This document shows, piece after piece, positions 1 to 32,000 of a DNA stretch of 32,000 nucleotides (position 1 is its first letter; the number at the start of each line of letters is the position of its first letter). The notes under the pieces were generated by a model, which was given only the letters and a program-made list of their open reading frames with translations, was not told the DNA's origin and did no database searches. Both the position numbers and the translations under genes were made by a program. Location of the stretch: positions 30,001 to 62,000 of the forward strand of contig NC_000909.1 in the NCBI RefSeq assembly GCF_000091665.1, in the 5' to 3' direction. The stretch is from Methanocaldococcus jannaschii DSM 2661. GTDB taxonomy: Archaea; AGJL01; Methanococci; Methanococcales; Methanocaldococcaceae.

Positions 1-1085
1 AGCCAGCAGAGTTTGCTCCAATAGCAGTGATGAGAATCTGTGGAATCTGTCAAACCACACACGGAATTGCCTCCTGTGAAGCTATAGAAAACGCTATTGA
101 CTGTGAAGTTCCAGATGATGGTTTGCTATTAAGGGAGTTAGTAGGAATTGGAAATAGATTGCACTCCCACCCATTACACCACCTATTGACAATTGACGAC
201 TTCTTAAAACCAGATGAGACAGATTTAAAAATTGAACTAATAAAATTAATCCAAAGAATGAGAAAGGTTGGACAATTAGTTGTAGATATTGTAGGAGGAG
301 AAGGAATCCACCCACCAAACATTGTAATTGGTGGAATGAGAACAAACATAACAGAGAGAGCTAAATCAAGACTATACTATGCATTAAGACAGTATGAAAA
401 AGATGCCTATGAGTTGTATGAGAAATACACTGAATTAATTGAAAGATACTTAGAAGAGATTGGAATCCCAGACTTAGGAGCTCATGAATATCCATATATA
501 GCAACTCACACAACATACGGAGACAGATATGCAATAAACTGGGATGATGTAACTGAAATTCCAGCCCAAAGATACTACGATGATGAAGAAGCTAAACAAA
601 CAACAACAATCCAAATTCCTTTATATGCTGGAGTTCCTGCTGAAGGAGGGCCAAGAGCAAGAATGGTCAAGTTTGGTAATTTCAGAGAAGGAGGAAGTGC
701 AATGGATATAAATATAGCAAGAGCTCAAGAGAACCTTGGAGCTGTTTATAGAGCTTTAGAGATTTTAGATGAACTCGACTTAAACGGAAAAACAAGAGCT
801 GAGGTAGAATATAAAGATGGCTTTGGAATAGGGGTTCATGAAGCTCCAAGAGCTACAAACACACACATGGCAGAAGTTGGAAAGGATGGAAAAATTAAGA
901 GCTATAGAATTATAGCGGCATCAACATGGAACTTCCCAATTGTTGAAAAGGCAATTGAAGGCTATCCACAGCAGTATGCTGAAGTCATAATGAGAGCTTA
1001 TGATATATGAGCTTCATGTGCAACACACGTTATAGTTAAAGATGAAGAGACAAAAGAGATTATAGAAGTTAGAAAAATGTTATAA
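1..1085 (+). CDS. fruA: F420-reducing [NiFeSe] hydrogenase alpha subunit, 5'-truncated by the window edge; in-frame UGA at 1008-1010 read as selenocysteine, true stop TAA at 1083-1085
   Basis: The frame is open from nt 3 (PAEFAPIAVMRICGIC contains the N-terminal RxCGxC Ni-ligand motif). The track ORF stops at TGA 1008-1010, but the same frame continues ASCATHVIVKDEETKEIIEVRKML*. This gives D-I-U-A-S-C-A-T-H, the C-terminal DPCxxCxxH-type Ni-ligand motif with Sec in place of the first Cys. A SECIS hairpin starts 1 nt after the TAA. Confidence 0.9.
1008..1010 (+). other. UGA selenocysteine codon (recoding site) inside fruA
   Basis: The TGA sits exactly where large-subunit hydrogenases carry the first Cys of the C-terminal metal-binding motif. 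The downstream frame is conserved-looking and a SECIS lies in the 3' UTR. Confidence 0.85.
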
Positions 1086-1119
1086 GCCTCGAGGGGAACC
1101 CGAAAGGGACCCGAGAGGC
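1086..1119 (+). promoter_or_regulatory. Archaeal-type SECIS element in the fruA 3' UTR
   Basis: Sequence GCCUCGAGGGGAACCCGAAAGGGACCCGAGAGGC. It folds as a 5-bp helix (GCCUC/GAGGC), G.A/A.G mismatches, a 3-bp GGG/CCC helix, an asymmetric internal loop GAA opposite A, a 3-bp CCC/GGG helix and a GAAA loop. This is the GC-rich two-helix hairpin with a GAA_A loop known for Methanococcales SECIS. Confidence 0.85.
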
Positions 1120-1121
1120 AT

Positions 1122-1216
1122 AACAGGACTTTCGCAGGAATAAATATTCAATGGAATATAGACATCCAAAGATGTCAAAGTTCCAAAGTGCATATATAAA
1201 CTGCGAAAGTCCTGTT
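1122..1216 (+). repeat. 95-nt extended hairpin between the SECIS and fruD, closed by a perfect 16-bp inverted repeat
   Basis: aacaggactttcgcag (1122-1137) is the exact reverse complement of ctgcgaaagtcctgtt (1201-1216). Inner helices are tggaa/ttcca (1152-1156 with 1181-1185) and gacatc/gatgtc (1161-1166 with 1171-1176), closed by a caaa loop. Confidence 0.6.
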
Positions 1217-1254
1217 TCTTTGGAAGCTTAAATTAAACCCTTAAAAAACTTAAA

Positions 1255-1806
1255 ATGAATGAAACCATGAAGGCAGAGATAGAAAGCCAAGATGATGAAT
1301 TGTTTGATTTAACCCCTTCATATTTAAAAAAAGAGATTATGGTCTTAGCTTGTGGTAATATACTATTTGCCGATGATGGCTTTAGCGTTCATGTCATTGA
1401 AAAATTAAACAAAATCTTAACTGACAAAGAAAAACAAAAAATTGCCTTAGTTGATGCTGGAGCTGGAGCCCCTCAGCAAGTTTTAACATTAATAGATGAA
1501 AACTCTAAAACAAAAAAAATAATTGTTGTTGATGTAATTGATTGGGGAATAAAACCAGGAGAAATAAAAATAATTGAGAAGGATGAGCTTCCAAATCCAA
1601 AATATCATAGATTAGATTCTCATGACTGGCCTTTAGCTCCTTTATTAAGGGAAGTTGCTGAAAAATATAATATAGAGGTTAAAGTTGTCGGCTGTCAAGC
1701 CAAGTATATTTCTGAGCCAGATGTTTATATTGGGTTGAGTGAAGAGGTTGAAAAAGCCGTTGATAAGGCAGTTGAGATAATTCTTAGAGAGTTGAGAGGT
1801 GATTAA
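1255..1806 (+). CDS. fruD: F420-reducing hydrogenase delta subunit / hydrogenase maturation endopeptidase
   Basis: Contains the [14 protein letters not shown] motif (the GNxLxxDDGxG signature of HycI/FrhD-type maturation proteases). It lies between the alpha and gamma subunit genes and overlaps the next gene by 8 nt. Confidence 0.8.
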
Positions 1807-2491
1807 AGTGGTTAAAGTTGCTCATGTTCAATTATGCAGTTGTTGCGGTTGCTTAGTGTCTTTAGCAGACACATATGAAAAGCTTTTAGATGTTTTGAAT
1901 TCAATTGAGTTGGTTTATTGTCAAACTTTAGCAGATGCAAGAGAAATTCCTGAATGCGATATTGCTTTAGTTGAAGGCTCTGTCTGTTTAGATGACCACC
2001 ACTCATTGGAAGTAGCTCAAGAAGTTAGAAAGAAGGCAAAAATTGTTGTTGCCTTAGGAGCATGTGCTGCAACAGGAGGGGTTACAAGATACTGTAAAGG
2101 AAACCAATTATCAAAGCCTGTTCATAGCTCATTCTCTCCATTAACTGAAGTCATTAAAGTAGATTTAGCAATTCCTGGATGCCCACCTTCACCAGAGGCA
2201 ATCGTGGGAGTAATTACAGCAGCATTAAACGGAGATATGGAGTATCTACAACCTTATGCTGAATTGGCAGAAAAAGGAAGTGAAGCTTGCGGATGTGATG
2301 TTATCTACAAAGTTGTCAATAAATCCCTTTGCATGGGATGTGGAACTTGTGCTGCTGCTTGTCCAACAAGAGCTATAGAAATGTTAGATGGAAGGCCAAA
2401 TGTCTTGAAAGAACTCTGTATTAAGTGTGGAGCTTGCTCTGTCCAGTGTCCAAGAATTAGATTCCCAGAGTTAATTGAGAAAATAGAATAA
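1799..2491 (+). CDS. fruG: F420-reducing hydrogenase gamma (small, FeS) subunit
   Basis: GTG start overlapping the fruD stop. It has the N-terminal CSCCGC cluster ligands of NiFe small subunits. The C-terminal part has ferredoxin motifs [12 protein letters not shown] and [12 protein letters not shown]. Confidence 0.85.
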
Positions 2492-2525
2492 AATAATATA
2501 ATATAATTTTTTGAGGTGGAATAGG

Positions 2526-3374
2526 ATGAATCCTTTTGGTAGCTATAAAAAAGTTGTCTCAGCAAGGAGTACATTAAAAGAAGTTTTAAAGAAGGCTCAG
2601 GATGGGGGAATCGTTTCAACAGCTTTTATTTATGGATTAGAAAATAATTTATTAGATGGAGTTATAGTTGCAGACAACGCTGGGGAGTTTAAGGCAGTTC
2701 CTAAAGTAGCTACAACACCAGAAGAAGTTTTAGAGGCAGCTGGAACAAAATATACAGTCTGCCCAAACATTTCAGTATTAAAGAGTGCTGTTAGAGAATA
2801 TGGCTGTGAAAAAATTGGAGTTGTTGGAACACCTTGCCAAGTTAGAGCTGTAAGAAAGTTGATGAAATATCCAGTAGGATTTAGACACGTTCCAGATAAG
2901 ATTGCTTTAATAATCGGAATCTTCTGTATGGAGAACTTCCCATACTACGGATTGAAGTTGATTGTTGAAGAACACTGTGGAGTTAAGATGGAGGATGTCG
3001 TCAAGATGGATATTGGAAAGGGTAAGTTCTGGGTCTATACAAGATGGGGAGAGACAAAAGCGATTAAATTAAAAGAAACTCATCCTTATGAACAAATCGC
3101 TTGCCATGTTTGTACAGATTATACCGCAGAGTTGGCAGATATTTCAACAGGTTCAGTTGGAAGCCCAGACGGATGGAGCACTGTATTTATAAGAACTGCT
3201 AAGGGAGAAGAAATATTTAACAAAATGGTTGAAGATGGGTATTTAGAAGTTAAACCAATAGAAGAAGTTAAACCAGGATTAGGATTAGTTGAGAAATTAG
3301 CACTGCAAAAGAAAGAGAAAAACATGAAAGAAATCGAACATAGAAAAGAGCTCGGACTACCTATTCCATACTAA
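2526..3374 (+). CDS. fruB: F420-reducing hydrogenase beta subunit (FrhB family, F420/FAD-binding)
   Basis: ATG 2526 lies 6-8 nt behind GAGGTGG; the track start TTG 2511 is less likely. FrhB-family motifs are present ([31 protein letters not shown]). It is the last gene of the fru cluster. Confidence 0.85.
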
Positions 3375-3439
3375 GAGGCACTGCCGAGCGTAGCGAGGCA
3401 GTGCATCCGTTTTGATGAACCTTTTACTAAAAGGTTCAT
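3375..3439 (+). repeat. GC-rich hairpin insert, modules A+B
   Basis: Hairpin A spans 3378-3404: gcactgcc-gagcgtagcga-ggcagtgc. Hairpin B spans 3415-3439: atgaacctttt-act-aaaaggttcat, a perfect 11-bp stem. The same modules recur at other sites in the window. Confidence 0.75.
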
Positions 3440-3490
3440 GTGAAGGAAATAGAGCATAGGAAAGAATTAGGATTACCAGTGCCTTATTAA
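3440..3490 (+). other. Displaced second copy of the last 16 codons plus stop of fruB (not in frame with fruB)
   Basis: 51 nt, 37/51 identical to 3324-3374. It translates to [16 protein letters not shown] versus [16 protein letters not shown]. An oligo-T run follows (3501-3530). Confidence 0.8.
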
Positions 3491-3628
3491 AAATATTACT
3501 ATTTTCTTGTTCTTTTTTTATTTATACTATGCCAATTTTTTCATTTAGGATTATTTTTTTCATCAAAGCTATTTTGATTTATAAGTTTTAAATATCTGAT
3601 GAGGGTATCCTATTTTTGGTGATAAAAA

Positions 3629-5248
3629 ATGAAAACTGATATCTTAATTATAGGCGGAGGAGGAGCTGCTGCAAGGGCGGCAATAGAATGCAGAGATAAG
3701 AATGTCATAATAGCTGTTAAGGGATTGTTTGGAAAGAGTGGATGCACAGTTATGGCTGAAGGAGGTTATAACGCAGTATTTAATCCAAAAGATAGCTTTA
3801 AGAAGCATTTTTATGACACAGTAAAAGGAGGGGGATTTATAAACAATCCAAAGCTGGTAGAGATTTTAGTTAAAAATGCTCCTAAAGAGCTTTTGAACTT
3901 AGAAAGGTTTGGAGCTTTGTTTGATAGGACTGAAGATGGCTTTATAGCTCAAAGACCATTTGGAGGGCAGAGTTTTAATAGAACTTGCTACTGTGGAGAT
4001 AGAACAGGACATGAAATAATGAGAGGTTTAATGGAATATATCTCAAAATTTGAAAGGATTAAGATTTTAGAGGAGGTTATGGCAATAAAGTTGATTGTTA
4101 AAGATAACAGATGCTATGGAGCGATATTTTTAGATTTAAAGACTGGGAATATATTTCCAATATTTGCTAAAGCAACTATATTGGCAACTGGAGGAGCTGG
4201 GCAACTATATCCAATAACATCCAATCCAATACAAAAGACTGGAGATGGTTTTGCTATAGCTTATAATGAAGGAGCTGAACTTATAGACATGGAGATGGTT
4301 CAATTCCATCCAACTGGAATGGTTGGGACTGGAATTTTAGTTACAGAGGCCGTGAGAGGAGAAGGAGGAATTTTATACAATAAATATAAAGAGAGATTCA
4401 TGGTAAGATACGACAAGGAGAGAATGGAGCTATCGACAAGGGATGTTGTTGCAAGAGCTATATATAAAGAGATTCAAGAAGGTAGAGGAGTTAATGGAGG
4501 AGTTTATTTAGACGTTTCTCATTTGCCTAATGAGGTTATTGAAAAGAAGTTAGAAACTATGTTAAAGCAATTTTTGAGAGTAGGAATTGATATTAGAAAG
4601 GAGCCGATGATTGTTTCTCCGACTGCTCATCATTTTATGGGAGGTTTAAAGATTAATGAAAGATGTGAAACCAATATAATTGGATTATTTGCATGTGGAG
4701 AGGTTACAGGGGGAGTTCATGGAGCTAATAGATTAGGAGGGAACGCTTTAGCAGATACCCAGGTCTTTGGAGCTATTGCTGGAAAATCTGCCAAAGAGTT
4801 TGTTGAAAATCATGATTTTAATAATATTGATGCTGAAGAAGATGTTGCCAAAATATTGGAGGAGATAAATAGCTTGAAAGGAGATTTAAACGTCTATAAT
4901 TTAATTGAAGATTTGAGAAAGGTTATGTGGGATTATGTATCCATTATTAGAAATGAGGATGGATTAAAAAAAGCCTTAGAAAAAATTGATGAAATTGAGA
5001 GAAATATAGATAATGTCAAAGTTAATGGAATTATTGACTTGCAGAACTACTTTGAATTGAAAAACATGGTTGTTGTTGCTAAGTTGGTTACAAAATCTGC
5101 TTTATATAGAAAGGAGAGTAGAGGAGCACATTATAGGGAAGACTTTCCAGAAACAAAGGAAGAGTGGAGAGGAAATATTATTATAAAAGGAAAAAAGATG
5201 TGGTTTGAAAAGTTGGATTATAGTGTCTTTCAAAACTTCTTGGAATAA
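3629..5248 (+). CDS. tfrA: Fumarate reductase / succinate dehydrogenase flavoprotein family (thiol:fumarate reductase subunit A-like)
   Basis: N-terminal FAD fold DILIIGGGGAAARAA, plus HPTG, RGEGG and SRGAHYREDFP motifs. SD GGTGAT lies upstream of the ATG. Confidence 0.8.
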   Translation: MKTDILIIGGGGAAARAAIECRDKNVIIAVKGLFGKSGCTVMAEGGYNAVFNPKDSFKKHFYDTVKGGGFINNPKLVEILVKNAPKELLNLERFGALFDRTEDGFIAQRPFGGQSFNRTCYCGDRTGHEIMRGLMEYISKFERIKILEEVMAIKLIVKDNRCYGAIFLDLKTGNIFPIFAKATILATGGAGQLYPITSNPIQKTGDGFAIAYNEGAELIDMEMVQFHPTGMVGTGILVTEAVRGEGGILYNKYKERFMVRYDKERMELSTRDVVARAIYKEIQEGRGVNGGVYLDVSHLPNEVIEKKLETMLKQFLRVGIDIRKEPMIVSPTAHHFMGGLKINERCETNIIGLFACGEVTGGVHGANRLGGNALADTQVFGAIAGKSAKEFVENHDFNNIDAEEDVAKILEEINSLKGDLNVYNLIEDLRKVMWDYVSIIRNEDGLKKALEKIDEIERNIDNVKVNGIIDLQNYFELKNMVVVAKLVTKSALYRKESRGAHYREDFPETKEEWRGNIIIKGKKMWFEKLDYSVFQNFLE

Positions 5249-5329
5249 CTGAGGTATAAATGAACGCCTTCCGAAGGAAGGGCGTTCAAACCTTCCTTAG
5301 TAAATTTTTATTAATTTTGAAAGACACTA
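5221..5329 (+). repeat. Extended hairpin spanning the tfrA stop codon: 15-bp perfect inverted repeat enclosing a GC-rich hairpin
   Basis: tagtgtctttcaaaa (5221-5235) is the reverse complement of ttttgaaagacacta (5315-5329). The central hairpin is tgaacgccttcc-gaa-ggaagggcgttca (5261-5288, one bulged nt). Confidence 0.6.
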
Positions 5330-5369
5330 CGATGTTGATGAATATCTAAAAAATCTTTAAAATAATGGT

Positions 5370-5430
5370 TTGGCTCAGCTGCGGGAGTAGTCATCACAGA
5401 ATCAGATAGCGAAATTGTCATCATCGCCAA
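5370..5430 (-). ncRNA. C/D box sRNA (2'-O-methylation guide)
   Basis: The minus strand reads uuggc-g-AUGAUGA(C)-caauuucgcuau-CUGA(D')-uucu-GUGAUGA(C')-cuacucccgcag-CUGA(D)-gccaa. Both guides are exactly 12 nt, and a 5-bp terminal stem uuggc/gccaa closes the RNA. It starts 7 nt after the sufBD stop. Confidence 0.85.
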
Positions 5431-5436
5431 ATATTT

Positions 5437-6387
5437 TTATAAATCCCCTATCATTCCCTTAACAATTATTTCAGTTGCCTCATCCTCATCCAATCCCTTA
5501 GCCATCAACGTCTCTAACTGCTTTTTATCAACACTTCCAATTGCCGCCTCATGGGTTATTCTTGCTTTATCATCTCTAACAACAACTATTGGGATTGATT
5601 CAACCTCAGCATTTCCTTTAACTATTTCAGCACAATCAATATGTCCTTTGCTGTATGGAGCGTTTCCTTCAATCTTTAACTTTAGGGATATTTTTGAGTT
5701 ATCCATCGCCGCTCCTCTACTCTTTATAATGCATTTAGCATTTTCTCCATTCAACTTAACAACTTCATTAACCTTAACAACATCCTCCTTTATAGCGTAT
5801 GTTCTTGTGGTTATATCAATTATTGCATCTTTTTTGGCAATAATCTCCTGTTCTATATCCAAAGTCCCTATCCTTCCCTTAGTTAATGTGAAGTTTGATA
5901 TATAGATGCCACCTTCATCAATCTCAACTTTTACAGTTGGCTTAACTAAAATATCTCCATCCATTCCATGGTAGTGGAATTCATTATAGGAGAACTTTGC
6001 ATTCTTACCAATCTTTATAATGCCGTTCATAATATGCTTAATTCCTTTACCTTTTGGAAATGAGCAGTGAGACATTAGAGAGATTGAGCTATCCTCCTCT
6101 AAGATGATTTCAACATCTATGATTTGAGATATATTTTCCTCAGTGATTCCAAAGCACATGTGAATTGGGTATTTAAATTTATAGCCTTTTTTAACAATAA
6201 TCTTTGCCTTTATCTTTCCATCCTCTTCCTTCCCTTCTAATATTATTCCTTCATCTCCTTGAACATCAATAATCCTACTCTCTTTAACAATGATTCTTGG
6301 TCCTTTACCATGAACAATCTCTTCAGGTTTTTCAGACGTATATTTAATTGCTTCAATTATTTCCATTAATTCCTCTTTGATGCTCAT
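5437..6387 (-). CDS. FeS cluster assembly protein, SufB/SufD family
   Basis: The C-terminal region ARITHEAAIGSVDKKQLETLMAKGLDEDEATEIIVKGM is typical of SufB/SufD. It lies directly downstream of sufC, and GGGAGAG sits before the ATG. Confidence 0.8.
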   Translation of the reverse strand: MSIKEELMEIIEAIKYTSEKPEEIVHGKGPRIIVKESRIIDVQGDEGIILEGKEEDGKIKAKIIVKKGYKFKYPIHMCFGITEENISQIIDVEIILEEDSSISLMSHCSFPKGKGIKHIMNGIIKIGKNAKFSYNEFHYHGMDGDILVKPTVKVEIDEGGIYISNFTLTKGRIGTLDIEQEIIAKKDAIIDITTRTYAIKEDVVKVNEVVKLNGENAKCIIKSRGAAMDNSKISLKLKIEGNAPYSKGHIDCAEIVKGNAEVESIPIVVVRDDKARITHEAAIGSVDKKQLETLMAKGLDEDEATEIIVKGMIGDL

Positions 6388-6411
6388 TTCTCTCCCTCTG
6401 GGATTTTAATT

Positions 6412-6450
6412 TTATTCCCTCTCCTCTGGGACTTTTTTGTAGCATTTTCC
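6412..6450 (-). other. Displaced second copy of the sufC 3' end (12 codons plus stop)
   Basis: The minus strand reads gga aaa tgc tac aaa aaa gtc cca gag gag agg gaa taa = GKCYKKVPEERE*. The real tail is GKCYKKVPDGK* (6564-6529). Confidence 0.75.
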
Positions 6451-6528
6451 TCAGCATAGGAGAAACTCCTATTGCGATACCTATAACACCTCCTCGCTTC
6501 GCTCGGAGGTGTAAATTATTTTGTAGGA
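6451..6528 (-). repeat. GC-rich hairpin insert, modules A+C (minus orientation)
   Basis: Hairpin A spans 6486-6512; the minus strand reads acacctcc-gagcgaagcga-ggaggtgt. Hairpin C spans 6454-6475; the minus strand reads gcaataggag-ttt-ctcctatgc. Confidence 0.75.
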
Positions 6529-7269
6529 CTATTTTCCATCTGGCACTTTCTTATAGCATTTTCCACACTCTTTTTTATAAAACTCTCCAACTTCCTTTGG
6601 GTCTCCACTCTTTATAACCTCTCCAGCACAGATTAAAGAGACTCTATCGGCATGTTCAGCTAACTCCTCTCTGTGTGTAATAACTAATAAAGAACATCCT
6701 TTATCCTTTAAATAGTCAAAAACTCTCTTAATCTCATCAAATGATACAATATCTATCCCACTATCTGGCTCATCTAAGATAGCCAAATCCGGCTCCATAC
6801 AGATAATTGAAGCTAACTCTATCCTCTTTCGCTCTCCTCCACTTAGTGTTTCATCCACATATCTATCTAAATATTTGTCTGGGTCTAAATTTACCAATTT
6901 TAAAGCTTCCCTAATTTTTTCCTCTGCTATTTCTTTATCTTTCTTATACTTTTCATTCATTCCAAGCATTAAGTAGTTTTTAACTTTAATCCCCTCAAAT
7001 CTTGCAGGTTCCTGCCAAGCTAAAGTCATTCCCATCCTCGCCCTTTCAGTAATATTTTTATCAATTATATCAACACCTTTAAATATAATCCTTCCCTTAG
7101 TTGGTTTATATCCGGAAATTCCCATTATTGTATAAGCTAAGGTTGATTTTCCCGCTCCATTCGGCCCTATAATTGCATGAATCTCATTTTCCTCTACAGT
7201 TAAATTTACACCTTTTAAAATCTCTCTGTTCCCTCTATAAACATGTAAATCCTCTACTTTTAATAACAT
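6529..7269 (-). CDS. sufC: FeS assembly ATPase SufC (ABC ATPase)
   Basis: Walker A GPNGAGKST, signature LSGGERKR, Walker B LAILDEPDSGID. The ATG at 7269 (MLLKVEDL) lies 5 nt behind GGTGA. The track start at 7281 is a GTG inside that SD. Confidence 0.9.
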   Translation of the reverse strand: MLLKVEDLHVYRGNREILKGVNLTVEENEIHAIIGPNGAGKSTLAYTIMGISGYKPTKGRIIFKGVDIIDKNITERARMGMTLAWQEPARFEGIKVKNYLMLGMNEKYKKDKEIAEEKIREALKLVNLDPDKYLDRYVDETLSGGERKRIELASIICMEPDLAILDEPDSGIDIVSFDEIKRVFDYLKDKGCSLLVITHREELAEHADRVSLICAGEVIKSGDPKEVGEFYKKECGKCYKKVPDGK

Positions 7270-7406
7270 GATACTCACCAAAAATTATAAATAGGTCTTT
7301 TGTGAATGTTCATTAAAAGCGGATATATTTTTAATAGCTCATACAATAAAAAGATTACCATATCGATAAAATAAAAATAACAAAAACATGCCAGGTCTCT
7401 TCAGAC

Positions 7407-7504
7407 CCATAGGGAAACCCCTATTGAGATACCCGAGTGGGGCTTCACTACGTTCAGCCCCACTGTAGTCTAGTATCCCAATAGGGCGAAGCCCTATGGA
7501 AATA
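7407..7504 (-). repeat. GC-rich hairpin insert, modules C-A-C, flanked by 25-nt direct repeats
   Basis: Hairpin C spans 7407-7426 and hairpin A spans 7436-7464 (agtggggc...gccccact; the minus-strand core is ugaacguagugaa). A second hairpin C spans 7477-7499 (cccaataggg-cgaag-ccctatgg). Direct repeats at 7382-7406 and 7505-7529 are 23/25 identical. Confidence 0.75.
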
Positions 7505-7550
7505 AAAAACATGCCAGGTCTCTTTGGACTGGCGACCATCGGGTGATAGA

Positions 7551-8012
7551 ATGGCAAGAATGCACGCAAGAAAAAGAGGTCGCTCCGGTTCAAAGAGACC
7601 CGTCAGGAAGGAAGTTCCTGAATGGGTCCAATACACACCGGAGCAAGTAGAGCAGTTAGTAGTAGAGTTAGCTAAGAAAGGTTACCAGTCAGCACAGATT
7701 GGTTTGATATTGAGAGATACCTACGGAATTCCAGATGTTAAGTTAATTACTGGTAAAAAAATCAGTAAGATTATGAAAGAACACGGCTTATATCCAAAAG
7801 TTCCAGAGGATTTATTGAACTTAATGAGAAGAGCTGTCAATTTAAGAAAACACTTAGAACAGCACCCAAAAGACTTGCACTCAAAGAGAGGTTTGCAGTT
7901 AATTGAATCAAAGATTAGAAGATTAGTCAAATACTACAAGTCAAAAGGTGTGTTACCAGCAGATTGGAGATACACACCAGAAACAGCAAGATTGTTGGTC
8001 GAACAAGCATAA
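7551..8012 (+). CDS. rps15: 30S ribosomal protein S15 (uS15, S15P/S13e)
   Basis: [17 protein letters not shown] is the conserved archaeal N-terminus. The ATG at 7551 lies behind GGTGAT. The track start at 7524 falls in the repeat element. Confidence 0.95.
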
Positions 8013-8015
8013 AGC

Positions 8016-8042
8016 TTTCTTCTATTTTTCTCTTTTATTTTT
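8016..8042 (+). terminator. Oligo-T runs downstream of rps15 (archaeal intrinsic termination signal candidate)
   Basis: ttcttctatttttctcttttattttt begins directly after the TAA at 8010-8012. Confidence 0.4.
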
Positions 8043-8072
8043 AAGTTTATAAAACCTCAATTAAGTGATTTT

Positions 8073-8789
8073 ATGGAGGAGAGACTTAAAATTAAAGATT
8101 TTTATATAACGGTTGATAGATGTTTAGTTTATAAGGATTATGCAATAATAGCTGACACACATATAGGATTTGATGTCTTTTTTGGTGAAGGGGGAGCTAA
8201 CTTCCCATTATTGCAGAAAGATGAGGTTATAAAGAGGACTTTGAATATAATCGATAAATATAAAATTAACAATTTAATAATCAATGGGGATATAAAGCAC
8301 AACTTTAAGCCATATCCCAAGGAGATTAAGTTTTTAAAAGAGTTTATTGAGTTTTTGAGAGAATATATTAATGTTATTTTAATTAAAGGAAATCATGATA
8401 CTTTTATATCATCTGCTGGCTACGAAATCTTTGATTATTTTGAACTTGGTAATTATTTAATCTTTCATGGGGATAAAGAGATAAAAATAGATAGAGATTT
8501 ATTAAAAGAGAAGTTTTGGATTTTAGGGCATGAACATCCTTCAATAAAACTTAGAGATGATGTTGGTGCTATTCTAAAATTTCCTACCTATTTATTAAAC
8601 AAGAACTATATTGTTTTACCCGCTTTTAACCCTTTATCTCCTGGGAATGATTTAATCAATAACTCTGCATCATCCAAAATTATAAAGAAGAGTTACTTAG
8701 AGGCAGAGGTTATAGCAATAACTGATATTGGTCTGCTAAATTTTGGGACTCTTAGAGATTTGAGAGAGTTTGCTAAAACACATTTATGA
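8073..8789 (+). CDS. Calcineurin-like metallophosphoesterase (SbcD/Mre11-related archaeal family)
   Basis: Ordered phosphoesterase motifs ADTHIG, GDIKHN, GNHD and GHEHP. Confidence 0.75.
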
Positions 8790-9443
8790 CTATTCTTTTA
8801 GATAGAATGTCATATTATCCTCATTCAATATTATTCCTTTCTTCCATTTTACAAATAAGTAGTATTTATCTTTTTTGTCATCTGAAAGCTCTTTTTCAAT
8901 TCTTTTAGCTATAATTCTCACAGGATTTTTCCCAATTCTCTCTTCAAAGTCCTTAAAACTTTCAAATTTTTTTGCTTCTCTCTCTTCAATAATTTTCCAC
9001 ATATATTTCTTTTTAATTTCTGGAAGTAATTCTAAGGTATGTAATCTTGTGGTTATTGGTGGGCATTCATTAAAGAATCTCACAAACCTATCCTCCTGTA
9101 TTTTAACGGCTTCCATTACTACATATAAAAGTTCTGATTTAGCTGTTGGAGTTAGTTGTTCATATTTAATCATTCTTCTAACGTGGTCTATTTTATCTCT
9201 CTTACCTTTTCCAATATAGACTCTTTCACCTAATTCAATATCTACATTTGGTTTTGGAATCATCTCCATTAATAAAAACTGATATTCTCCAAGCCCTTGA
9301 ACTATAGGTTCATCAGGTTTGTCGGGATAACCGTAAGGTAAATAATCCAAAACCCATGCGTAGTTTTCAAATTTTTGTGGCTTATTTTTTTTAGGAAATC
9401 TCATTCTTTCATCGTTTCCTTTTTTATATTGCCCTCTAACCAT
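8790..9443 (-). CDS. Conserved archaeal putative nucleic-acid-binding protein (DUF655/COG1491-like)
   Basis: SD GGGTGA precedes the ATG. I recall this family as the usual neighbour of rpoF and rpl21e in archaea. The assignment is by sequence recall only. Confidence 0.55.
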   Translation of the reverse strand: MVRGQYKKGNDERMRFPKKNKPQKFENYAWVLDYLPYGYPDKPDEPIVQGLGEYQFLLMEMIPKPNVDIELGERVYIGKGKRDKIDHVRRMIKYEQLTPTAKSELLYVVMEAVKIQEDRFVRFFNECPPITTRLHTLELLPEIKKKYMWKIIEEREAKKFESFKDFEERIGKNPVRIIAKRIEKELSDDKKDKYYLFVKWKKGIILNEDNMTFYLKE

Positions 9444-9476
9444 AAAATTTCACCCTTCATTTAAATCTACGAATAT

Positions 9477-9611
9477 ATCGGAGCAATAAACACCCTGGAC
9501 TTAATTTACACCTCCGAGCGTAGCGAGGAGGTGTTAGGTTTTGATGAAACCGAAGCATTAGCTTCGGGCTATGAAAACTCGGAGAGTTTTCATTTAACTT
9601 TTTCTAAAAGT
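9477..9611 (+). repeat. Composite GC-rich hairpin insert (module A, two extra perfect hairpins, degenerate module B), flanked by 21-nt direct repeats
   Basis: Hairpin A spans 9508-9534 (acacctcc-gagcgtagcga-ggaggtgt). Further hairpins are ccgaagc-atta-gcttcgg (9550-9567), atgaaaactc-gga-gagttttcat (9571-9593) and aactttt-tct-aaaagtt (9596-9612). Direct repeats at 9456-9476 and 9612-9632 are 18/21 identical. Confidence 0.7.
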
Positions 9612-9650
9612 TTCATTTAAATTTACAAATTTAAAGGAGTAATAAAAAAA

Positions 9651-9974
9651 TTAAATATATTTCCTAACGATTTCTAAGATTTCCTCAGCATTTTCTGGCA
9701 ATTCTCTTTTGTAATATATTGCTCTCAAATCATCTAAATCTTCAGGTAATATATCAGCTATTTTAACTGCTGTTTTTTCATCTATTCCTAAAGATATTAA
9801 CTCTTCAACCAATTTTTTTGCCTCTTCTTTATCTAATTTGGCAAACTTTTGTAAATAATCTAAAGCACATCCCTGTTCGTAAGATAACTCTCCAATTTGG
9901 GCTCTATTATACATAATTTCAGCAGCCTCTGATACTGTTACATACCTCTCTCCAAGGATTTTTTTGCCTATCAT
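9651..9974 (-). CDS. rpoF: DNA-directed RNA polymerase subunit Rpo4 (RpoF, Rpb4 family)
   Basis: Rpb4/RpoF-like sequence (VTVSEAAEIM...LSYEQGCALDYLQKFAKL...AVKIADILPED). The ATG at 9974 (MIGKK) lies behind AGGGAGAG. The track start at 9998 is a TTG. Confidence 0.8.
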   Translation of the reverse strand: MIGKKILGERYVTVSEAAEIMYNRAQIGELSYEQGCALDYLQKFAKLDKEEAKKLVEELISLGIDEKTAVKIADILPEDLDDLRAIYYKRELPENAEEILEIVRKYI

Positions 9975-10097
9975 TCTCTCCCTCTTAGCTTGATACAATA
10001 AAAATATAATTTAATAATTTATTTCTGGAGTTGTATTTAAATCAAGGAAAAATAATTAAAGTGTTTAATTAATAGAGATTTTTATGAAATTAAATAT

Positions 10098-10394
10098 TTA
10101 TGCAGTAGCAGGTCTTAAATGCTGTGGGTAAGCAATGATTTGTTTGTATTTTCCTCCATCTCTTACTTTAACAATAAATGCTCTTCCCTGCTTACCAACA
10201 ACAATCCCTGTTCTTCCATGAAATCTTGGGTGTGGCATTCCCTTATGGACTGATGGATCTATAACTATATGGACATACTCTCCTTCTTTAAACTCTCTCA
10301 AAGCTCTTGTTATTGGATAGAGACCTCTTTCTCTTGGGTGTTTTGATAACTTCTTTCTTGTTTTTCTTCTAAATCCTTCACTCATTTGAACCAT
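10098..10394 (-). CDS. rpl21e: 50S ribosomal protein L21e
   Basis: [24 protein letters not shown]...[13 protein letters not shown] is typical of L21e. The ATG at 10394 lies 5 nt behind GGTGA. The track start at 10454 is upstream, in intergenic repeat sequence. Confidence 0.9.
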
Positions 10395-10437
10395 AATTCT
10401 CACCTTTTTGAATAGGTTTTTAAATGAGGCATTAATT

Positions 10438-10495
10438 GCCTCTGAAAGAGGCAACTTAATGCATCTGTTTTGATCAACCTTTTTCTAAAAGGTTG
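10438..10495 (+). repeat. Hairpin insert: short GC hairpin plus module B, overlapping the pus10 stop
   Basis: gcctc-tgaaa-gaggc spans 10438-10452. gcatctgttttgatcaacctttttctaaaaggttg (10461-10495) closely matches gcatccgttttgatgaaccttttactaaaaggttca at 3402-3438. Confidence 0.7.
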
Positions 10496-11790
10496 TTATC
10501 GTGTATTTTCAAAACATCTAATTCCTTACAGATACAGTTTTTATTTAATATAGATGAGACTGATGGGTTTGTTCTCCCATCATCTCCACTGATTAGCTCT
10601 TTTATATATAATCCACCATCACAATATATAATCATCTCAAAATGATTGTCATCTACTTTACTGGTTTTAACTTTATATACCTTACGGATTCTCTCTAAAT
10701 CAGCTCTTCTATGTAAAACCCTTTTTGGTGTTTTTTGATAGATAGTTCTATTTTCAAGTTCTTTTTCAAGGAGTTTTAGTTCTTCATCAGTAATTTTATC
10801 AGAGCATTCAACTAAAGCCCTATATGTTTTTCTATGTGGAGTGTTTTTAAATATAACTTTATCCTTCCTAACACCAAACTCTAAGTTTAAAACCTCTACT
10901 CTACCATCCTTATTAATTTCCTCAGCAATTTTATTTAAATCAATTTTTCTTATCTTTGGCTCTTTAATCTCTAAAACAAATGGTCTTCCATCTCCAAGCA
11001 TTCTTACATCAATATCTTCTCTCCCAGCTCCATGGAATTTTGCATCTACTCCTTTTGTTGCCTCTAAGAATGGTTTGGCAATAATTTCTTCAACTGATAT
11101 TGGATATTTTTTACCTGTGTAGTTGCAGAGCTCACAACCTTTTCCTCTACACTTTCTGCAAGGCCATCTTGTTTGTGGAATCCCCCTAACTAATTTTCTA
11201 TATCTTCCTTTAATAAATAAAGGATTTATTTGTAGATAGATTTCTTCAGTGTATGGATTTATATGCACAACAATATCTGGATATTCTTTATCTGGGGCTT
11301 TATCTAACCTAACTGCCAACATCTTCCCAAATTCTCTACCAAATTCCTGCTTTATACTCTCCATAAATTCTGTTTCAATCTCTTTCTCAAGGTCTTTAAT
11401 CTCTTCTGGTATGTGAGTTCCAATTAAAAATGTATCAAAATCATATTCTTTTAAAAGTTCAATGGCTTTATTTAACAACTTTTCCATTTTTTGTTTGTTA
11501 AAAATGCCTCTACACCATGGGCAGTTCTCTTTCTCTATCTCTATATCTTCCAATCTTATTTCATCAACTCCACTTTTTGCCAAAGCTTTTAATAACTCTA
11601 ATTCTTCTTCATAATTTATTCCTTTTTCCTTAGCTTTTTTTATCTTTGCCTCAAGTTCCAAAGCTTTATATAGCTTTAACGCCCTACCTCTTTCAGTGTT
11701 TGTTGTATGTAATAACTTAGCATACAACCTTCCAAAGCATCTATCACAGAGAGGATATTTTTTTAATATTTCATAATTTATAATCTCCAT
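10474..11790 (-). CDS. pus10: tRNA pseudouridine synthase Pus10
   Basis: N-terminal zinc ligands CDRCFGR, CPWCRG and [12 protein letters not shown]. The catalytic region is [14 protein letters not shown]. The ATG at 11790 (MEIINYE) lies behind GGGGAG. Confidence 0.85.
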
Positions 11791-11879
11791 GTTTCTCCCC
11801 GTTGGACTTATTATTTGCTTATTTATTATACTAGCCATGATAGTTCATAATATAGTTAATATTAAAAATTAAGTAAGTT

Positions 11880-12527
11880 TTAAATCATTGTTGGCTCCCA
11901 AAATGCAATCCAACACTTTATAAGCTTTTCAATTAACTCCGGTCTTTGTGATAATGGTGGATTTTCTGAATATTTCTCTCCTAAGTATAACCTTAGTCCT
12001 TCATCTCCCTCTTTAAGCTCAAATCCTAATTTTTCTGCTATCTCTTCCATTCTTTCTTTTGGTAGCTTTATTTTACTTTTATTAACTCCCTCAATAATAC
12101 CAAATTTTTGCTTTACGTATATATCGTTATCTTCATCAACTTGGAAATTTTTAGTTTTGACACTACCACAATAGTGAGATACGGATTTAACTACATATAC
12201 CATTCCTCTATATTCTGGTTTTTTAGCAATTTGCCATATTCTGAATTCATATATTTCTCCATTTATGTTTGCTTTTACTCTAAGGGCTTTTAATACATCC
12301 TCAGATTTTGTATCTTTATATGGTGAAGTTTTCTTTGTTTCCTCTATTTCAAGTATTTTTACATCTAAAAAATCTTTATCTCTTTTATTTTTCATTTTCT
12401 CACCCATAGGTTTTACTACGTATATTGAAGTCCCACATTTAGGGCATTTTACTTCCATAGCGTCTCCCCCACTATCTTCTTCAACAACATATATCCATGC
12501 CCCACATTCTGGACATTTCACATTCAT
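11880..12527 (-). CDS. Hypothetical protein with tandem N-terminal zinc ribbons
   Basis: An internal repeat is MNVKCPECGAWIYVV followed by MEVKCPKCGTSIYVV. SD AGGTGAT precedes the ATG. I recognise no family for the C-terminal 170 aa. Confidence 0.6.
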   Translation of the reverse strand: MNVKCPECGAWIYVVEEDSGGDAMEVKCPKCGTSIYVVKPMGEKMKNKRDKDFLDVKILEIEETKKTSPYKDTKSEDVLKALRVKANINGEIYEFRIWQIAKKPEYRGMVYVVKSVSHYCGSVKTKNFQVDEDNDIYVKQKFGIIEGVNKSKIKLPKERMEEIAEKLGFELKEGDEGLRLYLGEKYSENPPLSQRPELIEKLIKCWIAFWEPTMI

Positions 12528-12754
12528 AAGGTATCACCTAACTTTACCTTTTCATTACCTTTTCATTCTCAGATAATACCTTAGGTTATCTAATATATAA
12601 ACTTTTCGGTATCTTTTTTGTATCTTATTAAAATTAGGTATTACCTAACATGACATAATAATTTGTATATTTAAATAAATATACATTACTCTAAAAAACA
12701 AGTTTTAAAAGTAAGGAAAATTAAGCATTAAAAATTAACCATAATGGTGATACA

Positions 12755-15112
12755 ATGATAGCTAATGTTGATTTGCACATCCATTCAAGATTCTCTGGTG
12801 GAACATCAAAGGATATGAATGTAGAGAACATCCTAAAATATGGAAAACTAAAGGGATTAAACATTATTGGAACTGGCGACTGCACACATCCAGATTATTT
12901 AGAAGAGATAAAGCAATACAAAGATAGAGAGCTAATTTTAACTACTGAAATTGAAGATAAAAACAGAGTTCATCACCTTATCTTATTGCCTTCAATAAGC
13001 AAAGTAGAAGAGCTTAGAGAGATTTTAAAAAAATACTCTAAGGATATTGATAAAGAGGGAAGGCCAAGAGTATCTATTGGTGGAGCTGAGCTTTTAGAGA
13101 TTGTTAGAGACGTTGGTGGCTTAATAGGTCCTGCTCATTGCGTTCCTCCAGATACACTGCTGATATTAGAAAATGGCTTTAAAAGAATAGTCGATATAAA
13201 AGTAGGAGATAAGGTATTAACTCATGAAAATAGGTTTAAAAAAGTTGAAAAAGTTTATAAAAGAAGATATATTGGAGACATAATAAAGATTAAAGTTAGA
13301 TACTTCCCAGAGGAGATAATATTAACTCCTGAACATCCGGTTTATGCAATTAAAACAGAAAAGAGATGTGACGGCTCTCATGGAATTTGTAAATTCAACT
13401 GCTTAACTCAATATACAAATCCTTCATGTAAAAAGAGGTATAGAAAATATAAGAGAGAATGGATTATAGCTAAGGATTTAAAAGTGGGCGATGTGATTGT
13501 CTATCCAATACCGAATAGAGTGAGAGACATTAAATATCTGTCATTAGATAAGTATCTTAGCAATATTAAAAGAGAGTTCTGTAGAAGTAGAATCCCAGAA
13601 AAAATTGAAGTTTCTGAAGAGTTTTGTAGATTAGTTGGATATTTCTTATCTGAAGGTTATTGCTTTAGAGATGGGATAGGATTTGCATTAGGAGAAAATG
13701 AGAAAAAAATCATTGATGATATAGAATATTTGATGAAGAAAATATTCAACTTAAAACCGAAAATAAGAGATGATGGAAGAAGTGAAGGAATAGAATTAAA
13801 ATATTACTCAAGAGTTTTAAGAGATTTCTTTGGAGACATGTTTTATTGTGGAGACGAAAAAAGAGCTTGGAATAAAGCTTTACCTAATGAGTTTTTATAT
13901 CTTCCTAAGAATAAACAACTTCAAATATTTATTGGATGGTGGAGAGGAGATAAAGGTGTAACAACTTCAGAGATTTTAATGAATCAGTTAAGATTGATTT
14001 CTTTAAGATTAGGTTTTATAATAACATTTAGCAAACATGTTCCAAAAAATCCAAAAATTGGAGATAGAGAAGTTATTAAATACCATGCAAGATGGCAGGG
14101 GAGAGTATCAATATTGGATGAAAAAATTGTAGATGAGTTAAAAAACGAAGATATTAAGCTTCCAAAAAAAGATGTTAGATATGGATGGATTAAAGGAAAT
14201 TACCTATATGCTCCAATTATAAGAATAGGGAGGGAGTATTATGATGGATTTGTATATAACTTGGAGGTTGAAGATGATTCAAGCTATGTAACTGTTTCAG
14301 GAACTTTACATAACTGCTTTACTCCATGGACATCCCTCTATAAATCTTTTGATTCAATATATGACTGCTATAACAAAAAACCTGACTTTGTAGAGCTTGG
14401 TTTGTCAGCAGATACTGATATGGCAGACATGATTCCTGAGCTAAGAGATTTGCCATTTTTATCAAATTCAGATGCCCATTCATATCATCCTCATAGATTG
14501 GGAAGAGAATTTAATCAAATAGAGGTTGATTATATTGGCGGAATTGAAGATAACTTTGAACAAATAAAAAAGGCAATAAAACATAATAAAATTATAGCTA
14601 ACTATGGATTAGACCCAAAATTGGGGAAGTATCATTTAACTGCTTGCTCTAAATGCCACACAAGGTTTAAGTTAGAAGATGCTAAGAAATATAATTGGAA
14701 ATGCCCAAAGTGTGGAGGAAGTATAAAGAAAGGAGTTTTAAGTAGAGTTGAAGAGCTGAGTGATGGAAAGATAGAGCATCCAAAATTTAGACCTCCCTAT
14801 TATAAGCTAATTCCATTGGCTGAGATGATTAGCCTAACTATTGGTAAAGGGATATTTACAAAGGCTGTTCAAAGCTTATGGGAGGAGTTTATTAAAAAGT
14901 ATGGAAATGAGATTGAGGTTTTGATAAATGCTGATATTGATGAGCTTTCAAAAATACATCCAAAAGTAGCAGAGACAATTAATCTATTTAGGAAGGGAAA
15001 AATATACATCTATCCTGGTGGTGGAGGAGAATATGGAAAAATATCCTTTAAACCTCAAAAAGTAGAGTGGTATAGGGAGGAGGTAACATTAGATAGATGG
15101 TTAAAGCAATAA
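12755..15112 (+). CDS. EndoQ-like PHP-domain endonuclease (deaminated-base DNA repair family) interrupted by an intein
   Basis: Extein motifs are DLHIHSRFSGG, GTGDCTHP, HHLILLP, IGPAH|CFTPWTSLYK, LSADTDMA, SNSDAHS and LGREFN. The C-terminal zinc finger is CSKCH...CPKCGG. The exteins are 12755-13138 and 14315-15112. Confidence 0.85.
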   Translation: MIANVDLHIHSRFSGGTSKDMNVENILKYGKLKGLNIIGTGDCTHPDYLEEIKQYKDRELILTTEIEDKNRVHHLILLPSISKVEELREILKKYSKDIDKEGRPRVSIGGAELLEIVRDVGGLIGPAHCVPPDTLLILENGFKRIVDIKVGDKVLTHENRFKKVEKVYKRRYIGDIIKIKVRYFPEEIILTPEHPVYAIKTEKRCDGSHGICKFNCLTQYTNPSCKKRYRKYKREWIIAKDLKVGDVIVYPIPNRVRDIKYLSLDKYLSNIKREFCRSRIPEKIEVSEEFCRLVGYFLSEGYCFRDGIGFALGENEKKIIDDIEYLMKKIFNLKPKIRDDGRSEGIELKYYSRVLRDFFGDMFYCGDEKRAWNKALPNEFLYLPKNKQLQIFIGWWRGDKGVTTSEILMNQLRLISLRLGFIITFSKHVPKNPKIGDREVIKYHARWQGRVSILDEKIVDELKNEDIKLPKKDVRYGWIKGNYLYAPIIRIGREYYDGFVYNLEVEDDSSYVTVSGTLHNCFTPWTSLYKSFDSIYDCYNKKPDFVELGLSADTDMADMIPELRDLPFLSNSDAHSYHPHRLGREFNQIEVDYIGGIEDNFEQIKKAIKHNKIIANYGLDPKLGKYHLTACSKCHTRFKLEDAKKYNWKCPKCGGSIKKGVLSRVEELSDGKIEHPKFRPPYYKLIPLAEMISLTIGKGIFTKAVQSLWEEFIKKYGNEIEVLINADIDELSKIHPKVAETINLFRKGKIYIYPGGGGEYGKISFKPQKVEWYREEVTLDRWLKQ
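13139..14314 (+). mobile_element. Intein (392 aa) with a LAGLIDADG homing-endonuclease domain
   Basis: It starts at Cys (CVPPDTLLILENG, block A) and has a TxxH block B (LTPEHPV). LAGLIDADG-type blocks are LVGYFLSEGYC and IFIGWWRGDKG. It ends VSGTLHN, followed by the +1 Cys of CFTPW. Removing it restores the contiguous EndoQ motif GPAH-(C)FTPWTS. Confidence 0.85.
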
Positions 15113-15116
15113 AAAC

Positions 15117-15899
15117 TTATTCTGAAAAATCAATTTCTGTTCCTTCAACCTCCCCCAATAAAGCTTTGTATATATTATTAGCTTTATTTCCATTAAATAC
15201 AAAACCTCTACACTTATTTTTCCTAATCATGTCTATCTTATACTTCATTCCACCAGTAACATCTATACTATTAGAACCACTTAAATAATTCAAAATTTTA
15301 TAGATATTATTTTTATCAATCCTCTTTATTGGCTTATTATCTATTAAAACACCATCAACATCTGTAGCATAGAGAATTAAATCAGCTTTTAATTCATTTG
15401 CCAAATATGGAACTATGTCATCTCCAGAAATTATTCTATAGCCGTTTTTATCATCAATTACAATATCTCCATGAATAACTGGAACTAAATTCCTTTTAAG
15501 CATCTCTTTTATAGCAGAGGTATCAAAAATTAACTTATCCCCAAAAACGACAAACGAAGATGGTTGTATAGAAACAGCTGGGATGTCATAGCTCTGTAGA
15601 GTGTCTATAATGATGTTGTTAAATCTTCTCATTGCTCTTTGAATTTCCCAAAATCCTTTCTCCATGTTTATAAATATTTTTTTGCCATCTTCAATTTTTA
15701 AGTATTTTTTAGCTACTGGATGACCAAAAGCTCCTCCTCCATGGACGAGTATTAATTTTATCTCTTTATTTTGGTTTTTATAATAATCCAAGGCGTTTTT
15801 TATCTCCATTGCTATTCTCTCCAAGTTGTCCCATTTTATTGAGTATGGAACATTTTTATCTGATAAAATACTCCCTCCTAATTTTAATATGGTTAGCAT
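15117..15899 (-). CDS. ipk: Isopentenyl phosphate kinase (amino-acid kinase fold, alternative mevalonate pathway)
   Basis: Motifs LKLGGSILSDK and VHGGGAFGH. The length and sequence match my memory of the M. jannaschii enzyme. SD GGAGGT lies inside the end of the upstream gene. Confidence 0.9.
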   Translation of the reverse strand: MLTILKLGGSILSDKNVPYSIKWDNLERIAMEIKNALDYYKNQNKEIKLILVHGGGAFGHPVAKKYLKIEDGKKIFINMEKGFWEIQRAMRRFNNIIIDTLQSYDIPAVSIQPSSFVVFGDKLIFDTSAIKEMLKRNLVPVIHGDIVIDDKNGYRIISGDDIVPYLANELKADLILYATDVDGVLIDNKPIKRIDKNNIYKILNYLSGSNSIDVTGGMKYKIDMIRKNKCRGFVFNGNKANNIYKALLGEVEGTEIDFSE

Positions 15900-15903
15900 A
15901 ATA

Positions 15904-16569
15904 TTACCTCCTTATAATTAAGACTTTATTTCCTCCTTTCATAAATTCATAATCTGTCTTTTCAATCCTTGCTTTATATTCCTTTAAAATCTTGTCCAAA
16001 AATATTGATTTCTCCCCTCTTAAATTTAATATTGGGAATATTCTAATTTCTTCAGAAATCCTTAAAAGCTCATCAATTGTTTCTTTATGGAATTGATAGT
16101 TGAGGATATTATCATACAACAACAAAAAATGCCCTACAAGAGAAATAGCAAATTCATCATCTTTAAAATTCGTTTTTGGATAAGTTGTGTAGATATATCT
16201 TTTCCTATTTGTTTTATAATCCTCAATAAATGTTTTGTAAGTTCTTTCTCTTGTTTTCTTCCATTCATCAACTGTTTTAAATTCATTCCAGTTAAAGTTG
16301 TTTTTAAACATCCCTCTTAAATGTTTTTCCATAAAATCCAAGTCTTTTTTACATTTTTCTTCAATTTCCTCTGGTTTTAGATTATAAATTTTATCTGAAG
16401 ATGTAATGTTATAGCCTTTTTTATTCCCTTCTGCACAAAAAGAGCTAACTCCAGAGGCAACATCTAAGATTTTGTTGCTTAATAAATCTTCATTTAAATT
16501 AAACATCCTTACATATTCATTAAAATTCCTTCCAAGTAAGACAGTATCTTTTAAATTCAAATATCTCAC
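15904..16569 (-). CDS. Putative SAM-dependent methyltransferase-like protein
   Basis: Only a motif-I-like ILDVASGVSSF is visible. It overlaps the upstream gene by 4 nt. Confidence 0.45.
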   Translation of the reverse strand: MRYLNLKDTVLLGRNFNEYVRMFNLNEDLLSNKILDVASGVSSFCAEGNKKGYNITSSDKIYNLKPEEIEEKCKKDLDFMEKHLRGMFKNNFNWNEFKTVDEWKKTRERTYKTFIEDYKTNRKRYIYTTYPKTNFKDDEFAISLVGHFLLLYDNILNYQFHKETIDELLRISEEIRIFPILNLRGEKSIFLDKILKEYKARIEKTDYEFMKGGNKVLIIRR

Positions 16570-17351
16570 CCTTTTATTCCCTTAATAATATATCTCAACC
16601 TATTTCCAGTTTTAATTTCATCAACCTCAACATCTAATCCAACTTCTTTCATCTTTTTAATTATAAGCTCTCTTCTTTTTTCTGGTTTCTTTGGCATCAT
16701 TAAAGAGATAACTCCTTTTTTATTTAAAAAGTTGATTCCCTCCTCAATTATTTTAAATGAAAATTCCTCTCCAAATTTTCCTCCACCAATTAGCTCAACA
16801 TTTTTAGCTAAAGCCCCCCCAAACTTTCTTCCACTTGCTACTGAATTTTTTGAATAGAAAGGAGGATAAGAAATAATTAAATCGAATTTTTTATCTTTAA
16901 GCTCTTCAATGCCTTCAATAGCTCTACCCTTAGAGTTTATAATCTTTATATCTAACTTATTTTTCTCTATGTTTCTTTTAGCAAAATCTATAAATTCTTC
17001 ATCAACCTCAGTGGCATAAACTTCAGCATTATAAAATTTTTTTATTAATAAGGAGATTATGGCAGAGTGCCCAGTCCCAATCTCTAAAACAGTTGGTTTT
17101 TCTATACCAAGCTCCTTTAAAGTTTCAAAAGTGGATTTTATAAAGAGATATCTGTTTATTGGTGTAGGGATTAATCCATTTTTATGAAATTCTATATCCA
17201 AATCAAATAAAACTTTCAAAACTGTTTTGTTATATTCTATTAACGCCTCTTTGTCTTTAAAGTTAATTCTAAGCTTATCTCCTTTTTTATAAACATACTT
17301 TTTTAATTTTTCATTGTATTTTATAGCATCTTCAATCTTTAATCCCAACAT
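16566..17351 (-). CDS. SAM-dependent methyltransferase with a (S/N)PPF/Y-type motif IV
   Basis: Motif I is VLEIGTGHSAIISL, the acidic loop is ATEVDE and motif IV is ISYPPFY. This motif IV resembles that of N6-adenine/N5-glutamine-type methyltransferases. Confidence 0.7.
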   Translation of the reverse strand: MLGLKIEDAIKYNEKLKKYVYKKGDKLRINFKDKEALIEYNKTVLKVLFDLDIEFHKNGLIPTPINRYLFIKSTFETLKELGIEKPTVLEIGTGHSAIISLLIKKFYNAEVYATEVDEEFIDFAKRNIEKNKLDIKIINSKGRAIEGIEELKDKKFDLIISYPPFYSKNSVASGRKFGGALAKNVELIGGGKFGEEFSFKIIEEGINFLNKKGVISLMMPKKPEKRRELIIKKMKEVGLDVEVDEIKTGNRLRYIIKGIKG

Positions 17352-17369
17352 ATCTCTTCCTCTTTATCT

Positions 17370-18656
17370 TTAGATTCTTATTTTTTCTCCTAATTTTGGA
17401 GTTATTGCATCAAATCCATGTTCTAACGCCCAGTTTCTTAAAATTGTTGCCTGAACTTCCTCTCCATGTTGTATAATTAATAGCTCAGGATTGACTTTTT
17501 TAATTATCTCATGTAGCTCATCCATCCCAGCGTGGCATGAGAAGTTATACATGCAAACTTCTAAGTTTGGCTTAATTTCATCTTTTCCAATAAATATCTT
17601 TCCAGTTTCAATTAAATGTCTTCCATTGGAGTCTCTAACTTGGTAACCAGTTAATAATAAGGCATTTTTAGGATTATGCATGAATAATTTTAGATAATAC
17701 AGTATAGGCCCTCCATCTAACATTCCTGCAGTTGTTACAACAATTCCTCCATTTTTTGATAAGTTTTCGATTGCTTTAATCCTGTCCTCTGATTTTTCAA
17801 TTATTTTAACATTTTTTAGAGCTTTTTCTAATTGAGACGATTCATTTAGCATATGTTTATAGTTTAGCATTAACTTTGTAACTTCTACAGCCATTCCATC
17901 TAAGTAAATTGGAGCATCTATGTTGTAGTCATTTAAAATTAATAATATTTCCTGAGCTCTATCAACAGCAAAGACCGGAATTAAAGCAACTCCTCCCCTA
18001 AATAAAATCTCTTTTATCTTTTCTATAAAACTCAACTCTACGGCTTTTCTATCTGGGTGTATGCTGTTTCCATAAGTTGATTCTATAATTAAGATATCAA
18101 TATCATCCTTTGTATAGCTTAAATCAGCTCCTTTGGTTAATCTTGTGTCCCTCAACTTTACATCCCCAGTGTATAAGATGGTTTTGTTATTTTGGTAATT
18201 TAATAATATGGATGCACTTCCTGGAATATGCCCAGCACTAAACAATTCATAGGAAAAATCTTTGTAGTATTTTTTATCGTTGTAATTTAATGGGATTGTA
18301 TGCCTTATAGCTTCTTTTACATCATGGTTGTTGTAGGGGATTTTTTTATTTTCTGTTTCAGCTATTTTTACCATATCTTTTAATAAAACCTTAATTAATT
18401 TTTTTGATAATTCTGTTGTAATTACTGGAACATCCATCTTCCTATGAAATAGGACTGGTAAAGCCCCTGAATGGTCTAAATGGGCATGTGAGATAAAAAC
18501 TTTATCAACATCTCTTATGGAGTTGTCCAATATAGGATATTCTATTTCTTTTCCAAGCTTAACCCCACAATCTAATAGTATTTTGCTTTTATCAGTTTTT
18601 ATTTCTATACAACTTCTTCCAACTTCTAACGCCGCTCCTCTAAATATAATTTCCAT
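17370..18656 (-). CDS. beta-CASP metallo-beta-lactamase family ribonuclease (aCPSF2/RNase J-like, no KH domains)
   Basis: HAHLDHSG (HxHxDH) motif and beta-CASP-like C-terminal motifs. The ATG at 18656 (MEIIFRG) lies behind GGTGGT. Confidence 0.8.
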   Translation of the reverse strand: MEIIFRGAALEVGRSCIEIKTDKSKILLDCGVKLGKEIEYPILDNSIRDVDKVFISHAHLDHSGALPVLFHRKMDVPVITTELSKKLIKVLLKDMVKIAETENKKIPYNNHDVKEAIRHTIPLNYNDKKYYKDFSYELFSAGHIPGSASILLNYQNNKTILYTGDVKLRDTRLTKGADLSYTKDDIDILIIESTYGNSIHPDRKAVELSFIEKIKEILFRGGVALIPVFAVDRAQEILLILNDYNIDAPIYLDGMAVEVTKLMLNYKHMLNESSQLEKALKNVKIIEKSEDRIKAIENLSKNGGIVVTTAGMLDGGPILYYLKLFMHNPKNALLLTGYQVRDSNGRHLIETGKIFIGKDEIKPNLEVCMYNFSCHAGMDELHEIIKKVNPELLIIQHGEEVQATILRNWALEHGFDAITPKLGEKIRI

Positions 18657-18795
18657 GATACCACCATTTTTATTCAATTTTTAATTTCTGTTATTTTTGC
18701 TATTAAATACTTTTTATAAAATATTAATTGTTATATTCAAATATATTGATAAAGATAAAAACAAAATAACAATAAGCTGATTTTAATTAAAACAG

Positions 18796-19115
18796 AATCC
18801 CATTCCGAAACGGTCTGATTTTAATTATCTTATAAATTAAAAGCATTGAAATATAATACTCATCCGTTTCCATCCTCTATCCATTCTCTAAGAGGTCTGA
18901 TTTTAATCTTCAGTAAATACTGTTTTAATGCCTTCAATCTTATCTATTTCCATCCTCCAAGAGGTCTGATTTTAACAATTATTTGGGAAAAGGGAAAAGT
19001 ATCAATAACAGATAAATTTCCATTCCGAAACGGTCTGATTTTAACTAACGCCAAAAACCTCCATTACCCCCAGCATAACAACTGGATTTCCATTCCGAAA
19101 CGGTCTGATTTTAAC
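18796..19115 (-). CRISPR. CRISPR array with 5 repeats and 4 spacers (40, 38, 39 and 40 nt); transcribed strand inferred as minus
   Basis: Repeats lie at 19086-19115 and 19016-19045 (minus strand GTTAAAATCAGACCGTTTCGGAATGGAAAT). The repeat at 18946-18976 is a variant, GTTAAAATCAGACCTCTTGGAGGATGGAAAT. The repeat at 18866-18907 is that variant with an 11-nt internal duplication. The repeat at 18796-18825 is degenerate. Degeneration increases away from the AT-rich 400-bp non-coding block at 19116-19515. Confidence 0.9.
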
Positions 19116-19515
19116 AGGGCAATCATTCACAACATAATATACTTCATCACTCTTAATATTTAAGCTTTTCTATACCATATTTTTCTAAGGGTAAATAACC
19201 ATCTTACAATATAAACCTTTTAGTATTTAAAATTTTATCTCTTTACTAAAACTAAGCATTTTTATCTTCCTAAATTCAAAAATTTAACTTATTTGTTAGA
19301 GAAATCTTATTTACTTACCTAATTAATCTTAATTTTCAAAAATCCAAATAATTTAATTAAGTTAAATATTTTAAACAATCAAACCAGCAAACCCTTAGAA
19401 ATTAAATAAAAATCCTTTGAACTAATTAATAACTTCTAAATACTCTTATTTTCAAATTTCAAACATATTCAACAAGACAATCCATTAACCAAACAACAAA
19501 ATTGAAAATAAGTTA
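19116..19515 (-). promoter_or_regulatory. Putative CRISPR leader
   Basis: A 400-nt AT-rich non-coding block abuts the best-conserved repeat. The GTT...GAAAT repeat orientation places it upstream of the array. Confidence 0.55.
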
Positions 19516-20202
19516 TTAAATCAGGCCTAAAGCATCTTCAATGATTAAAAGCTCAGGCCCTGTTGTGTCTCCACCAACTACAGCTCCTTTGGAGTTTGCT
19601 ATAATGCAAGCTCCAACTGAAGTGGTTCCTTTATTTGCTGTTCCTTTACCAATATATTCCACTTTGAACAAGCTTTTTAAGAATTCAAGTTCATCATCTT
19701 CCACTAAAGGATGGGTCAAACAGCCTTTGTTTGTTACAACGGCATTACTTCCAACGGTTGGAAGTTCAGCAATAGTGCCAATCTCAACCTCAACATTTAA
19801 GGAATCTTCAATATCCTTCTTAAAATCTTTTAGTTCAGGAGATATTAAAGCTCCTTTGTCATTTGTTAATATTAAGTTACCTAAAGCCGTGTTTTTTGAT
19901 TTTATAATCTCAACATTTAAATCTAAATTATTTTCTTTTAGGAAATTTTTTATTCTATCTAATTCTTCATCTTCAACTATTTTTGGTAGTAATAGCCCAT
20001 ATTTATTTGCTACTGATAAAGAACCAACTAATGAACTGCCTCCAATATTAGTTTGGAGGCATTTTGTTTCTAAAACCTCAGATACTTCATTAACATCATC
20101 TTTGTCAAGAAAAATTGGTAATAGAGTTATTTCTTCAGTTGTTAATGCCAATACACCAATTGTGGGAATTCCTGAGAAGTATTTTCTTATAATCATGGTC
20201 AT
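19516..20202 (-). CDS. eif6: Translation initiation factor 6 (aIF6/eIF6)
   Basis: Five-fold pseudo-repeat eIF6 sequence (IGVLALTTEE..., NIGGSSLVGSL, NTALGNLILTNDKGALISP, VGSNAVVTNKG, TSVGACIIANSKGAVVG). Confidence 0.9.
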   Translation of the reverse strand: MTMIIRKYFSGIPTIGVLALTTEEITLLPIFLDKDDVNEVSEVLETKCLQTNIGGSSLVGSLSVANKYGLLLPKIVEDEELDRIKNFLKENNLDLNVEIIKSKNTALGNLILTNDKGALISPELKDFKKDIEDSLNVEVEIGTIAELPTVGSNAVVTNKGCLTHPLVEDDELEFLKSLFKVEYIGKGTANKGTTSVGACIIANSKGAVVGGDTTGPELLIIEDALGLI

Positions 20203-20205
20203 CCC

Positions 20206-20457
20206 TTACTCTGCAAGTGTAGCTATAACAACATTTCCTTCTTTAACTGCCTTAACTCTAACTCTTGCTGGTGGTTTTTGAATACCTCTCTCCCAAATCT
20301 TTTCATTTAACTCATTGTCAATTTTAACAATCTCAGCTTTCATGTGTCTCTTTAAAAACTGTTTTATCTTCTTTATAGCTCTTGGAGCTCTTTTTGTTCT
20401 AACTGATTTGTTTATAACATCTCTCAATGGGATTGTGTATATTCTCTCTTCCATCAT
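20206..20457 (-). CDS. rpl31e: 50S ribosomal protein L31e
   Basis: [13 protein letters not shown]...[18 protein letters not shown] is typical of L31e. ATG ATG lies directly behind GGAGGTG, and either ATG could be the start. Confidence 0.9.
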
Positions 20458-20653
20458 CAACACCTCCAAAATAGTTAAGATGATAAAAATACCCTACCCA
20501 TAGAGATATTGAAAATAGATATTTAAAGATTACGCTGACATCTCCAACCTTAAGTTTTGAAAAGTTTTCAATTTTTATAACATATATACGTAGCTAAATG
20601 CTGTAATAAATAATAAATATAAATATTACCAAATAAATAACAAATAAATAATC

Positions 20654-20833
20654 TTACTCTCTAAGAGCTTTCATATACTCTTCTCTTTTAATTTTTAGCT
20701 CATTTATCTTTTTATTGATATGTTTTATCTCCTCTTCATTTTTATACGAATTTAAGAGCCACTCTAACCTGGTTATTTTTTGATTAATTTCTGCTATATT
20801 TTTAATAGCAATTTTTCTCCAAGTTTCGTCCAT
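20654..20833 (-). CDS. Small 59-aa predicted coiled-coil protein, below the track's apparent 60-aa reporting minimum
   Basis: My hand translation of the minus strand gives MDETWRKIAIKNIAEINQKITRLEWLLNSYKNEEEIKHINKKINELKIKREEYMKALRE*. The ATG at 20833 lies 3-4 nt behind GGGGGAGGGG. It sits in an otherwise empty 580-nt gap. Confidence 0.5.
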   Translation of the reverse strand: MDETWRKIAIKNIAEINQKITRLEWLLNSYKNEEEIKHINKKINELKIKREEYMKALRE

Positions 20834-21046
20834 ACCCCTCCCCCATCTTAAATTTTTAAGTTACAAGGTATATGCCAAATAATATATACTGTATAACATT
20901 ATATTGAGATTAATAGATATATGTAGATATAACCAAAAATAACAATTTATAATAACTAAAAGCATAAATTATTAATATACATAAATTATTAATATATTTA
21001 TTATTTTATTAAGATATAAATACTTTTTCAATTTCAATCTTTTCAA

Positions 21047-22237
21047 TCAATCCCTTTTAATACTATTCAATATTTCGATAAAATTATCTATATGCTCCCT
21101 CTTAATATGTGGCATAACAACGATTCTCAAAGCTTTAACACAATTGCAAACTGAAACGTAAATGCCTCTATCTCTAAGTTTTTTGCAGACTTCTTTATAA
21201 TCTTCATCTTCAATTGCAACAATATTTAATATTGGTTCAATGACTGGTTTAAAATTATTTTCCTTCAATTTTTTGTAAAGATAAAGGGTGTTTTCCATAC
21301 ATTCATTAACAATTTTTCGCTGTCCCTCTCTACCTAAATATCTTAAAACTGCATAAGTGCAGGCTCCTCCGAATCCAACCCTTGTTCCTAAGATTGTTGC
21401 CTGTCTTGTTTCAGTTAAATAAGGGGCATCAACATCCAAATATCTTTTATAACCTATATCTTTAAATAGAATCCCTCCACTTGGGATTGGGCAGTGCCCC
21501 ATTTTATGGGGGTCTATGGTTATAGAATCAACTCCCAAAGAAAAGTCAAATTTATAATTTACTCCTTTTTTCTTATATTTATCATCTAAAAATGGAATTA
21601 CTAAGCCTCCAAATGCCGCATCTACATGGATATAAATGTTGTTTTCTTTTGCTATTTTACTTAGCTCCTCTATGTTGTCAATAGTTCCAAGCTCTGTTGT
21701 TCCAGCAATTCCTATAATGCCATCTACATCATAATCCTCTACGGCATCTTTAACGAATTTCTCATCTATTGTATAATCTTCTTTAATTGGGGCATAGATA
21801 TACTCTAAGTCCATCATTTCTCTTCCTTTTTCGAATGAGAAATGGGCAGTTATTGGAACGATAATCTTTGGATGTTCATTTTTTGATAAGCCCTTTCTCC
21901 TTTTTTCCCTCCATATATTTTTTATGCATCTTAAAGCCATTAAGTTGGCTTCAGTCCCTCCACTAACTATATGTCCATAGGCATCTTTGTTATTTAACAA
22001 AGAACCCAATAAAGCCACAGCTTTTTCTTCTAACAATTTAGTCCCTTTAAATAGTCCAGGGTCTCCCAAGTTTGTTTCTAAGAAGATATCTACAATTTTT
22101 CTTGTTATTGGTAATACATTGGAACACATTGAACCGAAAATATTTCCATCTTCATACTTTAAATCCAAACTCCTATATTTTTTCAATTCCTCTAAAATTT
22201 CTTTCTCACTAACACCTTTTTCCTGCATGTTTCTCAT
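21047..22237 (-). CDS. mfnA: L-tyrosine/L-aspartate decarboxylase (PLP-dependent, methanofuran/CoA biosynthesis)
   Basis: Group II decarboxylase motifs are SGGTEANL and the PLP-lysine motif DPHKMG. The sequence matches my memory of M. jannaschii MfnA. Confidence 0.9.
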
Positions 22238-22346
22238 CCTTTAATTTTTTTAGTTGATAAACATCATGATTAAATTTATAAGTATTTAATGCGTTCTTAG
22301 GTATAAATATAATACAATATACTAAACATTTATTTGAGGTTTAATT

Positions 22347-22694
22347 ATGAAGATGGTTGTAGTAATAAGGAACGATTTAGGTATGGGAAAGGGAAAGATG
22401 GTAGCTCAGGGAGGACATGCAATAATAGAGGCTTTCTTAGATGCTAAAAGGAAAAATCCAAGGGCTGTTGATGAATGGTTGAGAGAAGGACAGAAAAAGG
22501 TAGTGGTTAAAGTAAATTCTGAAAAAGAGTTGATAGATATTTACAACAAAGCAAGAAGTGAAGGATTGCCGTGCTCAATCATTAGAGATGCAGGACATAC
22601 ACAATTAGAGCCAGGAACTTTGACAGCTGTAGCCATAGGCCCTGAGAAAGATGAGAAAATAGATAAAATAACAGGACATTTAAAACTTTTATAA
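22347..22694 (+). CDS. pth2: Peptidyl-tRNA hydrolase, archaeal/eukaryotic type (Pth2)
   Basis: [25 protein letters not shown]...AIGP is typical of Pth2, and the size (115 aa) fits. Confidence 0.9.
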
Positions 22695-22705
22695 ATTTAA
22701 ATTTT

Positions 22706-23374
22706 TTATTTATCTACTGCATGCTTAAACGCTTTAAAGCCACCTATTAATCTTTTAACTTTAAAACCCAATAGTTGTAAAATTAAAGCCATTGTTTGAC
22801 TCCTCATCCCTCCTCTTGCACAGAAAACAACAATTAACTTATCCCTATCAAGTTTTTTTGCTTCATTTAAAATTCTTTTTAAGCTTTTCTCAACAATATC
22901 TGTTGCTATTTCTATAGCTTTTTCTCTACTTTCCTGCTTGTAGGTCTTTCCAATTAATGCATGCTCATCATCCAAAAATAGTGGAATGTTTATAGCTCCA
23001 GGGAGTGTTTCCTCCTTAAATTCTCTTGGACTTCTTGTATCTACAATAATAACATCCTCTTTTTTTATCAACTCTAACAACTCACTAACAGTTATTGTAT
23101 TTTTAACAAATTCTCCCCCAATGGATTTTAAAAACTTGTTGATATCTATTCTTTCAAAGTATATGTCGTAATCTTTAAATTTTTTTACACCGACCTTTTT
23201 ATCTTCTAAAAATTCTTTAGAGGCAGATAATATAAAAGAAGCAAGCTCTCCTTCAATTTTTCCAGCCAATATTTTTTTACCATTAGTTATCATCTTCCTC
23301 CCATCATTTAAAACAATACATAAAACAACATCCTCTGTAAAGGTTATTAGCCGAGCTAAAATTCCCTCGTCCAT
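22706..23374 (-). CDS. Rhodanese-domain protein, likely the sulfur/selenium-transferase half of a split tRNA 2-selenouridine synthase
   Basis: The C-terminal rhodanese domain has the active-site loop [12 protein letters not shown] (CxxGxR). It lies 10 nt downstream of the SelU-type P-loop gene. Confidence 0.65.
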
Positions 23375-23384
23375 GTTTTCCCTC

Positions 23385-24068
23385 TTAAATTAAATTATGC
23401 TCCTTTAATTTTTTCTTAATAAATTCATCAATTATTTTAGCTGATTTTTTAACATCCTCATTATAAACAATTAAATCTGGCTTTATCTTTTTCACATTTC
23501 TCATATAATGTTCTCTATAAAGTTTTTCTTCAATTAATTTTGCTGCTTCATAGTATTTGTCTTGTTTTATGAGTTCAATGATGTTATCAACTGCTTCAAT
23601 CATCTCTGGCTTTTTAAAACTCTCCTTTAATATTAAAAATTTGTTTATCAAAATTTCTTTCTCTTTTTCATTTTTTGGCTTATAAATGGAGACTAATCTG
23701 TTTATCTGGCATTCATAAGGACAGTCAATTAAGATTTTGTAAGTATAGTTTTTAATATCAGCCAACAACTCAGGAATTTTTAGCTTTTTCTCTCCACCAA
23801 TCTTCCTTCCCTCATATTCAACCACTGCATAACCAAATTTTTTAGCCTTTTCAATTTCTTTATTTATTAGATAGTCAAACTCTTCCTGGCTTCTCATACT
23901 TAAGTGATATAAATCCCCTAAAATACTCCCTCTTGTTCTTGCAATTTCTTCAATATCTATTACAGGATGATGTTTCTTTAATTCATTTAATATTTCTGTC
24001 TTTCCACATCCTGTTTTTCCAAATAATCCGAAGATAATCATGTTTTCACCATTAAAACTTAATCCCAT
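23385..24068 (-). CDS. selU: P-loop domain protein homologous to the C-terminal half of tRNA 2-selenouridine synthase (SelU/MnmH/YbbB)
   Basis: Walker A is [12 protein letters not shown]. It is followed by [16 protein letters not shown], which resembles the DLEGLANHRGSSFG block I remember from bacterial SelU, and later by YEGRKIG. Confidence 0.65.
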
Positions 24069-24155
24069 GTCTGGGTATAAATATGTTATTAAAAATGCTG
24101 ATATATAGCAGTTATTGTTTTTAGTTTTGTAACAATATCTGTTAAAAAAATTTTT

Positions 24156-25001
24156 CTAAATCAAGGGCTTTGGCTGATTATCATTTAATACTGGCAAGTT
24201 CTCAATACTTATTAATACCTTATCTAAATCTTTAGCTCTCTCCAATAAAATCTCTTTTCCAAAATCAGATAATGCAAATATCGGTATAGTTTTTCCAATC
24301 TGTGCTTTTATCTTGCCTTTTAATTTTTCCCTTAAAACCTTTGATGCACATGCAGTTACTAAATCAAAGTATTTGGCTATTTCTTCACTTCCCTCAATTC
24401 CAGTTAAATGAACACCAAATGTTAATATCTTTATCTCATCATTTTCTAATGATTTGCATCTTTTAGCATCTTCTAAGTTTGTTACAGTAACAGCTATTTT
24501 TTTATAATCCAACTCAATAGCTTTTTTAACACCTTCAAACTGATTTATTTCAGCAGTTTTTTTATTTAAAACAACCCCTCCAGCTTTTTCAATCTTTTCT
24601 ATAACCTCTAAAATGGGAGAGGTCTCTATTATTCCAGAGATTCTCCCACAGAGACCTTGAACTAAATTTGGATTTGAAGTTATAATAGTCCCAGCACAAT
24701 CAGCCACTATAACAGCAACATCTATAGCTTTTCTCTTTAAAGCACTCATTAAAATCTCTGAAGCTCCAAAAGGAACTATATATCTACTTTCTTCAACAAC
24801 TCTATTTTTTGTAAATAGCCCAAAATCCTTTATCCTAAATTCTATGTTTTCTTTTATGCTCTCTTTTGTTATCTCCTTTATTCCTCTATGCTTAGCAAAC
24901 AATGGGCAGTATTTTATTTTTGGTTCTGTAACTTCAACAACTCTGCCATTTTCAACAACAACTCTTGCCTTTCCTAATGCCTCCATTACATGTCTATCCA
25001 T
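24156..25001 (-). CDS. Conserved archaeal hypothetical protein (possibly DUF2099 / methanogenesis-marker-8-like)
   Basis: A clean 281-aa ORF in the same direction as its neighbours. The family name is from recall only and I identified no motif. Confidence 0.45.
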   Translation of the reverse strand: MDRHVMEALGKARVVVENGRVVEVTEPKIKYCPLFAKHRGIKEITKESIKENIEFRIKDFGLFTKNRVVEESRYIVPFGASEILMSALKRKAIDVAVIVADCAGTIITSNPNLVQGLCGRISGIIETSPILEVIEKIEKAGGVVLNKKTAEINQFEGVKKAIELDYKKIAVTVTNLEDAKRCKSLENDEIKILTFGVHLTGIEGSEEIAKYFDLVTACASKVLREKLKGKIKAQIGKTIPIFALSDFGKEILLERAKDLDKVLISIENLPVLNDNQPKPLI

Positions 25002-25079
25002 TTACATCTCCCATTAAAATGATAAAAATTACAAAAAATCAAAAAAATAAAAGAAATAAAAATAATTAGTCTCTAACCT

Positions 25080-25763
25080 TTAATCTTTTAAATATTTATC
25101 CAAATAATAGTTAATTATCTCCTCTCCACTTAAATAAATTAAATTATGTTTTTCAGCATATCTTTTTGTTTCATTTTTGCTCATAGCATTTCCATCATCG
25201 CCCATCATTTCACATATTGTGGTTATAGGCACTAAATTGGCCAGCTCTGCCAAAGCTACAGTCATTTCAGTGTGTCCTTGCCTATTTTTAACTAAACCTT
25301 CTGCTGCCCTCAATAGAGTTACATGTCCAGGACTTCTAAATTCCTTTCCAAAGTCATTAAATCTTCCTTCTTTAACCAATTCAGCCAATTTTTTTATTGT
25401 AAATGCCCTATCATTATCTGTAATTCCAGTAAATGTCTTTCTGTGGTTTATTGTAATTGAGAAAGATGATTTTTCATCATAAGGAATGTCATTTGGATAA
25501 AGCTCCCTCAATACTTTAAATTTTTGAGATGCAAATTCTAATATATCAACCATGAATGGAATTCCTAATTTATTGCATATATCCGGATGTAAAGCTGTGC
25601 AAATCAATCCTCCAGCGTCTTTCCTCATTATCCTTATATGCTCTGGAGTTATAAATTGGGAGGCAACAACCATGTCCGTTTCTCCTTCTCTCTCATCTGA
25701 GTCATAAACTAAAATTATTTCTCCTTTTTTTAATGCTTCTATGGCTTTTTCTACATTATTCAT
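25080..25763 (-). CDS. ribB: 3,4-dihydroxy-2-butanone 4-phosphate synthase
   Basis: [20 protein letters not shown] and [10 protein letters not shown] motifs. Confidence 0.9.
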
Positions 25764-26166
25764 CTTTATCTCCCTTAATTAGTATTTTTATAACATCTCC
25801 ATCCTTTAAATTAAATTGCTCCCTAAGTTTCATTGGGGCAATTATCTCTATAATCTCACTACTATGATATGTTTTTTTCGGCACAACTATCGCCCCATCT
25901 ATTTTTTTATTACCTATTAATATTTTTATTGGTAAAACCTTAACTCCAAAAAATCTTTTCCCATTAAATTCAAAATCCTCTGTTTCAATATATTTAAATT
26001 TGTTTATATCAAATTCTCTATCTAATTTTAAATTTAATGTCCCCTCATAAGGTTCAAAGCCAAGAATCTTCTTAAATATCTCTTTGTAAGGAGGGAGGGA
26101 TAAAAAATATCTCCCTTCTCCAAGTCCTGAAACTACTTCTCCCTCAATAATCATCAATTTCACCAA
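25756..26166 (-). CDS. ribK: CTP-dependent riboflavin kinase (archaeal type)
   Basis: A 136-aa protein with [19 protein letters not shown]...[11 protein letters not shown] motifs. It overlaps ribB by 8 nt. Confidence 0.85.
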
Positions 26167-26181
26167 AAAATTTTAATAATT

Positions 26182-27462
26182 TTAATGGTGGGATTCTTCT
26201 TTATACTTTGGTTTATACTCTCCCAACAACTTCAAAGCCAACATTCCAGCCCATGATGCCTCTAAGATAACACTCAATAAAATTGTCATAAATGTTCCAA
26301 TGATTATTGTTCCTGCAATATCTGTTGGAGTAATATATTTTGTTATAGATGCTGGAATCTTATCAGCATTTTTCAATATTTCTATACCAACAGTTACAGC
26401 TAAAGCGGCAGGAACAACACCTCTTGGTCCCTCTAAGGCAAAATAGAGTTTTTCTTTAAATGAATGTTTTGAACCTATCAAACCCAAGAAGACCCCAAGA
26501 GGTCTTGCTAAGAATATAGAGCCAAGAGCTACTAACAAACCTGGAATGAAATAATTTTCTAACATGCTTAGCTTTATACATGCTCCCAAAAATACAAAAA
26601 TAAACACTCTTGCCAACAAAGATAAATCATCACAGAACGATACTATATATTTATAATCTATATCATCCGCTCTAAATAATGCATCTCCCAAGTAAAGTCC
26701 CATTATTGCAACAGCCATATAACCACTAAATCCATAACCACAAATACTTGGCAATAAATCATCTCCCACATATAAAAGGAGCATTGCTCCTCCAAGAACT
26801 AATGGAGCCACATACTCATGGAAGTCACAATGTATAATAATTTTTTCATATATTTTAGCTAACAATAAGCCAACAACTATGGCTCCACCAGCAAGTGTAA
26901 TTAAATCAATTAATGGATTTGATGAGGAAAATAAACCAAACAACCCCAAAATAACACTGGTTGAAACTATTCCCAATGGGTCGTTAAAGATACTCTCCGC
27001 CTCTAACGTTATAGCTACTTCAGGATTTGTTCTAACTCTTGAAAACACTGGAATTAAAGTTGCTGGGTCTGTAGCAGCAGTTATTGCTCCAAATAAATAG
27101 CCAACTGGGGATGTATATGGAAGATTTAAGACCATATTAAAAATAAAACCAGAAATAAGTAGAGTAATTAAAAATGTTATTGTATCTAACCTCACTACTG
27201 TTTTTATAACTCTCTTAAGTAGTGAAATCCTCATTGTAAATGCTCCTCCCAACAAAATAAATATTAATCCTATCGGTCCCGCATATTCAAAAATCTCCAT
27301 TGCTGAATCTGATGGGATGATTTGTAAAAAAGGCCCTATGATTAAACCTAACAATAACAATAACGGTATATCTGGAATTTTTAACTTTTCAGCAATTTTT
27401 GCCACTAACGAACCAAGAACTAAAGCTAATCCAAGGTAACCAATAGCCATCATAAGTTCCAT
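26182..27462 (-). CDS. nhaP: Na+/H+ antiporter, CPA1/NhaP family
   Basis: A polytopic 426-aa membrane protein with the ATDP motif (AITAATDPATLIP). The sequence matches my memory of MjNhaP1. Confidence 0.85.
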   Translation of the reverse strand: MELMMAIGYLGLALVLGSLVAKIAEKLKIPDIPLLLLLGLIIGPFLQIIPSDSAMEIFEYAGPIGLIFILLGGAFTMRISLLKRVIKTVVRLDTITFLITLLISGFIFNMVLNLPYTSPVGYLFGAITAATDPATLIPVFSRVRTNPEVAITLEAESIFNDPLGIVSTSVILGLFGLFSSSNPLIDLITLAGGAIVVGLLLAKIYEKIIIHCDFHEYVAPLVLGGAMLLLYVGDDLLPSICGYGFSGYMAVAIMGLYLGDALFRADDIDYKYIVSFCDDLSLLARVFIFVFLGACIKLSMLENYFIPGLLVALGSIFLARPLGVFLGLIGSKHSFKEKLYFALEGPRGVVPAALAVTVGIEILKNADKIPASITKYITPTDIAGTIIIGTFMTILLSVILEASWAGMLALKLLGEYKPKYKEESHH

Positions 27463-27587
27463 GTTATCACAATATAAAATTATCTTTTTGGCTGAATATT
27501 TAAAATCTAAAAATCATATAAATATTTTATCGAGGAAAATAATTGGAGATTAAAAAAAGGAATATGCGTAATAAAAAATTATTAAGT

Positions 27588-28745
27588 TTATTCTTCTGAA
27601 TATGCAGTTGTTTGCAATATTGCAGTATCTAAACCAACTTTCTCTGCTTCTTCACTGACTCTTAAGCCAATTGTTAAATCCAACCCTTTATAAATAATTA
27701 ATCCTCCAACGATTGCAATTAAAGCAATAACAATAGCCCCAATTATTTGCCCAGTAATTGAAACTTTAGACACTGCATCAGCTTTTAATAAGAATGGAAT
27801 TCCTGCACAGATAACTCCAATCAAACCACTCATAGCATGAACTGGCCCTATAGCACAGACGTCATCAATCTTTAATTTCTCTTCAATAAACTTGTATGTA
27901 AATGGCTGCTGAATCCCTGCTAATAAACCAACTATAAACGCTCCAATTGGAGTGAATAAATCAACTCCACTACAAACAGCTACTAAACCAGCACACATAC
28001 CGTTTGCTGTGTAAAGAGGGTCGTTTCTTGAGCTTAATGCTCCCCCTATAATTCCTCCAGCTAAAGCCATTGTTGTTGCCATAGCTACGCTTGCCAACTC
28101 TACTCCATTAGCTATGCCAGAAGCACTTCCAATGTTGAATCCGTACCATCCAAATGCCAAAATAAAAGCTCCTAAAACAGCTATTGGAATGTTATGCCCT
28201 GGAATTGCCTGTGGTTTTCCATTTATATATTTATCAATTCTTGGCCCTAAAACATAGGCAGCCATTAAACCAACTAAACCACCAAATAAATGAACTGCCC
28301 CACTTCCAGCATAGTCGTGGAAGTTTATTCCTAAATTAGCAAAACCTCCTCCCCAAACTAAATGTTCAACAATTGGATACAAAATACCTCCAACAATCAA
28401 AGCCCCTATAAAGTAAGGTAAGATTTTAATTCTTTCAGCGACTCCTCCTGTTATAATTGTAACTGCAGCAGCGGCAAACATAACCATCTTCATCCACCAA
28501 GCTCCCAAATCAGCATCAAAAGTTCCTGTTATTAAGGGCATTATATTTTCAAATCCGTAAGAGATACCATAACCAATGAACAAATAAGCGATAAACACTG
28601 CAGCTAAATCCAACAACTTTAAAACACAATGATATGAGACGTTTTTAGCCCTAAACTGCCCTATTTCCAACGCAATAAACCCTGCCTTCATGAAAAATAT
28701 TAACGATGCTGCCCACATAAAAAAGAAAACATCAATACCATCCAT
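27588..28745 (-). CDS. amt: Ammonium transporter (Amt/MEP/Rh family)
   Basis: Motifs AGFIALEIG, DYAGSGAVHLFGG and AIGPVHAMSG. The ATG at 28745 (MDGIDVFF) lies 5 nt behind GAGGTGA. The track start at 28763 is a GTG. Confidence 0.9.
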   Translation of the reverse strand: MDGIDVFFFMWAASLIFFMKAGFIALEIGQFRAKNVSYHCVLKLLDLAAVFIAYLFIGYGISYGFENIMPLITGTFDADLGAWWMKMVMFAAAAVTIITGGVAERIKILPYFIGALIVGGILYPIVEHLVWGGGFANLGINFHDYAGSGAVHLFGGLVGLMAAYVLGPRIDKYINGKPQAIPGHNIPIAVLGAFILAFGWYGFNIGSASGIANGVELASVAMATTMALAGGIIGGALSSRNDPLYTANGMCAGLVAVCSGVDLFTPIGAFIVGLLAGIQQPFTYKFIEEKLKIDDVCAIGPVHAMSGLIGVICAGIPFLLKADAVSKVSITGQIIGAIVIALIAIVGGLIIYKGLDLTIGLRVSEEAEKVGLDTAILQTTAYSEE

Positions 28746-28840
28746 ATGTTTCACCTCAAACACTTTTATAGGAATTATCTTACCTACTACCCATCTTCCT
28801 AATTCCCCTAATGGAAAAGCTTAAATATATAACTTACTAA

Positions 28841-28854
28841 GGAAAGAATTTTCC
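28841..28854. promoter_or_regulatory. Candidate NrpR nitrogen-repressor operator (GGAA-N6-TTCC) in the amt/glnK divergent intergenic region
   Basis: GGAAAGAATTTTCC is an exact match to the Methanococcus nitrogen-operator half-sites. It lies 11 nt downstream of the TATA-like TTAAATATAT (28821-28830), which is preceded by the purine-rich GGAAAAGC. A one-mismatch copy, GGAATTATCTTACC, lies at 28771-28784. Confidence 0.5.
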
Positions 28855-28954
28855 TTCCTATTATTTAGGAATAAAGAATCTTTTTTCCTTTTAGATAAAA
28901 ATAAAAATGATTACTACCAAATTCAAATTAATCTAAAAACCACCAAATTTGTAA

Positions 28955-29317
<363 letters not shown>

Positions 29318-29327
29318 CTTTAATCTA

Positions 29328-29338
29328 TTTTTATTTTT
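29328..29338 (+). terminator. Oligo-T runs downstream of glnK
   Basis: tttttattttt begins 11 nt after the TAA, followed by the ggatat...atatcc inverted repeat. Confidence 0.35.
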
Positions 29339-29466
29339 CAGGATATCTATTATATCCATTAAAATTTTTATCAGATGGGTTTTAAATAAAACATAGAAAA
29401 TTATTTTAAAGTTATTAAATAAAACTTAGTTTATTTATTTTTAATCATGTTATTTTTGGTGATAGT

Positions 29467-30225
29467 GTGATTGGTATAATAGGAGGGACAGGAATAGCTG
29501 AAATATTAAAAGGAGACAAAGAAGAGATTATAAATACAAAATATGGGAAAGCAAGAGTTATAATTGATAAAGAAAACGAAGTAGTTTTGTTATTTAGGCA
29601 TGGAGTAAGACATAACATCCCACCACATAAAATAAACTATAGGGCTAACATCTACGCTTTAAAAAAGTTGGGAGTTGAAAGAATATTGGCTATAAATTCA
29701 GTTGGTTCATTAAAAGAAGATTTAAAGCCTGGAATGTTTTTTGTTCCAAATGATTTTATAGAATTTACAAAGAAGAGAGAAGAGACGTTTTACGATGAAG
29801 GAAAAGTTGTTCATATAGATATGACAGACCCTTACTGTCCAGAGTTGAGAAATATTTTAAAATCAATATTAGATAAAAATAACTTCTCTTATGGAGAAGG
29901 CGTTTATGTTTGCACTGAAGGACCGAGATTTGAAACAAAAAAAGAGATAGCCATATACAAAAACTGGGGGGATGTTGTAGGAATGACTGGATATCCTGAA
30001 GTTGTTTTAGCAAGGGAGTTGGAGATGTGCTATGTCTCTCTATGCAACATAACAAACTATGCCTGTGGAATATCAAAAAATATTTTAACAGTTGATGAAG
30101 TTTTGGAAAAAATAAAAGAGATGGAAAATAAAATTTTGAAAGTTGTTGAGGACTTTATAAATTATGGCTTTGGAGAGAGAAAGTGTATCTGCAAAGATGC
30201 TTTGAAACATGCTGTTATTGGGTAA
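29467..30225 (+). CDS. mtnP: 5'-methylthioadenosine / purine nucleoside phosphorylase (PNP family 2)
   Basis: The GTG start lies behind GGTGAT. Motifs are IGIIGGTG, FRHG..H, EGPRFET and GMT. Confidence 0.85.
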   Translation: MIGIIGGTGIAEILKGDKEEIINTKYGKARVIIDKENEVVLLFRHGVRHNIPPHKINYRANIYALKKLGVERILAINSVGSLKEDLKPGMFFVPNDFIEFTKKREETFYDEGKVVHIDMTDPYCPELRNILKSILDKNNFSYGEGVYVCTEGPRFETKKEIAIYKNWGDVVGMTGYPEVVLARELEMCYVSLCNITNYACGISKNILTVDEVLEKIKEMENKILKVVEDFINYGFGERKCICKDALKHAVIG

Positions 30226-30251
30226 ATTATAAAACTAAAATCCTTTAATTT

Positions 30252-30309
30252 ACACCTCCGAGCGTAAGCGAGGAGGTGTTGGGGTATCCCAATAGGGTTT
30301 CCCTATGGG
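30252..30309 (+). repeat. GC-rich hairpin insert, modules A+C
   Basis: Hairpin A spans 30252-30279 (acacctcc-gagcgtaagcga-ggaggtgt). Hairpin C spans 30288-30309 (cccaataggg-ttt-ccctatggg). Confidence 0.75.
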
Positions 30310-30335
30310 CTTTAAAACATGCTATTATTGGATAA
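30309..30335 (+). other. Displaced second copy of the last 8 codons plus stop of mtnP
   Basis: gct tta aaa cat gct att att gga taa compares with gct ttg aaa cat gct gtt att ggg taa at 30199-30225 (24/27 identical). The peptides are ALKHAIIG* and ALKHAVIG*. Confidence 0.75.
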
Positions 30336-30362
30336 GCTATTATTTTTATTTTAGGTGAGATA

Positions 30363-30605
30363 ATGTTATCTAAAATTTTAGGTATATTTAAAGGCAAAGA
30401 AAAAATTGAAGAGAAATCAAATAAAATAATTGAGATTGATTATAACAAATGTAAAAACTGTTTATCATGTTATAGAGTCTGTAAAAATAACGTTTTTGCT
30501 ATAAAAAACAATAGAGTTGTTGTTAAAAATGAAAATAACTGCACAAAGTGTGGGGAGTGTTTAAAAGTTTGTAGGTATGGAGCAATAATACTTTATGATG
30601 CTTAA
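30363..30605 (+). CDS. Small 2x[4Fe-4S]-type ferredoxin-like protein
   Basis: Two cysteine motifs, CKNCLSCYRVC and CTKCGECLKVC. SD GGTGAG precedes the ATG. Confidence 0.8.
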   Translation: MLSKILGIFKGKEKIEEKSNKIIEIDYNKCKNCLSCYRVCKNNVFAIKNNRVVVKNENNCTKCGECLKVCRYGAIILYDA

Positions 30606-30617
30606 AAGGGATAACCT

Positions 30618-31241
30618 ATGGGACTAAAAAACAAGATAATAAAAATCTACGAACTTAATGAAGAGGAGAGAAAAAAAGTTTTAGAATTTTTAAAAAAAGA
30701 GATATTAAATGGAAAGATTGTCATCTGTGGGACTGACACTTTATATGGTATTTCAGCAAACGCTTTAAATGAAAAAGCAGTAAGAAAAGTTTATAATATA
30801 AAGAGGAGGGAGTTCAACAAGCCTCTATCAATATGTGTTAGAGATAAGAATGAGATTGAAAAATACGCTTATGTAAATGATTTAGCTAAAAAAATTATTG
30901 ATAAATTTCTTCCAGGACCTTTAACGATAATTTTAAAGAAAAAACCAGGTATTCCAGATATTGTAGCTAAAGATTATATTGGGATAAGAATCCCAGATGA
31001 ACCAATTATTAGAGAGCTTTCTATAGTTCCTTTAACAACCACATCAGCAAATATTTCTGGAAAAGAAAGCCCTACTACTGTGGATGAGATAGATAAAGAA
31101 GTGTTGAAAAAAGTAGATTATGTTATTGATATTGGAAAATGCAAATATTCAAAACCTTCTACAATTATTAAAATAGAGGATGATAAAATAATATCAATTA
31201 GGGAGGGAGTCATCCCTATTCAAAAATTAGCGAGATGTTGA
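30618..31241 (+). CDS. YrdC/Sua5-family L-threonylcarbamoyladenylate synthase (t6A biosynthesis), YrdC domain only
   Basis: Motifs GTDTLYGISANA, KPLSI and TTSANISG. At 207 aa it lacks a C-terminal SUA5 domain. Confidence 0.8.
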   Translation: MGLKNKIIKIYELNEEERKKVLEFLKKEILNGKIVICGTDTLYGISANALNEKAVRKVYNIKRREFNKPLSICVRDKNEIEKYAYVNDLAKKIIDKFLPGPLTIILKKKPGIPDIVAKDYIGIRIPDEPIIRELSIVPLTTTSANISGKESPTTVDEIDKEVLKKVDYVIDIGKCKYSKPSTIIKIEDDKIISIREGVIPIQKLARC

Positions 31242-31321
31242 TACCTAAAAATAAGTAATTATAATATGATATAATTATTAAGTAAAGAACTTAATTAAAA
31301 ATTGAATTTCGGGTGTTTCAA

Positions 31322-31858
31322 ATGGAAAATAGAAATGATGAACTTTTTATAAAATTGGATAGTTCTATAAAATCACTACTAAGAAGTGCCAGAGAATTCA
31401 AAAAAGAGAATGAAAGTATCTCCAATGTGCTATTACAATTAGCGGAAATGTTGGATAACATTGATAAAACATTAGAAATTATTGAAAAAAACTTTCAAAT
31501 AATTCTAAAAAATCGTGAAAGTGGTAAATTTTCTAATAATGAGATTATCCAAAAATTTGTTAAACCTTTAGAAAATTTAATCAAAGTTATTGAAAATATT
31601 GAAAGCACATCTAACAATTTAAAAAATGAAATTGAGAATTGTGCGTCATCAATCCCTACATTAAAAGAAATAACAGATAAACTTAAAATTATAAATATGG
31701 AGTCAGCAACTCAGGCCATAGAGGAATTTAAAATAGCATACGACATGTTAGAGGATAACAGAAAAAATTTAGATGAGTTAATTGAAAAAACTAAAATATT
31801 AAAAGATAAATTAAAGAATCTCCTTCTACAAATTGATAATTTTCTAAATGAGCATTGA
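31322..31858 (+). CDS. Hypothetical coiled-coil protein
   Basis: The ATG at 31322 (MENRNDELF) lies behind GGGTG. The sequence is rich in K/E/I/L/N heptad-like repeats and I recognise no family. Confidence 0.5.
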   Translation: MENRNDELFIKLDSSIKSLLRSAREFKKENESISNVLLQLAEMLDNIDKTLEIIEKNFQIILKNRESGKFSNNEIIQKFVKPLENLIKVIENIESTSNNLKNEIENCASSIPTLKEITDKLKIINMESATQAIEEFKIAYDMLEDNRKNLDELIEKTKILKDKLKNLLLQIDNFLNEH

Positions 31859-31896
31859 AAATAACTTTTGTGGGGAGGGGCGTTTAGGTGATAAAG

Positions 31897-32000
31897 ATGA
31901 ACGATAAACAAGCTGATTGGCTTAATAAATTAATAGAAGAACTCGACAAGAGCTCTTCAAGCGTTTTAGAAACAGAAATTGTATTAGATGAAATTATAAC
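31897..32000 (+). CDS. 5' end of a further hypothetical ORF ([34 protein letters not shown]...), truncated by the window
   Basis: The ATG at 31897 lies 4 nt behind GGTGAT. The frame is open to the window end. Confidence 0.35.

Follow-up and report, generated by a model that had tools for sequence, protein, structure and literature searches.

In Escherichia coli, the end of the icd gene is replaced by prophage e14 or phage 21. With the element comes a substitute 3' end on its upstream side, which keeps the host gene intact; the original end is pushed to the downstream side, and most of the differences between the two ends are synonymous. IS1634-type insertion sequences are autonomous, transposase-bearing elements that generate long target duplications of variable length. 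Displacement of a gene end upon module import is also reported for the T6SS effector arrays of Vibrio cholerae (PMC5361080). In homology-facilitated illegitimate recombination, one-sided homology in a conserved gene imports DNA and a remnant of the old sequence is left downstream. MITEs and the REP/BIME repeats of bacteria and archaea are small non-coding hairpin repeats that occupy 3' untranslated or intergenic regions, often as mosaic clusters (PMC2229807, PMC3184786).

Here we describe a duplicated gene end in Methanocaldococcus jannaschii, at the hydrogenase gene fruB, which resembles each of these systems in part. As at icd, fruB has its new end ahead of the insert, its old end behind it and largely silent differences between them. 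The icd elements span kilobases, encode an integrase and share an identical core with their target, whereas inserts of the fruB type measure 65-121 nt and carry no gene, and the longest run identical between the two fruB copies is 5 nt. The direct repeats of tens of bases and of variable length recall IS1634-type elements, but these are autonomous and encode a transposase, whereas the hairpins at fruB are gene-less. MITEs end in terminal inverted repeats and make a short target duplication whose length is fixed; the fruB insert has neither, as its flanking repeats belong to a set of 20-51 nt and variable length, and the reverse complement of its last 15 nt (ATGAACCTTTTAGTA) shows no match to its first 15 nt (GAGGCACTGCCGAGC). 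Homology-facilitated illegitimate recombination was described in bacteria, for kilobases of cargo, whereas the “cargo” at fruB is a hairpin repeat and the process is a proposed one.

The organism itself is host to the most similar repeats, and M. jannaschii reportedly contains 141 such palindromic elements. Named MJRE1-3, they were described by Suyama, Lathe and Bork (FEBS Lett 2005, cited in PMC2229807 and PMC2996958) and are reported to be short GC-rich palindromes that are mostly extragenic, with some entering coding regions. The hairpins at fruB come from the same organism group, are short palindromes and have many genomic copies, chiefly outside genes; they are probably MJRE1-3 repeats. 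The statement in the preliminary description that no such archaeal element had been described therefore probably fails for the hairpins themselves. The MJRE work is not known to mention long flanking target duplications, regenerated gene ends or allele-like divergence between copies, and both the flanking gene-end duplication and the allele-like divergence appear undescribed.

The window (the whole 32,000-nt stretch of DNA that was analysed, 31.8% G+C) contains an FrhB/FruB open reading frame that matches Pfam PF04422 and PF04432, and the FruB protein is 96-99% identical to homologues from other Methanocaldococcus. The end of the gene is present twice, around a hairpin insert:

2526..3374, forward strand: F420-reducing hydrogenase beta subunit gene fruB/frhB, 282 amino acids, from the list of open reading frames
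3324..3374, forward strand: copy 1, the working gene end, in frame with fruB and ending in a TAA stop; the Ile at its third-last residue is derived
3375..3439, forward strand: insert of the hairpin family, 65 nt, absent in all relatives examined
3377-3404, forward strand: hairpin A, with the conserved loop GAGCGTAGCGAG
3409-3419, forward strand: linker GTTTTGATGAA of the insert
3415-3439, forward strand: hairpin B, the right part of the insert
3440..3490, forward strand: copy 2, the displaced former gene end, out of the fruB frame, with the native 3' flank still attached
3491..3628, forward strand: fruB-tfrA spacer in its native form, aligned with relatives, with oligo-T runs and the conserved stretch that precedes tfrA

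Copy 2 lies 116 nt downstream of copy 1 in another frame, and the two copies are identical at 37 of 51 positions. Their 14 differences fall on third (10) and first (4) codon positions and never on a second position; among those at first positions, two leave a Leu unchanged, and the other two exchange M for V and I for V. The coordinates, the identity and this 10/4/0 split had been given in the preliminary description and were confirmed on the sequence, as was, by direct reading, its observation that an oligo-T run follows copy 2 only. A scan for bacterial-type terminators found nothing. The insert forms two hairpins with a folding energy of -30.1 kcal/mol (z = -6.2 relative to shuffled sequence), and the two stay separate stems in the minimum-energy fold of 3300-3530. 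We found no further similarity upstream of copies 1 and 2. The homology of the copies is real: BLAST aligns the single fruB tail of each relative to copy 1 and copy 2 alike, 1.5% of random positions with equal spacing score higher than the fruB flanking repeats, and the codon bias pooled over four gene ends (see below) is far beyond chance. The possibility raised at the outset that relatives would reveal copy 2 as unrelated intergenic sequence was not borne out, since their tails align to it.

Ten element-free relatives were compared at fruB: FS406-22, M. fervens, sp. 10A, M. bathoardescens, strain L218 and five metagenome alleles. All ten carry one fruB tail and no hairpins, followed by a flank that matches the one after copy 2, and the FruB C-terminus reads ...GLPVPY in all close relatives. 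This is the alignment that had been proposed to look for empty sites and tail types, and it returned empty sites and VPY tails. Because the single tail of the relatives joins the copy-2 flank and ends in VPY, copy 2 is the original end, pushed downstream, and copy 1 the end now in use. The 116-nt addition is specific to the M. jannaschii lineage, and copy 2 most likely lies in the fruB 3' untranslated region with the original terminator region still attached. Derived states occur on both sides of the insert, with Ile in copy 1 and ATA, TAT and GTG in copy 2. Since derived changes are present in both copies, the differences are not errors confined to one of them, and error-prone synthesis of copy 1 was ruled out on the ground that displaced copies carry derived changes too.

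A search for the known relative nearest to each fruB copy gave no clear donor, and the variable sites are mostly two-state. Three-way branch lengths for copy 1, copy 2 and FS406-22 (7.5, 6.5 and 0.5) place FS406-22 almost exactly midway between the copies, a position that also fits in-place divergence of both from an FS406-like ancestor. The sampled relatives are about 10% diverged and exceed 96% identity in no stretch compared, so recent exchange with the sampled lineages is not seen. Public contigs that encode the exact FruB protein are all 100% identical to the window, which amounts to zero population variation. Among the matches listed in a TfrA search of the genome collection, most were distant homologues, and related ones came only from sp. 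28A, M. indicus and a Methanothermococcus contig; in sp. 28A, tfrA is not adjacent to fruB.

The hairpins of the fruB insert belong to a repeat family. The loop of hairpin A recurs in the window on different, compensating stems, with 3 occurrences within 3 mismatches against 0.03 expected, and a fourth copy, at 30252, has a 1-nt insertion. The linker together with hairpin B occurs twice against 0 expected. We examined 49 kb of the genome, namely the 32,000-nt window and 17 kb from identical contigs, and found seven hairpin clusters of this family, one of them in the added 17 kb. Rfam holds no family that matches the hairpins, and no copy of the element was found in the plasmid collection. Scans of viral contigs with hairpins A and C gave two irrelevant GC-rich matches and none, respectively, and a metagenome scan with the 15-nt hairpin-A loop gave 120 unrelated, mostly GC-rich contigs, the pattern being too unspecific.

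All clusters were inspected, and a hairpin-blind scan for pairs of the form X-gap-X' was run in addition. Direct target repeats lie directly on both sides of six of the seven clusters in the 49 kb, and measure 20, 27, 29, 35, 45 and 51 nt; such flanks are the usual state of these clusters in M. jannaschii:

fruB end: repeat of 51 nt, 37/51 identical, coding
6412..6564, reverse strand: end of the sufC-like ABC ATPase gene, repeat of 29 nt, 25/29, coding
7382..7524, forward strand: rpS15 leader, repeat of 20 nt, 20/20, non-coding
9456..9646, forward strand: Rpb4/DUF655 spacer, repeat of 35 nt, 29/35, non-coding
30199..30335, forward strand: MTAP gene end, repeat of 27 nt, 24/27, coding
39127-39293, outside the window: ATPase gene end, repeat of 45 nt, 43/45, coding

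Apart from fruB, which the ungapped pair scan misses, the five pairs reach flank-repeat scores of 17-39, and block-shuffled sequence never exceeded 12. No comparable flanked pairs were found in about 130 kb of DNA from relatives, and empty sites were found there for fruB, the sufC-like gene, rpS15 and DUF655. At the seventh cluster (Pus10/L21e), 7 nt are replaced and nothing is duplicated; the cluster encodes the last Pus10 residues.

At the sufC-like gene, on the minus strand, the working end (6529-6564, ..GKCYKKVPDGK and stop) is separated from the displaced end (6412-6450, GKCYKKVPEERE and stop) by a cluster at 6451-6528 that comprises hairpin A (6486-6512) and a second hairpin (6454-6475); the site is empty in FS406-22, 10A, L218 and 28A. 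The rpS15 leader has a three-hairpin cluster (7402-7504) enclosed by identical copies at 7382-7401 and 7505-7524. This site is empty in L218 and 28A, and both M. jannaschii copies carry the M. jannaschii-specific ACATG. Since these copies are identical and share bases specific to M. jannaschii, a mechanism that duplicates the resident target exists. Between Rpb4 and DUF655, both on the minus strand, the copies at 9456-9490 and 9612-9646 flank a 121-nt cluster (9491-9611); L218 and 28A are empty here and have one copy each, from which 9456-9490 differs at 6 sites and 9612-9646 at 2. At MTAP, the working end (30199-30225, ALKHAVIG and stop) is followed by the cluster (30226-30308) and by the displaced end (30309-30335, ALKHAIIG and stop), and the Ile of copy 2 is derived.

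In all four coding cases the element is co-oriented with the gene, the copy before it serves as the working end and both copies reach the stop codon. The displaced gene ends contain no indel and no internal stop in any of the four, and displaced copies are followed by the next gene at a distance of 27-138 nt. The preliminary description had the fruB block run exactly from a start-type codon to the stop codon. The second half of that statement extends to all four gene ends; the first does not, as the other blocks begin with TGT, GCT and TTA. At two sites the displaced copy has a changed first codon, from ATG to GTG at fruB and from TGT to TGA at the sufC-like gene, as would be expected at a junction that is not read.

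The codon positions of the differences were pooled over the four coding cases in the 49 kb of this one genome:

fruB: 14 differences, 10 at third, 4 at first and 0 at second positions
sufC-like gene: 4 differences in the shared 27 nt, 4 at third, 0 at first and 0 at second positions
MTAP: 3 differences, 2 at third (synonymous), 1 at first (V/I) and 0 at second positions
ATPase outside the window: 2 differences, 2 at third, 0 at first and 0 at second positions
four gene ends pooled: 23 differences, 18 at third, 5 at first and 0 at second positions

Only 4 codons of the pooled gene ends change the amino acid. We simulated duplication in place, with a working copy restricted to synonymous changes and a displaced copy free to drift, in 2000 runs for each of four mutation spectra, including uniform, transition-biased and AT-biased ones. 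Under each of the four, 0 of 2000 runs reached 18 third-position differences, and every run had more than four amino-acid-changing codons; with 23 differences, the probability that all of them spare second positions is about 9e-5. For comparison, the fruB tails of different species differ at 20 first, 8 second and 65 third positions. By this measure, the differences between copies have the profile of real orthologues compared across species.

These results bear on the simplest account, an ordinary target-site duplication that has decayed and whose codon bias reflects chance or biased mutation. In its geometry the arrangement does match a target duplication, with copies that directly flank the insert and relatives that are empty. 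However, none of the simulations under uniform, transition-biased or AT-biased mutation reached the observed bias, the absence of second-position differences is itself improbable, and repeat lengths of 20-51 nt are unlike the fixed stagger of a transposase. We regard ordinary decay as highly improbable. The original argument that a neutrally decaying target duplication should not avoid second codon positions is upheld, and because the pooled bias was never reproduced in simulation the misfit extends beyond fruB. The genome-wide scan for gene-tail duplications and the pooled codon test that had been called for, here run over 49 kb, gave the 18/5/0 split and not the even spread that would have pointed to ordinary decay.

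Selection might instead act against the identity of the repeats, if perfect repeats lead to rapid deletion of the cluster and the divergence that survives is the kind that harms neither the gene nor overlapping signals. Divergence between cases ranges from 0 to 27%, and the displaced copies are close enough to the next gene to overlap its signals, which would fit. Yet changes in the unread copy would be the easiest route, and would then fall on any codon position; moreover, overlapping signals do not produce a three-base periodicity. Such selection is very unlikely to account for the pattern.

A further possibility is that copy 2 is itself used and under purifying selection, either after removal of the 116-nt unit at the RNA or DNA level, which would yield the VPY tail, or as a 16-residue peptide initiated at GTG 3440. 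The codon-position pattern is what selection would leave, the displaced copies are free of indels and internal stops, AAGGT precedes GTG 3440, and the midway position of FS406-22 fits two copies that diverge in place. On the other hand, such in-place divergence requires both copies to evolve 2-3 times faster than the remaining gene. In its own frame, GTG 3440 is preceded by a stop at a distance of 9 nt, and the non-coding cases share the architecture. The displaced copy of the sufC-like gene opens with TGA and lacks any start codon in its frame, and the MTAP displaced copy lacks one too; independent initiation at GTG 3440, which had been put forward at first, is thus rejected as a general explanation. 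Archaeal splicing needs bulge-helix-bulge pairing, which direct repeats cannot form, and this counts against splicing of copy 2. Altogether, use of copy 2 seems quite unlikely. The preliminary description had left expression of copy 2 and import by recombination side by side; import or recombination is now the better supported of the two, and expression through GTG 3440 is not general.

Several observations point to exchange of alleles. At fruB, 10 of 17 third positions distinguish the copies, which is at or above the 2-9 of 17 that separate species in this tail and well above the gene-wide 28% against FS406-22, the nearest relative, although the insertion arose in this lineage only. The sufC-like copy 1 ends in VPDGK and stop, like VPEGK and stop in M. 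vulcanius, and copy 2 ends in VPEERE and stop, like VPEEKE and stop elsewhere; this very contrast of tail types separates P0243 from P0244, two relatives that are nearly identical to each other. The two sufC copies therefore resemble natural allele types, as two complete tails that each have their own stop codon. At 3629-4000, the usual sister pairing with FS406-22 fails, with 87.9% identity to it against 91-92% to the other clade, and this discontinuity begins just right of copy 2, although the foreign tract may sit in FS406-22 and not in M. jannaschii. This break in the pairing indicates that Methanocaldococcus lineages recombine in this region.

We propose that the hairpins inserted with a long and variable target duplication, and that the allele-type differences were brought in by recombination among diverged Methanocaldococcus, at insertion or later; we put the probability of this explanation at roughly 50%. 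The duplication would arise together with the hairpin insertion, and the rpS15 leader would be the youngest case. The hairpin block would then act as a heterologous barrier that separates the copies and that incoming DNA cannot cross. On its upstream side, copy 1 would be rewritten along with the gene body by homologous recombination with DNA of diverged, element-free Methanocaldococcus relatives; on its downstream side, copy 2 would be rewritten in the same way along with the 3' flank. All imported tails would be working gene ends, and overwriting would outpace random change in either copy, such that the displaced copy stays gene-like without being a gene. The copies would thus differ like functional alleles because most of the differences came from functional alleles. 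No donor was identified among the sampled relatives.

The proposed exchange has two variants: in one, the target would have been duplicated in place and its copies then converted gradually; in the other, resident and imported homeologous DNA would have been joined in one step with an overlap at the gene end. The one-step joint is equally compatible with the data; it is favoured by the sufC tails and the sharp right edges of the inserts, and needs donors beyond those sampled. In its explicit form, either copy 1 with the hairpins, or the hairpins with copy 2 and the downstream DNA, would have come from a diverged relative by one-sided recombination, through homology-facilitated illegitimate recombination, Campbell-type integration or fork restart on a homeologous template, and the hairpin block would be the illegitimate joint. 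Two complete natural sufC tail types with separate stop codons are what such an import would leave. Consistent with it, the right edge of the insert coincides with a hairpin end in every case, while 0-26 nt of unrelated sequence lie at the left edge, the copy on the hairpin-A side has diverged more from relatives in the two polarisable cases, and the phylogenetic discontinuity lies directly right of copy 2. However, the identical rpS15 copies with their M. jannaschii-specific bases reveal an in-place duplication mechanism; a foreign left segment would demand donors that share both cluster and site, and the relatives have no clusters at these loci; and the joints between insert and copy 2, read by eye, reveal no consistent microhomology. 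Import in one step is possible as a sub-variant of the proposed exchange, and we hold it tentatively.

It is also conceivable, if rather doubtful, that the hairpin clusters actively insert or join DNA at gene boundaries and regenerate the gene end, either as recombination joints with 20-51-nt overlaps or with the displaced end used after removal of the unit.

Small palindromic repeats are usually seen as inert filler or as simple miniature transposons. Nearly every cluster here keeps the neighbouring gene whole through a long target duplication, and the leftover ends keep the statistics of working genes. If the proposed recombination took place, these sites would be a natural record of allele exchange among hyperthermophilic methanogens, in which conversion by live alleles keeps dead sequence gene-like, a caveat for tests of function that rely on synonymous-only divergence. 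If it did not, some new insertion or processing mechanism acts. Should the clusters mark recombination joints, or should displaced ends be used, this would be a new behaviour for a prokaryotic repeat family.

A miniature transposon of the simple kind is also present in the neighbourhood: the tfrA end, 1.8 kb away, carries a true MITE whose inverted ends are 15 nt long and whose target is TA.

Two gene ends are duplicated around a hairpin cluster (an insert of a repeated palindromic family, probably MJRE), one in the window and one on L227, a sequence 100% identical to the strain that extends the window rightward.

6412-6564, minus strand: end of a sufC-like ATPase gene, duplicated around a hairpin cluster
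L227 9852-10018, about 7 kb past the right end of the window: hairpin cluster between two copies of the end of an ATPase_2-family gene

In the sufC-like ATPase gene, the in-frame end upstream of the cluster is the working one and reads VPDGK*, and the displaced end downstream reads VPEERE*; these agree with two natural tail types found among the relatives. For the ATPase_2-family gene, the duplicated stretch spans 45 nt and the copies are 43/45 identical, with both differences lying in adjacent synonymous Lys codons (AAG AAA versus AAA AAG). The working copy carries the extension LNGH*.

Three further clusters lie in a gene leader, upstream of a gene and at a gene junction.

7382-7524: three-hairpin cluster between identical 20-nt copies (AAAAACATGCCAGGTCTCTT), in the rpS15 (ribosomal protein S15) leader
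9456-9646: 35-nt duplication around a 121-nt cluster, upstream of a DUF655 gene
10407-10495: 89-nt hairpin cluster in reverse orientation, between Pus10 and L21e

The S15-leader cluster is absent from the relatives. Upstream of the DUF655 gene, the gene-proximal copy reads GATATATTCG, where the other copy and the relatives read TTTAAATTTG; both are TATA-like. The Pus10/L21e cluster lacks a flanking duplication. In the relatives, the Pus10 stop and the L21e start overlap by 17 nt; here the cluster took the place of 7 nt, the two genes are now apart, and hairpin B encodes a new Pus10 C-terminus, ...NLLEKG*.

Contigs 100% identical to the M. jannaschii strain were found in many public metagenome assemblies (L009-L011, L228, L229). 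Several of them stop at hairpin clusters or adjoining them, and therefore the hairpin repeats break short-read assemblies.

The window also contains a classical MITE and two other features.

Within 5221-5360: MITE of 109 nt, inside the tfrA 3' end, at a TA target
5373-5428, minus strand: C/D-box sRNA sR39 (73.7 bits), between tfrA and sufBD
18785-19115: short CRISPR remnant; its two types of repeat, DR13 and DR39, are on opposite strands

The MITE has perfect 15-nt terminal inverted repeats (TAGTGTCTTTCAAAA / TTTTGAAAGACACTA) and supplies the present TfrA C-terminus, ...DYSVFQNFLE*. The ancestral end, DVDEYLKNL*, is still intact at 5330-5360 but unread; TfrA in the relatives ends in ...DYDVDEWIKNL* or ...DYDIDEYLKNL*.

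Two genes (11880-12527 and 15904-16569, minus strand) are missing from L218 and 28A, both of them syntenic relatives. Their products are a 214-aa zinc-ribbon protein and a 220-aa protein, the latter with no Pfam match.

At the tfrA start (3629-4000), the sister relation with FS406-22, constant elsewhere, is locally broken: identity is 87.9% to FS406-22 versus 91-92% to the bathoardescens/10A group. This pattern indicates that one of the two, M. jannaschii or FS406-22, carries a recombinant tract here.

Follow-up and report, generated by a model that had tools for sequence, protein, structure and literature searches.

The sufC and sufBD genes are read from the minus strand of the 32,000-nucleotide stretch of Methanocaldococcus jannaschii DNA analysed here (the window), whose gene content includes an MJ0043-type gene and the MJ003x gene order. 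Between the two genes lie two copies of the sufC tail, T1 and T2, and a pair of hairpins, as listed below.

5437-6387, minus strand: sufBD (SUFBD_core), downstream gene of the sufC operon
6384-6407, minus strand: 'third copy', an echo aaaatcccagagg matching T2 at 12/13 positions, fused to the sufBD Shine-Dalgarno region
6412-6450, minus strand: T2, untranslated downstream copy of the sufC tail, which would read GKCYKKVPEERE and a stop
6451-6518, minus strand: element E, the region missing from six orthologous junctions
6453-6451, minus strand: right terminus of E, TGA(GG)
6475-6454, minus strand: hairpin C, with a bulged A
6485-6476, minus strand: spacer of E, TATAGGTATC, between hairpins A and C
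6512-6486, minus strand: hairpin A, whose stem ACACCTCC/GGAGGTGT is interrupted by a tandem G-A/A-G internal loop and capped by GCGAAGC
6518-6512, minus strand: left motif of E, TAATTTA
6519-6528, minus strand: post-stop filler tcctacaaaa (10 nt) between T1 and the element
6529-6564, minus strand: T1, translated copy of the sufC tail, GKCYKKVPDGK and TAG, the genuine end of the sufC ORF
6529-7269, minus strand: sufC, Suf-system ABC ATPase of 246 aa with the annotated ATG start at 7269, from the ORF list

The exact 246-aa SufC product is recorded in 56 blocks of public assemblies, with Pfam ABC_tran/SMC_N listed. On the minus strand T1 (6564-6529) reads gga aaa tgc tat aag aaa gtg cca gat gga aaa tag and T2 (6450-6412) reads gga aaa tgc tac aaa aaa gtc cca gag gag agg gaa taa, and the first nine codons of the two differ at four third positions, three of them silent (Y, K and V) and one exchanging D for E. 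A reading of this DNA made from its letters alone (the sequence-only reading) had described a sufC tail duplicated around an inserted A+C hairpin unit, with silently diverged copies. Both copies are indeed present, and a repeat search found them as a direct repeat of 29 nt with 86% identity and a spacing of 114; the local-alignment score of the flanks was 19, against 13 and 20 for the 95th and 99th percentiles of the null. The insert between the copies measures 78 nt and consists of the 10-nt filler, TAATTTA, hairpin A and hairpin C. Since the locus is identical across ten independent assemblies, without length polymorphism, the duplication is not an assembly artefact. In-frame translation of T2 is closed off by the TGA at 6453-6451 directly upstream, and a start codon is absent. 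The filler has no counterpart after T2, and similar non-matching stretches occur on the hairpin-A side at mtnP (18 nt), at the rpoF/DUF655 site (10 nt) and in the metagenome copy L084 (10 nt). The sufC 3' end also contains an older 24-nt tandem repeat (KEVGEFYK/KECGKCYK), the trace of a previous duplication.

We compared 11 related Methanocaldococcus junctions orthologous to sufC-sufBD. The junction was empty in L001, L004, L005, L006, L007 and L089, the last being the closest relative; the same A+C unit was found at the same position in the window, in L002, in M. vulcanius (L088) and in L015/L090, with an A-only remnant in L091. This shows the A+C unit at sufC to be an insertion. The duplication takes the form of a 53-nt repeat with 96% identity (48 nt exact) in M. 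vulcanius and of a 45-nt perfect repeat at the orthologous junction of a MAG. The insertion looks orthologous in four or five lineages, which have a common left boundary at GGAAAATGC and the same locus-specific E variant, and in M. vulcanius and L002 the tail copies are (near-)identical and of lineage-specific sequence; to hold both, one has to assume in addition either that T1 and T2 underwent gene conversion or that the unit was re-inserted repeatedly. Where the repeats are (near-)perfect, in L002, L071 and L088, the final T copy also closes with 5-8 nt of the left motif of the element, a pattern which does not fit a clean target-site duplication with fixed ends. In L090 the tail reads KKVPEGKGMN and a stop, the stop codon lying inside the element. 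Beyond GKCYK the SufC tail is poorly conserved between species, and with only four informative differences the sufC site alone therefore has little statistical weight.

The 78-nt insert folds with -27.1 kcal/mol as RNA and -14.7 as DNA (z = -4.2 for each), and its predicted fold consists of two plain hairpins, hairpin A not being a bulge-helix-bulge. The arms are anti-Shine-Dalgarno-like on one side (ACACCTCC) and Shine-Dalgarno-like on the other (GGAGGTG). As structures the hairpins are conserved: variant A stems still pair (CACTGCC/GGCAGTG at 3379-3403; ACATCTCC/GGAGATGT in L091), and one compensatory pair was found among eight aligned hairpin copies, in L039. The window and M. vulcanius disagree at 2/63 positions of the E core and at 13-19% of the flanks (P about 0.004), and within 20 kb of M. 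vulcanius the sole copy of hairpin A is the one at the sufC-sufBD junction. Conservation so far above that of the flanking genes points to a protein that recognises hairpin A, and it could mean that E has a host function instead of being a selfish element. A scan of the window at the Rfam gathering threshold returned sR39 and CRISPR repeats only, and a permissive scan of 6350-6600 gave no family match, the best being GA-cis at E = 0.26 and 17 bits against a threshold of 34.7.

Four further hairpin clusters with flanking direct repeats of 24-51 nt are present in the window, at two gene tails and in two intergenic promoter regions.

3324-3490, plus strand: frhB-like gene site; T1 3324-3374, insert 3375-3439, T2 3440-3490
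7376-7524, minus strand: sufC/rps15 divergent promoter site; three-hairpin cluster 7402-7500 with 24-26-nt flanking copies of aagagacctggcatgttttt
9456-9646, plus strand: rpoF/DUF655 intergenic site, in opposite orientation; hairpin cluster 9491-9611, hairpin A 9508-9534
30199-30335, plus strand: mtnP-like gene site; T1 30199-30225, filler + A + C 30226-30308, T2 30309-30335

The order of tail, A, C and tail copy that had been noticed at the mtnP-like gene was confirmed, with tails ending ALKHAVIG (T1) and ALKHAIIG (T2), each followed by a stop. At frhB the insert consists of an A-variant hairpin and a B hairpin, and T1 and T2 differ at 14 nucleotides; 10 of the 12 differing codons are synonymous and T2 keeps 15/16 residues. 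On either side of the rpoF/DUF655 cluster stands a 35-nt copy (83%) of a TATA-like promoter segment. Empty orthologous sites were found for all five window loci: besides sufC, the frhB site is empty in L001, L005, L015 and L090, the mtnP site in L094, and the rpoF/DUF655 site in L001, L002, L005 and L006 (it is occupied in L003), and the sufC/rps15 cluster is missing in six relatives, with the single flank sequence complete in L004, L005 and L006. The window holds four copies of hairpin A, three canonical and one with a variant stem, where 0 would be expected for a 27-mer, and modules A, B, C, D and others appear in varied combinations and orientations. A scan of metagenomes gave 52 pattern matches, of which 35 in GC-rich contigs (GC at least 0.42) were set aside as probable chance matches; copies with flanking repeats were found in L043, L055, L068, L071, L084 and L086. 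Taking hairpin-A clusters from the window, the relatives and the metagenome contigs, the flanking repeat score was at least 16 in 14 of the 21 scanned, the null 95th percentile being 13. Duplications are 25-56 bp long over the family and about 45-52 bp for two-hairpin units, with a T1-to-T2 period of 106-118 nt for the latter, and they also copy promoters and gene 5' ends. The Pus10 tail with the B-type hairpin at 10460-10494 was rejected as a further case, for it proved to be a tail motif conserved in the same clade and no clear insertion.

The silent bias of the sufC copies holds family-wide. Over six duplicated coding tails T1 and T2 differ at 31 positions, distributed 5/0/26 over codon positions 1/2/3, and 24 of the differing codons are synonymous and 5 non-synonymous; the bias has P = 1e-8 against a uniform distribution and P = 1e-5 against a model in which T1 accepts synonymous changes only and T2 is neutral. 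Both the flanking duplication and the codon-position bias are shown for the family as a whole. The variants themselves recur as alleles in relatives. T2 of the window has tac/aaa, as do its closest relatives L089 and L091, and T1 has the tat/aag/gtg haplotype of L001, L015 and L090; the T2 variants of mtnP are found as alleles in L096. In L091 the T2 remnant equals the tail of its empty-site sister L089 over 31 nt, and T1 differs at the element-proximal end. At frhB, L001 is matched at all but 3 of the 120 nt to the left of the insert, the background divergence being about 11%, and T2 differs at 11/51 positions; in L071, with its array T-E-T-E-T, the copies at the two ends depart from the central one on their outer sides only. 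Sliding-window divergence tables were informative at frhB only, and at sufC, where every relative is 7-20% diverged, they do not tell the lineage that donated T1. From these mosaic patterns we infer that T1 and T2 are different alleles of a functional tail, united by recombination between lineages. Gene conversion between T1 and T2 was rejected by reasoning as the cause of the silent bias, for under it only some 40% of the differences would be of synonymous type; the (near-)perfect copies of M. vulcanius and L002 nevertheless require it.

Which family the unit belongs to is indicated by earlier work on this organism. Palindromic repeats named MJRE1-3 (Suyama, Lathe & Bork, FEBS Lett 2005) are cited in PMC2229807 and PMC2996958. 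These are short GC-rich palindromic repeats of the same organism group, present in many copies, mostly extragenic and sometimes fused to coding regions. At the present loci hairpin A likewise forms a multi-copy, mainly extragenic palindrome, with four occurrences and clusters at five intergenic sites. The original description of MJRE1-3 reportedly stresses coding potential and, judging by its abstract and the papers that cite it, is not known to mention flanking duplications of 25-56 bp, duplicated gene tails or their silent divergence. The literature on MJRE, MITEs and long target duplications in Methanocaldococcus and Methanococcales yielded only citations of Suyama et al. 2005. The sufC-sufBD element is most probably an MJRE element, matching these known M. 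jannaschii repeats by description, and neither the long duplication at its flanks nor the allelic pattern of that duplication appears to have been described before.

We propose, with a probability of roughly 0.6, that an MJRE-type palindromic element inserted at sufC with duplication of its target, that T2 is an untranslated relic, and that the divergence of the two tails is allelic and came about by recombination. The units of this family are built from a few GC-rich hairpin modules, at sufC A + C with about 65 nt, and a unit would enter a short intergenic spacer with direct duplication of roughly 25-56 bp of target, reaching into the neighbouring gene because the intergenic spacers of this genome are very short. 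At sufC the duplication would take in the final 9-12 codons with the stop and a few bases, so that the upstream T1 stays joined to sufC and is translated and the downstream T2 is left as a relic, presumably neither under selection nor in ordinary decay. Homologous recombination between related lineages is taken to be frequent, with tracts that halt at the heterologous insert; alternatively, the insert may have been imported along with the adjacent tail of the donor. By either route one tail copy would be replaced by sequence that selection had filtered in another lineage. The long duplication could arise from widely staggered cuts by a trans-acting integrase or from microhomology-mediated template switching, and we lean slightly towards the latter. 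No transposase or integrase was found, nor any autonomous partner: with the 70-nt unit as query, blastn returned nothing from plasmid and phage collections, and a scan of viral contigs gave only two GC-rich chance matches.

The sequence-only reading had gone further, taking 6407-6384 as a third and original tail, duplicated twice, whose stop overlapped the sufBD start (ATGA) and coupled the two genes in translation. We consider this improbable. A partial copy is present there, though its match to aaagtcccagagg is 12/13 and not 13/14; 28 nt further downstream than its counterpart within T2, aaaatcccagagg stands in a frame that closes with the TGA of ATGA, the tails KKVPEGK of M. vulcanius and L090 resemble KIPEGEK, and the older tandem repeat testifies to an earlier duplication of the sufC 3' end. 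Of a second duplication there remains a 10-13-nt echo of T2, which we grade as weak, the rest being conserved Shine-Dalgarno region: compared with L089, the nearest of the junctions with an empty site, just ~15 extra bases (aattaaaatcccaga) with the T2 echo are present in the window, the 3' half of the third copy (gggagagaaatga) has its orthologue in the sufBD Shine-Dalgarno region of empty-site relatives and aligns with that of L089 and L091 (ggggagaaaatg), and an unrelated 1-mismatch match to the same 13-mer occurs at 7797. As for the coupling, no overlap exists in any of the 11 orthologous junctions; in the six empty ones (0/6) a gap separates the sufC stop from the sufBD ATG, and in the occupied ones the insert does so. 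ATGA is seen in every relative because sufBD itself opens with ATG AGC/AGT (ATG GTT in one), and the TGA of the third copy belongs to the ATG AGC of sufBD; for a frame coming from upstream the probability of stopping at it is thus one in three. Judged from these junctions, a lost translational coupling is not supported. The strong coding-like conservation of untranslated copies, together with a sufC period of 114, a multiple of three, might instead point to a functional T2, the period (T + E) being removed in DNA or RNA in some cells or bypassed by the ribosome, with both tails translated at times and both under purifying selection. This is highly improbable, since other periods (110, 116 and 118) are not multiples of three, an in-frame TGA precedes T2, hairpin A is no bulge-helix-bulge motif, the ten assemblies agree in length, and the family duplicates non-coding promoter segments as well. 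For the silent pattern, allelic recombination is a better explanation than T2 having any function.

Two other accounts, one of the divergence and one of the hairpins, remain to be weighed. Plain target-site duplication followed by independent point mutation, with T1 constrained, T2 neutral and the third-position pattern of sufC due to chance, could suffice for sufC alone, where P for all four differences falling at third positions is about 0.01-0.04, and decayed copies do exist (ATG to ATA with indels in L055, a 1-nt indel in T2 of L090). Yet the 5/0/26 distribution over six sites is hardly compatible even with this model (P = 1e-5), the frhB T2 has retained nearly all residues through its nucleotide changes, and the L091 remnant is identical to the resident L089 allele with T1 differing, which together make point mutation very unlikely. 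More plausible, though still unlikely, is that the A+C unit is selected by the host, as an RNA 3'-end, processing or stability element or as a protein-binding DNA hairpin that uncouples sufC and sufBD, the tail duplication being a by-product. The near-identity of E between the window and M. vulcanius, the single hairpin-A copy there, the stems that stay paired through changes and the Shine-Dalgarno-related arms all argue for it; against it stand the six relatives with an empty junction, the closest included, the occurrence of the unit in both orientations relative to transcription and in promoter regions, and the lack of an Rfam family match. Such selection would be compatible with the MJRE-type reading and not exclusive of it.

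Several known systems share part of this picture. As in the REP/BIME/REPIN sequences of bacteria, highly conserved extragenic hairpins lie downstream of genes, assembled in either orientation from a small set of modules and conserved far more strongly than their flanks, and a mosaic of conserved extragenic palindromes is what we find here. REPs and REPINs are tied to RAYT (Y1) transposases; to our knowledge they do not make long flanking duplications. With MITEs and insertion sequences of long direct repeats the sufC family has in common a small non-coding insert, presence/absence polymorphism and flanking target repeats with empty sites (five window loci; 14/21 clusters), and IS1634 of Mycoplasma mycoides and the IS1182 family are insertion sequences with long variable direct repeats. 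However, the duplication is 25-56 bp as compared with 2-15 bp for ordinary MITEs, the sufC element has no related transposase gene, the left-motif junction is not at a fixed base, and terminal inverted repeats are absent, TAATTTACACCTCC at the left end and CTATGCTGAGG at the right end not being inverted copies. In tRNA genes, integrative elements have 40-50-bp att repeats, and Allomyces mitochondria carry a foreign atp6 C-terminus with an endonuclease ORF; here too a working 3' end stands beside the insert with a diverged copy beyond, the divergence reflecting different lineages of origin. Those elements, however, encode their own integrase or endonuclease and use one site, whereas the present unit is 65 nt, non-coding and found at many unrelated sites, and an att-site integrase model was rejected. 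The GC clusters and double-hairpin elements of fungal mitochondria are alike in being double hairpins rich in GC that spread through a compact, AT-rich genome and at times into the ends of genes, but they have very short or no target duplications and belong to another domain of life.

Other candidates were also rejected. An IS200/IS605-derived PATE would have sub-terminal hairpins and insert 3' of a short fixed target without duplicating it; a conserved TTAATTTA does abut hairpin A, but long duplications flank the inserts. Off-target Cas1-Cas2 integration of a CRISPR-like kind disagrees with duplications of 25-56 nt and not a fixed 30 nt, and with an insert that is a conserved 65-nt family member; Rfam CRISPR matches in the window are confined to 18.8-19.1 kb. 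In a diversity-generating retroelement differences would be confined to the adenines of one copy, but those of sufC are t/c, g/a, g/c and t/g and those of frhB are of all types. Read-through, programmed bypass and bulge-helix-bulge splicing fail on the TGA that closes the T2 frame, on the periods of 110, 116 and 118 and on the two plain hairpins.

A bolder extension, which we regard as doubtful, is that an undescribed integration route copies about 45-52 bp of target and that the units travel between Methanocaldococcus lineages as 'tail-replacing' cassettes. Integration might then proceed by microhomology-primed template switching onto the very stable GCGAAGC-capped DNA hairpin at 85 degrees C, or by an integrase cutting nearly five helical turns apart, and each unit would bring the working gene end of its donor and leave the resident end behind. 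If true, the units would be a systematic source of new C-termini, such as that of L090, and natural markers of recombination breakpoints. On the MJRE-type reading, a non-coding hairpin family that reproducibly duplicates its target over such lengths would fit no characterised prokaryotic transposition mechanism, and the duplicated tails would serve as paired allele samples, showing frequent short-tract recombination between Methanocaldococcus species and the origin of C-terminal variation in a housekeeping protein, SufC. It would also account for untranslated 'ghost' gene ends, promoters and starts in Methanocaldococcus genomes, and for spurious small ORFs called across ghost ends, such as the 34-aa ORF called over 6353-6457 in several assemblies.

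The sequence-only reading of the sufC-sufBD junction held that the sufC 3' end is duplicated around an insert of two hairpins, A and C, and inspection of the sequence confirms this observation, while its interpretation is supported only in part. The translated tail copy upstream of the insert (T1) and the untranslated copy downstream (T2) are arranged with the other features of the junction as follows.

6529..7269, minus strand: sufC ORF, ending ...gag tgt gga aaa tgc tat aag aaa gtg cca gat gga aaa tag (T1 end at 6529)
10 nt, minus strand: post-stop stretch of sufC, tcctacaaaa, preceding the TAATTTA motif
Between this stretch and hairpin A, minus strand: TAATTTA left motif
6512-6486, minus strand: hairpin A, stem ACACCTCC/GGAGGTGT around GAGCGAAGCGA
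10 nt, minus strand: spacer between hairpins A and C
6475-6454, minus strand: hairpin C, GCAATAGGAG-TTT-CTCCTATGC with a bulged A, TGA next
6450-6412, minus strand: T2, gga aaa tgc tac aaa aaa gtc cca gag gag agg gaa taa
6387, minus strand: sufBD start

As claimed, the two copies show four differences over their first nine codons, every one at a third position. The interior of hairpin A, GAGCGAAGCGA, consists of two G-A/A-G mismatches and a GCGAAGC mini-hairpin, and the insert folds with a z of about -4.2, as RNA or as DNA. The locus is unchanged across ten independent public assemblies with exactly this SufC; the sole polymorphism in the regions compared is a 34-nt deletion between short AT-rich repeats in one assembly of the same strain (L032), which removes from the frhB/fumarate-reductase spacer the sequence matching about 3540-3575. 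The genes present, an MJ0043-type protein among them, point to M. jannaschii or a very close strain. Gene callers predict in several public assemblies a 34-aa ORF at 6353-6457 (minus), running from within hairpin C through T2 into sufBD, which is almost certainly spurious.

Comparison of 11 orthologous sufC-sufBD junctions (L-numbers denote related Methanocaldococcus genomes or contigs and metagenome contigs) identifies the hairpin unit as an insertion. Six junctions are empty, having no hairpins (L001, L004, L005, L006, M. indicus L007 and L089), with 1 to about 90 nt from the sufC stop to the sufBD ATG and a Shine-Dalgarno-like GGGGAG or GAGGGA between. The other five are occupied at the identical place (L002, M. 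vulcanius L088, L015/L090, and L091 with hairpin A only), and in L015/L090 a second element, a MITE bearing terminal inverted repeats, sits inside the unit between A and C. M. vulcanius has a flanking repeat of 53 nt (96%, 48 nt of it exact), L002 a perfect one of 45 nt, and the window one of 29 nt at 86%, with unalignable sequence beyond. T2 begins at the same codons (GGAAAATGC) in all occupied genomes that retain hairpin C (the window, L002, L088 and L015/L090). Moreover, the window, L002 and M. vulcanius have in common a sufC-specific variant of the unit with 2-3 differences in about 63 nt, as compared with 13-19% divergence of the flanking genes. The insertion looks like a single event common to several lineages. 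The nested MITE (L090 about 1775-1895, and L015) is bounded by terminal inverted repeats of 16 nt, CACAGAACTTTCACAG; through a 1-nt indel, SufC of L090 stops at a TAA within the TTAATTTA motif of the hairpin element, giving the tail KKVPEGKGMN*.

A third partial copy had also been proposed, ending in an ATGA overlap that would couple the sufC stop to sufBD. The short match exists, aaaatcccagagg (6407-6395) agreeing with aaagtcccagagg in T2, but at 12/13 positions, and the rest of the supposed copy, gggagagaaatgagc, comprises the sufBD start and its conserved Shine-Dalgarno region. Four 13-mer matches with at most two mismatches occur in the window (0.67 expected), one of them unrelated, and compared with L089/L091 the window has about 15 additional bases upstream of sufBD (aattaaaatcccaga). 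The coupling is not supported: none of the relatives has a stop/start overlap, and the ATGA is sufBD's own ATG AGC. Among relatives SufC ends in KKVPEEK, KKVPEGK, KKVPEGKGMN (stop within the element), KKVPDEKE, KFQRD, KPFQ or KLG, and since only GKCYK is conserved, this end is labile. A 24-nt internal repeat, KEVGEFYK/KECGKCYK, lies in sufC without an insert (window 6553-6600, minus; L088 10672-10719; L002 10685-10732), with 71-75% DNA identity in L088 and L002; this is an older duplication, showing that the gene end has been duplicated before. The repeat is visible in the Methanotorris protein too.

Four further sites in the window carry hairpin units, and for each of them empty orthologous sites exist.

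3324-3490, plus strand: frhB-like gene, T1, 65-nt insert, T2
30199-30335, plus strand: mtnP-like gene, T1, insert and T2 constructed as at sufC
9456-9646, unit in opposite orientation: rpoF/DUF655 spacer, duplicated 35 nt including a TATA-like box
7376-7524, minus strand: sufC/rps15 divergent promoter region, three-hairpin cluster with 24-26-nt flanking direct repeats

The sufC/rps15 cluster is absent from six relatives, and the A-type hairpin of the frhB-like insert has a stem altered on both sides (CACTGCC/GGCAGTG). Scanning metagenomes for the hairpin-A core turned up other AT-rich contigs of tail-element-tail (T-E-T) architecture, among them a T-E-T-E-T array that follows a CbiX-like gene (L071), a duplicated 55-nt tail of a fibrillarin-like gene (L086), and duplications of a Shine-Dalgarno region and start codon (L055, L084). 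When clusters containing hairpin A were scanned uniformly, 14 of 21 had a flanking direct repeat score of at least 16, against 400 random window positions with a mean of 10.1, a 95th percentile of 13 and a 99th percentile of 20. The distance from T1 start to T2 start (the period) in simple two-hairpin units is 106-118 nt, which implies about 63-66 nt of unit and about 45-52 nt of duplicated sequence. At window sufC and mtnP the alignable repeat falls short of this, and what it lacks is the non-coding post-stop stretch beside hairpin A. The flanking duplication is a general trait of the family, sufC being one instance. The frhB-like insert combines the A-variant with a B hairpin, and a 35-nt B-type segment is 91% identical between 10460-10494 and 3402-3436. 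At 10460-10494 it encodes the terminal residues and stop of Pus10 (..NNLLEKG*); the NLLEK tail is common to L002 and L088, and that of L001, L003, L005 and L006 differs and overlaps the L21e start. The rpoF/DUF655 cluster contains nested extra hairpins, and its promoter-proximal copy has tttaaatt changed to gatatatt in the window and agtatatt in L003.

Over the six duplicated coding tails (219 aligned nt), 31 differences fall 5/0/26 at codon positions 1/2/3, with 24 synonymous and 5 non-synonymous codons, a bias that departs from a uniform spread (P = 1e-8) and from a model of synonymous-only changes in T1 plus drift in T2 (P = 1e-5). Selection on T2 was rejected as the cause, because T2 of sufC cannot be translated in frame, a TGA lying directly upstream and a start codon being absent, and the periods at other sites are not multiples of three. 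The observations point instead to T1 and T2 being different alleles of a functional tail. In the window, the tac/aaa of sufC T2 is that of the closest relatives, L089 and L091, and the tat/aag/gtg of T1 that of L001, L015 and L090. L091 differs from its empty-site sister L089 at 3/113 positions upstream, and over 31 nt its T2 remnant matches the L089 tail exactly; its T1 differs from that tail by three third-position changes and a codon indel beside the element, so the resident tail was not the source of T1. At frhB, 3 differences from L001 occur in 120 nt left of the insert, about 11% elsewhere and 11/51 in T2, a pattern resembling a recombination tract that stops at the insert. In L071 the middle tail is the common denominator, the outer copies differing from it only on their outer sides, and mtnP T2 variants occur as alleles in L096. 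Mismatches among the compared genomes range from 1 to 19 per 60-90 nt, swings that suggest mosaic genomes. From the allelic patterns and these mosaic counts we therefore infer one of two routes: recombination with relatives would overwrite one tail copy as far as the heterologous insert, or the insert would be imported along with the donor's adjacent tail. The frhB-like T2 keeps 15/16 residues despite 14/51 nucleotide differences; it diverges by 10-12/51, beyond any orthologous tail compared, and a more remote lineage or a paralogue may be its source.

The anatomy suggests that gene tails would be copied because spacers in the M. jannaschii genome are short, a few tens of bases, so that a duplication of ~50 bp at an insertion point just past the stop codon must extend back into the gene; insertions within the ORF would be lost, and the same logic would explain the duplicated promoters and gene starts elsewhere. 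A single shared sufC insertion does not sit easily with M. vulcanius and L002, where the perfect or near-perfect sufC copies are made of each lineage's own tail and post-stop sequence; in these two and L071 the final copy also takes in 5-8 nt of the element's left motif. This suggests either that T2 is at times copied afresh from T1, through gene conversion or slippage that reaches a few bases into the element, or that the left junction has no fixed transposon end and forms at AT-rich microhomology. Short microhomologies also mark the right junction (TGAGG/TGTGG at sufC, CATG at frhB). The unit has no terminal inverted repeats, and plasmid, phage and viral collections yielded no transposase or parent element. 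Two sources of the duplication carry roughly equal weight, staggered cuts made by a trans-acting enzyme and template switching during replication, the second being slightly favoured.

In sequence type the units fit the palindromic repetitive elements reportedly described for M. jannaschii in 2005, and in how conserved they are and where they lie they resemble bacterial REP/BIME mosaics. Unlike MITEs they lack inverted termini, and the size of their duplication also sets them apart from these; IS200/IS605 derivatives have no such duplication at all, and compared with att-site integrative elements the units are tiny, non-coding and present at many sites. The likeness to elements bringing a replacement gene end (Allomyces atp6, tRNA-gene integrative elements) is functional only. 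The searchable literature yielded no account of the long flanking duplications or of the allelic pattern they show. The sufC site thus belongs to a known repeat family that has an apparently undescribed, mechanistically unexplained property.

Other structured features were also noted in the window. A GC-rich stem-loop, gcctcgaggggaacccgaaagggacccgagaggc, at 1079-1141 (plus), downstream of the first hydrogenase-subunit ORF, gave no Rfam match at the gathering threshold and may be the archaeal SECIS element of a selenoprotein FruA-type gene. A GC-rich hairpin, gaacgccttccgaaggaagggcgttc, follows the fumarate-reductase-like gene at 5260-5301, separate from the C/D box sRNA sR39 (5373-5428, minus; 73.7 bits) directly 3' of sufBD. 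Finally, a short CRISPR-like array at 18785-19115 has two repeat types on opposite strands (CRISPR-DR13 minus, CRISPR-DR39 plus) at irregular spacing (82, 69, 70, 220).

Follow-up and report, generated by a model that had tools for sequence, protein, structure and literature searches.

Methanocaldococcus jannaschii DSM 2661 carries the end of mtnP, the gene for S-methyl-5'-thioadenosine phosphorylase, twice, with a GC-rich hairpin insert between the two copies. What placed a second gene end at this position, and why do the copies differ mainly at silent sites? A sequence-only reading of the locus had found the same pattern at fruB and sufC, and it implied coding selection on the two copies, or else gain and loss of a 110-nt unit within populations. 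In what follows, the window is the whole stretch of DNA analysed, 32,000 nt of the chromosome (NC_000909.1, positions 30,001 to 62,000), and all coordinates (Table 1) count from its first letter.

The two ends of mtnP

The product of mtnP matches the TIGR01694 MTAP profile at 6.2e-85, over the curated cut-off, and the M. jannaschii MtnP record WP_010869552 falls in the same protein cluster. The neighbouring genes are those of P-II, ferredoxin and Sua5/YrdC. Copy 1 (gct ttg aaa cat gct gtt att ggg taa) is the end of the working gene, and its ALKHAVIG ending is common to the MtnP of most close relatives. Copy 2 (gct tta aaa cat gct att att gga taa) is a direct repeat of it, 110 nt away on the far side of a 63-nt two-hairpin element and identical at 24 of 27 positions. 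The positions, sequences and spacing reported earlier were confirmed on re-reading, as were the three differences, namely two silent third-position changes and one V/I change at a first position; at all three, copy 1 has G and copy 2 has A.

The insert between the copies measures 83 nt and folds to GC-rich hairpins (DNA fold, -15.8 kcal/mol, z = -4.65) in a window with a GC content of 32%. Its first 20 nt, an AT-rich stretch, may be a non-coding remainder of the upstream target copy, because the corresponding post-stop stretch of M. vulcanius sufC is duplicated. From copy 2 on, the DNA is collinear with that found directly 3' of the single mtnP end in FS406-22, L126 and M. lauensis. The oligo-T stretch noticed earlier after copy 2 is indeed present, together with the GGTGAG ribosome-binding site of the ferredoxin gene, which starts at 30363; in the relatives with an empty site, 13-23 nt separate the mtnP stop from the ferredoxin start.

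All eight public contigs that encode an identical MtnP match the window exactly, and none has an empty mtnP site. The five that extend beyond the element all carry it, and three short ones stop inside hairpin A. These contigs speak against the implied gain and loss of the 110-nt unit within populations.

Table 1. Coordinates of the gene ends, repeats and hairpin elements in the window
Feature	Position	Strand	Description or basis
mtnP (S-methyl-5'-thioadenosine phosphorylase, MJ0060-type) CDS	29467..30225	+	ORF; TIGR01694 MTAP match
mtnP copy 1 of duplicated target	30199..30225	+	last 8 codons and TAA of working gene, ALKHAVIG*
AT-rich 20-nt stretch, mtnP stop to element core	30226..30245	+	insert alignment
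mtnP hairpin element core	30246..30308	+	TAATTT, hairpin A, linker, hairpin B
Hairpin A of mtnP element	30252-30279	+	ACACCTCC-GAGCGTAAGCGAG-GGAGGTGT
Hairpin B of mtnP element	30290-30308	+	CAATAGGG-TTT-CCCTATGG
mtnP copy 2 of duplicated target	30309..30335	+	would read ALKHAIIG*; out of frame with mtnP
Native mtnP-ferredoxin intergenic spacer	30336..30362	+	oligo-T/AT tract, GGTGAG ribosome-binding site
fruB/frhB copy 1 (haplotype A)	3325..3374	+	repeat comparison
Hairpin element after fruB	3375..3440	+	hairpin A variant GCACTGCC-GAGCGTAGCGAG-GGCAGTGC, terminal hairpin AACCTTTTACTAAAAGGTT
fruB copy 2 (haplotype B)	3441..3490	+	46/48 to working L150 end
sufC copy 1	6515..6567	-	coding 6567-6529 (CGKCYKKVPDGK*) and 14-nt non-coding tail 6528-6515
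Hairpin element after sufC	6454..6514	-	subtype as in mtnP element
sufC copy 2	6412..6453	-	*GKCYKKVPEERE*, FS406-22-type tail
Intergenic element upstream of uS15	7407-7504 within 7382..7529		repeats 7382-7406, 7505-7529; hairpin B-type inverted ends
Intergenic element downstream of rpoF	9491-9611 within 9456..9646		repeats 9456-9490, 9612-9646

Hairpin elements flanked by long target duplications

The modules of the mtnP element recur in the window after sufC, downstream of rpoF and upstream of uS15, and a variant of it lies after fruB. The earlier observation that fruB, sufC and mtnP share one layout was borne out, and the two intergenic sites at uS15 and rpoF, not listed before, add to the pattern. 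These five related elements amount to about one per 6 kb. The core pattern of hairpin A has four matches in the 32 kb against none expected. Between the fruB variant and the other elements, its stem shows three fully compensated pair changes and a constant loop core, CGAGCG-N2-3-GCGAG; an alignment of three inserts gives the conserved element start TAAT[TC]TACACC. The element after sufC is found at the same site in M. vulcanius, with 58 of 61 positions identical. It is worth mentioning that these two elements are 95% identical, the adjacent non-coding tail of copy 1 being much more diverged; since the element is more alike than the tail, its conservation may be due to selection or concerted evolution and not to a recent transfer.

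Each of the five elements stands between direct repeats of 25-50 nt that are specific to its target (z >= 8), and other GC-rich hairpins of the window lack such repeats. In a search of the whole window for repeats with at least 24 of 27 matches at a spacing of 50-300 nt, eight clusters were found, as compared with none in 100 Markov-1 simulations. Orthologous empty sites with a single target copy were found for all five insertions. For mtnP, exactly one target copy is present in FS406-22, L126, L122, sp. 28A, M. lauensis and L220; for fruB and sufC, in FS406-22, M. fervens and M. bathoardescens. Upstream of uS15, M. bathoardescens has the insertion in common with M. jannaschii, and FS406-22 and M. 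fervens lack it; downstream of rpoF, the insertion of M. jannaschii is present in FS406-22 and missing from M. bathoardescens. These insertions accompany a long target duplication, the length of which varies by site from 25 to 57 nt. At two of three hairpin B junctions, the sequence AAACATGC occurs within the duplication, 6-7 nt from its edge, and may be a target motif.

Several searches for the origin of the elements gave no candidate. None of the Rfam covariance models matched any element at the gathering threshold, and the single match at E <= 1 was a 16-bit chance hit to YenS. The hairpin A pattern was absent from the viral contigs searched, and the element from the plasmids searched. Neither the window nor the related loci retrieved contained a transposase or parent insertion sequence candidate. 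Among about 20 related loci, the only further gene-end duplications were that of Methanothermococcus fruB and the shared rpoF element.

Origin of the gene-end copies

Pooled over fruB, sufC and mtnP, the two copies differ at 20 positions, 4 of them first, 0 second and 16 third positions (fruB 3/0/10, sufC 0/0/4, mtnP 1/0/2). The earlier count was right in its 16 third and 0 second positions and had one first-position difference too many (21 in total, 5 of them first). The codon-position bias survives this recount, the probability of at least 16 third-position differences in 20 being 2.5e-5. Its other possible undoing, a recent identical duplication followed by random changes, was rejected on the pooled data by simulation: with random decay of copy 2 the probability of 0 second-position differences is 2e-4, and that of at most three amino-acid-changing codons is < 2e-4. 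The coding selection on both copies that had been implied finds no support in the reading frames. Copy 2 is shifted by +110 in mtnP and by +116 in fruB with respect to copy 1, and thus out of frame; in sufC the two copies share one frame, and copy 2 opens with an in-frame TGA. Stop codons precede copy 2 in all three genes.

An origin of the bias is suggested by the fruB locus. Copy 2 agrees with the working fruB ends of L150 and L140 at 46 and 44 of 48 positions, respectively; copy 1 agrees with both at only 35 of 48, as against 42 of 48 with M. fervens, L141 and L143, and the two copies are 73% identical to each other. Compared with L140, copy 1 differs at 13 of 48 positions and the adjoining upstream 152 nt at only 10 (Fisher p = 0.0004), and the 4 of 48 differences of copy 2 are consistent with the upstream level. 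The flank 3' of copy 2 is orthologous to the flank that follows the single copy in the empty-site relatives. The metagenome contig L141 has the same element left end at the same fruB site, which is also occupied in a Methanothermococcus contig, there with a near-perfect duplication whose boundaries lie within 1-2 nt of those of M. jannaschii.

Similar evidence comes from sufC. The duplication of M. vulcanius is identical at 51 of 53 positions, has the same boundaries as that of M. jannaschii and runs 14 nt past the stop codon. In M. jannaschii, the tail of copy 1 is of the vulcanius type, P[D/E]GK* (PEGK* in M. vulcanius), and that of copy 2 is of the FS406 type, PEE[R/K]E*; the gene body diverges by 19% from M. 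vulcanius and by 11% from FS406-22. That the element supplied the copy 1 tail (DGK*) is ruled out by the M. vulcanius locus and by the natural SufC tails PEGK*, PEEK* and PEEKE*, and the comparison showed this tail to be a natural allele plus its 3' UTR. The claim that the duplication ends exactly at the stop codon was correct for the alignable similarity, which ends there, and it does not hold for the duplication itself, given the 14 further nucleotides in M. vulcanius. The two M. jannaschii sufC copies cannot be aligned just past the stop because, once alleles have diverged, similarity persists in the coding part alone. The stop-codon boundary at sufC is thereby best read as a conservation artefact and not as a mechanistic feature, and at mtnP it would have the same cause.

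Taken together, the 110-nt unit at mtnP probably goes back to a single insertion of a hairpin repeat of Methanocaldococcus, which is small, GC-rich, non-coding and of the MJRE kind discussed below and sits between two target copies, and the copies at fruB and sufC are probably recombined natural alleles. At a gene end, the upstream copy leaves the gene intact with its stop codon, and the downstream copy preserves the native upstream context of the next gene; an insertion is therefore nearly harmless in a tightly packed genome. Copy 2 would be an untranslated leftover. At fruB and sufC, homologous recombination between lineages would have joined two different natural gene-end alleles, either on acquisition of an occupied allele or later via patch conversion, the non-homologous element being a likely boundary to allelic exchange. 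The bias in these two genes would then arise because copies 1 and 2 are different natural haplotypes, each working in other lineages, and selection on copy 2 in place would not be needed for the silent-site pattern.

For mtnP, the mixing of haplotypes is extrapolated from fruB and sufC, since it offers only three differences, and among the lineages compared there was neither a copy-2-like mtnP DNA haplotype nor an insertion at the mtnP site. Functional MtnP proteins with HAIIG or HAIIE endings are present in other lineages, and the Ile of copy 2 is therefore a natural state. The mtnP ends of L220 and M. lauensis also encode Ile, yet in a DNA haplotype unlike copy 2; a database look-up of MtnP P0124, which ends in HAIIG, gave no record. 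Taken alone, the three mtnP differences are insufficient to choose between recombination, selection and drift. Drift of copy 2 (one G-to-A change giving V/I) together with two silent changes fits mtnP equally well.

The strong third-position bias in three genes, with almost no amino-acid change, could also be explained if coding selection in M. jannaschii acted on both copies, with frequent loss of the hairpin unit by precise excision via its flanking repeats and frequent re-insertion, so that copy 2 is regularly the real gene end. Direct repeats around hairpins favour slippage deletions, and the occupied sites are patchy and at odds with the species relationships at uS15 and rpoF. Nonetheless, we regard this explanation as highly improbable: the eight contigs with identical MtnP include no empty site, the fruB copies are too diverged for efficient homologous excision, the TGA opens sufC copy 2, the non-coding duplications at rpoF and uS15 diverge freely, and the bias is explained otherwise because fruB copy 2 nearly equals working alleles elsewhere. 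A plain relic, in which the target was duplicated identically and then, in one lineage and without recombination, copy 2 decayed neutrally and copy 1 drifted at silent sites, does fit mtnP by itself: compared with the closest relatives (FS406-22, L126, sp. 28A and L122), the Ile of copy 2 is the derived state, and the three differences are G/A transitions, two of them silent. The near-perfect duplications of M. vulcanius sufC and Methanothermococcus fruB are also as expected of young insertions. This scenario is rejected on the pooled data by both simulated probabilities, and for fruB by a copy 2 that is 96% identical to a working allele elsewhere when the two copies differ by 27%; it appears quite unlikely.

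The unit that moves might instead comprise the hairpins and a gene-end copy, and integrate by homology, either as a small circle in one crossover or by repair copied from an occupied allele; copy 1 would then be foreign and copy 2 the displaced resident. In this sense, fruB copy 1 and its element look like a foreign patch, the upstream gene body and copy 2 being L140-like and copy 1 not. The shared duplication boundaries at sufC and the nearly shared ones at fruB agree with such a route, as does the complete C-terminus with stop codon that is always found in copy 1. However, it makes no new sites, yet five different targets, two of them non-coding, are occupied in 32 kb; an integrase or endonuclease gene is absent in or beside the unit; and the same evidence fits ordinary allelic recombination after conventional insertion. 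We therefore consider it unlikely. The occupation of the same sites in distant lineages (sufC in M. vulcanius, fruB in Methanothermococcus) could also reflect site-specific re-insertion. Somewhat bolder than the insertion of an MJRE-like repeat, and offered as a speculation, is the proposal that the hairpin units are uncharacterised archaeal mobile DNA with a measured stagger of ~30 or ~50-57 nt, which would spread between species and even genera (Methanocaldococcus, Methanothermococcus) when a gene end is replaced, in a homology-directed way, by an occupied allele. If true, this would amount to homing without an element-encoded enzyme.

Relation to known repeats and meaning for the genome

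The description of the repetitive elements MJRE1-3 of M. jannaschii is said to come from Suyama, Lathe and Bork in 2005 (FEBS Lett 579:5281). According to the accessible parts of the literature, they are palindromic, mostly intergenic, occasionally merged into coding sequences and present in 141 reported copies (PMC2229807, PMC2996958). The window elements belong to the same organism and are likewise short, multi-copy hairpin repeats, palindromic and GC-rich relative to the genome; their density is roughly compatible with 141 copies, and the working end (copy 1) of sufC, like those of mtnP and fruB, stands directly against the element, as in the MJRE copies merged into coding sequences. They are of the kind published as MJRE, an assignment made by description and not by a match to the MJRE1, 2 or 3 consensus. 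The accessible literature on MJRE-type elements, taken apart from the original MJRE paper, makes no mention of long target duplications. As far as those texts show, the 25-57-nt duplications, the empty sites, the elements in other Methanocaldococcus and in Methanothermococcus, and the chimeric alleles are absent from the descriptions of MJRE.

Miniature inverted-repeat elements (MITEs) and palindromic repeats such as Correia/NEMIS, the Rickettsia RPE, the Sulfolobus SM elements and REP/ERIC are also small, non-coding, multi-copy and hairpin-forming, insert between genes or in frame, duplicate their target and can alter gene ends. Target duplication with orthologous empty sites was observed at all five insertions in the window. 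Typical MITEs have terminal inverted repeats and a fixed short target duplication (2-10 bp) set by a known transposase family, whereas the duplications described here are long and variable. The mtnP and sufC elements begin with TAATTTACACC and end with CCCTATGG, which are not inverted copies of each other, and only the element upstream of uS15 has inverted ends, of the hairpin B type. We know of no parent insertion sequence for these hairpin elements. A precedent for variable target duplications of tens to hundreds of bp exists in IS1634/IS1549 (IS4-related), which are bacterial (Mycoplasma, Mycobacterium), 1.6-1.9 kb long and transposase-encoding; no homologue was seen here.

Integrative elements in tRNA gene 3' ends, and free-standing homing-endonuclease genes that come with a second copy of the C-terminal coding region, as at Allomyces atp6, show the same order of gene, replacement 3' end, element and displaced original 3' end; in them too a foreign copy can precede the element and the resident one follow it, with orthologue-like differences between the copies. 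The units in the window differ in lacking an integrase or endonuclease gene, in their size of only ~110 nt and in their many targets, including non-coding ones. An integrative element with an attachment site in the gene 3' end was rejected, since the 83-nt mtnP insert is closed by stop codons in the frames read (the copy 2 frames and the shared sufC frame) and holds no integrase. Yeast mitochondrial GC clusters and byp elements are likewise GC-rich mobile hairpins of an AT-rich genome, located between and within genes. A byp element breaks up a reading frame, and the ribosome hops over it, whereas the frames of the window genes are complete before the element, so that no hop is needed. Programmed translational bypass, as in T4 gene 60 or byp, was discarded because MtnP is full length compared with its homologues and has its own TAA in copy 1, copy 2 adding nothing; stop-codon read-through was rejected on the features tested. 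A diversity-generating retroelement does not agree with the substitutions, copy 2 having A at three of three differences in mtnP and at only 4 of 13 in fruB, and sufC showing T/C and G/C differences; no reverse transcriptase lies nearby. Stray integration of a CRISPR spacer, expected to leave a unique insert of ~35-40 nt, was dismissed in view of inserts of 63-121 nt that form a repeated family, and the CRISPR repeats of the window (18796-19115) are unrelated.

It is important to note that silent-site-only differences between two repeats are no proof that both are functional. The mtnP locus illustrates how selfish hairpin repeats are tolerated in the very compact genome of a hyperthermophile: the long duplication of the target restores both the end of the gene before the element and the context in which the gene after it starts. 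Sites of this type may also keep a small-scale record of recombination between lineages of Methanocaldococcus, in which different alleles stand on either side of a 63-nt heterology, and the mechanism behind the 25-57-nt duplications could point to a new archaeal transposition or repair activity.

The mtnP insert and its hairpin modules

In this AT-rich window of the M. jannaschii genome (32% GC), the ORF at 29467-30225 encodes a phosphorylase of the MTAP family (TIGR01694, 6.2e-85); the identical protein is encoded on public contigs, and its cluster includes the M. jannaschii MtnP record. The 3' end of the gene is present twice, exactly as the sequence-only reading had transcribed it, and 24 of the 27 bases are shared by the copies, all three differences being G/A. 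Equally similar window pairs at 50-300 nt spacing form eight clusters in this DNA and none in 100 Markov-1 simulations. The insert forms two GC-rich hairpins, named A and B (DNA fold -15.8 kcal/mol, z = -4.65), and related elements occur at four other places (see table). The core pattern of hairpin A has four matches in the window against zero expected. In the variant found 3' of fruB, the loop core CGAGCG-TA-GCGAG is kept while the stem differs at three base pairs, all fully compensated, so it is the hairpin as such that is conserved. When the inserts of mtnP, M. jannaschii sufC and M. vulcanius sufC are aligned, the core runs from TAAT[TC]TACACC to CCTATG[GC], about 61-63 nt. No Rfam family matched the elements, and no copy was found in the viral contigs and plasmids searched. 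They are very probably the palindromic repeats MJRE1-3 of Suyama, Lathe and Bork (2005).

Orthologous elements differ by whole internal hairpin modules (rpoF in M. jannaschii versus FS406-22; fruB in M. jannaschii versus the metagenome contig L141), with hairpins at the same site swapped for different ones or extra hairpins nested, so the modules may be exchanged or inserted independently. In hairpin A at 30252-30279, 6486-6512 and 9508-9534, the arm CACCTCC is identical to the anti-Shine-Dalgarno end of 16S rRNA, and GGAGGTG, the opposite arm, makes a perfect Shine-Dalgarno sequence; this likeness may be coincidence, since the fruB variant has no such stem. The loop core, GCGAAGC or GCGTAGC, is of a DNA mini-hairpin type noted for its extreme stability. 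A TTTTGATGAA(A)C motif 3' of hairpin A, conserved in the rpoF/fruB element subtype of several lineages, resembles box C (UGAUGA). Short-read Logan assemblies of M. jannaschii (L133-L135, >20 sequencing runs) end inside hairpin A, at 30272-30274; the repeat family fragments assemblies, and the elements will therefore be under-represented at contig ends in metagenomes.

Features of the window and of related contigs (window coordinates unless a contig is named)
Feature	Position	Strand	Sequence or remark
mtnP copy 1	30199-30225	+	gct ttg aaa cat gct gtt att ggg taa
mtnP insert	between copies 1 and 2		83 nt
Hairpin A of mtnP element	30252-30279		ACACCTCC-GAGCGTAAGCGAG-GGAGGTGT
Hairpin B of mtnP element	30290-30308		CAATAGGG-TTT-CCCTATGG
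mtnP copy 2	30309-30335	+	gct tta aaa cat gct att att gga taa
Ferredoxin gene start	30363		preceded, 3' of copy 2, by AT/oligo-T tract and GGTGAG ribosome-binding site
Element 3' of sufC	6454-6514	-	same hairpin modules as mtnP
Element upstream of uS15 gene	7407-7504		same hairpin modules as mtnP
Element between rpoF and next gene	9491-9611		same hairpin modules as mtnP
Element 3' of fruB	3375-3440		variant form of the modules
TTTTGATGAA(A)C motif	9535-9550, 3404-3420; L136 near 16605; L141 near 3925
Module-difference pairs	L136 16497-16741 vs window 9430-9675; L141 3893-4110 vs window 3375-3440
AAACATGC sites	30205-30212, 30315-30322, 7384-7391, 7507-7514
fruA in-frame TGA; TAA	1008-1010; 1083-1085		frame open between
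Hairpin directly 3' of fruA TAA	about 1086-1125		GC-rich, gcctcgaggggaacccgaaagggacccgagaggc
Separate hairpin	5261-5288		perfect, GC-rich; no flanking repeats
sR39, C/D-box small RNA	5373-5428	-	RF01122, 73.7 bits; between TfrA-like gene and sufB
Mini CRISPR cluster	18785-19115		no adjacent cas genes
CRISPR repeats RF01326	18796-18825, 19016-19045, 19086-19115	-
CRISPR repeat RF01358	18946	+
M. bathoardescens intein and HNH-domain features	L138 19827-20849 and 12693-13493

Target duplications, distribution and neighbouring features

All five elements of the window have location-specific flanking direct repeats, whose flank-versus-flank alignment scores lie 8 to 14 SD over those of shuffled flanks; the flanks of two unrelated GC-rich hairpins of the window align at background level. 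For each insertion an empty site, that is, the orthologous locus of a relative with no element and exactly one target copy, was found, and the sequence 3' of copy 2 is collinear with that 3' of the single copy. Element and flanks are arranged as is usual for an insertion with target duplication, apart from the exceptional and variable length of the duplication. The target duplications of standard MITEs are short and of fixed length, whereas those of the present element family cover 25-57 nt and vary. The nearest precedents known to us are IS1634 and IS1549, which likewise make repeats of long, variable length. At the mtnP and uS15 sites, both copies of the duplication contain AAACATGC, 6-7 nt in from the junction with hairpin B, and only three independent sites exist in the window (one besides these two insertions); in sufC, AAAATGC lies at 5 nt, and AAACATGA is present at the left boundary in fruB. 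Post hoc, AAACATGC may be regarded as a candidate insertion target motif.

The five insertions: flanking repeats, state in relatives and copy differences at codon positions 1/2/3 (L-numbers are contigs of related lineages)
Site	Flanking repeat	Empty site in	Occupied in	Differences 1/2/3
mtnP	27 nt	FS406-22, L126, L122, sp. 28A, M. lauensis, L220		1/0/2 (27 nt compared)
fruB	50 nt	FS406-22, M. fervens, M. bathoardescens	M. jannaschii, L141	3/0/10 (48 nt compared)
sufC	29-53 nt	FS406-22, M. fervens, M. bathoardescens	M. jannaschii, M. vulcanius	0/0/4 (29 nt compared)
Upstream of uS15	25-30 nt	FS406-22, M. fervens	M. jannaschii, M. bathoardescens
Downstream of rpoF	35 nt	M. bathoardescens	M. jannaschii, FS406-22
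Total				4/0/16 (20 differences)

Occupied sites are patchy and out of line with species relationships. A related multi-hairpin element lies at the same fruB position even in the Methanothermococcus contig L146 (protein P0153, in the sp. Ax23 cluster), where a duplication of 51-57 nt has three differences in its coding part, all at third positions. Occupation of the same sites in distant lineages could reflect common descent together with recombination, or it could reflect site-specific re-insertion.

Several other features were observed in the region. The in-frame TGA of fruA and the hairpin that follows the gene, kept in M. bathoardescens and L141, look like the selenocysteine codon of FruA and a 3'-UTR SECIS element. 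The mini CRISPR cluster holds two repeat types in opposite orientations. Among the relatives, the MJ0043-like gene of M. bathoardescens contains an intein, and this species also has an extra HNH-domain gene, lacking in M. jannaschii, between the TfrA-like gene and sufB; in M. fervens, a P-type ATPase is inserted between TfrA-like gene and sufB instead.

Origin of the differences between copies

Pooled over the three genes with a duplicated end, the excess of third-position differences is pronounced (P of at least 16 third among 20 = 2.5e-5). The sequence-only reading had counted 21 differences with five at first positions; the recount corrects the total and the first-position number, and leaves the third-position bias and the zero at second positions unchanged. 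In a null simulation, two identical copies were taken as the start, copy 1 accepted synonymous changes only and copy 2 drifted without constraint, up to the number of differences seen in the real copies. The means were 5.6 second-position differences and 11 amino-acid-changing codons, against 0 and 3 observed (P = 2e-4 and P < 2e-4, respectively). Because the simulated values are far above those observed, a recent identical duplication with random later changes, which that reading had named as the outcome against it, does not hold, and random decay of copy 2 is rejected.

Where it now lies, copy 2 does not appear to be functional. Its offset from copy 1 is 110 nt in mtnP and 116 nt in fruB, and it therefore stands in another frame; in sufC, where it begins with TGA, it is in frame with copy 1 but with stop codons between. 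Stop codons of the insert close the copy 2 frame in all three genes. Eight public contigs encode the identical MtnP, and all agree with the window at every base; the element is present in the five of sufficient length, the other three, short-read assemblies, end inside hairpin A, and no empty M. jannaschii-type mtnP allele was seen among the eight. The repeat, the bias and the failure of random decay stand, while the dual selection or population heterogeneity that had been implied is not supported.

The richest case is fruB, which was compared with the working ends of 13 other lineages. Copy 2 is identical at 46 of 48 positions to the single working end of L150 and at 44 of 48 to that of L140; copy 1 reaches only 35 of 48 with either, but 42 of 48 with M. 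fervens, L141 and L143. Just 5' of copy 1, L140 is the lineage nearest to the M. jannaschii gene, with 10 differences over 152 nt; from L140, copy 1 differs at 13 of 48 positions (Fisher p = 0.0004 versus upstream) and copy 2 at 4 of 48. At nearly all sites where the copies differ, each state is found in a working gene of one lineage or another. Over the whole gene, the compared lineages diverge by 10-13% at 96-99% protein identity, so silent polymorphism is abundant. Since the affinities of the copies switch between L140/L150 and M. fervens, L141 and L143, the 27% difference between them is allelic divergence that already existed, not later change, and the codon-position bias is explained by the copies being different natural alleles.

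M. vulcanius carries the same element subtype at the same position of sufC (58 of 61 positions identical), within a 53-nt duplication (51 of 53 identical) that takes in the stop codon and 14 nt more (tgtgga...gga aaa taa acttttgtgaaata). Copy 1 of M. jannaschii ends PDGK* followed by a diverged form of this 14-nt tail, the vulcanius type (PEGK*), and copy 2 ends PEERE* followed by aattaaaatccc..., the FS406-22 type (PEEKE* then aaatccc...); on this basis, affinities differ on the two sides of the element. The gene body diverges by 19% from M. vulcanius, but by only 11% from the three element-free sufC genes, those of FS406-22, M. fervens and M. bathoardescens. The likeness of the M. jannaschii copies halts near the stop only because diverged alleles can be aligned in coding sequence and not in the 3' UTR. 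The element as source of the DGK* tail was ruled out by the M. vulcanius locus.

Regarding mtnP, valine is the state in the MtnP of the closest relatives; working proteins ending HAIIG or HAIIE also exist, and the DNA of these lineages, when compared with copy 2, is not copy-2-like. The three G/A differences alone cannot discriminate between recombination, an acquired allele and other readings.

A proposed history of the occupied alleles

At mtnP, the element, a non-coding hairpin sequence some 63 nt long, lies between two copies of its own target; the upstream copy completes the gene, and through the downstream copy the ferredoxin gene regains its native 5' context. In relatives with an empty site, the ferredoxin gene begins only 13-23 nt past the mtnP stop. 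The element would be selfish or neutral DNA, and its insertion would be tolerated because the long duplication keeps both adjoining genes intact. Occupied alleles would enter homologous recombination between lineages, and exchange tracts would end at the element since it is a heterology. Copy 1 would then go with the upstream gene and copy 2 with the downstream flank, either being overwritable from the working alleles of other lineages. Alternatively, the occupied allele itself may have been gained from another lineage, a foreign copy 1 being brought in and the resident end left as copy 2.

MJRE1-3 of Suyama, Lathe and Bork (2005) are cited in passages of PMC2229807 and PMC2996958. The long target duplications and chimeric flanking alleles of such elements are apparently undescribed in the accessible literature that was searched. 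What follows mtnP is a single member of an already known type of repeat element and, whether through recombination or through an acquired allele, both copies would look protein-coding with no use of copy 2.
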